Shown piece after piece: positions 1 to 64,000 of a stretch of DNA of 64,000 nt (its first letter is position 1; the number at the start of each line of letters is the position of its first letter). Origin of the DNA: Bugula neritina. Taxonomy: Eukaryota; Animalia; Bryozoa. A program made the translations under genes and the position numbers. The notes beneath the pieces were generated by a model that had not been told where the DNA came from, ran no database searches, and saw only the letters and a program-made list of their open reading frames with translations. Location of the stretch: positions 13,215,675 to 13,279,674 of the forward strand of contig OZ037768.1 in assembly GCA_964035545.1 (NCBI GenBank). The letters are read 5' to 3'.

Positions 1-3000
1 TCTATCAAACAAATCCATGACTGTCAGCTCCTCACTGTATCGGTTGGATAGAATCTCAACCACCTTCTCACTGAGACACTCGGCAAGCATGCTCTGGTTT
101 TTCTGGTAAATCTGAATAAAATAAATAACGACTGTTTAGCAAGTTAGAAATATCTATACTATTGAAACAAAATAATAATACTAAACTATAATAGTGCAGC
201 TTTACTCTGGTCTGCTAGTATTCTTTTAGCTGTTCAGCTGATAAATATTTACTGATCATATCAATCATTTAAAATAAGCAGGAAATTCAGCATCAAATAA
301 AAACATCTAATGATACAAATGAAGCAATTATTTATAAAAATGATAAAATCACTTTTGTTTGCCGATGGTTGAGCGAGAAAAGACTGAAATTCTTCTAGGA
401 AGAAATCTAATGAGTTGAGTACCTGTGATGGATTGAGGCCTCTGAACTCAGCAAGCCTTTGTAGGTAATGAAAAGCTGTAGCCGTAACAAACTGACTACT
501 AGAGAGGTAACTCTCCACCAGAAAGCGAATACATATTGGAAGTAGGTTTTGATCCTCAACACGTCCTAAATAATATAGCAGCTGTTTACAAACAATGAAT
601 TCAACATGTAAACACCTTATTATGTTATAAAACAGCACAATCTCGGAGTGAACTTCAGCAACTTAGTCAAGAAACTTCCGCAAATATCCTTACCTTGTAA
701 AACAATTCAATTCTCTAAACACTAACTCTAAGTTCTACAAGTTGTGGTAATAGATGAATACAATTGACTCGGCCTACATATCTCACCTAAAGATTGAACC
801 GTCATAATGAGAGTCTCCTTCATCTCCTCGTCCTGAGTACTAGCATTAACGGTGAGAACTTTGTCTACAAACTGACCAATCACCTCCATAGAGCTATGCT
901 GGAAAGCTCTGTGTGGTAATGTACTAAACTGAACACGCACATCTCTGTTTGTATCTTCTACTAGCTGTAGAGTTGTCTGTAACATGTTCATAGTCTCCCC
1001 TACAAATACAGTTTCTTTTACTGAATGGCAATTGAGATCTTCATTTAGGAGCAGTAGTGAAGAAATTGAGATAGCCTAAGCTTTTTAATTTCGTTATTAA
1101 ATTTTGGTTTGGGGCGCAAATTGAAATGCCCGTGAGAACATAACTTCTTATGCTACATTTCTAATATAGAACACAGGCTTTTCTCAATTTCTCCATTACT
1201 GCACCTAACTCATAATCTTTAGGCTGTAAAAACTGAAAGATGCAGGCAATTGAATCACAAAATCATACTTACTAATTTTGTCTCATATCTCATGTAATGA
1301 AAAATAGATGTTTTGGTAAAACAGATAGCTATTCTAAATAACAAAAAAGTGAAGTATAACCAGATATAGCAACAGGAGAATTCAGAAGATGAATTCATAA
1401 GACAGAAGGGATGTAAATTCACACTTGGCATACATACCATTGGCATGAGATATCTTGATATGAGAAAACAGTCTGGGAAGAGCAGCAGCCATAAGTAGAC
1501 GGATTTTGTGGCTATCTTTATAGATCAGTTGTATGAAAGGCTCAAACATTCCCGGGTCTACAGATTGCAAAGTCTGTTTTTCTGTGACATCTAACAAAAC
1601 AAATAAGAACATTAGGTGAAAAATATCCCATTCCTGTACCATCAAAAAACTTGTTACTCATAGATTCTAACCTACATGGTATACATGGCACACAGTCAAA
1701 TGTATTCTACAGTAAAACAATAACAGAAATATCTGAAGAAAGGCATCGTTTAGGTGTTGCTCAGCCTTGCATAATAAATTCACCAAACATTTTCCCTCCT
1801 ACATTAAAAGATTTAGTTTCAACGTCCAAATTATGCTAGCAAAGTCCATGACTCTCAACCTCTCTAATATAAACAAATCTCAGGTGGCCATAGTTTTTCA
1901 ACAGCTAGAACGATATTAATTAAAGTCAGTAACCGGCAAATGGGAAATGATTGAAAATAAACGCATCAATTTATAATAATGTGGAAATAAATGCATTTGA
2001 CTACTATTCACAATGTACCTACCGCATTTCTTGCAGATGACGCTATCTATGTCCCAGACAGGTGTTTTACATTTGACATTCTTCCAGTTGAGTTCAGCTC
2101 CTCCAGCAGCAATACAAGAGAGTTGACCCAGTACTTGAGCCAGACTCTCATCAATAATACAACTCTGGAGAGACAGCACTGGATGAAGCAAGTCATAGAT
2201 GAGATGAAATGAGGGCGGTCCCTGGTCCAGCAGCAAATACCGAAGATGCTTAGTTATAGCAGTCAAAGGCACTGGTCGTTTGGAATTCTATCAAGAAAAA
2301 GCCGCACATATATTTGGTAATTAACATCTATCAGTATCGTTATTGAAAAAAGGGAGTAGCTGTAGTCTAGGGGTTAGAGCGTTTGGCTTAGTAAACAAGA
2401 ATTCATGGGTTATACTCCAGTAAAGGCCATTGGTGATATTAGAAAGAGCATCCAATCATAATTGCTCCTGTGCCTCATATGAATGAGTCTTTAGCCTGAT
2501 TTACCAAAACACCCTTTACATCAGGGGTTCTCACAGGGAGAGCAACTATGAACCTGCGTGAGTACCATTATTAAAAGACAGAATGTGTATGTTATAGAGT
2601 TGTCAATTGTGTTTTAAACTCTCTTCAACTATCTTGTACCTTACCAACATATTTGTTAACCATATATTCACAAGTACTTGAACATAAATAACTTTTTCTA
2701 GAAATTCGAGTCCAGAACTTACCGCCACGGTTCGTAAGACATGAAGGCGCCATTTTGGTAAGATTTCTTTGCTAGCTACAATGACAGGAAGTAGACACAC
2801 TCGCAGAATCTCCTCAGACAAGAGAGGTTTCAATTTCAGCGCGAGTGATTTGACTTCTTCAGTCACACAGAAATTAGCTTCTGGATCAGGTTTATAATTC
2901 TCCGTCAGCCATGGAAGAGATGCCATAATTACGAGTTGCACTACCAACTTCCTTTCTTGTATAATATCTGTCATAGACAAGTTTAATCAACTGTTATTAA

Positions 3001-6000
3001 AAAGCATAAAGTATAACTGAAAAAAAATAATTAAAACTGCTTGAGAGTTCTTTCATTGGGTGTTCCATCAGAATCGCGCGTGTTTAAAAAAATTGATTAT
3101 ATAAACAACTAGCTAATAAAAGGCCAAAAAATATATTAAGAAAACTATTGTCTACCCATTGAGCAGTTATCTGAAAGATAATAGTAAATACAAAATATAT
3201 TATAGCATAACTTCAAAGAGACATACAGAGCTTAAAGTTGGGCAACAATAAAAAGCATACATTACATTTCCCAAGTCTGCACAGAAATGGTACCTTTAAA
3301 AGCCAGGAGTGATGCAATACTATGCACAATATCAGAGTACAGACTGCTGAGCAAATCTCTGTCTGCTAGACTCAGTACCTGGCTCCAGGAAACTACCAGA
3401 GTGTTGAGCAGACCTCTAATTCCCCGTACAATCTCCTCCTTGCTAACACAACAAATAACAACAAGCTTATTTTAAAAGAGTTAATGCAGCAATATTTCAA
3501 ATTAAAAAAGCAATGTTCAAATCAAGAGAATAGCATCTATGTACGCAAAGTATATAATTCAGCACAATACACATTTCATTTGTATAATTTATACAATGAG
3601 TACCTAAATTTGAATAAACAGCAAAAGAATCAGTGTTATCAAAAGACTAAAATACATTCAATATTCAATTATTTCAACATCAAGATTTCTAAATACTTAC
3701 TTAATTTTTTTCAAAATTGTGTTGCATAAATTGAATCTTTAAAAAATCTTGTAACAAATCAAACTTTTAAAGTGACTCACCTTTCAGCAGGAAATGATGT
3801 CATCCAGTAAAGATAGCAGTGAGCCACAATCTGGCAGCAAAACCGAAGGTCACTGATTCTACTTGAAGTCACCTGGGCAGCTGTTGTGGCGCTTCTTGCA
3901 ATACTTTCAGTGATTATTAAAACTTTTGCAAAAGTTACTGCTGCCATTGCAGAAGGTAGGCATTTAATGAGATCTCCAAGACAGCAGATCATACTCTACA
4001 AGAAAACTAGACATTGTAAATAGACATCAATGTAGGATTGGGAAGTAACAAATGCAGCATAATGAGCTCTTTAAACACTAGTATAGTTAGTATAAAGTGA
4101 AAATTAGAAAATATTTCATAAAAATAAGAGCATAAGTTCAAAAGCTGCAATCTTCAATATTAATTTGTTATCATATAACTTTGAAAACGATGATTGATTT
4201 AGGAGTTGCAGGCAAAAGTAGGTTTAGAAACGAAACTAAATAGTGATGACTCCCACTTACTAAACTATAATGTGTAGTACAAGTTTAAACTAGCATGTAG
4301 GCCTTCTCTGTGTGCCAGAATTATGGCAACTACTGTTTCATGCTTTGCTTAATACAAATGATGCTGCCACACATAATCTGATATTCTGAGTCAGGAAATT
4401 ACCTCACACGCCTCATTAGTCTGGATTTTAATGATAATCCATTCAGTCAACTGTTTATTCATCGCCAAGGAGACCAAAGACTGTGAGCTCATAGATGAAA
4501 GTAACAAATCAAATAGTGAGGAGACAAGGCTACACTCCGTTAGAGTTCTGAGCGATGACTCAGCCAGAGACTCTAGTAGCATCATGGAGAGCTGCATAGA
4601 ATGAGTTGCGGGTGATTGAGAGAGAGCCCGTAGTAGAGAGGTTACAGCAGTACGCATGTCCTCATCTTCACTATTTATAAGCAAAACACATATCAACATT
4701 TAAATACAAACTAACAATAAAAACTGATATTGGAAACACAGTTACACATTTCTAGGCTATAAAATACTATCAGCATATTGAGTATTTTTTATTCGGCAAA
4801 GCATCTGATAAGGATATTCGTTCATTACAATCTTATTGTAGTGTCAGATTTAAATCTATGAAAATATATAAAAAAAATTATTGCATGAAATGGCCTGCTG
4901 TTGGTGAACAAGCATACGCCTCAACACTGGTAAGTCAAATAATCTGCTGCATAGACATTTTTCAGAACAAACTCAAAATTTACCTTCTTTTAAGCTTAAA
5001 TCACACAAAGTTTCACGAGCTTCACAGTTATAAGAGTTTATATTCAGATGGTACACACCTGTTTAGACTATGTAGTGTCAACACTTCAATACAAGCCATC
5101 AGGTTATAGACAGGGATGTGAGAGACCTTGTCTATCCACGAAGATGTTGTAAACAGCTCAGCCAGAAACAGACTCGTACTCTGCACACAACAAAACTGAA
5201 TCAGTATACATCACAGCTACACTAATGGTACATCACAGCTACACTAATAGCACATCACAGCTACACTAATAGTATATCACAGCTACACTGATAGCACATC
5301 ACAGCTACACTAATAGTACATCACAGCTACACTAATAGTATATCACAGCTACACTAATAGTATATCACAGCTACACTGATAGCACATCACAGCTACACTA
5401 ATAGTACATCACAGCTACACTAATAGTATATCACAGCTACACTAATAGTACATCACAGCTACACTAATAGCACATCACAGCTACACTAATAGTATATCAC
5501 AGCTACACTGATAGCACATCACAGCTACACTAATAGTACATCACAGTTACACTAATAGTATATCACAGCTACACTAATAGTACATCACAGCTACACTAAC
5601 AGTATATCACAGCTACACTAATAGTACATCACAGCTACACTAACAGTATATCACAGCTACACTAATGGTACATCACAGCTACACTAATAGTATATCACAG
5701 CTACACTGATAGTATATCACAGCTACACTAATGGTATATCACAGCTACACTAAGAGTATATTACAGCTACACTAATAGTACATCACAGCTACACTAATAG
5801 TATATCACAGCTACATTAATAGTATATCACAGCTACACTAATAGTATATCACAGCTACACTGATAGTATATCACAGCTACACTGATAGTACATCACAGCT
5901 ACACTAACAGTATATCACAGCTACACTAAGAGTACACAATTTGCTACTAATTTCGGAAAAACTGAATGAAACTTATCTGTTGGCTGACAGCATAATTTCT

Positions 6001-8702
6001 AGAAAACAAATAACAAACCATCTTAACACTGAAGCTGCTGTGTTCCAGATGCCAACATAGAGAGTTGAGGAGGCTTTCAATCTGTTTAGCATCTAGCATA
6101 TTTAGCAGAGAGTTGGCATGGGAACTTAGAACTTTCCTACAAAATGTTTAAATAATGATTATATTTATGTGTAGGAATATAATATCCAGTAAGAATATAT
6201 CAGGATGCTACTCGTAATCCAGTACATCAAAAGCTATCCTAGTATAACAATGTTGAAAGCCATGCTTGGCAAACAGGTGAGCAGTTAGAAAAATATAAAC
6301 TATCATGTCTCATACAATGTTAAATTTATATGATAATATTGAGCTAATGGTGAGGGAAAAAGTTTTAATGAGAAGTGGAGAAAAACTGCTTATACAGGGA
6401 TAAATCGGTTAGTACAATGTCACACAATAATTCAGTACAGTGTCACACATTAACCTTTTCCAATGTCACACATAAACTCTAAACAATGTCACAGAATAAC
6501 TAAATACAGTGTCACACATTAACCCGATACAATGTCACATATTAAATATATACAATGTCACACATAAATTCTATACAATATCACACATTAACTCTGTACA
6601 TTGTATTGGTTTGAAGAAGCTGGAGTTGGCAGAGAAATTCAATATTCAAATCGATTTTAGTCATGCTCTGCTCCTGGAGAGGATCCTTGCTGTCCTGACA
6701 AGGGGAGATAACATGAACATCGCTCACTGCACACGTGAACTGCTTGCCCGTCTCACTACCAGAGCATAAATCTATAACACATGGAAAGAAAATTGTGAGA
6801 GAAGTTACACATATTAAGCTTTGAACTACATACTTTGAGTCGAAAAAATACAGTGCCAGCGTCCACACACTGAGCAATGTGTGCTGATTTGACAACACAG
6901 AGGATAAGGGTTCACTCTGCATTACCAAGCATGTTGGTGCTGTAAGGGTTCAAACCCCCCTGGTGGCATTGTAAATTTTCTTTGTAAGTAAGAGTTTAAT
7001 AATAATTAGTTTCCAGTCACTACATAAATTCTTTCTCAATGAGTCAAAACTCAAGTAAATTTGATACTGCATCTACATTGCAGCAAGAAAAATGTCTTCT
7101 GCATCAGCATGGGTTAAAAATATCATAAATGCTACAACAGTCACATTATGCCGTATGATATCATTAAGTTATTATCAACAGACATCTATACATAGAAAAG
7201 TAATGAATGCAAATATTATACCTGCCAATAGTGAAATAAGCCTTTCTATTAAATTAACAAAAGCCTGCTTTTCCCTTTCCTTGATGACTTCAAGTATAGT
7301 TGTGTGAACAGAAACAGTTTTCTGGTGATGTACCTTGTGTCTCTCTGATGAGTAAATACGCAGCAGCCTCGACTGCAGCCATATGGTGAAGTCTGTAAAT
7401 TATATATATGATTTATATATCTATAGTTTAAAATGCATATTATATCTAAACACTTAAAAAAATTATGTATGGGGTGTTATAAAATATGATCCTGAAAAGC
7501 CGCATTTCTTACTTCGAGATTTCTCATGCTGGAATGAGAAGATGCCGGGTATGGGTGGGGCCTCGCAATGCTCTAAGAGAGATAAGGCTATTTCAAACTC
7601 TCCTTCCGCCTTTTTGCTTGTCAGTTCTAATCATAAGAATAATACAGCATAAAATTATAATCATTACTTTCAATTTGTCATAGTGCTATGAGTAGCTTCT
7701 CATAAGAGAGTTCACACTTTACATTTTTAAAAGTCAAATATGCAACATTGCGGCATATTTATTTAATTTCCAGTTCACTCTGGTTTAGCTGAAAATAACT
7801 TATATTGCTTACTTTTAGTAAGATCTGTCAGCACATGGTTTACAAGAAATGTTAAGCAGCTTCGATGACCAGCCAAAAATATATCAATGTGTTCCCTGCA
7901 ACAGAAAGCAACAAAAATGGTTACAATATTAACAACTGATGGAAACTATAATCATTAGGTGTAAAAAGCTACAGCATGGGGGTCATACCTTTAAACGCAC
8001 TAAGTTACAGGATTGTTCATAAGCAAACTAAATCATAAAATATAAAGCAGTAAGCAACTAATCATGATAGTAGAGTTATCATCAGCACACTTACGTAATA
8101 TAATTTATTGAGTTTAAAAAATAATAGCAATGGAAAAAGCAGCAGCAACAAAACTATTCATTAATTAGTTTGGGGCATATTATTTGACCACATAAGTTTC
8201 AGGGTTACAAAAAACAAGTTTGCTATTAAATAAGTATAGGCCTAACATAAAGTACATTGCCAGTAGGATCACCGCAGAGAGATTAATCATTTACTTATCT
8301 GTCTTAGGAGTGATCACAACATAAGTCAATTAGTCACACTTACAAAATTCATAATAATTTAAAGTAGGTTAAAATCTGCTTTGATTATTTTACCTATACT
8401 CCGAGACCCGAGTTGCAGGCCAATAAGCAATAAAAGTACCCATTGGTCTTAGTAATATTTTCATTTTGAAATTACACTGTTAGTTGCATTTGCTTTTGCA
8501 AAAAATTAATAAATTACAGATAAGATCAAGATCAACTGTGAAAGTAGTCCACCGATGAACAGATACAACATCAATATTATAGAACTTTTATTAAAAAATA
8601 TAAACTTTAACTAACTTTAAGTTTAAGTTTAACTTACCTTGTCTCTTGATCGTATTGTCCCAAGCTTTGTATCGCATCTAGTATATTTTTTAAGAGAGCC
8701 AT
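1..8702 (-). CDS. ATR: Serine/threonine kinase ATR, N-terminal HEAT-repeat part; multi-exon, continues off the left edge
   Basis: GT-AG exons: 8638-8702 (MALLKNILDAIQ..), 7813-7895 (..NHVLTDLTK) and 7222-7392 (FTIWLQSRLLRIYSSERHKVHHQK.., resembles vertebrate ATR FSNWIITRLLRIAATPSCHLLHKK). Further exons at about 6600-6770, 6020-6136, 5060-5180, 4402-4670, 3781-3996, 3293-3441, 2690-2970, 2020-2288, 1438-1590, 773-1000 (LQLVEDTNRDVRVQFS..EEMKETLIMTVQSLG, like LNLMEDPDKDVRVAFS..NELKDTLILTTGDIG), 353-565 and 1-111. Internal boundaries are approximate. Confidence 0.88.
1020..1208. repeat. Dispersed repeat, inverted copy of about 49421-49603; unclassified non-autonomous element
   Basis: agaacacaggcttttctcaatttctccatta here is the reverse complement of taatggagaaattgagaaaagcctgtgttct at about 49436; similarity extends about 180 bp. 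Confidence 0.7.
2353..2563 (+). mobile_element. tRNA-derived SINE, degenerate copy in an ATR intron
   Basis: Colinear with 15294-15504; shares aaaggccattggtgat.ttag.aagagcatcca.tcataattgctcctgtgcc and the ..tgcgtgagt end. Confidence 0.75.
5203..5936. repeat. 22-bp minisatellite (ayatcacagctacactaatagt)n, about 33 units, in an ATR intron
   Basis: Directly visible tandem array. Confidence 0.97.
6412..6600. repeat. Degenerate tandem repeat of about 23 bp (tacaatgtcacacat..)
   Basis: About 8 copies of a caatgtcaca/cagtgtcaca core. Confidence 0.8.
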
Positions 8703-10270
8703 TTTTGTAACTACTATTATTATTATATTTATAAATTAATAATGATTATATAAATTATTACACTTGAATGTTAACTTAGAATTTGAATAGAATTACAGTT
8801 TGAGTTATTGTTAATCAGTTACACTTAGTTACTACTACTGCTAGTGTTGGACATTATAATAATGTTTGAAATGGTATAAAATCGTTCTCAATATTTTTTG
8901 CCAAAATTTGCGACATACTCATACTGATTGCCTGAATAATATTTTACATTTTATCCAAAATGTGTATTCAAGTTGAAAAAAGTTAAGATGACTAACCATA
9001 ATGATAATGAAACAGAAATTACTTTCGGTTTGGCTGTAGCCTGTGCTTTCAATGTAAAAACGGGGTTTTCACAAACTAGCGCGTTGAAATCTAATTACGA
9101 TATTTCAGTAAGTTAGTGTAGCTTTAGTAGCGTTCCCGCCATGTTTTAGCCAATCACATCGTTCAAATCTGCTCAACGGCTGCATTTCAGTATAATTATT
9201 TCACTGAACTGGAAAAGACATTTCCAGTTTGGTGGTATATTCTATTAGGAGACTAGTACTACGTCGGCAGTGAACGAATTATTGTAGTTACATAGTTAAC
9301 ATCGAATTTATTTATATAATGATGCTGCAACTTTCCTAGAACACATAATTGTAGGATGATCTTGTTAATTTTCCATAACCTTTTTCAGAATGAGTTTATC
9401 AATTTGTAAATTATCTATACAACACTTGGTTTTCAAAAGAAAATTAATGGAGACAATTTGCCTAATAGCTCGTCAGCTTTTCTTTCCTACTTTTACAGAT
9501 CTACCTCAGGATGGCTAATTTTTATGCAAAGTATTTAGGGCAACTAGGTAGTCTATTATTCTACCTAAAGTCATGTCCAATGAACAACTTTCATCTAAAG
9601 CAGAGGCATTCATACTGTCAACATCTTGTGATGGGAGCATAGACATAGATTCCTTCATTCAATTAACTGAAACATTAACAGCTCTGGTCAAAATCCATGT
9701 TTTGACTATTTAGTTGTCACAAGGACCTGGGTAACAATGTTCATACATTTTTGCAGGAAAAACTCAACTCTGGCAAAGTTATAAAAAAAATCTACTTGAT
9801 AACGTGATAGATCTAAATTTTCCTTAGCTGAAGTTTTGGCTTTAATTGGTAAAATATGTTTTATTTTATTTCATGAATTCCATTACTGCAAATTATATCT
9901 GCTGAAGATTTTACACTTGACTAGCCATTTACTACAATGTATGCATTTTATGGTTGATGATAGGCTTTATTAGCTTAGCATGTTGCATTATCACTCCTAC
10001 ATAATAATATTATGACCATTAGTTCAGCAACTGCGCCACACACTATCAGTTAGTTGCAAGAGAAGACAACTTGTAGCATAGAATATAGCACTTGCTGCTT
10101 CACATGTATCAATCAGTCAGTGTGGCTAGTGATAATTAGAGTAACTGATCATCCTTACTTTTATCACAATTTGAATTATATAATATGTATATAAATGCAT
10201 ATGACATTCACATAACACAGCTACTCCTGAAAACCTCTATTAGTGCCCATCGCTAGGCACTATTTACATA

Positions 10271-10428
10271 CAGTGCTGGTCTTGTAATCATGTTATAGTG
10301 CTGGTCTTGTAATCATGTTATAGTGCTGGTCTTGTAATCATGTTATAGTGCTGGTCTTGTAATCATGTTATAGTGCTGGTCTTGTAATCATGTTATAGTG
10401 CTGGTCTTGTAATCATGTTATAGTGCTG
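10271..10428. repeat. 25-bp minisatellite (tagtgctggtcttgtaatcatgtta), about 6 copies
   Basis: Near-perfect tandem copies. Confidence 0.95.
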
Positions 10429-11409
10429 CTATGACAGATATAATCATAAGCAATATGTTATATTTCTATGAAATATATTATATTATATTACTAAATTACA
10501 ATATTATGCTGATGGTCTTATAATGTGTGTATGCATGCATTTTCATCTTTGGCAAGTTTGCATTATCGACATCTTTTCACATAATATTTTCAAATACTAA
10601 AATATGGTCGTGAGTGAAAGCTTGTAGTTCATTTAATGATAAAATATAGAGTAAGTATTTAAAGCTTTTTCTGTCCACATACTTCTTTTTCTTACAATAA
10701 CATGTTGCCAACTAGCAGCAAAACATTCAAGTATGGTATAATTCTAAATCATGCATACAACCTTTACATCTTTTGGTTTTGGCAAACATAAACATTCATT
10801 TTGTACCGAGCACTTACATACCAAGTGCTCTTTTTTCTTTGTTTCTCTGAGATCTAAACCAATTAGCAGTATATATAGTACATAGAAATAGTCTGAGTGA
10901 TGTACAAAGCAGAGTTTTTATGAACTTATATATTATACAACACTGCTACAGTAGAAGAAAAGTGTGTGAAGTGTGTATTATACTGTATGTAAAATCATGC
11001 AAATTATGCATTGCTATATTAGAAAATAATGTTTACCAATTTTTTGTGAAACTATGAAAGGTAATCAACAGAGTTTAATTGACAAAACTGCACTTTTTTT
11101 AGAAATGACTTGAACAAACTTTGAGTTTAGGTCAAGGTCCAAAAGTAATGAAAAATACTTCTATATTTATGAGTATGAATATTATATATTACTTTTTTAT
11201 TTAGGAAGTTTAACCCCATTATAATAAAAAACAAGCAAATCATCCAATGTAATGTCAATAATGTAATATATTCACGTATAACTATATGAATCATGTTTTG
11301 TTCTATTTCCATAATGCATTACGACTGATCCCTAAGTTTTAAGTGTACTCGTTATGTTTTATAGCCAATGCTGATGTTATTTATGTTGAATTAGCAAGGT
11401 TTAATAATT

Positions 11410-14400
11410 TCACAGCAGACAGTCAGATATTGTTGATAGTAATGGAAACTTCCCATGTCCGCAAGACATTCCGTTGTGATCGTCAGAGGCCAGAGACCAC
11501 ATCATGCCGCCTCCCAACTTGTTAGACTTGATGTATTGACACTAAAATAGTTTTGCAAAATACATGGCGTTATGCAGTTATGAAGAGTTAATGCAGTGCA
11601 ATAGTGGTATTTTATTATACTGGAAAATACTTTTAGCCTTAGGATACTTGCCTTTTTACGATAGGAGGTGGGATCGTCATAAGACACCCAAATATCATTC
11701 GCCCAGGTATATGGAACACCTGCATTGGTGTCAACTTTGCTGTTGGTAATGTAAGCTGGGTTGGAACAAATATCTCGATACTTCAACTGTATCAAGATGA
11801 AAAATCTTATACAACTTGCAGAAGTTAAAAGCAAAGTTTTGTAAGAATTTTTTAAATGCAGTCATAAAATGCTGAGCGGTTCAAATTGTATAGGCATTTC
11901 GAGTGCTTTTAGACATAGCAGTGAGAAAAGTTGAATGGAAATACAGCGCTCTCTCTGTATCTCACAATTCTCAGTTCTCACAAAATTCTATAGGCCATGA
12001 GAAGGTCTTGGACCGAGTTTTGTGGCTTATGTGTGTATGTATAAGGACAAAATTTCCAAATTATTTTAACGATTCCATGAGTTCCGAGTTCTATTATGTC
12101 ACGAATTGAGGTTTCAGCCGGTAGCTTAATGAGATACAAAGGGAGCACTGTACTATAATACTCTAGTATGGGCAGCAGTCAAAATTTGTTCTATCAAGGT
12201 TAGTGCACATACAAAGTTATACTTGTTTGGATTCCTAATTTCATCTGCTATAAATTCTCCCCAAAACAGGGCTGCATGCTAGAAAGATAGCAGCAAGAAA
12301 AAAAACTTCTCCTAATTCTGATTAGTTATATGTAATGGTTATAATTGAAATAATCTGAATAAACATGACAAAGCTAAGCAGCTCAACTATACTTACAGTA
12401 CCAAGAGCCTCTGCTGGTGTATCTGGTGGTGGTATGATATCGCTAGCTACAATACTCCAGGTTCTCCCATAAGCTGGTAACCCAACCACTATTTGTTTTT
12501 TGGGCATGCCCAAGCGATGCCAATGGTTAACGGCAGATTCCTAAATGTAATGCTATTTGTATAAATAAAAAAAGAACAAAAGAACTGAGGAAAAAAATAC
12601 AAACAGGGTTGCATGCTATAACAATCTGTATAAACTGAAATATATAAAGCAGTAACTTAAAGTAGGTAGTCTGCGGTTGTGAGGATATCCTATCAAAAGT
12701 ATAAAGTAAAACATTTTCGACATTGTCTTTCAAAACTGATACATAATGTTACATGATATGTAATGTAATACATACAACGCAATAGTAGGAATTTTTAAGA
12801 GGTGCGTTATGACTGGTCCCTTTGCCGTGCAGGTCATAGGTCATCAAATTGATAAAATCTAGTGACCTAAAGAGATTCAGCTTGATGTATTATTTATAAT
12901 TAAACAGTATTATAGCTTATTGAAAAATAATTGTTTAATTCTTATTAGTTTAGCTGTCAATACAACAGAGAAATACGTTTAAAGTGAACAACAAACGTAC
13001 ATACAACAGTTTACTTCCAGCTCCATTCTTTATTAGCCTAAATACCTTATTTAAAACTATTTTCTGAAATCACATTAACTACATTGTTTTGTTTTTAAAT
13101 GACAAATCCTATTATATTTGCAAGGTATATAAAAATTAGGTTATTCAAATTTAGGCAATCATTTTAAGTTTTATTTTGTTTTAAAACACAATTTCTTCTT
13201 TTTTGCTGGCTTTTCTTTTCAGTAATTTCTTTATTGTGGCTAAAAAACTTGATTCAAAGCTGTAATAATGAAGTTTTGAACAGCTATACTGTAACTAGGA
13301 ATATGAAGGATTATTTTGGCAAGTAGCTTTATTTTGTAACTCACTCTTTTAGACTTGGCACATCATATGCACTGTTAATGGTTTCTGTATAAGCTGACAC
13401 AGCTGATGTCAGCAACAGCCTCTTCATTCTCCATATATCAGCATCAATATCAAATGCCTCTCTCAAGTCCTGTGATATATTCATACCAGTTTCCCTTATT
13501 GACAAAAAATCTATGTGTATGCATTAGTATTCCTTCAAGCCTAAATATGCTCTGTACTATCTGCATATGACAATAAAAATTATTGTATATATTTGCGGCA
13601 CTACATGAAAATGATATAAATTTATTTGAAGAAGTTATAATTTTAAAAAATAGAGTTTTAATATGAATTTGGTGGCTAATCTACATAATTGTATATATGA
13701 TAACGTTGTTTACTTGCCCTTAACAGTTGAGCAAATAATTGCTTATCTTCAGATGCAGGGTATTCCCAGTCCAAATCTATGCCATCAAAATCATATTTCC
13801 GCAAATATTGAATAATATAATACATGAACTCTTGTTTCTTTTTGTGGGAAGATGCCTGTTAATAACTAACAAAGTATAATATCCTCAGTTTCATTAACTC
13901 TTATGAAAATATTGGGTGAAATGTTTTAAATCCTAGTATGAATTTTTTTGCTAAAAAGTATTTTTTACTAAAAATGAGTCATTTTTAATTTGGTATACTT
14001 ATTGCTATGCATGAAAGTGTTACAGTACTTGCAATAAGTTTCTAGGGAAACATTACAAAACATTTGAAAACCATGTAAGTGATGCTTGCTAGTAGTGCAG
14101 CACACATGGCCCACAGAGTAGATATCATTAACTTTTATGTATGTTAGAGATTCTACCATTTTGGGAAATTTAAGGTCGCCATCTCTCCCGCCATCAACAC
14201 CCAGCAAAATCTTCAGTCTGGGATTTGATTTTCTTAGTTTCATCATGTCAGCGTACGCCTCTGTAGAAAGTATCACAAGGCACAAAGCATTACAGAGGTG
14301 TAATGTATTTTTTAAGCACACCAACATTTGCAAATATTTCACACTGAGATGTAAAGGCTAACAATACTTTTGAAATGATTATATTGGAAGTAGCTTAAGC

Positions 14401-15753
14401 CAATATTTTTATCAAACATAATGTGATGGTTTCTGTACTGGACCTAATTTAGGTCTAAATTTACTGCGGAAATAATGATAACAAAGATAGTGAAGGGAGC
14501 ATCCTTTTGAGAACTTTGCTGTTAATAGCTCAAACAATAAAACTTTTAAAATATAGTTTATAAAAATAGTATACCCTCATCAACAGGCTCTGCGATCTTC
14601 AGCAAGCCATCATCAGTTAGTATGTCGACAAATGCATAAATGACATGAGTACACAATTTCGCTGGGATTTCATTGGCTACCATTTTATTGACTCCAGTTC
14701 TATCTTTAGCCCAGCTATCAAAATAACACACCATGTGATAACCACTGGCAGCCTGCAATTAGAGATTATTTTGGCAAAACTTTAGTATTATGTATAATAC
14801 TGCTTTATTGCATAACAGAAAATTATGCATGTACCATGTAATATTATGATAATAGGAACTATATTAGATATGTGTAGCCTTTTATTTTTGTTTTGGAAGA
14901 CTGAAAAGCAAGCAAATATGCAATAGCTCTGCCTTTTCTAAAAGCAGTTTGTAAGCTATAAAATACAGTAAGGACTATTTATTGTACTAAACTTAATGTC
15001 TCCTAAATGAAAGGATGCATGTGTAGAAATCCATCTAAGCATTGTGTCAGACTTTATACCTCAACTTCGCAGTTTTTTAAGCACTCTGGCTTGAATTCAC
15101 ACACTAAATAATAATATGATGTAAATAGACAAACCTTATCAACTCAGAGTTGAAATACCTTCACAATTAGTATATGAAAAACTATGGTTTGGCATTTGAT
15201 TTGTATTGGTGCATAGTTTTTGAGAAATCGAGGTTCGTGAAATGGCTCTGGTTAGCATATAGGTTTAACAAGCACAGTTAATATCTAGGGAATGGAGCAG
15301 CCGTGGTCTAGGGGTTAAAGCGTTTGCTTTGTGGACACGAAGTCATGAGTTCGAACCCCGACAAAGGCCATTGGTGATGTTAGGAAGAGCATCCAGTCAT
15401 AATTGCTCCTGTGCCTTATCTAAACAAGTCCTTAGCCCGTTCTAACAAAAACCCTTTCTATCAGGGGTTTCTCACAGGGATAGTGACTATAAACTTGCGT
15501 GAGTTAACATCTAAGGAATCAGCCAATTTCTTTATATTATAGTTGAAACTGTAACTCTACTGTTAGTTACAGTAAAATTAAATTTTCAAACTTTAATCCT
15601 AGAAACTATTTATAAACTATGTATCAGAATAAAGCTTGCCAGCTATCTAAACAGGACGGAGCGGAGATAGGTGAGGATATCAGAATAGAGTTCGTTACTC
15701 ACCTGTGCATGTATCAAAGTCATTAATAAAATGCTCACACTCAATTTAACCAT
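11410..15753 (-). CDS. GH18 chitinase-family gene 1 (secreted, catalytic domain only, divergent)
   Basis: Nine exons: 15703-15753 (signal peptide MVKLSVSILLMTLIHAQ), 14575-14752, 14157-14260, 13718-13855 (YDFDGIDLDWEYP), 13345-13469, 12776-12866 (FINLMTYDLHG), 12397-12540, 11652-11786 and 11410-11541 (GGGMMWSLASDD..CLL*). Intron positions match the two paralogs. Confidence 0.92.
11944..12150. mobile_element. Tc1/mariner-type MITE in chitinase-1 intron 7
   Basis: TA-flanked terminal inverted repeats cagcgctctctctgtatctca ... tgagatacaaagggagcactg. Confidence 0.8.
15294..15504 (+). mobile_element. tRNA-derived SINE
   Basis: A-box-like tggtctagggg and B-box gagttcgaacc followed by a non-tRNA body; second copy at 2353. 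The central aggaagagcatccag resembles the V-SINE core (from memory). Confidence 0.8.
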
Positions 15754-16612
15754 TGTGAATTAGTTCCAATTTTTATGAAGATTAATACAACGTGCAAGTA
15801 TGTTAAGGTTTTGAACACAGCCTTTAGGTAATCAACAAAACTAGAACTGTATGAACATGATTCACTGTTCAGAGAGGCATATAATATGTAGTTAAGGCCC
15901 ATTATTATAAATATCACCATCTAGAGCCCATGTGGTGGTGGTGATACAGTAACTAAGAGTAAGATATAATTATTATACTTAACTTCTCCATATAGTTAGT
16001 ACTTATGCAAACTCTCTGGTGTTTCTGTTATGATTAGATATTGAAACACTGTAAGCTTGTTTATTCTGTTTCATTCAAAATAGATCTTCTTTCAATTAAA
16101 ACAATTTAGTTGTTTTGCAGCACAACTTTTGTCAATAAATCATTTTTAGTAGAGAATGGCCGTAGATGAGCTGTGAATGAAGTAAACTCGGACTATAATT
16201 TATTCCCATTACTTATTACTACTAAAATCTATTCTCTTCTTTTTCTTCTTTTGTGTTTATTATATATGTACTGTAGAATTATCCTACATGATAAAAGAAA
16301 CAATAAAAATAAGAAAGTAAAAAATGTTACCGAGCTATTAAGGTCAACTTTATAAATAATAATTAACTAATTAGATATTTTTTAGACATGCAGAAGCATA
16401 CGATTCTTACCTGCAGACCTTGTGTAAAAGCAAATGAGGACAAAATTGTTACTACAAATCATCTATACAAAGCAATGCAAAGTATTGATTTCTAAAAAAC
16501 TAGAATTAACAGTCAATTTCTAAGTTTGCAGTTCAATTTTAATTGGCTAGTTGCAAATGTGAATTTTTAAGTGAGTTATTCATACATTCGCTTACTTTTT
16601 GTTTTCTTATGT

Positions 16613-16634
16613 ACACACGCACACGCACACGCAC

Positions 16635-16666
<32 letters not shown>

Positions 16667-16672
16667 GCACAC
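16613..16672. repeat. (CACACG)n microsatellite
   Basis: Directly visible. Confidence 0.95.
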
Positions 16673-16781
16673 ATATATATTATAGTAAAACTATAAGTTT
16701 TTACTATTGCGAAGGTGTGGGCCATGGTACTCTGTTCTGTGCTGATGAGGCAACAAATCCCGAAACAGCTGCTGTCCACAG

Positions 16782-16928
<147 letters not shown>

Positions 16929-16932
16929 TAGA

Positions 16933-19515
16933 TAGCATGATGTCAACAATAAAACAATTTAAATAAATACGTTGTGTCTTGCAATTAGTTCAACAATCAA
17001 AATGATTAAAAGTTTACTCTGTATCTAACTCTTGATGAAGGAAGCTGCTTTTTCTGCTAAATCACTCAACACTCTGATATCTCTCGAATTATCAACAGAA
17101 TGTATTCTAGATCAAACTCACTTTCTGCTAAGACATCTCTGACTGCTGGTGTTAATGAGATTCTCTCTCTACCATACACTCTTATTGAGTAAGTTTATTT
17201 TGTATAATATCTTTTTAGAATTGAAGTAGGAAATTTATAGTTTAATAATATATTTTGTCTAATTCTATGATAATGATAATATATTTATTAGATTAACATT
17301 CATAATACTTATTTATAGAATATAGAAACTAATCATAGATTCCATTACAATCAATGTTTAAATATTTTAAACTTTGCTAGTTGGTACATAATGCTCTACC
17401 TAATGGATGACGCAATGCATTACACATCACAGTAAAAAGCACGCAGCAGGGAATACAATTCCAAAGTACACTTCTTGTATACTTCATTATACATTGATTA
17501 TAGCATAGCTTTGTGATGCAGTTTATGTAGATTATAAACATTGATTATACATGTATTGCCAAGATAAATTTCATCATGTGCAGGCAGGCCAATGTGACAA
17601 TTTATACAACCTCTTTTTAGAAATCCAGATGAGATGGAGATGAAAGACTTCATTGAAAAAGTAGAGAGTGCTATTGGTAGAGATGGATTAGATGATGGAG
17701 TATGTGTGTTTGAGAAAGTGATAGATCATTGCATAACACTGGAAGATATTGAAGAAGAGGATTACGATGAAGTTGTCTCCCCAATCAGCAACAAGAAGGC
17801 AACTTTCAAGTCTACATTCTACAATGTACTTCAAAGCATCAGAAAGAAAATTAGGAATAGTAGTGACAGTGACACTAAAGCTATATCCTATAGACAAAAC
17901 AAAATCTGTTGCTCCAAAGTTAAATTAAATAGGTGGCTAAAGGCTGTTAAATCTTGTTTCACTGTAACAAGTGGCCAGTATTCTCTATGTGGTAACACCA
18001 GCTATTAACTTATGTCTATTTGAATCTATATAATATATAGTATTTCTTTACTATTGTAATTACACACATGTATACATGTATATATACATTTTATTACAGC
18101 ACAATTCATGTATGCTATGTCAGCTAGTAGTAACTTGAATATGTATGTATATTCTAGAGCCTCCTGATCTTTTGGACAGTGCCTTGTATATTTCCTCTAG
18201 TCACATGTATAGCAAACTATTTTATTGAAATAAACTATTATGAGTTACAATATATTGAATGACATACTGTTGTGATATGATTCTTCAAATATTTGGTATA
18301 ACAACATTGATTATACAGTGAAGCTTTTCCCAGCTGCACACGAAAGCTCTGGGATTGTAATGGACATAATAAAGTCACATTTATTGGTATCTTGAATATA
18401 ACTTAATAATAGTTTACTAAAAATATAACATTCGCAAACAAGACAAAAAAGTAGTTTGCATAAAGTTAAATGAAGCTCTAAATTTTTACAAGTTATGCAG
18501 AAAAAATGAATATTTTATTTTACCATAATAACATATTTTATAGCTAGTAATTTGCTGATCATTTAATTTATTTATAGCATTCACTTTGTTTTATTGCAAC
18601 ATAAATAAAGCTTGTTTAACTCATATACTCCAACTAGTAGGGTAGTACCCATCTATCTTCACCATCTATGGAGGGCAACTTGAAATGCCTTCTGTTAATT
18701 CTTACTCAAGTAAAGTATACAATAATTGCTAGTATATAATTGATACTTGCTTGGTGAGTGAATTTTTAAATGTGCATATTTCTTTGTTTCCTTATCAGAG
18801 GATAAAGAAAATAAAAATATAATTCAAATTCAAAATATTTCAGTAACAATTTCTACAACTTTTAAATAAATACAACTTTTTACTTAGTTTACCAGATACC
18901 AGCGTATTTAGTATGTAGGCTATGTGACCAGGAACATGAAGGAATTAAATAGCCACCTTTGGAAGTTGTGCTATGTATCAGCATGTATGCAAATAAGGTT
19001 TACCTTGAATTTAATGTCATACACATTATAAACATTATAATAGTCTATCAAACAGTTACATGAAAACGAGAAGAGAGAGCTATGAAAGGTTTGTTCATAA
19101 CATGCAGACCCACACATAGTTTTACAACAACTTATTTTTATATGCCATGTCATTTAAATGCTAAATATTATTACACTTGTAACTACTGAATGTTTTGTCA
19201 TGTTTAACTGTAAGCAAGCTTGACTATAGTAGGTTCACCTGTAGGTTACATTTACCTGTCAGATATAGGCTAGGTTTACCTGTCAGCTAGGTTTATCTGT
19301 CAGCTAGGTTTACCCATGCCCTGCTGGAGTTAGATGAGTTAAATCACTCCAAACCGAAGCAGTCTTTTAATTACTCTCTGAGAGTTACTTTAGTTAGTAA
19401 AACGCATGTCACATCACATGTCATATAACAATACACACCACACTACTGTCACAGCACATGTTATATAACAATATATACCACATCACTGTCACATAACATG
19501 GCATACAACAATACA
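16933..19515. repeat. Local duplication, copy 1 (paralogous to about 20820-22840); carries about 600 extra bp near 18800-19400
   Basis: Both copies begin gcatgatgtcaacaat right after a (TA)n tract and end in an approximately 40-bp acaatacacaccacactactgtcac repeat. Confidence 0.9.
17100..18008 (+). CDS. Two-exon gene of unknown function, copy A (158 aa)
   Basis: Exon 1 17100-17188 (MYSRSNSLSAKTSLTAGVNEILSLPYTLIE, donor GA|gtaagt) joins in frame to exon 2 17621-18008 (acceptor tttttag). An AATAAA lies near 18229. Structure is conserved in copy B. Confidence 0.65.
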
Positions 19516-20579
19516 GTTAAATATTTTTAGTACAGTAATCTCATTATATTTAGTAGATGTAAATTATTAAATACATAATTTCAATGCTAAAGCTGTTTTC
19601 TCCCTTTGTACAACTTGAGAGCATATAGCATAGCAAAATGGCTACGTTGCAGAAAACTTTCATATTTTATTAGCAAAAGATATTTGTCTTTTAAGTGCAC
19701 TTTGAAAATTATATGATTTTATAATACTATTACCCACTTTACATATATATGACAAAATTGTCTGATGCCAGCTGTTGCTTAATCTTAATCATACATACTC
19801 TGAGCATGGATTGTTATAAATTTGATGGAGTTATCTTAAGATATGCATATTTTGAAATATGAAAAGAAGCTGCCGTTGCTGCTAAAACTAAGCCCTGAGG
19901 TGATCAATATGCAAGGCAGCAGCACTTCCACCCTCCAGATTAGAGTCATCTAATACATATTAATATGTTTCATTTCTACATTTTTAACTTGAGTCTGATA
20001 TAAACCTAACTGACTAACTCTCAACAGCTCAATTTGAAATGTGTTTCTCTTTTTTTCCAAAAGTTTCTGTATTTCTAGCTGCAAGTAATATCTGTATGCT
20101 CCTAGCTCACAAAAAGTAATTTGTTATCAGCTCAACAAATAAAAAGCTCAACTTAACAAGTTATCGTGACAATATTTTTGAGATAGTCAGAAATTTTTGC
20201 TCAGCAATATCAATATTAAGAGCTGATTGTCTGCCTATGACAAGTATACTCTTGAGCTTTTCAAGCAGTCTTGAGACATAAACAATTGTATTAAGGGTTA
20301 TTTTCTCATAGATTTCAGCAAACAATTTAAAAGGTTAACATTACGCGAATGTAATTTTCATTTATAGGTGTTTGAAAACAGTTGCAATGAAACAGCAACC
20401 ACAAATTCAATAGTATACGAACATCTATTCGCATAATGCAAAGCAATAGAACGCAGTGAATGACAATGTCGCTATCTTAAGTAGAATATAATATTGGGAA
20501 ATAGTTGAAAATAATACTTTCTTGTGGTAAAAAGTGTATAATTGTACAAAGTTGATATCCTGCATTAGAGTAAGTATAT

Positions 20580-20589
<10 letters not shown>

Positions 20590-20642
<53 letters not shown>

Positions 20643-20743
20643 TATATAAGTTTATTTTATATCCAAAATTGTATCAGTACCAAATATAAATACTCTATTT
20701 TTTGAAATATTGAGTTCTTTTGATTCATTTTTTTAAATATAGA

Positions 20744-20817
<74 letters not shown>
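20590..20817. repeat. Two (TA)n microsatellites (about 20590-20639 and 20747-20817)
   Basis: Directly visible. Confidence 0.95.
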
Positions 20818-20821
<4 letters not shown>

Positions 20822-20984
20822 CATGATGTCAACAATGAAATAATTTAAATAAAACGTTGTGTCTTGCAATTAGTTCAACAATCAAAATGATTAAAAGTTT
20901 ACTCTGTATCTCACTCTTGATGAAGGAAGCTGCTTTTTCTGCTAAATCACTCGACACTCTGATATCTCTCGAATTATCAACAAA

Positions 20985-21890
20985 ATGTATTCTAGATCAA
21001 ACTCACTTTCTGCTAAGACATCTCTGACTGCTGGTGTTAATGAGATTCTCTCTCTACCATGCACTCTTATTGAGTAAGTTTATTTTGTATTATATCTTTT
21101 TAGAATTGAAGTAAGACATTTATAGTTTAATAATATATTTTGTCTAATTCTATGATAATGATGATATATTTATTAAATTAACATTCATAATACTTATTTA
21201 TAGAATATAGAAACTAATCATAGATTCCATTACAATCAATGTTTAAATATTTTGAACTTTGCTAGTTGGTACATAACGCTATGCCTAATGGATGACGCAA
21301 TGCATTACACATCACAGTAAAGAGCATGCAGCAGGGAATACAATTCCAAAGTACACTTCTTGTATACTTCATCATACAGTGATTATAGCATAGCTTTGTG
21401 ATGCAGTTTATGTAGATTATAAACATCGATTTTACATCTATTACTAAGATAAATTTTATTATGTGCATGCAAACCAATATGACAATTTATACAACCTCTT
21501 TTTAGAAATCCAGATGAGATGGAGATGAAAGACTTCATTGAAAAAGTAAAAAGTGCTATTGGTAGAGATGGATTAGATGATGGAGTATGTGTGTTTGAGA
21601 AAGTGATAAATCATTGCATAACACTGGAAGATATTAAAGAAGATTACGATGAAGTTGTCTCCCCAACTAGTAACAAGAAGACAAGTTTCAAATCTACATT
21701 CTACAATGTACTTCATAGCATCAGAAGGAAAATTAGGAGTAGCAGTGACAGTGACACTAATGCTATCTCCTATAGACAAAACAAAATCTGTTGCTCCAAA
21801 GTTAAATTTAATAGATGGCTAAAAGCTGTTAAATCTTGTTTCACTGTAACAAGTGGCCAGTATTCTCTATATGGAAACACCAGCTATTAA
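20985..21890 (+). CDS. Two-exon gene of unknown function, copy B (157 aa)
   Basis: Exons 20985-21073 and 21506-21890; the frame is preserved and the only coding indel versus copy A is 3 nt. Confidence 0.65.
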
Positions 21891-24596
21891 CTTATGTCTA
21901 TTTGAATCTATATAATATATAGTATTTCTTTACTATTGTAATTACACACATGTATACATGTATATATACATTTTATTACAGCACAATTCATGTATGCTAT
22001 GTCAGCTAGTAGTAACTTGAATATGTGCGTATATTCTAGAGCCTCCTGATTTTTTGGACAGTGCCTTGTACATTTTCTCTGTGGCACATGTATAGCAAAC
22101 TATTTTATTGAAATAAACTATTATGAGTTACAATATATTGAATGACATACTATTGTGATATGATTCTCCAAATATTTGGTATAAAAACATTGATTATACA
22201 GTGAAGCTTTTCCCAGCTGCACGTGAAAGCACTGGAATGGTTATATGGACATAATTTAGTCACATTTCTTGGTATCTTGAATATAATCTAATGAGAGTTT
22301 ACTAAAAACACAACATGCAGCTGCAAAACAACACAGATCAAATAATCGAAATGCAATTAAGTAAAGCTCTAAATATTTACAAGTTATACAGAAGAAAAAA
22401 ATCTGTATTAATTCACCATAATAATATATTTAGCTGGTAATTTGCTGCCCCTTTATTTACCATTCACTTTATTTTATTGCATCATAAAAGGTTGTTTGAT
22501 CCACAAGTTTTAACTAATAGGGTGGTAGCCCGCCAGCTTCACTGCCTAAGGAGGGCAGCTTCAAATGCCTGCACATATATTATAATTCTTCCTAATAAAG
22601 TAAGGTATGCAATAACTGTTGGTCAATAATTGATATTCATTTGATGATAGAATTTTAAATATGCATACCTCCTTGTTTCCTAATCAGCACATGTCTATAC
22701 AACACTACTCTCACATCACAATATACACCACACTACTGTCACAGTACATGTTATATAACAATACACATCACACTGCTGTCACATCACATTTTATATAACA
22801 ATACAAATCACGCTACTGTCATATCAGAATATTGTCACATTTTCAGTGTATCCTCATATTATTACTCAGAGTTTATTTTGTTGGAACTTACTGACTTGAC
22901 TTGGCAACCATTTTAGTTATCTTACACGTAATATAAATATGCTAATATTTTCTAAATATATTGAGTCTAAGCAGTCATGAGTTTAACTACTTTTAATATT
23001 TTCATCATATTTGCAAATAATTTACGAGTGGAAAGAAAATTTTTGTTCTTTTATTGGAAGTAGAACTAATTGATTTTTTTCAATTTTTGATATTTGCCAC
23101 ACTATCATCCTTAATTGAGAATTTTGATCAAAATTATTTTTTGCTAGTAATAAGTCACTTGCTGAAATTTATATAACTATATAATAAGATGGATTACATA
23201 GACTGAGTGTGCTTATAGACATGTGTTGTATCAACTGGTAATTTTGCATTCTATAAATGTAAAATAATTTAATACTAATTACCTGTATTCAGAACTAATT
23301 GAAGAGGCATACTTTTGAACCTGTTTAAAAAGATTAATTAACACTACACACTTATTTGCATCACAATACCTCAGTATATGTTACAAGTAACTTAATTATG
23401 GTAACCCAGCATTCATGACTCTACAGCTTGCAGGTGTCTTAGAGTTTGTAACTTCTAGACATATTTATGTAGCATTGTGAAATCAATTAAATCAATCAAT
23501 TAAATCAATCAAATCGAAACAATCTGTCCTCCGTGAGAGCTTAGTACTTATTTTGAATGCCAGTTCCTCCTCAGTCCAAACAACTCAGCAACTGTCTCAT
23601 AATGCTTTGTCTATCCTTATTGGATACACAAATTTGCCATCTACGCGGGTAGCCAATTTCATGGTGACCAGTTTTAATTGCATGTAAAATAGTCTTGTTT
23701 TATTCAAGACCACAAAAATGTGTATAACACAGTTAATATACTGAGCTGGTCTGCCTAATTTCACAACTTAATGTACAACTCTGCTAAATTAAAAGAAGTA
23801 AGTTTTTATTGAAGGCCAAAAACTAGAAATATGTTTTCTTTAGCAATTTATGCTCTGTAGCAAGGCATAAGCTAAAATTTTTGACTCTATCTATTAAAGA
23901 TTTGTTTCAGTTTTGTTCATTTATTGCTCACTTAGTATGTGCAGCAAAATTAAGTGTGATTGAAGAAGAGACAGTGATATGGTATTTTATGATACAATAT
24001 ATATTTTTTAGTAAATTAGGTTCTACAAAAAAGTAAATGTTAGTTTCTTAGCAGTAAAGCATCTCTGTATTATAAATTTATTTTACAGTTTACTACTAGC
24101 TAAAATACAAATATTAAAGTTTATTATTAAAACAATTGTCATTTATTTCAAAAGAAAAGCTTATCAAATGTATCAAGGATTGCAGTCTATTTTACAAGGC
24201 GACTTTTCATATAAGATTATACTGGCATGTGCTAGAAAACTGAGTCAGATAGTGGCTTTTAAATAACTGTTTTTACATCAATAGTTGTCTGTCCTTATTT
24301 GTAACAACTACTACTTTATATCATTTCCACACCACCTGAATGAGGTAGACACAGAGGCGCGTTACTCATTATTTTGAGTGAAGGGTTCCCCAAGAGGCCT
24401 ATCATCCACTATACAACTAAACTAAAAGCATGAACAGACACAGTTAATAGGATTGCAACAGAGCACCAGCTATGCTGCTACTATCTACAACATTATATTA
24501 AGGACTATTACAACTACTCCATTATCGAAGTCAATGCAATCGTCACAGACTATGAATAAAAACATGAGTAAAACAGAGTAAAATGAAAAACATGAA

Positions 24597-26342
24597 TTAG
24601 TTATACATTACGCAGTGCTCGGTGTGGTAATATCGAAAACAATTAGGAACACACAAGCCTACTAAACAGTCTGGGCAGAAGGTTCTGACTTTGCGAGTTC
24701 TAGGCTTGCCCACTAAAGCACCGGTAGAGCAGACTGCGCATGTTTTTCTTTTGCCGTCAGCTACAGTCTCAGCGAAATGTCTCTCCACCAACCTGGCGAC
24801 AGCTAACTGACTACATGAAGGCTGCCCGGCCTTTCTGTAAGGTTCTCTGTACTCGCCAACCAGTTGCAACACTAGCTTTGTCACAAACTCGTAATGACTC
24901 ATGGTCCTACGTGACCGATTTGGGTTATGTTTATACAAAAGGTATGCATTAGTGGCAGTTCTATCAATCAGGTGAAAGATGATTTTTTTCCAAAATCTTG
25001 TGATTTTCCTTTCAGCTGAGTAACAATTTGTCAACTTATCCGACAAAGCTACTCCTCCCATGTGTTTACTGTACTCATCAACAACTCCGGGGAAGACAAT
25101 CTTGCGCCCACGCTTGTTTTTGATCTCAACTGGAACTGCAGATGAACAAGTAGAGAGGAGCAGAACTGGTTTATTTGCCATCCAGTTAATAGCCATGAGC
25201 TTACTTTTCCTCGCTATTTTGTATTCATCTCTCGACAGTTTTTCTTTCATAAATGAAGGTAAATATTTGCAATTTGGTTCAACAGTTCCTGTAACATAAG
25301 TACCTTGTTCGAGAAATGTTTCACACAGTTTTACACTTGTGTAGTGGCTATCAACATATAAATGGTGATTCTTGTGATGGAGAGAAGACATGAGGTCAGC
25401 ACAGACGTCATGTGAATGTCCAGACTCACTGTAGGTGCCTGAAGTGAGGTGGTACTTTGTGTGGTAACAGTAGCCGGTTACAGAATCACACAGGTTATAC
25501 TCTTTTGGACTCCACTCGGGTTGCTCCTTCATATTAGTGTATTTTACAGAAGAGCGTCTACTTTTCAAGTTTACAATAGTCTCATCAATTGAAATTGTTC
25601 TACCAAGATTGTAGTTTCTTTTCCAGGACTTGTTGAAGTGATCTAGCACAGACCGAAACTTATGTGAAGGATCATAATTCAGTGAGCTACGGGGATGTGC
25701 CTCATCGTTGTTGGCTACATGAAACACCCGTGAAAGGCTCCGGTAAGTACTTGCCCTAAAAATACTGGCAAAGAAAGGTACATCAAGGTTTGCATAAGAT
25801 TTTGTCCAGTAACTTTCACAGCTAGGCATCTGTACTAGCCCCATGTTCATAGTCACACCAATAAACGCTTTTAGTTGGGGCAAGGTTACTTCACCTAACT
25901 GTCTTATAACTGCATTTGGGTGAGTAGTTGGCTGCTTGAGAAGCATCTCTCTGTATCTGTTTGTTTCAACTAGTATGTGGTACCACAAATCTATCCCAGA
26001 GTCATCTGCAGGCATGAAAAACTGATCAAAGTAATCGATGGGATTAGAAGAGTTTGGGCAATAAACTGGCTCTGAATCAGCAACAAACTGCCGAATTTCA
26101 GGAGTGTAGTCTTTGTGAACATCATTGATCATCTGCCAGTCTTTACTATCAGATATTGCATTGTGTAAACTACTACCACCAGACGTATCTGCTATACTAT
26201 CGGAGCTACTGACTCTAGCAGACGAGGTAGTACAGCTCAACCACCAATCCTCGTAATCCTCACTGTCAAAGTCTTCTTGCTGAATGTCACTTCCACTTTC
26301 CAGATCAGAATCGTCTGTCAACCTCCTCTTTCTATCAGTCAT
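24597..26342 (-). CDS. piggyBac transposase-derived protein (PGBD4-like), intact ORF of about 581 aa, probably catalytically dead
   Basis: Acidic N-terminus, SIDETIV (D1), LYVDSHYTS (D2), MGGVALSD (D3 replaced by A), WKKIIFHLID and a C-terminal Cys-rich domain CAVC..CPDC..LC..CFRYYH. The first ATG is at 26342; the ORF track starts at an upstream GTG. Confidence 0.9.
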   Translation of the reverse strand: MTDRKRRLTDDSDLESGSDIQQEDFDSEDYEDWWLSCTTSSARVSSSDSIADTSGGSSLHNAISDSKDWQMINDVHKDYTPEIRQFVADSEPVYCPNSSNPIDYFDQFFMPADDSGIDLWYHILVETNRYREMLLKQPTTHPNAVIRQLGEVTLPQLKAFIGVTMNMGLVQMPSCESYWTKSYANLDVPFFASIFRASTYRSLSRVFHVANNDEAHPRSSLNYDPSHKFRSVLDHFNKSWKRNYNLGRTISIDETIVNLKSRRSSVKYTNMKEQPEWSPKEYNLCDSVTGYCYHTKYHLTSGTYSESGHSHDVCADLMSSLHHKNHHLYVDSHYTSVKLCETFLEQGTYVTGTVEPNCKYLPSFMKEKLSRDEYKIARKSKLMAINWMANKPVLLLSTCSSAVPVEIKNKRGRKIVFPGVVDEYSKHMGGVALSDKLTNCYSAERKITRFWKKIIFHLIDRTATNAYLLYKHNPNRSRRTMSHYEFVTKLVLQLVGEYREPYRKAGQPSCSQLAVARLVERHFAETVADGKRKTCAVCSTGALVGKPRTRKVRTFCPDCLVGLCVPNCFRYYHTEHCVMYN

Positions 26343-28491
26343 GGCTGATAAATTCAAGAATTGAGATTGCACAAATGGGTTTAATTACCTGAGCATGAGT
26401 AAATGTTAAAATTAAATCTTGTTTATATTTCTCAAAATAGAGTACAATAATCAGTGGCTATTTACTACTGCCCTGTGATAATACTTGAGTGTTGAATTAA
26501 CCCTGTATAGGAAAGGACTGCACTAGCAGAATTGAATAACCATGTGCACAGAGCATTTTTATTGGCTAATAATTTGCTGTGAGTTTATATGTGGTAAAAA
26601 GTTAGATGCAGCACAAAGTTTAAATTTAATAAATACAGTGGTACATAGGTCAGAGTTCGGCTTTAGATTTTAGAATTTGATCAATGATAGTATACAAATA
26701 CTGCACTCAGTGACCCCTAACTTTGTTTTGCATTTAGCGATTCTCTCTTGCTGATGTGCAAATATGAATGAATAACTATTTTATATGTCTTTGAATAAAA
26801 TTTAGTCTATTAAACCATGTAAACTTAGCCAATCAGAGACAGGTATTAGCTTGAATATCTCACTGTTATAACTTATATAAGATTCTGAAAGTTCAGCTGC
26901 GAAATGTATGCTTCTAAAAAATAGTTGTGCAACTTTTGCCATGTGAATTATTTAATCTTATATCTTAAGTTTATGAGCCTTGGGCTCATTTTATTATTAT
27001 TTCTAAAACAAATGTTTGAAAATAGCAATTAAAATCTACATGCCTAAAATATCAACTGGATAAGCTTGCTGGGATAACACACAACACATTTGCTTTGCTA
27101 TTATAACATGAATGAGTTCATTATTATTACTATATTATTTGACAGTTGGGGGATGGTGTAACACTCATAGACTTGGTGCATAACTCTGATAGGTTAGCTG
27201 AGTAATATATGCACTTGTTTCCATTTCAGATACAAGCTATCTGGGTTATTGTATGAAGCTATTAGTGTAAGTTCTGAGTGAAAGATTCGGGCTATTTTCT
27301 CAACTATGACAATTTATATACTCGATGTGTATGAAGGTTCACTATGATCATTGAATTAAGTTTGGCCGGTACGTTAACTCGTGATATTTTCTACATACAC
27401 ATAAAAAAAATAAAAATAAAACAAAATAAAACATAAAATATATGAGCTACCTACTAAGCTACTAGCTTTGTCAAACCTTATATTTGCTGAAACGTTTAGT
27501 CATATATTACATTAATAAAAACTTATGCTAATATGGAGAGCTGCATATACCATAAATTTATATATTTTATGTTGTTACTGCACAAGAGGTGAGTAAGACA
27601 GTTGCATTGGTATATAGATAAAATATAGCAGACAACCACTAAATTATGAAATGGTCAATTTATTTGCCAGCAACATGGAGCTAAAAATCGTAGGTGTGTT
27701 TACTTACTTTTAATCTATATCATGAAGAATTAATGTTTCGATATAAAGACACATTTGCTTCAAGTCATCCAAAAGACGTCCAAAGTGTTGGCTTTAAAAG
27801 CAAAGAAGTTAAAGTCTAGTCAATTCATTCTGTTGCAATGATTTTGCCGCAACTTCAAATTATTCAATAGTTAATATTTGGTAAATGTAGTTTATTCTTT
27901 TAGCTCACATATATAGTTCAGTTTTAAACTTAAGTGATATGAATAGATGCTGAGGTAAGTCAGAAGTCTGCATGTGCTTCTGTAATGCATGTAGTCTTGT
28001 GTAAAAATTATAATTGCCATAGTTATCTATTGACTGACAAGCAGCCATGCAGCCATGCAGTTGACTAGAGTATACCTTAGTGTTCCACTGCATCTACTGT
28101 ATCCTAAATGTATTGTGGGTTTTATAGAAAACATGATTTTATGCATATATCTGTAAAGGTTAGACAATGCTAACATGTTGAACTACATTTATGCTTCATC
28201 TAACGATACGCTATACGCTATACATTAGATATTGCACTGATCTATATGTTACAGTTTTATCTGCTTCCTTATGCTTCATTTTTAGTTATATTCTTTTGTA
28301 AGTTTAGAAGATTATTTACTATCACTTGCAGCAGGTATAATGACTAGCCACTAACAACATTGTGTTTTAGGAAGACTTCTAATGCAACTTTAATTTTCAA
28401 ACAAATATTTGCTTTATTATTTTTTAGTGAAAATATATTTTTCCAGACTGTATATTTATTCACAAAATATGAAAGATATTTGCTTAAAAAT

Positions 28492-31400
28492 CTAGCAATG
28501 AGGTACTTTGTTAGGCCAATCACACACTGAACTATTTTCATTAAATTTAAGACCAGTTGGGCAAGCGACATGATTGGGGCGATTATTGTGACAGATGTAG
28601 AACTTGGAACAGTCACAGGGATCTTTAAATATTCCACTGCTCATAGGACAGGTATAGTCTAAAACATAAGAATACAATAGATTGAATTATATAACGTTAG
28701 TATACGACTGGCAATGAAACATGCTATTATATAGAGCATATGCAATAGTAATTGTAAATGTGTGTTTATAATATAAATGCAAAACATAGGGTTAAATAAT
28801 ACTGTAACAAGTGTTAACATTGCCTATTTTAGTTGAGAATTTCTTTGCTTTATCTGCTATATATATAATCTACAAAATTAAATAATATGTTTCGTACCAT
28901 CTTTGCAGTTGGAACCACTTGATATGGTAGTAGTTGCTGTGATTTTAGGAGGCTGAGATGACTCAGCAGCTGCAGCGGCAGCAGAACACACAACATTGTG
29001 CTGCCAGTCACATACTTTCAGCTCGTCATTGAACAGTAACCCAGCAGGACAACTAAAGTGGTGCTCTCTGTTATTGTGACAGTTATAATAACCACCACAG
29101 TTGCAGGGGTCTCTGAATAACCCAGAAGACTGGGGGCAGACAAATCCTACAAAGAGAAAATAATTGCTAAAGATATTGCCTGAAGCATATTAAAAAAGTT
29201 CAATCCTTTTTGGAAATTGGTATTTTTATTAAATCAAATCACGGAGTTCTGAATTACCTTCACCACAGGTGGTGGGTGGTGATGTAACCCCTGAGTCCGT
29301 TGGTGCTGGTGGTGAAGGCCTTGTGGATACAGTAACTACCTCCACTGTTGAGAGACTTGGGACTGATGCACTTGGAGTTGATAACTGACTAGTGAGTTTG
29401 GTTGAGCCTTTTTTGAGACAGTTGGAAATTGTCGTCAATAATGGATATTTTCCCTTGCCACAAGATCTTCCATTGTGATCATCTGAGCCCAGAGCCCAGA
29501 TCATAGCACCTCCATAGTTATTGGAAGTGATATAGTCACACTACAATCATATGTTTGTGATGTAGATATAGCAGCAGTTCATTCAGCATTATATTGAGCA
29601 TGCTCACAATTCATGTAAACATTGGATACTTGCCTTAGTAAGGAATGAGGTGGGATCGTCATAAGACAACCAAATATTATTTGCCCAGGTATATGGAACA
29701 CCTGCCTTGGTGTCAACTTTGCTGTTGGCAATGTAAGCTGGGTTGGAACAAATATCTCGATAAAATATCTAAAAAAAACCAATATCAGAGTATTGAAATA
29801 AAACAAATGACAACAGATTGTTGTTTTATTTTTTAACAAAACTTACTGAAAGCTGAAATGAAATATTTTACACCAGCAACCACTATCATTGCCACAGTTT
29901 GGATATTCTCACCGTTTTGTGTCCGACTCCAGCAGTGCCCACTGGTGGTGTTGAACCTGATGATGTAACTTTCCAGGCTTGACCATAAGTTGGCATTCCA
30001 ATGACTATCTTTTCCTTTGGCATTCCCAACTGCTGCCAATATTTGGCAGCACCATCCTAAGAATGTAAATCACATTTGAAGCAACATACATTATATTATA
30101 ATTGTCAAATTACCAATAATTAATCTTTAAACCACAGTACAAGGTTAAATCCTTGATACTAATTAAACACAAGTGACATAATATTATATAATTTATTACA
30201 TACAACAGAAATATTGTCATCTGCTCTAAGTGGGGCATTATGGTTAGTTGTGGACTCCCAAGTGCCATGCAAATCATACGACATTAAGTTGATGAAGTCC
30301 AGTGACCTAAATTTATAACAGCTGTAGTACATAAAACTCATATACTTTGTTGAGATCCAAAACGATTGAGAAAAAACCCAGATGCTAAGGTTTGCTTTTG
30401 ATTAGCTATAAGTTTTAGGCCATGCTGATATACTGTTCAAATTATTTTATAGTAGCACAAGGAAATTATTGTGTTTATACTCTTGGTCTCACATCACCAA
30501 TGGCACTTGTTTCTATTCCCTAGACTCTGGTATTTCTTGATAGTTACATAGGTCTATCAATAAACGGAATGTACACAACATAAAACACTTTTTTTAGTTG
30601 ACATTTTTGAATCATCAGAAAGCTTAACATTATTTAATCTATATAACACAACAGTATGTGTACAAGAAAAATATTTTTTAAAAAGTTTAAAATGCTATGT
30701 TGACTAGAATAGCTTCATAATGATGCAGCGTAATAAAAAATTTCCAACATTTTGCACACAGCTGTTTCTCATGATTCAAGATGGTCTCTTTCCTAGACAA
30801 TTCACCTGCCTAGACTCTGCCCATCATATCCTTTGCTTATTGTCTCTACCCCAGCTGCCACAGCTGCTGTAAGTAACAGTCTTGCTTTGCCAGAGGACGC
30901 AGCTTCAGCTTCAAACCTATCTCTAAGCTCCTGAAGTTGGAAAAAAACCATAAAAGCAACATTTATTTTTAAATGTGCCAATATTCAATTGGAAGGCTAA
31001 ACTTTATGATGGAATGAGTTATTAATTGAATAAATTAATTAGCAAATCAACAACACCAACTTACAACAAGTTACTACAATAATATGGTAAATTGGACAGA
31101 AATACCAGCTAAAATGATTTACTTGGCACAATGTAGCAAATCGGGCCTTATCAGATGCTGGACTGCCTCTAGATCCAGGGTATTCCCAGTCTAAGTCAAG
31201 GCCATCAAAACCATATCTTCGCAAATAGCTTATCGTGTCAGTTATGAAGTTTTGCCTTTTTGCTGCAGAAGACACCTGTTGAAGAATGTGTAGTTACTCT
31301 TATTTCTAGCTTGAGACCTTTCATAGTAGTATAACAGAAAGTTGTCCAGTTATCATAAGCTATATATGGATATTACTACCATAAAATACATATTGTAACA

Positions 31401-33023
31401 AACCTTAAATACAAGTTGAATATGAAACTTAAATCTGAAACAAATAGCAATTGAGCTTATAATACTGCCCATATAACAAAGCATAACTGTGAACTATATA
31501 CATATATCCATAAGCCATAAGGCATAAATATAATATTTTGGGATAAATATTAATTTTAAATAATTAGGTTTTAAAGTGAGAAGGACAAGTTAAAGTATAC
31601 CATTGCTGTAAAAGTAGAAGTGCCGTGAGTCCAGCCTCCTACAGCCAACAATATCTTCAACTGCGGATTAGATTCTTTCAGTTTCATCGTATCAGCATAC
31701 ATTTCTGTCAAGATATTTAATTATATTTTGGTTTGAGAAAAAGAATGCAATATTTTATATTTATTAATAGTTGCAAAGCAAATACGACTTTTAAACAAAC
31801 AATCAAATGATGCATGAAACAAACAGTGTACAACTTTTATGACTTTGTATGGGATAAGGGAAAATGCTATTAAAATAGATAGAACACAGCCATTCTATCA
31901 TAGTATAATAATGTGCATCAATATATTTTATACTGATGTGCTATATCAGCATATAAACAAACATGGTAATTTTTTAAACAATATCAAATTATTTAGTGAA
32001 GTAAACTGACTAGCCTGTCGACATTATCTCCCAAGTTTTATGCCTGCCCAATAGTTCTTCAACTGCAAGTTTTTAAATAAACTGAGATTTGGGGACTGCA
32101 ATTCTTTTGTATTCAATGTTTTTATGGCATGAAAAATATCCTCCTAAGTCTAGTTTGTTTATGAGGTTCTATTTATCTGGCATTTTATAAAAACTTATGT
32201 GTGGACAGACACAAAAAGAATTTGATAAATCTTGCTAAATCTAAAATATATATAAAATTATTTTAACAAAATTAATAATTGGGTAAGTAGGGCTGACTTA
32301 CTCTCATCATTCCATTCATAGGGTGCCAGAACACCACTCTGGTCTACTTTAGCGAATGAGTAAATCACATGGGTACACAGCTGAGTTGGAATCTCATTGG
32401 GTACCATCTTCTGAACTCCGGGCCTGTATTGGGCCCAATTTTCAAAGTAACACACCATATGATAGCCACATGCTACCTAAATTAGTATCAACATTGTAGT
32501 CATTATATTATTAACATGTACATTGTGCCAGTCTGTGCTATTCCTAGTAAAGCTGAATGTGGAACCTATGAGGATGAGTGAGTTTGCCAACTATCCTACA
32601 GTTATACTTCTACACGGCCTAATTCAACAGTCTGTTTCAGAAACCATGATTTGATGCTTATTCATCTTTAAGATGATTTTATAATTATTCATGTAACCTA
32701 ACCTAAATTATTGCAAACAAGTTGTATGTTGCCTATATTGTTGAAACATACATATGGAAGCGATATTCTTTTTAAAATTAAGACTAGCTAAATTATCATA
32801 AATATTCATACATTAAAAAAAGAAATTATTGTGAAGTTTAAGCATTGCTTAAATAGTTTTTCAGATAACTTTCACATAGCCAAATATTGTTCAGATAGAC
32901 TGAACATATTTTTATTTGTTGTTGAATGTTAGGTAATAGAAGCACGTTCCATGAAAAGAGTTTAACAATTCTTACCTGTGCACATAGCACCAGTAGTATG
33001 GTGCTAACCAATGTCCCAGCCAT
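28492..33023 (-). CDS. GH18 chitinase gene 2 (full length: signal peptide, intact catalytic motif, S/T/P linker, two CBM14 domains)
   Basis: Eleven exons: 32976-33023, 32302-32476, 31601-31704 ([10 protein letters not shown]), 31123-31275 ([12 protein letters not shown]), 30806-30930, 30204-30306 (MSYDLHGTW), 29913-30056, 29634-29768, 29258-29540, 28898-29146 (CBM14) and 28492-28658 (CBM14, stop). Confidence 0.95.
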
Positions 33024-33562
33024 AGCAGTTCAATTGAACAGCCTTAATGAAGCTAATAATTTAGTCTTGTGCTAATAATACATACATGCTGTGAACTTCT
33101 ACATATGCTCTATCCAAAATAGCCTTTTGAAAATACTTTACTGCAGTAAGTTTTACATAATGACGTTAACAAATGAGGTTTGATGTTAATCCTTATCTTA
33201 AAAGATTTGTGCCACACCTTAAGCAGGTTAAGCTCATGTTTCATTTATTTAAAATTTAAAGCCGGAGGCAATTTAAAAGAAACTTGAAGATTTAAAATAT
33301 GCTAGAGAGCAATGTGCAGCCTGCTCATGAATGTTTATTTGTTAACATTTGTGTAGAGTAGTAACTGCAAAGTGTAGTTATCCAGCTGCCTAAGGTTTGC
33401 ACCTTTTAATTTAAAGCCTCACTAACGGCAGCCAGCCCATAAGCGACAATTTGCCAATACTGGTCACAAAACTCCAAAATTAAAAAATATTATTATCTTC
33501 ACTGGTCATGATTTCTCATCACAGCCATAATATCTAAAGTGAAACTATATGCACTCTTTTAA

Positions 33563-33962
33563 AGAATCCCTGACACACTTTACTTATATAGCATGAAAAT
33601 ATTCATCTATATCTTAGCTATCAATTGATCATCCCTTTAAGGTGGATGGCTATACTATTTCGTTATATAACAAGTTTAGTGCATGCATGTCCAAAAAACT
33701 TTCGGATTTCTAAGCTCTCAGTGCACACGTATTACGTATTCTGAATGTCTTACAGGCGGCATTTCCATCTATTTCTCGCAACTGCGGTGTAATACGTCAC
33801 AGGCAGACAAAAAAAATTCTCGAAGTTTTTTGGACATGCATGCACTAAACTTGTTATAAAACAAAATTGTTTAGACCTGAAACCCTAAAAGAGTGTTAAA
33901 ATAATAGCTATGACATAGATGAATATTTTCATGCTATATAAGTAAAGTGTGGTAGGGATTCT
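33563..33962. mobile_element. 400-bp MITE with long terminal inverted repeats and TTAA target-site duplication (Kolobok-like ends)
   Basis: TTAA|agaatccct...agggattct|TTAA with imperfect inverted arms of about 150 bp. The paralogous site near 42048 is empty (cattaagcaa). Confidence 0.85.
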
Positions 33963-34669
33963 TTAAGCAAATTATTGTAAGCATTTATCAATGCGTGACA
34001 AAATAAAACCTTCCGTCTTGTTGCATTGTTAGGTTTGCCAATAAAACACAATACTATTTCCAAAGTAAGCTCACTATTTTTTGGCAGATGTTTACCTTCT
34101 AAAAGTTGGGATAAGCCTGTGGCTTCTGTAAAGATGGTTGATGTAAGATAAAATATATCTTTATAACTGAGAAGCCTTTATAGTACAGAATTGTTGCTTG
34201 CTAACAAGAAAAACAATGTATTGTCATTTTTATATTTTTTTATTAATTCACAGGCATTTTTAAAATAACTCACACACAGTACTTGACACCATACAAAAAT
34301 TTTAATATCTAAATAAGGTTTTACTTACAAGAAAATGTAACCAACTTTAGCAAAGTGAGTTTTTATATAAAAAAAATCTTTCAACAGCACTTCAATGGAA
34401 TAATCCTTATAGAAATCTGAAAGATTGAGCACATAATGATTTGATTCAAAATCAAATGTTTAAGTACACCTTGCTTGTCTCTTCTGGTTGGTCTCAACTT
34501 CATTCAATATGATGAGTAGCGCCAAACTTGATAGCAAGAAATTCCCACCAAAACAAACTCTGATCCGCTGTGTTTTATAGAACAACACTGCCATTACCTA
34601 TAAAAAAGCATCATAACGGTTGAATTTGATATTCCCACAAGATGTTGCAAGGGCTATGCTTGGAGGAAT

Positions 34670-34731
34670 GAAACTCAGCACAAACAAATTTCTCATCATA
34701 GAAGCAGAAACTTGAGCATAATCACAATTTC
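34670..34731 (-). ncRNA. Box C/D snoRNA-like unit, family A, duplicated copy with shortened 5' part
   Basis: Minus strand: gaaatt GTGATTA tgctcaagttt CTGC ttct ATGATGA gaaatttgtttgtg CTGA gtttc. Confidence 0.55.
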
Positions 34732-34900
34732 AATATCAGGTGGACAGCAAGTGATGTATCAGATGCATACCAGTAATCTAGTATCTTCTAATAACTTCTG
34801 CCAGCAGACTAGAGATCGTGGTTACCTACAACACAGAGGAATATTCTAGTTCACATGATATCTAACTGATGAACAATTGTGACTGCAGACTCTACCAGTC

Positions 34901-34959
34901 AACTCAGAGTTACATCTCCTCATTATGTTCAGAGACCTAGATTTGTGCTCATCACTGTT
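34901..34959 (-). ncRNA. Box C/D snoRNA-like unit, family B, duplicated copy
   Basis: Minus strand: aaca GTGATGA gcacaaatctaggtct CTGA acata ATGAGGA gatgtaact CTGA gtt. Confidence 0.75.
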
Positions 34960-35979
34960 GGTAGGGAATGGACTGGACAAAACATAAAAAGCTATTTTTT
35001 CAAAGCAAGCCTAAAAATGATGTATACTATAATTAGAAAATAATCGAAATATTTGGGAAAATAACCATATGTTACTGCATTATTTACATGGTAAAAATAA
35101 TTTTGAAATTTTATCAGTTGGGCTAACCTTGAGTTTATCTCCCTATCCGTCTTGATTACATTCGCCAACTATTCTGCAACATTGAAAGTAAGTCAAAGCT
35201 AGAAAATATGCTGCAGCTGAAACTACTTTTACATAAACACAAATCAATATTGAAAATAAATTAGATATCATTTGACTGGGTCAAGTTTTACGTAGCTCAA
35301 ATCAACTAATAGAACACAGAAATCTTAGATCAAACATTAAACATGTAGTAACCAGTAAACAACATGTCTCCTATTGCTGTGCAACTTATATTAGCTTACA
35401 AATTGAATGTTGCTTGAGAAACACCTCAGAACAAGTGTCATGTTTTCATCATAGAAGGACTCCAGTTGTTGAAATGTGCACTAGAAAGTTTCTCGCCACC
35501 AAGAAGAACTTAGTGATAATTTTATAGCCATTATTTTGACAACCTCTGCGCTTGCAAAATAGAGCTTTTCTAGCAAAGGAACTGGTTAGAGCGACTTTTA
35601 GTGAGTTGATATTCTTGCAACAGTCATTGCATGGAATGTTAAAATTCATCGTTGTGTTTACTGTTTAAACATCTGTATATTTTAATTTTAGAGAAAAGAA
35701 CTTCTAGAACTACTCATGCTAGTCAGCGTACTGAAGAAAAAGCTGAGAATTTAGCTAAAACAACTAAAATGAGCTTGAACAATTCAGCAGCTGTAGTCCT
35801 TGAGGTTATTAGATAATTTGCATAGTTATTAACTAGTATCAATGTATTTGTTAACTAATTTATGATGAGCAGTTGTATTGTATGTAAATAAGCTAGCAAT
35901 TCAACTAGACATGCAAAGATATCAAAATAATAGGGCTGTTGTTGACACTTTGGTTGTAAAGTAGAGAGAGCGACAATGC

Positions 35980-36780
35980 AATCACTTTTTGTGAGCAGCC
36001 AATTTATGTTATTACTCGGCATTTTCTTTTTGAAAAGCATCAACCTATAATATCTGTTTTAGGTGGATGAAATAATAACCTGTCTATGACTAGCTTTCAG
36101 TCTAATTAAGATTGGTGACCAGATGTGGTGCACCCACAGGTACCTCAGAAAATCTCAAGTCATTATATAATACAATTGCTATTCTAGCTTCATTGGCTTA
36201 TATTCCATCATTTTTTCAAGAAGATAATGTGGATATCTTAATTCATGATGAGTTAAAACCTGCTAAAAAGTCAAATTTTTAGCTAGCCCTGATTTGGGTA
36301 ATGCCATCTGCATATCTGGATTGGTTGCGCGAAAAGCGATGAACAAAGTATTATGTATGGAGTGTAGACAATCTATGGTCAACAAGGAATGCTGCAGCAA
36401 AAAGTATGGTAAACTCAAAAACCTATCGATGTTAAAAACAATGGTGGATCTAATATACCTTCGAATGGAGTCATCACCACTTGTCAATGCACACACAAAC
36501 ATCTAAAGGGCCAAATGCTTATGAAAGTAATTTAGCTACAGATAGATGTGAAAAAAGAAATAGTTAGATATAACATATTTAAAATAGCCCAACATTCCGT
36601 GGAAACATTGCTTGGTTTTGTAAATCATTGTTTCTTCCTTTTAAATTTACATGTTAGAACTTACTTTTATTTGTTGTAGCATCCCATTGCTAAACTGACA
36701 TATCTCTATAATGCACCAACGAAATTATAGGCATTGTAGCAACAAAAATGAACTGTTAAGTTTTAAGAGGTCAACAATTA
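35980..36780 (+). mobile_element. Degraded P-element/THAP9-like transposase remnant at the duplication junction
   Basis: Frameshifted peptides: GG*..NN (like GGWNNNP), ISGLVARKAMNKVLCMEC, VKNNGGSNIPSNGVITTC (like KNNGGLIxPS), NHCFFLLNLHVRTYF..HPIAK and a terminal ..RGQ. Confidence 0.65.
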
Positions 36781-37395
36781 AATAACAGTAGAGGGGAACT
36801 AATAGTTAGTTTAGAAGTTATTACAGCAGTACTAATATTACAATTTAAAATAACTGCAAATATTTTTTGCTTTTGCTGTGATTGTATTTTAATTACTATT
36901 GTTTATATTTCAGATCAGCATTCAAAAAACATACATTTAACTTTATTTCAACCCTCACCAGTTCAGATAATGCAGCCTGCAGTTTGGGGTTAGTGATATT
37001 TTGAAACATGTGAAAGGTTGAATGAAAGCTGTGCTGCTTGCTTGTGCTGTAAAGCTGTATTTTGCCATTGTTTCGTTTATATCATTTATAAACTTTTATA
37101 CTTGTTACCCTTGTCAGTTTTCAAGTACTAAAGCTGAATATTGCTTTGCTGTTGCTTTTCATTCACTTTTAACTCAAGTAAACAAAATAATTGGTTCCTG
37201 TGTCACACCGCAAAATTTTTCATTATATTTCACTGTGTTAACTTAGTTTATAAGCTGAAATAACATGCATTTATGATAGATTTTACTACAATTTTGTGCA
37301 AAACAATTAGGCTTCGTTAAATATGCAATGTGTGGGCATGTCTAAAATATTTGGACATGCTAAAACGCCCTTGGCTTTTCCAGGTCTTATCCAGT

Positions 37396-40300
37396 TCAGT
37401 GGGTGAGCTTGCTTGACCTTTTTTGGAGACAGCTGGAAATTGTAAACAATAATGGATATTCTCCCTTGCCACAAGACCTTCCATTGTGATCATCCGAGCC
37501 CAGAGCCCAAACCATAGCACCTCCATAGTTGTTAGAAGTGATATAGTCACACTACAATCATATGTTTGTGATGTAGATATATCAGTAGATCATTCAGCAT
37601 TATATTGAGCATGGTCACAATTCATGTAAATATTGGATACTTGCCTTAGTAAGGAATGAGGTGGGATCGTCATAAGACACCCAAATATTGTTTGCCCAGG
37701 TATATGGAACACCTGCTTTGGTGTCAACTTTGCTGTTGGCAATATAAGCTGGATTAGAACAAATGTCTCGATAAAATATCTAAAACACCAATATCAGATT
37801 GTTAAAAAAAGAAAAACTGGAAACAAATCATTTTTTTTTACTTTTCAAAAAAAGTAACTGAAAATTGCTATAAAATATTTTATACCAGCAATCATTATTA
37901 CTGCTACAGCTGGGATATTAGAAATCTTTGACTGTTCTTACCGTTTTGTGTCCGACTCCAGCAGTGCCCACTGGTGGTATTGAACCTGATGATGTAACTT
38001 TCCAGGCTTGACCATAAGTTGGCATTCCAATGATTATCTTTTCCTTTGGCATTCCCAACTGCTGCCAATTTTTGGCAGCACCATCCTAAGAATGTACAAC
38101 ACATTTGAAGCAACATATATTATGATTTTCAAATTACCAATATTTATTTAATTTTTAGACCACGGTAATACAAAAATAAATTCTTTAATAATTAAACACA
38201 AGTAACATAATTATGTAGTTTATTACATACAACAGAATTATTGTCATCTGCTCTAAGTGGGGCATTATGGTTAGTTGTAGACTCCCAAGTGCCATGCAAA
38301 TCATACGACATTAAGTTGACAAAATCCAGTGACCTAAATTTATAAAAATACATTGTAGTGCATAAAAACTCAAATAATTTGTTCAGACTCAAAACCATTG
38401 AGAAAACTTCAAGATGCTAAGGTTTGCTTCTGATTGACTATTTATATCAAGCAATGCTGATATGTGGTTCAAATTATTTTATAGTATTAAGAGTACATTA
38501 TTATGTTTGTATAATTCTTAGTCTGGGTGCCCGGTAAAAATGGCACAGGTAATAATGGCACAGGTAATAATGGCACAAATGGCAAAGTCGGTAAAATGGC
38601 ACATCTTTGATATTAGGGTTTAGAGGTTTGGAATGGGAGTTGGGGTTTAAGGGTTGGGCGCCTGGGTTTCAGGTGGGGGGTTTGGGGTTTGGGAAGATTT
38701 AACATCAGTGTGCCATCTTTACCTACTTTTCTATTTGTGCCATGATTACCTTTGCCATTATTAGCTGTGCCATTATTACCTGTGCCATTATTACCTGTGC
38801 CATTATTAGCTGTGCCATTATTACCTGTGCCATTTTTACCTGTGTCATTTTTCTAGTGCCATTTTTACCTAAAATCTTTGGTCTGATATCACCAATGGCA
38901 CGTGTCCATATTCCCTAGACCTTGGTATTTCCTGATAGTTACATAAGTCTATGAATAAACTGAATGGACACAACCTATAGAACAATGTTTTCATCTAACA
39001 TTTCTTAAATCATCAGAGAGCTTAAGAATATTTACTCTATATATCTAACACAAAAGTATATGTGTACAAGAAAAATAACTTCTCTAACATAAGGGTATAG
39101 TGTGTTATAACTGTATTATGTAAAGTTAAATAGTATCTCACCGATATTGTAGAAAATATTTTTACAAAGTTTAAAGTGCTCTGTCGATTAGAATAATTGA
39201 GTTTCAAGCTTCATAATGATACAGCATAATAGAAATTTTTTTACAATTTGCACACAGCTGTTTCTCACTACTTAAGGTTGTCTCTTTCCTAGACAACTCA
39301 CCTGCCTAGACTCTGTACATCATATCCTTGTCTTATCTTATCTACATCAGCTGCCACAGCTGCTGTAAGCAACAGTCTTGCTTTGCCAGAGGACGCAGCT
39401 TCAGCTTCAAACCTATCTCTAAGCTCCTGAAGTTGTAAAAACATGAAAAGCGAAATTTATCTTAAAATAAGTGGATTTTCAATCGGAAGGCTAAAATTTA
39501 TGGTGGATTGAGTTAAAAATTAAATAATTTAGCAGATCAGCAGCACCAACTCGTAACATACAAAAGAATTACGAAAAGAATAATGTAAACACCAGCTAAA
39601 ATGATTTACTTGGCACAATGTAGCAAAGCGGGCCTTATCAGATGCTGGACTGCTTCTAGATCCAGGGTATTGCCAGTCTAAGTCGAGGCCATCAAAACCA
39701 TATCTTCGCAAATAACTTATCGTGTGAGTTATGAAGTTTTGCCTTTTTGCTGCAGAAGATACCTGTTGAAGAATGTATAGTTACTCTTAATATTGGTTCT
39801 AGCTTAGGGCCTTCCATGGTAGTTGTCCAATTCTAATAAGCTATACAGATATTACTAATATACTTTTAATATACAATACACATTGGAAAAAATTAATTTT
39901 TAATAATTAGGTTCAAAGTGAAGAATAACAGTTAAAGTACCATTGCTGTAAAAGTAGAAGTGCCATGAGTCCAGCCTCCTACAGCCAACAATATCTTCAG
40001 CTCTGGATTAAATTTTTTCAGTTTCATCGTATCAGCATACATTTCTGTTAAGATATTTAATTATATTTTGGTTTGAGGAAAAGAATGCAATATTTTTCTA
40101 TTTATCAATAGTTGCAAAGCATAACATACGGCTATTTAACAAACGATAAAATATAGCATAAAGGAAAAAACACTGTAAAACTTTCATGACTTTGTATGGT
40201 AGGGGCTATAGTACTATTGTAATAAATAAAACACAGCCACCCTACTATAAGATATATATGAATGTGCATTTACACATTTTACAGTATATTTATACTGATG

Positions 40301-41375
40301 GACTATATCAGCATATAAATAAATTTGAGAATGTCTTAAACAGTATTAAAATATTTAGTAAAGTAACAGGCTTGTCAATCAACATTGTCTCACAAATTTT
40401 GTGCCAAGAGGTTTTAAAAGAAACTGAGATTTGGAGGACTGCAATGCTTTTGTGTTCCATATGTGTTCAATGTTTTTATGACATGAAAAATATCCTCCAA
40501 AGCCTTGTTAATTTGTCAAATTTTAATTATTTGGTATTTTAGGAAAAACTTATGTGTGAACAGACACCAAAAAATCTAAAGCAACATAAAATAGTTTCAA
40601 AAATAATGAAATTAGGTAAGCTCATAAGGTGGACTTGCATACTTTCATCATCTTGACTTACTCTCATCATTCCATTCATAGGGTGCCAGAACACCACTCT
40701 GGTCTACTTTAGCGAATGAGTAAATCACATGGGTACACAGCTGAGTTGGAATCTCATTGGGTACCATCTTCTGAACTCCGGGCCTGTATTGGGCCCAATT
40801 TTCAAAGTAACACACCATATGGTAACCACATGCTACCTAAATTAGTATCAACATTGTAGTCATTATATTATTAACATGTACATTTTGCCAGTCTGTGCTA
40901 CTCCTAGTAAAGCTGAATGTGAAACCTATGAGGTTGAGTGAGTTTGCAAACTGTCCTACAGTTATACTTCTACACAACCTAATTCAACAGCACAATTCCG
41001 AAACTATGATATGATGCTTATTCATATTTAAGATGGTTTTATAAATTATCATGTAAAGTATTCTGAAATAGTGCAAAAATTTGTATGTTACCTGTATTGT
41101 TGAAACATGTGGTTAATAGATATGGAAGCAGTGTTATTCTTAAGATTTGGACTAGCAAAATTATTATATATATTTATTTTTGACGTCGAAAAACATTGTG
41201 AAGTTTTTCAGATAACTTTTACATAGCAAAACATTGTTCAGATAGACTGAACATATTTTATTTGTTATTGAATGTTGCGTAATCCTAATAGAAGCACATC
41301 CCATGAAAAGAGTTCAACAGTTCTTACCTGTGCACATAGCACCAGTAGTATGGTGCTAACCAATGTCCCAGCCAT
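37396..41375 (-). CDS. GH18 gene 3: chitinase-like protein (catalytic E->Q, no linker or CBM14)
   Basis: Nine intact exons: 41328-41375, 40662-40836, 39941-40044, 39610-39762 ([12 protein letters not shown]), 39302-39426, 38231-38333, 37942-38085, 37645-37779 and 37396-37551 (..[12 protein letters not shown]). Confidence 0.9.
38525..38876. mobile_element. Foldback-type non-autonomous element with 15-bp tandem subterminal repeats
   Basis: (ggtaataatggcaca)n on the left, (tgtgccattattacc)n on the right, and a G/T-rich centre. Degenerate 8-bp target-site duplication cttagtct/tttggtct versus the empty paralog site cttggtct at about 30482. Confidence 0.8.
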
Positions 41376-42806
41376 AGCAGTTCAATTGAACAGCCTTAAT
41401 GAAGCTATTAATTTAGTCTTGCGCTAATAATACATACATGCTGTGAACTACTACACATGTTTTATCCAAAATAGCCTTTTGAAAACATTAACCTGCATTA
41501 AGTTTTACATAATGATATTAACAAATGAGGTTTGATGTTAATCCTTATCTTAAAAGATTTGTGCCACACCTTAAGACCATGTTTCATTTATTTGAAATTT
41601 AAGCCAGAAGCAATATAAAAGAAACTTGAAGATGTAAAATATGCTCAAGAGCAATGTGCAGCATCATCATGAATATGTTGGTTTAAAGTTTTTGTTATTA
41701 AAATCTGTGTAGAATGGTAACTGCTAACGGTAATTGTCAAAATTGACATAATTATTAAAAAAGCTTTTTAATAGCATTCCTCCTGATCATGAATGTTTCT
41801 TTGTTCTTAACATTTGTGTAGCGGGCAACTGCAAAGTGTAGTTATCATAAAAAAACTTTTTTATCACCCTTCTTCAACTGCCTAGTATTTGTACCATTGA
41901 ATTTAACACCTCACTAAGGGCAGCGAGCCTATAAGCATCAATGTACCAATCAGCCAATTACTAGCCACAAAACTCTCAAATAAAATATTCATTTTCACTG
42001 GTTACGATTTCTCAATATTTAAAGTGAAATCATAGGCACATTCAACATTAAGCAAAGTATGTTAAACAATTTGACACAGGACAAAACAAAACCCTATGGT
42101 TGTTGCATGGCTAGCTTCGCAGACACCAATAAAACACAATAACACTCCCCAAGTGAGCTCACGATTGTTTTGGCAGATGTTTACCTTCTAGAGGTTGGGC
42201 ACAAGCCTGTAGCTTCTACATAAATGGTTGACAATAGATCAAATATATCTTTATAACCAAGTAGTGTTGACAGTACAGAATTGTTATTTGCTGGCAAGAG
42301 AAACAAGGTATTGTCATTCTTATATTTTTTTTATTAGTTTACTTTCATTTTTTAAAAAAATTTTTAATTCACCAGTTAAAATATTTATAAAAATACACTG
42401 TGCACATATTACTTAACATCATCGAGTGGCTAAAATGTATACAGAAATTTTGATATTTAAATAGTTTTACTAAATGAGAAAATGTAATGAATATTTGCAA
42501 AATGACAAAAAAATGTTTCAACAGCTCTTCAACAAAGTAATTCCTATAGAAATCTGAAAGATTGAGCACATAATGATTTGATTCAAAATCAAATGCTGCA
42601 CTACACCTTGCTTGTCTCTTCTGGTTGGTCTTAACTTCATCCAATATGATGAGTATTGCCAAACTTGATAGCAAGAAATTCCCACCAAAACAAACTCTGA
42701 TCCGCTGTGTTTTATAGAACCAACACTGCCAATACCTACAAAAAGCATCAAAACAGTTGTGTTTGATATTCTCACAAGATGTTGCAAGGGCAATGCTTGG
42801 AGGAAT

Positions 42807-42876
42807 GAAACTCAGCATTAACAAATGTCTCATCATAGAAGCAGAAACTTGAGCATAATAAAACCATCACAGTTTC
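42807..42876 (-). ncRNA. Box C/D snoRNA-like unit, family A (A1)
   Basis: gaaact GTGATGG ttttattatgctcaagttt CTGC ttct ATGATGA gacatttgttaatg CTGA gtttc; 5-bp terminal stem; D box 74 nt from the 3' splice site. Confidence 0.75.
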
Positions 42877-43074
42877 AATATCAGGTGGACAGAATATGAT
42901 TTATCATGTACTTACAAGTATTCCGGTGTTTTTAACAGGTTCCACCAGCAGACTAGCACAGCATTAACCAACGCCAACTCGCTGCATTTCATAATGTAGC
43001 CCTGCAAAAAACCAGTCAATAGCCTTTCAAGTGATATTCTGGCAAGATGTAACAACTGGCAAAACTTGAATACT

Positions 43075-43144
43075 GAAACTCAGCATAAACAAATGTTTCA
43101 TCATAGAAACAGAAACTTGAGCATAATAAGACCATCACAGTTCC
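43075..43144 (-). ncRNA. Box C/D snoRNA-like unit, family A (A2)
   Basis: GTGATGG..ttatgctcaagttt CTGT..ATGATGA..CTGA; D box 76 nt from the 3' splice site. Confidence 0.75.
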
Positions 43145-43330
43145 AATATTAGGTGGATAGAATATGATTTGTTATGTACTTACAAGTATTCTGGTGTCTT
43201 CAACAGGTTCCACCAGCAGACTAGCACAGCTAACTTGCTGCATTTCATAATGTAGTCCTGCAAAAAACCAGTCAATAGCCTTTCAAGTGATATTCTGGCA
43301 AGATGTAACAACTGGCAAAACTTGAATACT

Positions 43331-43400
43331 GAAACTCAGCATAAACAAATGTTTCATCATAGAAACAGAAACTTGAGCATAATAAGACCATCATAGTTTT
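43331..43400 (-). ncRNA. Box C/D snoRNA-like unit, family A (A3)
   Basis: ATGATGG..ttatgctcaagttt CTGT..ATGATGA..CTGA; D box 76 nt from the 3' splice site. Confidence 0.75.
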
Positions 43401-43570
43401 ACTAAAGGGTTGATAAAAAGATGAATTATCAGATGCATACCAGTATTCTAGTATTTTCCAACAGTTTCTGCCAGCAGACTAGAGATTGTGGTTACCTACA
43501 ACACAGCAGAATATTCTAGTTCACATGATGCGTAACTGATGATAAATTGTGACTGCAGACTCTACCAGTT

Positions 43571-43629
43571 AACTCAGAGTTACATCTCCTCATTAAATTC
43601 AGAGACCTAGATTTGTGCTCATCACTGTT
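43571..43629 (-). ncRNA. Box C/D snoRNA-like unit, family B (B2)
   Basis: aaca GTGATGA gcacaaatctaggtct CTGA attta ATGAGGA gatgtaact CTGA gtt; all four boxes and an aac/gtt stem; D box 76 nt from the 3' splice site. Confidence 0.82.
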
Positions 43630-44129
43630 GGTAGGGAATGGACTGGACAAACCATAAAAAGCTATTTTTTCAAAACATGCCTAAAAACGATGTATACTAT
43701 AATTAGAAAATGATGGAAAGAATTGGGAAAAGAACCATATGTTACTGCATTATTTACATGGTAAAAAGAATTTTGAAATTTTATCAGTTAGGCTAACCTT
43801 GAGTTTATCTCCCATCTGTGTTGATTATATTCGCCAACTATTCTGCAACATGTATGTATAAATGAAAGTAAGTCAAAGCTAGAAAATATGTTACAGCTGA
43901 AACTACTTTTACATGAACACAACTCGATCTCCAAAATAACTATGTTTACAAAAAATACAACTAGATCTCAAAAAGAGATATTATTCAAGTGGGCCAAGTT
44001 TTACGTAGTTCAAGTCAACTAATAGAACACAGAAATTTTAGATCAAGCAGTAAACATGTACTTGTAGTAAACGGCATGTCTCGGATTGTTGTGCAACTTA
44101 GATTAGCTTACAAATTGAACAGTGCCCGA

Positions 44130-44204
44130 GAAACAACTCAGAATCAGTGTCATGTTTTCATCATAAAAACAGAAACTTGAGCATAATATTACCATCATGG
44201 TTTC
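44130..44204 (-). ncRNA. Box C/D snoRNA-like unit, family A (A4)
   Basis: gaaacc ATGATGG taatattatgctcaagttt CTGT tttt ATGATGA aaacatgacactgatt CTGA gttgtttc. The D' guide is conserved and the D guide has diverged. No clear 3' splice site at the usual spacing. Confidence 0.75.
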
Positions 44205-44543
44205 TCAGGGCAACATGAAGGAGCAAGGCACATCACAAACTTAAAGCTAGTGAATTTAAACTCGTACACACCAAAGGTTCAATAGACAGTGTTTATGTGA
44301 CCAATACTTGCTTAGATTTGGGAGTGATGTGCTTTGCCCATACAAGACTATAGGAAAAAATGCTTACCCTTTCGTAATTAGCAGTAGCAGCATCAATAAT
44401 CTGCCCCGTTGAATATTTTAGTCAAGTATGCAATTAGGTAAAGACTCCAGATGGTTTGATACTGCAACTGAAATAAGAAAACTACTATTGAACATGCATC
44501 TAACAATGTTCAATTATATGCACAGGCTAAATTACAACAACTC

Positions 44544-44602
44544 AACTCAGAACTACATTTCCTCACTGTAATCGGAGACCTAGATTTATATTCATCATTG
44601 TT
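44544..44602 (-). ncRNA. Box C/D snoRNA-like unit, family B (B3)
   Basis: aaca ATGATGA atataaatctaggtct CCGA ttaca GTGAGGA aatgtagtt CTGA gtt; D box 77 nt from the 3' splice site. Confidence 0.8.
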
Positions 44603-44856
44603 GGGTAGAAGCTATAGTTGAGGCAACTGACCGCCAATGCAATACAACAAAATACATCAAATTACTTTTTACCAATTGTGCAACACATACCGAATACAGT
44701 CGAGATAAGTGGAGGGCAAATAACCATTCTTCCAACAGAATCTAGCTGCAGATTTCCCATAAGACAAGGCAACACTTTCCTTGTTCTGCAAGTAGTGAAT
44801 CTTGGTTGAGCAGATACAATAGAATTGATAGCAATGCAAGAGCGTTTCATGGGAAA

Positions 44857-44924
44857 AATTCAGTTCCATAAGTTGCGTATCATCAATACAGAGCAGCGAC
44901 TTGAGTACATGACACATCATATCA
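44857..44924 (-). ncRNA. Box C/D snoRNA-like unit, divergent family A-like (A5)
   Basis: ATGATGT gtcatgtactcaagtcg CTGC tctgtat TGATGA tacgcaacttatggaa CTGA; D box 72 nt from the 3' splice site. Confidence 0.65.
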
Positions 44925-45119
44925 CAAAGAACAAGGCAATGTATTATACATTACGACACCAGACACATTTCGTAACACAATTTTATATGCTGACAATACT
45001 TACATGGTGAACACTGAGAATACTTGAAGAAGCAGTTCATCTGAAATCATAATATTTGAAATTATTGTTGGTCAATATAATGTGATTCTTCCTAGATATT
45101 TTGAGAACATATGTTCACT

Positions 45120-45179
45120 AACTCAGATAGTTGTGTCTCCATAAAGATTCAGAGACCTAGATTATATTTCATCATCGAT
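45120..45179 (-). ncRNA. Box C/D snoRNA-like unit, family B (B4)
   Basis: ATGATGA aatataatctaggtct CTGA atcttt ATGGAGA cacaactat CTGA gtt; D box 80 nt from the 3' splice site. Confidence 0.78.
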
Positions 45180-45900
45180 GGCATAAAATTGGCATATTTG
45201 ATAAATAGGAATTACCTGATCTTGCAGATGATTACCAGTGTCAGGAAGTAGGCGAGGTTAGCAATCAGAAAGAAGACACAGAAGAAGCCCAGGCACTCTT
45301 ACTGCAATGAGTGTAGGAAGCCATAAGTCTACAATAAGCAGATATCATTAAGCATAACAATAATGTATTATCTGACGGTATTAAATAATAATACACATAA
45401 CTTGACTAGAAACATAGGACTCAGCATGCAAAATTTATGAAGTAAATTACACAGCACAAATTTAACAACTTTAAAGGTGTAGCCTTGCGTAATTGGAAGT
45501 ACAGGCTTCCAGATAATGACATTTTTACCGGTTTATGACAGAATTTATTTCTACAACACATTTCATTTTATAATGTTCACAACTATGTTTTGTAAAATAT
45601 AAATGTTCAGTACGTTAATGGCAGAATTTCTACAACTAGGAGGGTAAAAGAGAAATTACCTTAATCTTCGTTGAACAGGAAAGACTGGGACTTACACAGA
45701 GGAAACACAAGATTAAAAGGCAGAAATTCAACAGGACATTTTAAACACAAATATATTTAAAATTACTAGAGTGGTACGTTTGTGACTTACAATGCATATC
45801 ACAAAATCAGTCATAGAAAAGATGCATCATTTTAATTTCACCATAGTCAATCGATTAAAATAACATTACTTCAATGAATACAAATATAAGTAAACTATGT

Positions 45901-48900
45901 TTAAGCCTCAGCAGCAGCAGCAACTTCAGCTTGTGCCACTCCAGCTTTCTTTTTATTTCTTCTTCTGCTAGACTTAGAATTGACTGGCTGCGCAAGTAGA
46001 GCCTGAAACAGATTTATTGACAATAAATATAAGTAATTTTATAACAAGCAACATACTCAGGGAGCTGAAAAGCCTACAGCACGACCACTACTAAATCTAA
46101 CATCACTAAAATCTAGAGAAAAATATAAATAACTAGATGAAAATTTTAATGATGAGCAATGCTTTAGCATGGAAACAAACAAACACACATCAGAAAATAA
46201 TGTACAGGGTGAGCATTGAAACTGCCAAAAGCCTAGAAAAACAATGTTAATGCCAATGCCATGACTTACAAGGCAAGCAAATGGAACATACCTTGAGCTC
46301 TTCATTTTCTATCTGGTGTTCGCTTTCATAAATTGAGAGATCTAGAGGTACGCCGGTAATTTTCATGGGGCCATTGGGCATCATCAACACAGTGAACTTT
46401 ATTTGTGCGACAACTTCACCTATAAAAAAGAATTGCACAAGATACAGAAACCTAAACCTGCTTGCTCAGTGTAGTAGAGATTCTCTAGAACTGCAGAGGC
46501 AGAATAACCACAGTAAACTGATTACACAAGTGTTCAAGAGCACTTAATTTACTATCAATTTACTAGGAAGTGGAAGCAAACATATTCAAATCTAGTAATA
46601 CTAAAACACAAGATGACTAGATTATATTACCATCTTTTTCATATAAAACAGGAAACGGTTCAACAATGGCATGTTTGACGCATTCTACAACTCCCATCTT
46701 TGCCTTGGATTCGTCAGAGAATGCCCTGCAATAAAGCATGGAAAAGTTTAATATAGCTAACACTGCTTCAGAGCTACATGACAGAATTGAGACTTCCATA
46801 GGAGTGACTGACTTACCTAAGAGTAAAAGGCATGGTATTGAAGCTGTTCTCCACTTCACTCAAAAATGCTACAACACAATTATTCAATTTCGGTAGACAT
46901 CAAACTTAACTAACAACAACGTAAACTTTCTTCTTGTTAACCATGTAACCTATAAGACTACCCTGTAACTGCTTACCTCTGGAGGCTTTCATTTTTAGTT
47001 GATATATCAGATCTGCTTTGCGTTTATATACAGTAGTTCTAGTGTCTTTCTCTTTTGCCTTGCCTTCTCCTGAACTCACCAAGATGTCTAGCGCATACAC
47101 TTCATGCACATCAAACTCGCACTTTGGGTGCTCTTTTCTGAAATGTTGTAGTAGGATTGATTGCTACGTAAGGATGTGGATACTTGGCAACAAGCACAGT
47201 AATTTTTTTAAACAACTTCATTTAAGGTAAAACTTATTGCCGATAAATTTTAATTAATTTGAATGACATTATGCAAAATTTTACTGCAATGCATATTTTC
47301 AACAAAAAATAATAAATGATGACAGTCATGTTTCATTTTAACGCTTTTGATTTGTGAACACATGTAATGTAGTAAACAATTTATTTCTGATTTTACACAG
47401 AAAAACCCCCTGAAAATCAAAATTAGGCCAGCTTTTAAGCAATCGCACATTGACCACGTTACACCCCATATGCGGTTTATAGAAGTATGCCATTTTTGTC
47501 AAAATTTTACCAACCAAGTAAATCGAATGTTCAGTACCTTTGTGTGTCCGTGGGATTTAAAATAATAGCCTTTTCACCATCAATCTTATGTTGCTGCAGC
47601 TGATGTGAAAGCATGCCTTCCACAGGTTTACAGCCGTATTCTTCAACAACTTTTTGTATTGTGTCTGTTACCTGTTTGGACATAAATCAGTTCTAAATAT
47701 TAGTCTACCACAAAAGAATTTGAATGGAGCAGAAGAGCTACTTATAGTAGCACATTCTTTGAATAACGAATTACATGATTGAAACAGCAACAGCGATTAA
47801 CAGTAAAGACATCAACCTACCATATAATTATCATTTCCCCCTTTGAGAAGACGAAGAGCTGCTTCAGCGGCAAAGTGTGCGGCTAAAATAACATCGGCAT
47901 TTCTACCACTGACTTTATTGCTTGCTGCAGCCCCAACTACTAGTGAATGCGCAACGACGGCGGGAAATCCATCTAAGTGCGCGCCCAGGTCACTGAAATT
48001 ATAAACAAATTGATTAATGGAAAAGCTCATGCATGCTATTACTAAAGCAGTGTTACTGTAATCATGCCAGCAGATACTATTTGGAGCTACCCTCACTTTT
48101 CAAGACCAAATATAATTTCCATTAAAAATACAATAAATAACAAATCATGACAAAATTTTGCAACAAAATTTATATCACCAAATATTTTGTAAAATTGAAT
48201 TCCTAAAAATTACATAAAATTTGAATTTTATTGTTTGTTACATAAATGCTGAGCATAACCTTTATAATGGAAATTATTTTTGATCTTATGCTGCAACTGT
48301 ACTGCATTTTCAAGACAAGAAAAGACAACTTCTAATAACTAAAGCAAAACCAGCCTTAGGATTTTTTGTATTTTGAATATAAGCTAACAAATTTCTTACA
48401 TTTTCACAAGATCCCCATCTTTGAGAACGATGTCCGCATCATTTTTAAGAGGTGAATAATGGCAGACACAGTTATTCACTGAGATACATGTGGGGAAAGC
48501 AATGCCTGCAACATATCAATAAATCTTTGTAAACAGTGGAAAACAAGTTGCTTTTTAAAGCACAATGTTATATTCATGCAGGCGGGGTGGGTGTGGGGGT
48601 GTGATCGATTTTGGATGCTGCATTGTACCAACAAGTTGAATGATCAAGCAAGAAAACTTGCTTAAACTACTAACTTTGGTTATCTGAGATGGGGGATATA
48701 GCTCAACAGCAAATTCAAAGATTGAAAAGACTGGTGATTAAAGAACTTCTGAAAAATTTATCAAGGAATATTTTACAGTTTGCACAACCTTAACTTTATA
48801 ATGGAGGCAATAAAAACCTAAGTGGATGTAAGTCTAAATATAAGGCATTTAAAATTCATACAAACCTTTTTTTATTTCTTTATCTTTACGGTATATTTTC

Positions 48901-50227
48901 GAGGTTCCCTCATTTAGTTTAAGATCTCCATACATACAAAGTTCAAGAACTTTAGCTCCAGAAACACACTTGTCAGCAAGCTCTTTGACAAGATCTAAGA
49001 ATACATAGCAATAGCTATTTGTAAGACATGACTTACATATGGTGCTAGTGGGCGAAAATGCAGCAAAAATTACAACACATAAAACAAACAGACCGGTCAA
49101 ACATTTTATCTTAAACAGCAAAATAACACTTTGAATTATTGTATTGCTATCTTTCAAACCGGTTGGGATGTAACATATTAACTGGCAATAAATTGTAACT
49201 ACAAATAACAGTGACATTGACAAGTTTCCACTAGTCCCACAGTAACATTATTGGTATAACTACAAGTTGCAATCAATTATAAATCTAGTATATGATAATG
49301 ATTGAATCACATTTATGTGATTTACTCTTCTAATTTACTCAGTAATTGTAATTCAAATTGTAAACTAAATTACAATCACTTATAATGAGTGATTGAGATT
49401 TGATGGTGAGTCTCCGAGGTAGGTGCAGTAAATATAATGGAGAAATTGAGAAAAGCCTGTGTTCTAGATTAAAAGTGTAACAAAAGAAGTTATCTTCTTA
49501 CAAGAATTTCAACCGTGCTCCAAACCAAAATTTAATAATAAAATTTTGGCTTTCTTAATGTTTTTACTACTGCTCTTAAGTGGAGTCTCATTGAACATTG
49601 TCATCGAAAGCTAAACTTTTATGGTATAATTACTACTAGTAGTAGCAAGAGGAATTCAGTGAACTCGAGACAAGTACTGTCACTGTGACCTGTGTGTACA
49701 TCTTACATGATCTAATTCCACCACAATTTGAATTAAATTTTAATATCATTAACTCTAGAAGTAAAACTAAAACTAAAAGTAGATTCAAATGGAATTGCAA
49801 GCCGAAGGTCACAATTAATTATTAAAGCACCAATTCGTGAATTACTCAACATAGTCATAAGTAATAAGTTAAAGTTAAAAGTAAAAACGCTAACATTTCG
49901 CTACATTTACAATGGACGCACTAGCTCAAAGTCTAACTGAAAGTGTAAGTCTTCTTCAGTCCAGAGGCCGAGGAAACTTAAATTGAAATATTTAAGCAAT
50001 GTAATGGAATCCGAAGTGATACTGATTCAATTTGAATTTCATTAAACTTTGAGTCAATATGATAATTTTATGTTAGAATATTAAGTACAGCTAGCTTATG
50101 CACAAATCAATTTACAAATGAAAAATTAAAAACAATACTTACTGTTGACTATTTCTGCAACCATTTTATACTTGGTAACAACAACATCTTCAGCAATGGT
50201 TTGCTCTTCTTCTTCGCGGTCCGCCAT
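45901..50227 (-). CDS. PA2G4: Proliferation-associated protein 2G4 (EBP1)
   Basis: Ten exons: 50143-50227 ([21 protein letters not shown]), 48866-48994, 48400-48505 ([19 protein letters not shown]), 47821-47992 (DLGAHLDGF), 47538-47671 (EGMLSHQL), 46977-47137, about 46816-46868, about 46630-46725, 46292-46419 and 45901-46002 (basic tail, TAA). Confidence 0.96.
49421..49603. repeat. Dispersed repeat, inverted copy of 1020-1208
   Basis: Reverse-complement similarity to 1020-1208. Confidence 0.7.
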
Positions 50228-50460
50228 TGTCAACTTCACGTGGGAATACAAAAGAACGGCTAATGTCCGCATTTGACGTTAATAAAAGTGTGTCTATTTT
50301 TCAAACTAAAAACTAAAATTAACAAAAAAAGTGTTAAAAAAATAATAACATCTAAGCATAAATTTATAATAACATTGTTCAAAATATTAGTTTTTCGAAT
50401 GTTTGGTATTGCGATCAACGCCCAAACATTACATATCATGGCGGATGCTTTGCTCTTTAA
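50228..50460. promoter_or_regulatory. Probable bidirectional promoter for PA2G4 and CLASP
   Basis: Head-to-head genes, divergent YY1-like ATGGCGG motifs (at the PA2G4 ATG and at about 50438), CACGTG near 50237 and locally more CpG. Inference. Confidence 0.4.
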
Positions 50461-50599
50461 AATGTTGTTTAGTTGTTGCACAAACATAACTTTTTACAAT
50501 ATGCCAGTACTAATTTTAACGTCGGTTTTAATCCTTTGAATTTCAATGTCAGATTTCTATTTTCAGTTAAAAGCAGTGCAATATTTCTCTGTTGCGATT

Positions 50600-52200
50600 C
50601 TTGTGCTGGGTTTCATTATCATTATTATTCATATTGCGATGCTGAGACTCAGACTGAAAGTCAGAGTGAGTCTCAGTCTGATGAGTGATGTGATACTCAT
50701 ACTGATAGTGATAGTGATACTGCTAGTGATTAATATTATTATGATTATAAAACAGAAAATGAAACAAGAATTTATAAGTATAATACTATCAAACTCTATA
50801 TAAATATGATTATCATTATTTGAAATGCATGGACATATATGATATTATAATTATAATAATTATCATTAAATGATTAATTTTCATATTGATATTCATATTG
50901 AAAATAATAATAATTTATTCATAATCATATTATATTTGTTATTTATTATTCATAATGCTGACAATTTGAATTATAATTGATATTCTTATACTTATAGTCA
51001 TTCTAATTTAAATTTATACTGACGTTTAATCTCAATCTCGTAGTCAATTGAAGTTGATAGTCATACTCAAAAAGTAAGACTTAAACGAACACTAAGAGTT
51101 AGAGTAACAGTAACAGTAAGTGTAACACTAACAGTAACCCTAACTGTAGCTTTAAGACAAAATTGAAAATTAATCTCCCTGTTTGAGTCTCAATCTCATA
51201 GTGATAGTCATACTCATAGTGATACTGATAGTCATACTTAGTTACTCATAGTCAGTGTTATGCTGATGCAGTGATACTACTATTCATATGTGCAGTGCTA
51301 CTGATAGTGAGAGTCATATTGATATTCACTTTTATTGCTCATTAGTCATTACTCATTAACGTTAAGTCTAACTTAACCTTGCCATTACTCATCACTCAAT
51401 CTCGTAGATTAAAATTTACTATACTCAATCTCAATAACACATATTTACATTGATAATCAAATTAAATGAGAATCAGTATCAGATTCAGTCAGTGTGAGTA
51501 CAAGTATTGCTATTTCATTTTCATGCTCATAGTCATACTGATGTGATACTCGTAGTTTTACTCTAACTCTTAGTCTTTTTCTTACATTTACAGTCGTAGA
51601 CCATAGTGATAGTGATGACTATTATTGTTATGTGTAATTGATTCGCTGATTCCTGATAGTGATACTGTTACTGAAAATGATAATAATATTTATTTACTAT
51701 ATTGATACTTTAAATCATACAGCTGCTTGTAGTCATACTGAAAGTTAAAGTCCATGTGTGATTGACTTGCATTTGCCATCAGTGTGAGTATAACTCATGA
51801 CTATCAGTAATAGTAGTACTAATACAGTATTAGTAATGAGTATATTACTAATGGTAATGGTCATAATCATAATGATAGTTGAAGCCATTTTTCTTTCAAC
51901 TTAGCCTTGCCCTAACATTTATACACACTCAAGTATGAATAACAGTGAGTAACAGCAATACTCTAATACTAATAGTGATAGTTATATTAAGTCACTAAAT
52001 ATTAACTTTAAGTATCATGGTTATACTTATTGCATGACTAATACTGTAACCATTAGTATTTACTAAATGCCACACTTATCTTTTTAGTTTTAGGTACTTC
52101 TATACTGCTACCAGTGACGTTCACTGACTCAAACCGATTGCCTCCTTTACCCTTAGTGATTAATTTTAGCTTTAACTCTGTCTCTTGTCTTGCTCTCAAT
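50600..52200. repeat. Degenerate low-complexity tract with 6-bp periodicity (gatagt/catact/aatctc/aacagt)
   Basis: Examples: gatactcatactgatagtgatagtgatactgctagt and aacagtaacagtaagtgtaacactaacagtaaccctaactgt. Confidence 0.7.
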
Positions 52201-53303
52201 CTTTGTCTACATAATTAAAATGACTCATTTAGAATTATTTTAATGCGCACATGCACACCTGGATTGCATGAAACTCATTGCCTTTTTATTTGTTTTATCG
52301 GCTAAGTAATAGCACCATTTTCTTACAATATTTAGCTTAGATTTCAACAACTTTGCTAAAGTTTTGTATGGGTGTATTGCATTCATTCGGCAATAAGTAA
52401 TATAATATTTTCTCCGGACGTCCGAGATTAGTTGAGGTGTTGGCACAGCTTAAAGTGTAGGCCTCAAAGCAGTAGTCACACTAATGCAGTCACTTGGTTC
52501 TTTCAACTTTTTTATTCTTTATATCTTAACTTCAGTGATTGATGCTGAAAGTCAAAATAAAATTAATGTTTGGGTGATATGACAGTTAATTATTCGCCAC
52601 AACTACCCTCATGTAACAGAAACACAGTTACAACCTGCCCAACACAATTTTTCTGCACACTGCTGTTACCAACTCAAGTCTTGCTATGTTGTGTTCCTTG
52701 TGAAAAGCAAAACACTGTTTTTTTCACATTCTACAATATCAGGTATAAACCCCTCTCTCCATAAACAAACTTTTGGCTTATAACGTAGTTTTACTAAGAA
52801 ATTGATCTTTTGTCTTGCTAAGCAGTTTAGGAGTTCTAGGAGTTAGTGTCTGTAGTCAGTAGTAGATTCCTACTAAATCTAATAGTCTTTTGTTATAATG
52901 CCATCAAGTGCTTTTGGTGGTCAGTACAGTAACTGCTATTATAATGTACTACATTCTTATAAACTTGCTGTATTCTGCCTAGTAAATACAATAAATGCAA
53001 CATGTCTATTAAATGATAGGCATAATTGTAAAAATTCACTCATTTGAACTTTTCCTTTGATTGCTATATACTCTGGTATCGTTTTGTTAGGGTTAAAATA
53101 AGCAACATTCTCTGCTTCATCAGGATGATACTTATAAATGCTATGGTGTTTAAAGCCCTTTGCCTGTACCTTATTACAAACACTAATGTTATTTGAAAAA
53201 ATATATGATCATTAATAAATATACATCTTTAATGATGAAATATTTATTCAACTTTTGGTATTTAGGTATAATGTAGACGCCCCCAGTCTGTGATAGCTGC
53301 ATC

Positions 53304-56300
53304 ATGAATAACTTGGACAAATTTTATAACGGGATAGTTACTCAGGACAACAAACTTCGCACTACTACTTATTCCCAGCTGACAGACTTTCTACAGAATC
53401 CCTCTTCTTCAGTGTCGTCTGAGAATCTAGACAAACTCATTGATGGCTTGGCCAATTGGGTGAACAGTAGCAATTTTAAGGTTGGTGTTAAACCGCACAT
53501 AGATTGTCATATTCATGGCATCAGATATTTGTACATGCGGTGGTTTTCTTTGCTTATTGAATACTGCTCACTTTTTTTAAAGTCATCACAGCTCCAATCT
53601 TGGCAATTGCAAATTATATATGCCAGAATAGCGTTGCTGTAATAATAAATTGTGTACATTATATTTCTGTTGATTTTATGTCAACTTTTACCTCTTTAAC
53701 GCTCATTCAAATATCTTGTGTTCTTTAGTTTCTTTTGAAATGTAAGCGGAGCTTTGTATTTGTGCTATGATAGTTTTAGTAACACTAAATTAAAAAGGTT
53801 GAACTTACAATGCCTTGTCATTGTCTATGAGTTATTGCTCTCACTGAATAAGTGGTTGGATGTCAGTTGCTGCACCCTTCTAACTTGAACGTTGCTCTTT
53901 TATTTGCAGTTGTTGTAAGTTTTTTCACACTATATCCCTTAGAAATACTTGATCATGTGTGTGGTTAGCATTGAGATTGCTCATAACTGAAAGGATAATT
54001 GATCTAAGTATTAGATGAGTATTGATATTGTATGTTTTACAGGTGTCTCTACATGGTCTAACTGTGTTATACTTGCTGGTGAATCGCTTGGGAGAGGCGT
54101 TCCGTCCCTTTGTTCCTAATGGTAAAGAGCCTGTTAATCAAAGTGTGAATTGATTTGCATAATTACCAGGAACCTTGATCCCACGGGCATTTCAGCAGCT
54201 TCTTGTTAAATGTTTCTGCCTGACATAGTCAACTAGGCGTTGAAAATCTGAGCAGCCTCTCCGCTATTAGCAACTCACTACTCAGTTCTCAATATATACA
54301 TAGTAGCTTAGACTGGCTTACTTTTGCTATTACATTATAATATGTAATAGTTCACTTGCTAATAATTGGAAAACTTTCAACCTCCCATCAATATAGAAAT
54401 TATTTTGTGAACTTTGTCTTAACTACATACTGATACGGTTATTAATATACTTCCAAATTGATGTTGCAACTGTCTAAGCTATCAAGTTAACTTAACTCAT
54501 GATGGTTTCTAGCCTAGCAGCTGATTAAACGGTGATTATTTCATCTTGTTAACCTATTTGTGTAATCAGGTTGCTATAACTTGCCTGCTTCAATTGATTT
54601 TAGTATTGGAATCTACAGTGAGCAGACTTGGTGATATGCACGATGATGTTAGAGATGCTGCCCAAGATTTGCTTCTTGCGTTGATGTATCCAGCCTCATC
54701 GCCCAGTGTAAGTTCTGCCCAATCATTATTTACCTCTTACTAGTAAGTATAGGTTCACCTTCAATTAATGAAAAAAGGAAGTGGTTGTAAGTCATGTGAT
54801 CTTGTAGCATAAACTTTCAAATCAGTCAACTTTCAACTTTCAAAAATTGCAATGCTTTATGTATACCTCACATCGACTGCTCATGATACCCTGTGACTTG
54901 TCAAGATGATGTTGTGAAACCTCTGCTAGTTTTAAGGCAGGGTTAACAAAAACTAGGCATAGGCACTAAGTTGCTATGAATAGCTTTGATCTATGAGTCA
55001 TACTGTCTGCATGACTCATCTCACAGGCTTCTACTTCAAGAACACTAGACACTATGCAATCACTTGCATTTAATGTTATCACCAGGATTGCTGTGCAAAC
55101 TTCTCAATCAATGTCAAGGTGCATCTGCTTACTTAAAAATTTAAGGAGCTTTAGATTTTATGTATATTTCATAATTGAACTTTAAAAATAAAATTAATTT
55201 AGTTTTGTTCTAGTAGTTGGTTAGAGTTTTTTCATGTCTTATGATGTGGCTGGTTGGCTCTGGGAATAATTCTCTTGAGTTTAATTCAATATTATCAATC
55301 CTAGCTGCTCCTGTGAATGTGTTATTTTCATTTCTGCGTTAGATTCAAAATGGCTAGTTGCAAGGTTCTGTCTCAACTTGTTTTACAAGTGCGGTTAACT
55401 TATTTTATTGGTGTATCTGTATACACTTTCAGTTTGTATTTGATCGCATCTGGCCACAAGCCTCTACACATAAGCAGTTCCGAGTTCGAGAGGGTATCTG
55501 TGTCTGTCTGCAAAGACTTCTTAACAAGTAAGTTCCTATATTATCTTCAACAAATGTGGACAACTTGGCCAGAATACTTTTAGTCCCAATCTAGTATTAG
55601 GCAGGAAAATGTCATAGCATTGACAAATTGATGAGTTTCATTCTTTGTGCGACCAGGCATTTAAGAATAATGTTTACAGATTTGCCAAAGTTTTTAAAGA
55701 AGGCCAAACAAGCATCTTCAGAGAGTGGCAACCCCAAAGCCAGCTGAAAACATAATTTTAGATGGCAATGCAAGCAACTTATTATCTTCTTGTGTCACAG
55801 TACGAACAATTGTGCATGAAAATTTGTAATTTGTGGCAAATGCTAGGCACCTAAGATATATGCTTGCATTCATTGGAAAAGTTTAGAAAGGAGGAAAATA
55901 ATTTGTTTTAAGGAGTATTTATTACCAATGTTACCATACAGTCCAGGCTTAACTATTTTAGACTGTCATCTGTCGGGTTCATTTAAGGAGTATCTGAGAT
56001 TTGAGAAGCAATTATTTTAAATACAACAATCTTTGGAGTTCAGAAAAAAATGGTGCAAGTGTATTGAAAAGGAAGATTGCATCGGAATAAACTTAGTATA
56101 ACATACTAAAGTCATGCATAAATTCACTGCGGGTTATGGCTGGGCTTTGCATTTTATCATAGTTGACTCTAACTTGCCATAATATCAATGATAACACTCG
56201 CCTATAATTCTTCTCAAGCACTCACTTGGAGACGCAGCTTCTCATTTAATCAGTACCAGTTATCTTCTTTTTCTGATAATCGTGTAAAAAATGTACATTA

Positions 56301-59300
56301 GCTATATCAAGTAGAGTACTATAGTGTGGATTCACTTGCATACTGGTTCCCCTGGCCATGGATTGTCTATTGATTATTAGTTGTATCTTTCACTTCCCCC
56401 AGGCCTTGTGTTGTGATTGCCAATTTGTAGATTTTCTTGCTAATGAAATTTTATTTATCCAGAAAAATGAATATTTGCAGCTATGGTGCGAAGAGCCTAC
56501 AGCTGAGCAAAATTGTCCCGTCGCTGCTGAAACTGCTGGACGACTCTAATGCACAGGTACTCTTTCCTTCTCGTGGAGAACTGTGACTACTGGAGTATAG
56601 CACTGGCTAGCAGTCACAAGTTAAAAATTTCAGTTTTTAAAATGCATTTCTGTATTTCAGGTTCGTGATTCGGCCTTGACAACATTGGCAGAGATATACA
56701 GACATGTGGGTGAGAAGGTTAGAACTGATATCATGAAGAAAGGCCTTCCACACAGCAAGTAAGACAAGTATTATTCTCTGTGTGAGTCTTGAGTCAAAAC
56801 TTACAGCCCCTACCTAAATGTTAGCTTGAAAGTCTTTATAATACCAGCCATAGAATGTGTAAAATTTAATTATTGGGTCTTCTATCTTTTCACTTATATT
56901 ACTATTATTCTAGCTTAACTTTCATCTAACAGCGGCTCACATGAAAGGAAAGTACGTGTTTTATTTCTATAATACTATGTTAGGTGGAAATGTTTTTATT
57001 TTTAGTACATTTTTAGTACACTTGCTTTTAAAAGATTTTTTTCATTCTTTGGGATGAAAGTAATTTATTTGTAAAACTATGAAAACCAGAATATCTTAGT
57101 TTTAGCCCACCAGTGTTTAAATGAGTATTTTTCCCTCAACATCTTGATTGAACAAGTATCAGCATCACATTCTAGTTGTAAATGTATTGTTTTGCTTTTG
57201 TTAATCAGTTTCTAGAGGTCGACAGTAAAGCTTTATCAACCCATTTGTGATTGTGTTTAAATAACTGAATGCTAGGTAAGGGGATTCACAAGATATGATA
57301 TAATCATAGCCATAGCTAATAACATCACCTGCACAATACAATCCCTTCATGCATAGCGTTTGCATACAAGTAATTGTAACAGTTATAATGCTGAGGTGTA
57401 AGCATAATTTGAGCTGTTCAGATACACCTCAAGTCATAAAACCTGGTGGGCGTCTGTATGAGTAGATTCCTCTCGTAGTCAGATTGCAGCATTAATACAA
57501 TATTAGGTGTTATGCAGAGTTGTCTATAGATATAGCAGTGCTGTGGGTAGAAGAATAAGTTGATTAGACATATAGTTGCATTCTCATTATCTATTAAAAG
57601 GGCAAACACAATGCAGTTATAATAACTTTACGGCAATTAATTTGTTCTGAAACTATAAATACTTGATCTTTGAATACATTGAGTTGTCTCAAGGAAGAAT
57701 TACTCAACATGATGAAAATGGTGCAATAGCACTCAGTTCTCTAACTTGAGTTAATAAACAAACCCTAATGGTTATTTTTCATGGAATGAATGTGATACCA
57801 TCACTTATCATTAAATTTTTGTGTTATTTGTTAAGTTAAATACCTTTTACATGTAAAGTAACTAATATTATAATAAGTTAGCTGTTGGTTTTCAACTGCA
57901 ATCTAGCAGTTGTCTTCTCACCAATCAGTGCCATTTGCTAATAATTGTAATTCAAAATTTCAGATTGGCAATGATAACTAACAAGTTTGATGATATTCAC
58001 ACCTCTGGTGACATGCTGCCCACTGCCTTAAACTCTCACATGACCTCATCAGGTAGGCTGCCTAATGCTGACATGGATTAGCTTGTGTAACAATTTTGTG
58101 CTTTCCAAACATCTTGTAGTTTATTGTTTTTAGGAGTTATCTTTCCTTTTGCTAATTCACTAGATTGAACCACTATTATGGGTTTTAATTAAACCACCTT
58201 GAACTCTGCAGGCTGTGCAGGTTTCAGTTGATGTCTTGGGTTTCTATTTGTACACCATAACAATTATTAAGCAACATATTCTAGAGAGCTACTTTATCTT
58301 CGTAGCTACAATAACATTGCTCTGTTTATATTTGCATATTCTCCAACCATTTAAACAAATCTTGTTTTTTACTGAAATCAATATTGCGATGCACAGTCCA
58401 GCCAGTATTAATGACTTGCAGAGTGGTTCATGAATATGCTTAGAGTTTAGTATGTAGCTTCTAGCTGATAATACTGTTTACAAATTCAGAAACATCAGTT
58501 TTTCTCTTCTACCATATGTGAACAGTGAGCCATTCCTTCAGATGTCTTCTGCCATCCAACAAAATTTTATGTTTTTAGAACATTTTAAATTTATTGAATC
58601 TGTTTAGTGTAAAGTCATAATACACACTAATAAATAATTTCTTTGATGGAGGAGACCAAAGGCATCTATTACTATATGGTTAAGGGTTATGACTATTATG
58701 TAAGGTTAAATGATGCCACAATGAGATATCTTGTAGGCAACTTTGCTTCCCAATTTTATAAAATGCATTCTGTGGTTGAAATCCTAGTTCACAGTTTTAT
58801 TCTGGTTATACAAATATTAAGAAGTGGAAGACCTTTAAAGAGTTTATTTTACCTTAAGATTTTATGGTACACATTAGACTTCATAACTGTTCAGAGGCAA
58901 TAATTTAACCTTTAAACTAATTAAAATATTATAATCAGCCACAGGTTTAGTTGTGTAAGCTATATATCAATATGCCTCAGCTCAACTGTCCTCTGAATAG
59001 ATGTCAATATTATTCTTTCGCTTGAATGACTTCGAATAGTTTTCTACCTGTCGTATCAAGCTGAACTGAAACTAGTGTGTTCATTTGCATTACCTCATTT
59101 GTGTAAGCTTGCAATGCTTGGACACATAAGTAAAATTTATTGGTTCAGTGTTGTGGTTGAGATCTGTTGGAGAAACACCCTGATAACGAGATGATAAGGA
59201 TTATCGTGCTCAGCAGAGTGCCGTGACGTCATTTATTTAGTTACACTGGCGGTTATCAAAGTGTATCATTAACGACATAAAGTGGGTTTACAAACACTTG

Positions 59301-62300
59301 GGAATATACTGAAATGGCAAATACGGATATTTGGAATGATTTAGACTCCACACTAAACAGTTTAGATGTCATTACCTTACGTCTGGCTGGAATGCAGAAC
59401 ATAACTGAGGAGAGAGATTGGAGCATCTCTGATACCATATCTGACTCTAGTAGCCATGACACTTGGTACGATACAATGAAACTCTCTAGTGGGACAGGTA
59501 GTCCTGCATTTACTGAAGACAGTGCATTGGTTATTACACCTCGCTCAGTTCTTTCTGACAAAGTAGATTCGATGAGCTCACAATCCTCTAGTGTTGGTTA
59601 CCATTCTGCCAACCACGACTTGAACGGAGCTATGTTATCACCTCAGTCAGATGCTACCAAATGGACAATCAGCACACCGAAATCTAAAGTTCGATTTGAT
59701 GAAATGAATCTGGTAATGACTAAATCTCCTACCAGCTTTGAACTTTCGAATTTCTACATGGAAGACTCGAAAGAATGTAACAATAACACTGTGCATATTA
59801 GTGGTAAAACCGTAGGCCTTAGAGGGATAGTAAAAAGTAAAACTACAATTCCTATACAAACTCTTCGAGATGCTAAAGGTAAGGGATGGTGTGCAAATTA
59901 GACTGTTGACAATGCTCTGTAGTTTTAAATTAACTAAGGTGTAATTACAATTCTCAATAAAGTATGGCCAGGGCATGTGATGGGTAAGCATAGATAAAAA
60001 TCAAGTCAAATTTATTTACAATGGTTGTTAAGCAGCTGGCTGAACAACAATTGTGTAATACATTTTGTGTACCTAATTAAATTGGCTGTTTATAAGGTGT
60101 GCTAGCGTTTAATGTATTCTATTACAGTATTTGTTTGGGATATTTTTTGGATAATATTTATTCTTTAAAATTTCCACTATTGTAGTTTATGGCGACATCA
60201 TTTTTATTATGGTGGAGTAGTTAAAGTGCATATTGAGAGGCAACAAGCTCCGGAATTGATAAAAATTATCAAATCATAATATTGTCATGATAAGATAGAT
60301 ATTACCTTATTTATTGGAATACTCATGTTAAATTTGATATCCCCCAAGTTTGATCCTATGTCTTTGGTTACCAGTTATATAATTGATATAAAATCCCACA
60401 AAAGAATCTTTTGGCATTATTATAGAGAATGAGTTTTCATACTAAACAAAAATTCTATAGGAGAGTTTTCTGTCTTGGCTTGATTTGAAGACTATTTTAA
60501 AAGTATAAATGGCACACACATTGCGTAAAAAAGAAAGTTTCAACTTGACTTGCTGAATTTGTGTATTTACTAGCTAATGGCCAGATGTTTTATAAATGAA
60601 ACAATTCAGTTTTTGTTCCATGAGCCTATTACTCCCCACAGTCATTGTGCATAAGCGTAGTTTTTAGATACAATTAGCTGCCCATTCTGGTTTCATTCAT
60701 CAAAAAAGAATAGCACAGCTGCTGCCCCTGATTCTGGATGCCAAGTTCACAATGACAACGTCAGAGTAGGCTGACTGTTTCTTTGAGGTGTAGCTACTGA
60801 CCGAAATCGTCAGATACTGTGTTTTGTGTTTAAGTCAGTTGGGTCCAGGTGTAAGTTAATTAATTTTGCAAACCATATTCAATTCTCTGTTTCTATGTCC
60901 TGGATTATTACTACCCAAATGGAAAAACAGTTCAATGTTCCATAATAATAAATTATACATTTTCAATTCAGCATGCACGTAGCATTGTGCTTTTTGGCAC
61001 AGCTTGAGTTAGCTGATAGCAGCAAGTATTTGCAAAGCAATTGCTGTGTTGGCAGCACTATACTATACATGCTTTACTGAGTTTTGAGTTACTGAGTGCT
61101 TGAATTAGCTGCCTGGAATGTTTAACGATTTTCATGCTCAGAAAAGGTTAGCAACTTTGCTCTCTCAGGTTCCAGCACCACCACTGCCAGGTATTGTATG
61201 GGTATTTACTATTTAGCACAAAACTATCAGTTTTAACACTATTAGATAAATTTAAAATTAGCTCCCAAATTTACCAACATTCAGTCTCAATGCTTTTAAT
61301 AAATATTGTTGCTGTGGCAGAATGAAACTGAGATAGATTGAATTTCTGTCATATAACCAGCATTGTCTCTCCACAGTTATTTAATATGGAAAGAGACTAA
61401 TTAACAGTTGTTATCTTACATAACACTGCCAGCTCCATTTGAGTCTTGCTACTAGTAAATTAATGAGGAACCTGAGAAGTACATACTTGCTATTCCATTA
61501 CATTCTACTGGATTTCTAAGTAACTGTGCTGTCTGTTAGTGAGCAGTTATGTCTCAAGTCATTTAACTGACTGGTAAATCGTGTTGCTATGTCCCTTTTT
61601 ACACTCTACAAATATGCATGTAATTGCTCATCAGAGGCTAACTAGCATACACCTCATCTAGTGGCCACGCTGATTTATGCTCTAACTCTGTTCCATAGAA
61701 GCCAGGGGAAAATAGCAACATCTTATACTTTATTGATGAAAGAAAGGAAAGTTTCTGTTTCAAGTTGATAAAGTTTCACACAATTATATCAGACATGGGG
61801 TCTCCGTATGTTCTTTGAATCTCGTTTTAACCGATTGAAAGATCTACTCTATATTTGCAAGGTGCAGGTTAAGCCATTGTTGCCTGCTGCAGATGTTATT
61901 GATTTGGTTCATTATCATTGACTTCTCGGTTATATATTTTTTAGTCTTTGTGTATACATCAGTTATCAGATATTGTAGAAAGATAGAATTGTTGAAGTAG
62001 TGTTTGTGTTATGAATGCTTTTAAGTGTAGTTTGTGCATACAAATAATAGCATTGTAAACTATACTGTTTCAGCTACTTGGCTATTTTATTTACATTCAA
62101 GCATGAATTGTTCTTAATGCAATTTTATCTAGTGCTTAGGTGTTTATATATGAAATGACTATTATAATTAAAATAATGTGGAAGCAATTTTTTATGTTCT
62201 TCAGCTAAAGGAATGTTGTAGCTGCTTTCATTGTTGAAGTTAGGAACATTTCACCACTGTTTTCAAAATGTTTTACAGTCAGCAAGTATGGTGTAGGAGA

Positions 62301-64000
62301 TGAAGTTGATCATACAAGGCCACCACGTAATGCGTCTTCCTCTGTCTCCAGATCTAGAACTAAAGGTCTCACCTCGGCTGGTTCATCTAAGGCTGGTGAG
62401 CTTCAATAGATTAATGCATACTTGCTCACTCAAACTTATTCTCAACATTCTGCTGGTTGCGTAATGGAACTCCATTTCACCACCAACCATCAAATTTATT
62501 CTGTTCTACCACTTCCAGTGGTGAATACATATTCATAGCATTACCTGATGTGTTTCAGGGGGGATCAAGAGTGTGCCTAAGCGTACACGCTCCATTAGCT
62601 TACCTCCTACAGGTACACCAACCCCCTCCTTCCCACTCATTTCCTCTTTCTTGTACACGTATTGTATGGCCTATGATTTACTCCTGTATCAGGTGACTCT
62701 ATTGCAGAGTCACCTGATACCCCTGCTGGTCAGTTCCTCCATTCACAGAACAGACTGAAGGATATTTGCTATGCCAAGCTAAGCACTGTATAGTTGGAGA
62801 TTATGTTTATTTATTACCTTACTTGTCTCCACTAATGTTCTTATGCCAGTTCTGTTCATAGAAACAGTAGTCATAGCTGTTGATATATCTGAACCTCATC
62901 AGTTACTCCGCAGTACAAGGAATGGCCGGCTGTCCCCAACCCGCTTCCCTCCATAGTTCATTTTAGGTCCAGTCCTCCAAGATGTGCAACAGAGCTTACC
63001 CCCAAGTTCTAGTCCATACTATGGGATGTTATATATCTTCTCATTGTTTTTGTTTATATGCTTATTGTTTCATTAGTTATCTGCAAATATCAGCTTTTAG
63101 TACCTGTTGTGGCTACATTTCAAGTTTGCATCATTTAGAAACCAAAGTTTAAATATTTGGTTAAAAGTCTTATTTTTTGTTGAATTTAATCTTTTCTAGG
63201 TGCTGGGGCACTCAGTGAAGACATGTTCACCAAATCCTTTGATCAAGTACCAAAAATACATGTAAGTAAACATGGATCCCATGACTCAACTTACTTATAA
63301 TCCAATTAACCTTGATCTGTTCTCGTTTATACACCCATGGTTGGTGAAAATGATCACTTATCCGGTTTGCTTCAACCAGAAATTGGGTATAACAAATAAT
63401 ATGTATTGTATTAAAGATAATGTGATTAATGAAATAATGTAATTGATTTTCTATTGTTACTGTTATGTAATAGTTCACAGTGAATTTACTTGGTCATTGA
63501 ATATATTGTAGTTGAACAATTGCTGATCCATAGATCAATGACTAATTGCTCTCTTATAATTGGCTGATCAACTATTGCTATTATGTTTGCCTTGTTTTAA
63601 TTTCAACTAATCATTTCTCAAGCCTGTGTTTAATTGTGTTGCTGGTAAGACTGCCAAGGCTGCCTGCCGCCTCTATTTTATTCTTTGGATTTTATTGATT
63701 TTATTGAATCTCATCTTTTGTGGTGAACTTTAATCAGACATTGGCTTTGGCCAAGAATTTGGTGTATAATCGACAGCTAATTTGCTTCTGATTCACTTTT
63801 GTATTGTTTTTATGGTAACATACCTTTAAGGCCTGCATCACCAGCAAATTTACTACAACCCAGTTTTTATGTTAAATCTGTTGAGCTTATTTGGTGATAG
63901 TGGAATATGGAAATGTCACACCATTCAAAATTTTAGTGTCATAACTAAATTTCTGAGTAGCTCTTCAAGTATGCTCTATGTAATAAATGTTATAATATCA
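53304..64000 (+). CDS. CLASP: CLIP-associating protein (CLASP/Orbit/MAST), 5' exons encoding TOG1 and linker; continues off the right edge
   Basis: Exons: 53304-53480 (LDKLIDGLANWVNSSNFK), 54043-54121, 54604-54707 (SRLGDMHDDVRDAAQ), 55433-55527 (HKQFRVREGIC), 56481-56556, 56661-56758 (VRDSALTTLAEIYRHVGEKVRTD), 57964-58052, 62279-62395 and 63200-63261 (GAGALSEDMFTKSFDQVP). Splice phases are consistent. Confidence 0.93.
55590..56095 (+). mobile_element. Degraded mariner-like transposase remnant in a CLASP intron
   Basis: PYSPGLTILDCHLSGSFKE (like PYSPDLAPSDYHLF..LK) near 55935 and WCKCIEKE (like WxKCIE) near 56051. Confidence 0.7.
59314..59878 (+). CDS. Probable alternative first coding exon of CLASP (188 aa, Ser-rich), giving a TOG1-less isoform
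   Basis: Long ORF within intron 7 ending at a strong phase-1 donor AAAG|gtaagg, compatible with the phase-1 acceptor at 62279. TGACGTCA at 59224-59231 lies upstream. Confidence 0.65.

What the first reader, a model, noticed from the sequence alone, without database searches (positions are those of the whole stretch)
42807..45179. Hidden array of eight intronic box C/D snoRNA-like RNAs in two guide families with unassigned targets
Seen: on the minus strand, eight 60-75 nt units each carry C, D', C' and D boxes, and most have a terminal stem. Seven have the D box 72-80 nt upstream of a 3' splice site, one unit per intron, between short exons with no conserved ORF. Within each family the boxes and the D'-adjacent guide are conserved while spacers and D guides drift. 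Family A guide: TTATGCTCAAGTTT (divergent member TGTACTCAAGTCG). Family B guide: AATCTAGGTCT. Established: this spacing and layout is typical of intron-encoded C/D snoRNAs in non-coding hosts (GAS5/UHG type), and multi-copy orphan arrays are known mainly from mammals (SNORD115/116, SNORD113/114). Inference: a lineage-specific amplified snoRNA locus. I could not match the predicted targets (AAACUUGAGCAU; AGACCUAGAUU) to conserved rRNA or snRNA sites from memory, so they may be orphan guides or hit variable rRNA segments. One unverified candidate for family B is the 28S 3'-terminal segment after GUAGACGAC.
Basis: partly seen in the sequence, partly recalled or inferred. Interest (0 to 1): 0.88.

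Follow-up and report, generated by a model that had tools for sequence, protein, structure and literature searches.

The report
Non-coding host of eight snoRNAs
This is an ordinary kind of animal gene that makes no protein and releases eight small box C/D guide RNAs from its introns; they are not orphans, because both guide families match this species' own 28S ribosomal RNA, at two spots absent from the fly methylation map I checked.

Summary
On the minus strand, 42812-45175, there are eight box C/D units of 52-61 nt from C box to D box. There is one per intron, and each D box lies 74-82 nt from the 3' splice site. RNA contigs of a close relative show two of the predicted GT..AG introns spliced to the base, plus a third junction as a loose end. 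Several exons have stops in all three frames, so the host is non-coding. It lies directly downstream of PA2G4/EBP1. The "orphan" reading is not supported. I took this genome's own rDNA and scanned the guides against it. Family A (four intact copies plus one diverged) pairs over 14 bp with 28S 1050-1063 and predicts Um1054; 1-3 of 2000 shuffles do as well. Both targets are identical in all 17-18 assembled rDNA copies and lie in variable rRNA columns. The Drosophila RiboMethSeq table has no site at either place. No Rfam family reaches threshold. A truncated paralogous copy lies at 33963-35456. Earlier notes of this scan describe similar snoRNA hosts elsewhere in this genome. Verdict: a new member of a known kind (UHG/GAS5-type host).

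The parts
42310..45290 (-). Non-coding snoRNA host gene, about 10 short exons. The 5' end is inferred and the 3' end follows an AATAAA at 42335-42330.
   Evidence: GT..AG exon model read. Stops in all three frames of exons E4, E5, E7 and E10. No Pfam hit for the only long ORF. Spliced contigs of a relative.
45266..45287 (-). Pyrimidine-rich tract, a possible 5'TOP/TCT-type transcription start of the host. This is inference only.
   Evidence: Sequence. The high-depth PA2G4 3'UTR contig ends at 45304-45315. The start is not mapped.
45123..45175 (-). B1, box C/D snoRNA of family B in intron 1. The D' guide predicts 28S Cm3710.
   Evidence: Intron 1 (45215-45041) is spliced in RNA contigs.
44860..44920 (-). 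Ax, a diverged family A member in intron 2, with weakened pairing to the same 28S site (9 Watson-Crick + 1 G:U + 1 mismatch). Probably decaying.
   Evidence: No relative's contig at 90% likeness or more over 44807-44973.
44547..44598 (-). B2, box C/D snoRNA of family B in intron 3. Its D' box is CCGA here and CTGA in the relative.
   Evidence: Intron 3 (44690-44468) is spliced in RNA contigs, and the difference at 44574 is listed.
44138..44198 (-). A1, box C/D snoRNA of family A, with a 7-bp terminal stem. The D' guide predicts 28S Um1054.
43574..43625 (-). B3, box C/D snoRNA of family B.
43336..43394 (-). A2, box C/D snoRNA of family A.
   Evidence: The loose end at 43440 continues into an E8-like exon.
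43080..43138 (-). A3, box C/D snoRNA of family A, 99% identical to A2.
42812..42870 (-). A4, box C/D snoRNA of family A.
42705..43418 (-). Three tandem copies (spacing 268 and 256 nt) of an intron-plus-exon module, each carrying one family A snoRNA.
   Evidence: Repeat family D1 and self-BLAST.
33963..35456 (-). Truncated paralogous copy of the 3' half of the host gene, 77-82% identical. It holds an intact B copy (34955-34904), an A copy lacking its C box (about 34725-34675) and a 5'-cut A1-like remnant (about 35456-35416). It has no host exon 1 or promoter region.

Best explanation
A non-coding, spliced host gene of the UHG/GAS5 type lies directly downstream of PA2G4/EBP1 on the same strand. 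Each of its eight snoRNA-bearing introns holds one box C/D snoRNA at the position that favours splicing-coupled snoRNP assembly. After splicing and debranching, exonucleases would trim each intron back to the snoRNP, and the exons would be thrown away. The snoRNAs act through the guide upstream of the D' box. Family A (A1-A4, and weakly Ax) pairs with 28S rRNA 1050-1063 and directs fibrillarin to 2'-O-methylate U1054. Family B (B1-B3) pairs with 28S 3707-3717 and directs methylation of C3710 in the 3'-terminal domain. The D-side guides are drifting and probably idle; in family B that spacer is only 9 nt. The locus grew by tandem duplication of intron-plus-exon modules, and a truncated copy was left 8.7 kb away. 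Shown here: the box architecture, the positions in the introns, splicing at two to three junctions in a relative, the lack of an ORF, and complementarity to this genome's own 28S. Inferred: release of discrete small RNAs, fibrillarin binding, methylation at the two sites, and an independent promoter.
For: Boxes and families. Sub-threshold Rfam hits are nearly all C/D-box families on the minus strand. [quoted passage not shown] Contigs of a relative, about 93% identical, in two RNA-Seq runs skip exactly 45215-45041 and 44690-44468 (GT..AG on the minus strand), and a loose end at 43440 runs into an E8-like exon. Exons E4, E5, E7 and E10 have stops in all frames and the one long ORF has no Pfam hit. 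The rDNA of the same genome was located by pattern search, fetched, and its rRNA genes delimited by Rfam. Family A pairs 13 Watson-Crick + 1 G:U contiguously from the base next to the D' box; 1-3 of 2000 shuffled guides do as well. Family B pairs 10 Watson-Crick bp from position 2; 38-106 of 2000 shuffles do as well. In both families the invariant part of the guide is the paired part. Both targets are identical in all 17-18 assembled rDNA copies. Neither family occurs anywhere else in the 216-Mb genome.
Against: There is no direct evidence for discrete 60-75 nt RNAs or for methylation. The only RNA data are assembled contigs from a relative in libraries the tool flags as 'RNA? (a guess)'. Most of those contigs are unspliced, and the two joints have only 22-23 letters on the short side. 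The family B duplex is at the lower limit (10 bp) and 2-5% of shuffles match it. Family A has a non-canonical D' box (CUGU/CUGC) and a C box ending in G. Both predicted sites lie in variable rRNA columns. Drosophila Nm sites are reported to be absent from expansion segments, and the Drosophila table has no site at either equivalent place (PMC11014333). The transcription start is not mapped: one contig of run X2 spans 45216-45329 and overlaps the PA2G4 3'UTR contig, so read-through from PA2G4 is not excluded.
Confidence: 0.75

Rival explanations
1. One or both families, most plausibly B, are orphan or non-rRNA guides. On this reading the 28S match is a coincidence and the real target is an snRNA, a tRNA, an mRNA or nothing, as for SNORD115/116.
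For: The family B duplex is only 10 bp, and 38-106 of 2000 shuffled guides find an equal match in rRNA. The predicted sites are absent from the Drosophila map. No Rfam family is matched.
Against: The family A match is 14 bp, anchored at the D' box, and is matched by 1-3 of 2000 shuffles. In both families the conserved guide core coincides with the paired stretch. The targets are invariant in all rDNA copies. snRNAs and tRNAs of this genome were not scanned.
Confidence: 0.12
2. The host is not an independent gene. The snoRNA introns belong to a read-through or alternative 3' extension of PA2G4/EBP1, so snoRNA output is coupled to the PA2G4 promoter and the spliced product is an NMD-prone PA2G4 isoform.
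For: The PA2G4 stop codon is at about 45905 and its 3'UTR contig runs to 45304-45315. That is only about 15-25 nt from the pyrimidine tract taken as the host start. In run X2 a contig spans 45216-45329 at a depth (93) close to that of the UTR contig (107).
Against: In run X1 the PA2G4 3'UTR contig has depth 904 against about 120-165 over the host, and the contigs break at 45304-45329. A pyrimidine-rich tract typical of snoRNA-host and ribosomal-protein gene starts sits at 45287-45266. Contigs cannot show starts or ends.
Confidence: 0.2
3. The units are decayed or never-functional snoRNA-like repeats carried along by a tandem duplication, with no stable RNA product.
For: Ax, the A copy at about 34725 and the remnant at about 35456 are clearly damaged. 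There is no small-RNA evidence.
Against: Seven units keep all four boxes and an invariant guide while spacers and introns drift, even between copies only 80% identical. The position relative to the 3' splice site is held at 74-82 nt. None of the 13 listed differences between the relative and the window over 45015-45241 falls inside B1, which occupies 23% of that stretch.
Confidence: 0.05

Closest known systems
Drosophila Uhg (U snoRNA host gene) lncRNAs
   Same: Non-coding spliced hosts with one snoRNA per intron and several near-identical isoforms of the same guide. In the fly, 42% of the non-intergenic C/D snoRNAs sit in seven such lncRNAs, and many sites have a-d isoforms (PMC11014333).
   Different: There is no sequence relationship: no Rfam family reaches threshold. 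The two predicted sites have no counterpart in the fly table. Only two guide specificities are carried. The position directly behind PA2G4 is specific to this locus.
Mammalian GAS5 / UHG (SNHG1) / SNHG family
   Same: Short poorly conserved exons without an ORF, snoRNAs at a fixed distance from the acceptor site, and a likely pyrimidine-rich start.
   Different: The mammalian hosts mostly carry different guides in each intron. Here eight introns carry two specificities. The 5'TOP start is only inferred.
SNORD115/SNORD116 and SNORD113/114 arrays
   Same: Tandem repetition of a snoRNA-plus-exon unit inside a non-coding host.
   Different: Those are orphan guides in imprinted mammalian loci with tens of copies. 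Here both families have a match in the organism's own 28S, and only three modules are tandem.
SNORD21 / fly snoRNA:CD1 (28S Gm789 in the fly; human G1303 from memory)
   Same: It guides the nearest known Nm site. By my alignment, which rests on numbering recalled from memory and checked for consistency against the fly table, that site is G1063 here, the last pair of the family A duplex.
   Different: Family A places U1054, 9 nt upstream, at the fifth position from D'. It is not the same site and there is no detectable homology.
Rfam SNORD52 (RF00276), SNORD31 (RF00089), SNORD36 (RF00049)
   Same: These are the best sub-threshold hits to family B units. The SNORD52 consensus guide looks superficially similar to the B guide.
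   Different: Scores are 22-24 bits against gathering scores of 30-45. The B guide finds no pairing of 9 bp or more anywhere in 28S that would correspond to the SNORD52 target.

Membership tests
Box C/D snoRNA (fibrillarin-type 2'-O-methylation guide) | C box (RUGAUGA) near the 5' end and D box (CUGA) near the 3' end, 50-100 nt apart | tested here: met
   All eight units have both, 52-61 nt from C start to D end. In family A the C box ends in G; in Ax it is AUGAUGU.
Box C/D snoRNA (fibrillarin-type 2'-O-methylation guide) | Short terminal stem bringing the C and D boxes together | tested here: inconclusive
   Clear for A1 (7 bp), A3, A4, A2, B2 and B3 (4-8 bp; and reading). Weak or absent for B1 and Ax.
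Box C/D snoRNA (fibrillarin-type 2'-O-methylation guide) | Internal D' and C' boxes | tested here: met
   B: CUGA/CCGA plus UGAGGA/UGGAGA. A: CUGU/CUGC (degenerate) plus AUGAUGA.
Box C/D snoRNA (fibrillarin-type 2'-O-methylation guide) | At least 10 bp of complementarity to a target RNA ending next to D or D', placing one nucleotide at the fifth position | tested here: met
   A: 14 bp with 28S 1050-1063, giving U1054; 1-3 of 2000 shuffles. B: 10-11 bp with 28S 3707-3717, giving C3710; 38-106 of 2000 shuffles, so marginal.
Box C/D snoRNA (fibrillarin-type 2'-O-methylation guide) | Accumulates as a discrete small RNA bound by fibrillarin, Nop56, Nop58 and Snu13; the target is methylated | not testable with these tools
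   Only assembled contigs of a relative were available. They cannot show RNA ends or abundance.
UHG/GAS5-type non-coding snoRNA host gene | Spliced polymerase II transcript with one snoRNA per intron | tested here: met
   Introns 1 and 3 are spliced to the base and a third junction appears as a loose end, all in a relative's RNA contigs. The other junctions are predicted only.
UHG/GAS5-type non-coding snoRNA host gene | No conserved ORF in the spliced exons | tested here: met
   Checked exon by exon: E4, E5, E7 and E10 have stops in all three frames. No Pfam hit. The joined exon model was not built or searched.
UHG/GAS5-type non-coding snoRNA host gene | 5'TOP-type transcription start | tested here: inconclusive
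   A pyrimidine tract lies at 45287-45266, but the start is not mapped and read-through from PA2G4 is possible.
Any curated Rfam snoRNA family | Score at or above the family's gathering threshold | tested here: not met
   No hits at gathering in the whole window. The best is 23.6 bits against 40 for SNORD31.
Orphan snoRNA array (SNORD115/116 type) | No complementarity to rRNA or snRNA at a canonical guide position | tested here: not met
   Both families pair with this genome's own 28S at the D' guide.

The most novel reading that the evidence does not exclude
The two families are lineage-specific guides that track variable 28S segments. Family B would then direct a ribose methylation, or act as a folding or processing chaperone, in the 3'-terminal domain only 84 nt from the 28S 3' end. 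Family A would act at the junction of the ES7-side helix and the conserved core. I know of no Nm site at either place in model organisms. That would make the locus a simple system for watching a guide and its rRNA target co-evolve, with copy number amplified because this locus is the only source of both guides.
Probability: 0.4. Interest if true: 0.45.

Novelty: new member of a known kind. Interest (0 to 1): 0.3.

Why it matters
It adds an unannotated non-coding gene and eight snoRNAs, plus three paralogous remnants, to this genome. It replaces the "orphan" label with two concrete predictions that one RiboMeth-seq experiment can test: 28S Um1054 and Cm3710. If confirmed, these would be lineage-specific methylations in variable parts of 28S, one of them unusually close to the 3' end. 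The design itself is well known from flies and mammals: a non-coding host, one guide per intron and duplicated isoforms. A specialist would therefore not be surprised.

Tried and rejected
Rfam at gathering thresholds over the whole window found nothing. The permissive scan gave only sub-threshold generic C/D hits. The apparent resemblance of family B to SNORD52 was rejected, because the guide does not pair with the SNORD52-type site in this 28S.

The genome search with Rfam families (LSU, SSU) failed three times. I found the rDNA with a short conserved 18S pattern instead. A sarcin-ricin-loop pattern gave no exact hit.

The D-side guides of all units found nothing better than G:U-rich 9-11 bp matches and are taken as idle. 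A second, weaker family A match at 28S 30-42 (11 Watson-Crick + 1 G:U + 1 mismatch) was noted and ranked below the 1050-1063 match.

The genomic hits to the guide cores outside the window that I read (five of the eight family A hits and all four family B hits) lack C/D boxes. Three of the family B hits are copies of an unrelated repeat. The three family A hits on C5, C6 and C9 were not fetched or read, but whole-unit BLAST found both families only at this locus.

Two metagenome scans found no family A match and ten family B pattern matches, none with snoRNA architecture; I take those as chance.

I could not name the organism. A piggyBac ORF points loosely to arthropod-rich clusters and an exact-protein look-up was blank.

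snRNAs, tRNAs and SL RNA were not scanned as targets.

Full report
**1. Observation.**

Reading 42600-45400 on the minus strand and listing every C-box-like heptamer gives eight units. Their C-box start and D-box end are:
- B1: 45175-45123
- Ax: 44920-44860
- B2: 44598-44547
- A1: 44198-44138
- B3: 43625-43574
- A2: 43394-43336
- A3: 43138-43080
- A4: 42870-42812

Each unit has C, D', C' and D boxes in the right order and spacing. Alignments show two families.

In family A (A1-A4) the stretch from the guide core through the D' box is invariant. The spacer before the D box varies. In family B (B1-B3) the 12 nt before the D' box are invariant, while the 5 nt upstream of that and the 9-nt D-side spacer vary. 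Ax is a diverged relative of family A.

Rfam finds no family at gathering score in the whole window. With permissive settings, 20 of the 28 weak hits in 42000-46000 are C/D-box families, all on the minus strand.

**2. Host gene.**

GT..AG sites place each unit in its own intron. The D box lies 74-82 nt from the acceptor: B1 82, Ax 74, B2 79, A1 77, B3 78, A2 78, A3 78, A4 76 (and reading). [quoted passage not shown]

One search for sequencing runs found no RNA run of the organism itself. It found two RNA-Seq libraries labelled "symbiont metagenome" that hold a relative about 93% identical, and one DNA run.

Laying their contigs on 41300-46300 gave two joints. One skips exactly 45215-45041 and the other exactly 44690-44468. 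These are my predicted introns 1 and 3, with GT..AG on the minus strand. A 41-letter loose end at 43440, the predicted donor of the A2 intron, reads as a diverged copy of the next exon.

Three caveats apply. These are contigs of a relative. The short sides of the joints are 22-23 letters. Most contigs are unspliced.

I looked at the exons one by one; the joined model was neither built nor searched. E4, E5, E7 and the last exon have stops in all three frames. The only long ORF starts inside snoRNA A4 and has no Pfam hit. An AATAAA at 42335-42330 is conserved in the paralogue.

The upstream neighbour on the same strand is PA2G4/EBP1. Its exon at 46906-47109 matches PA2G4 chains in the PDB at E about 4e-12. 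Its 3'UTR contig ends at 45304-45315. A pyrimidine tract at 45287-45266 could be a TOP-type start. Whether the host has its own start or is a read-through of PA2G4 remains open.

**3. Targets.**

A short 18S pattern located the rDNA array on another contig of the same genome. I fetched one unit, and Rfam delimited 18S, 5.8S and 28S. I then scanned all guides, requiring contiguous pairing that starts within two bases of the box.

The family A D' guide pairs with 28S 1050-1063 (13 Watson-Crick + 1 G:U) starting at the base next to D'. This puts U1054 at the fifth position. Only 1-3 of 2000 shuffled guides do as well.

The family B D' guide pairs with 28S 3707-3716, or 3707-3717 with a G:U in B1, from guide position 2. 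This puts C3710 at the fifth position, 84 nt from the 28S 3' end. Of 2000 shuffles, 38-106 do as well, so this assignment is plausible but not secure.

Both target strings are identical in all 17-18 assembled rDNA copies. Ax keeps a weakened match in the same register. The D-side guides find nothing convincing.

The guides are therefore not orphans.

**4. What kind of sites.**

Aligning the two 28S stretches to the Rfam eukaryotic LSU model shows that both targets lie in lower-case (variable) consensus columns next to strongly conserved blocks.

I used the Drosophila RiboMethSeq table (PMC11014333) together with site numbering recalled from memory. The fly set Gm789/Am796/Am799/Cm813 is offset by a constant 514 from human G1303/A1310/A1313/C1327. 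On that basis the nearest known site is the equivalent of G1063 here. Nothing is listed at the equivalent of U1054, and nothing in the last few hundred nucleotides of 28S.

That paper also states that fly Nm sites are absent from expansion segments. This is a mild argument against the predicted sites, or else a sign that they are lineage-specific. The mapping to yeast and human numbering rests on my memory of those sequences and is a lead, not a test.

**5. Spread and history.**

Exact guide patterns and BLAST of whole units against the 216-Mb genome find both families only at this locus.

Within the locus, a 256-268 nt module of intron plus exon is present three times. A2 and A3 are 99% identical.

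A truncated paralogue of the 3' half of the gene lies at 33963-35456 and is 77-82% identical. It starts in the middle of an A1-like unit. It has one intact B copy, 96% identical to B3, and one A copy whose C box is deleted. It lacks the host's first exons and is probably a dead duplicate. Whether B4 is expressed is unknown.

Metagenome scans gave no relatives.

**6. Comparison and verdict.**

The architecture is that of Drosophila Uhg genes and mammalian GAS5/UHG/SNHG hosts, including several isoforms of one guide in successive introns (PMC11014333). It is not an orphan array of the SNORD115/116 kind. It belongs to no curated Rfam family.

Earlier unchecked notes of this scan describe several other non-coding or protein-coding multi-snoRNA hosts in the same genome, including an amplified one behind RPL5. 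The pattern therefore seems common in this genome.

I class the finding as a new member of a known kind with modest interest. Its useful output is two testable predictions: 28S Um1054 (confident) and Cm3710 (tentative). The organism was not identified; I can say only that it is an invertebrate-like animal genome.

Noticed in passing
window 33963-35456 (minus): Truncated paralogous copy of the 3' half of the snoRNA host gene, with one intact family B unit, one family A unit lacking its C box and a half A1-like unit.
   Followed up: partly
window about 45905-49250 (minus): PA2G4/EBP1 gene directly upstream of the snoRNA host on the same strand. In the relative's RNA contigs its 3'UTR has far higher depth (904) than the host (about 120-165).
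   Followed up: partly
window 24597-26372 (minus): Uninterrupted 591-aa piggyBac-type transposase ORF (DDE_Tnp_1_7 clusters in the ESM Atlas, score 0.98).
   Followed up: partly
G000:C6:7113696-7273927: The rDNA array is assembled as two blocks in opposite orientation: six units on the plus strand, then eight on the minus strand, about 12-13 kb each. Further copies lie on C9 and C135. This could be a real palindromic arrangement or an assembly artefact.
   Followed up: no
L014 ITS1 499-509 (L014:2894-2904): A stretch of ITS1 resembles the 28S 3'-terminal target of family B and also pairs with the B guide (10-11 bp, 2-3 of them G:U). It may be coincidence.
   Followed up: no
L020, L021, L023 (G000 C6, C7, C9): A dispersed repeat family that happens to contain the 14-mer of the family B guide plus D' box, but has no C/D architecture.
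   Followed up: partly
window 5158-5258 (minus): Three tandem 22-nt units, each containing a C-box-like GTGATGT; picked up by the crude C/D scan. Probably a simple tandem repeat.
   Followed up: no
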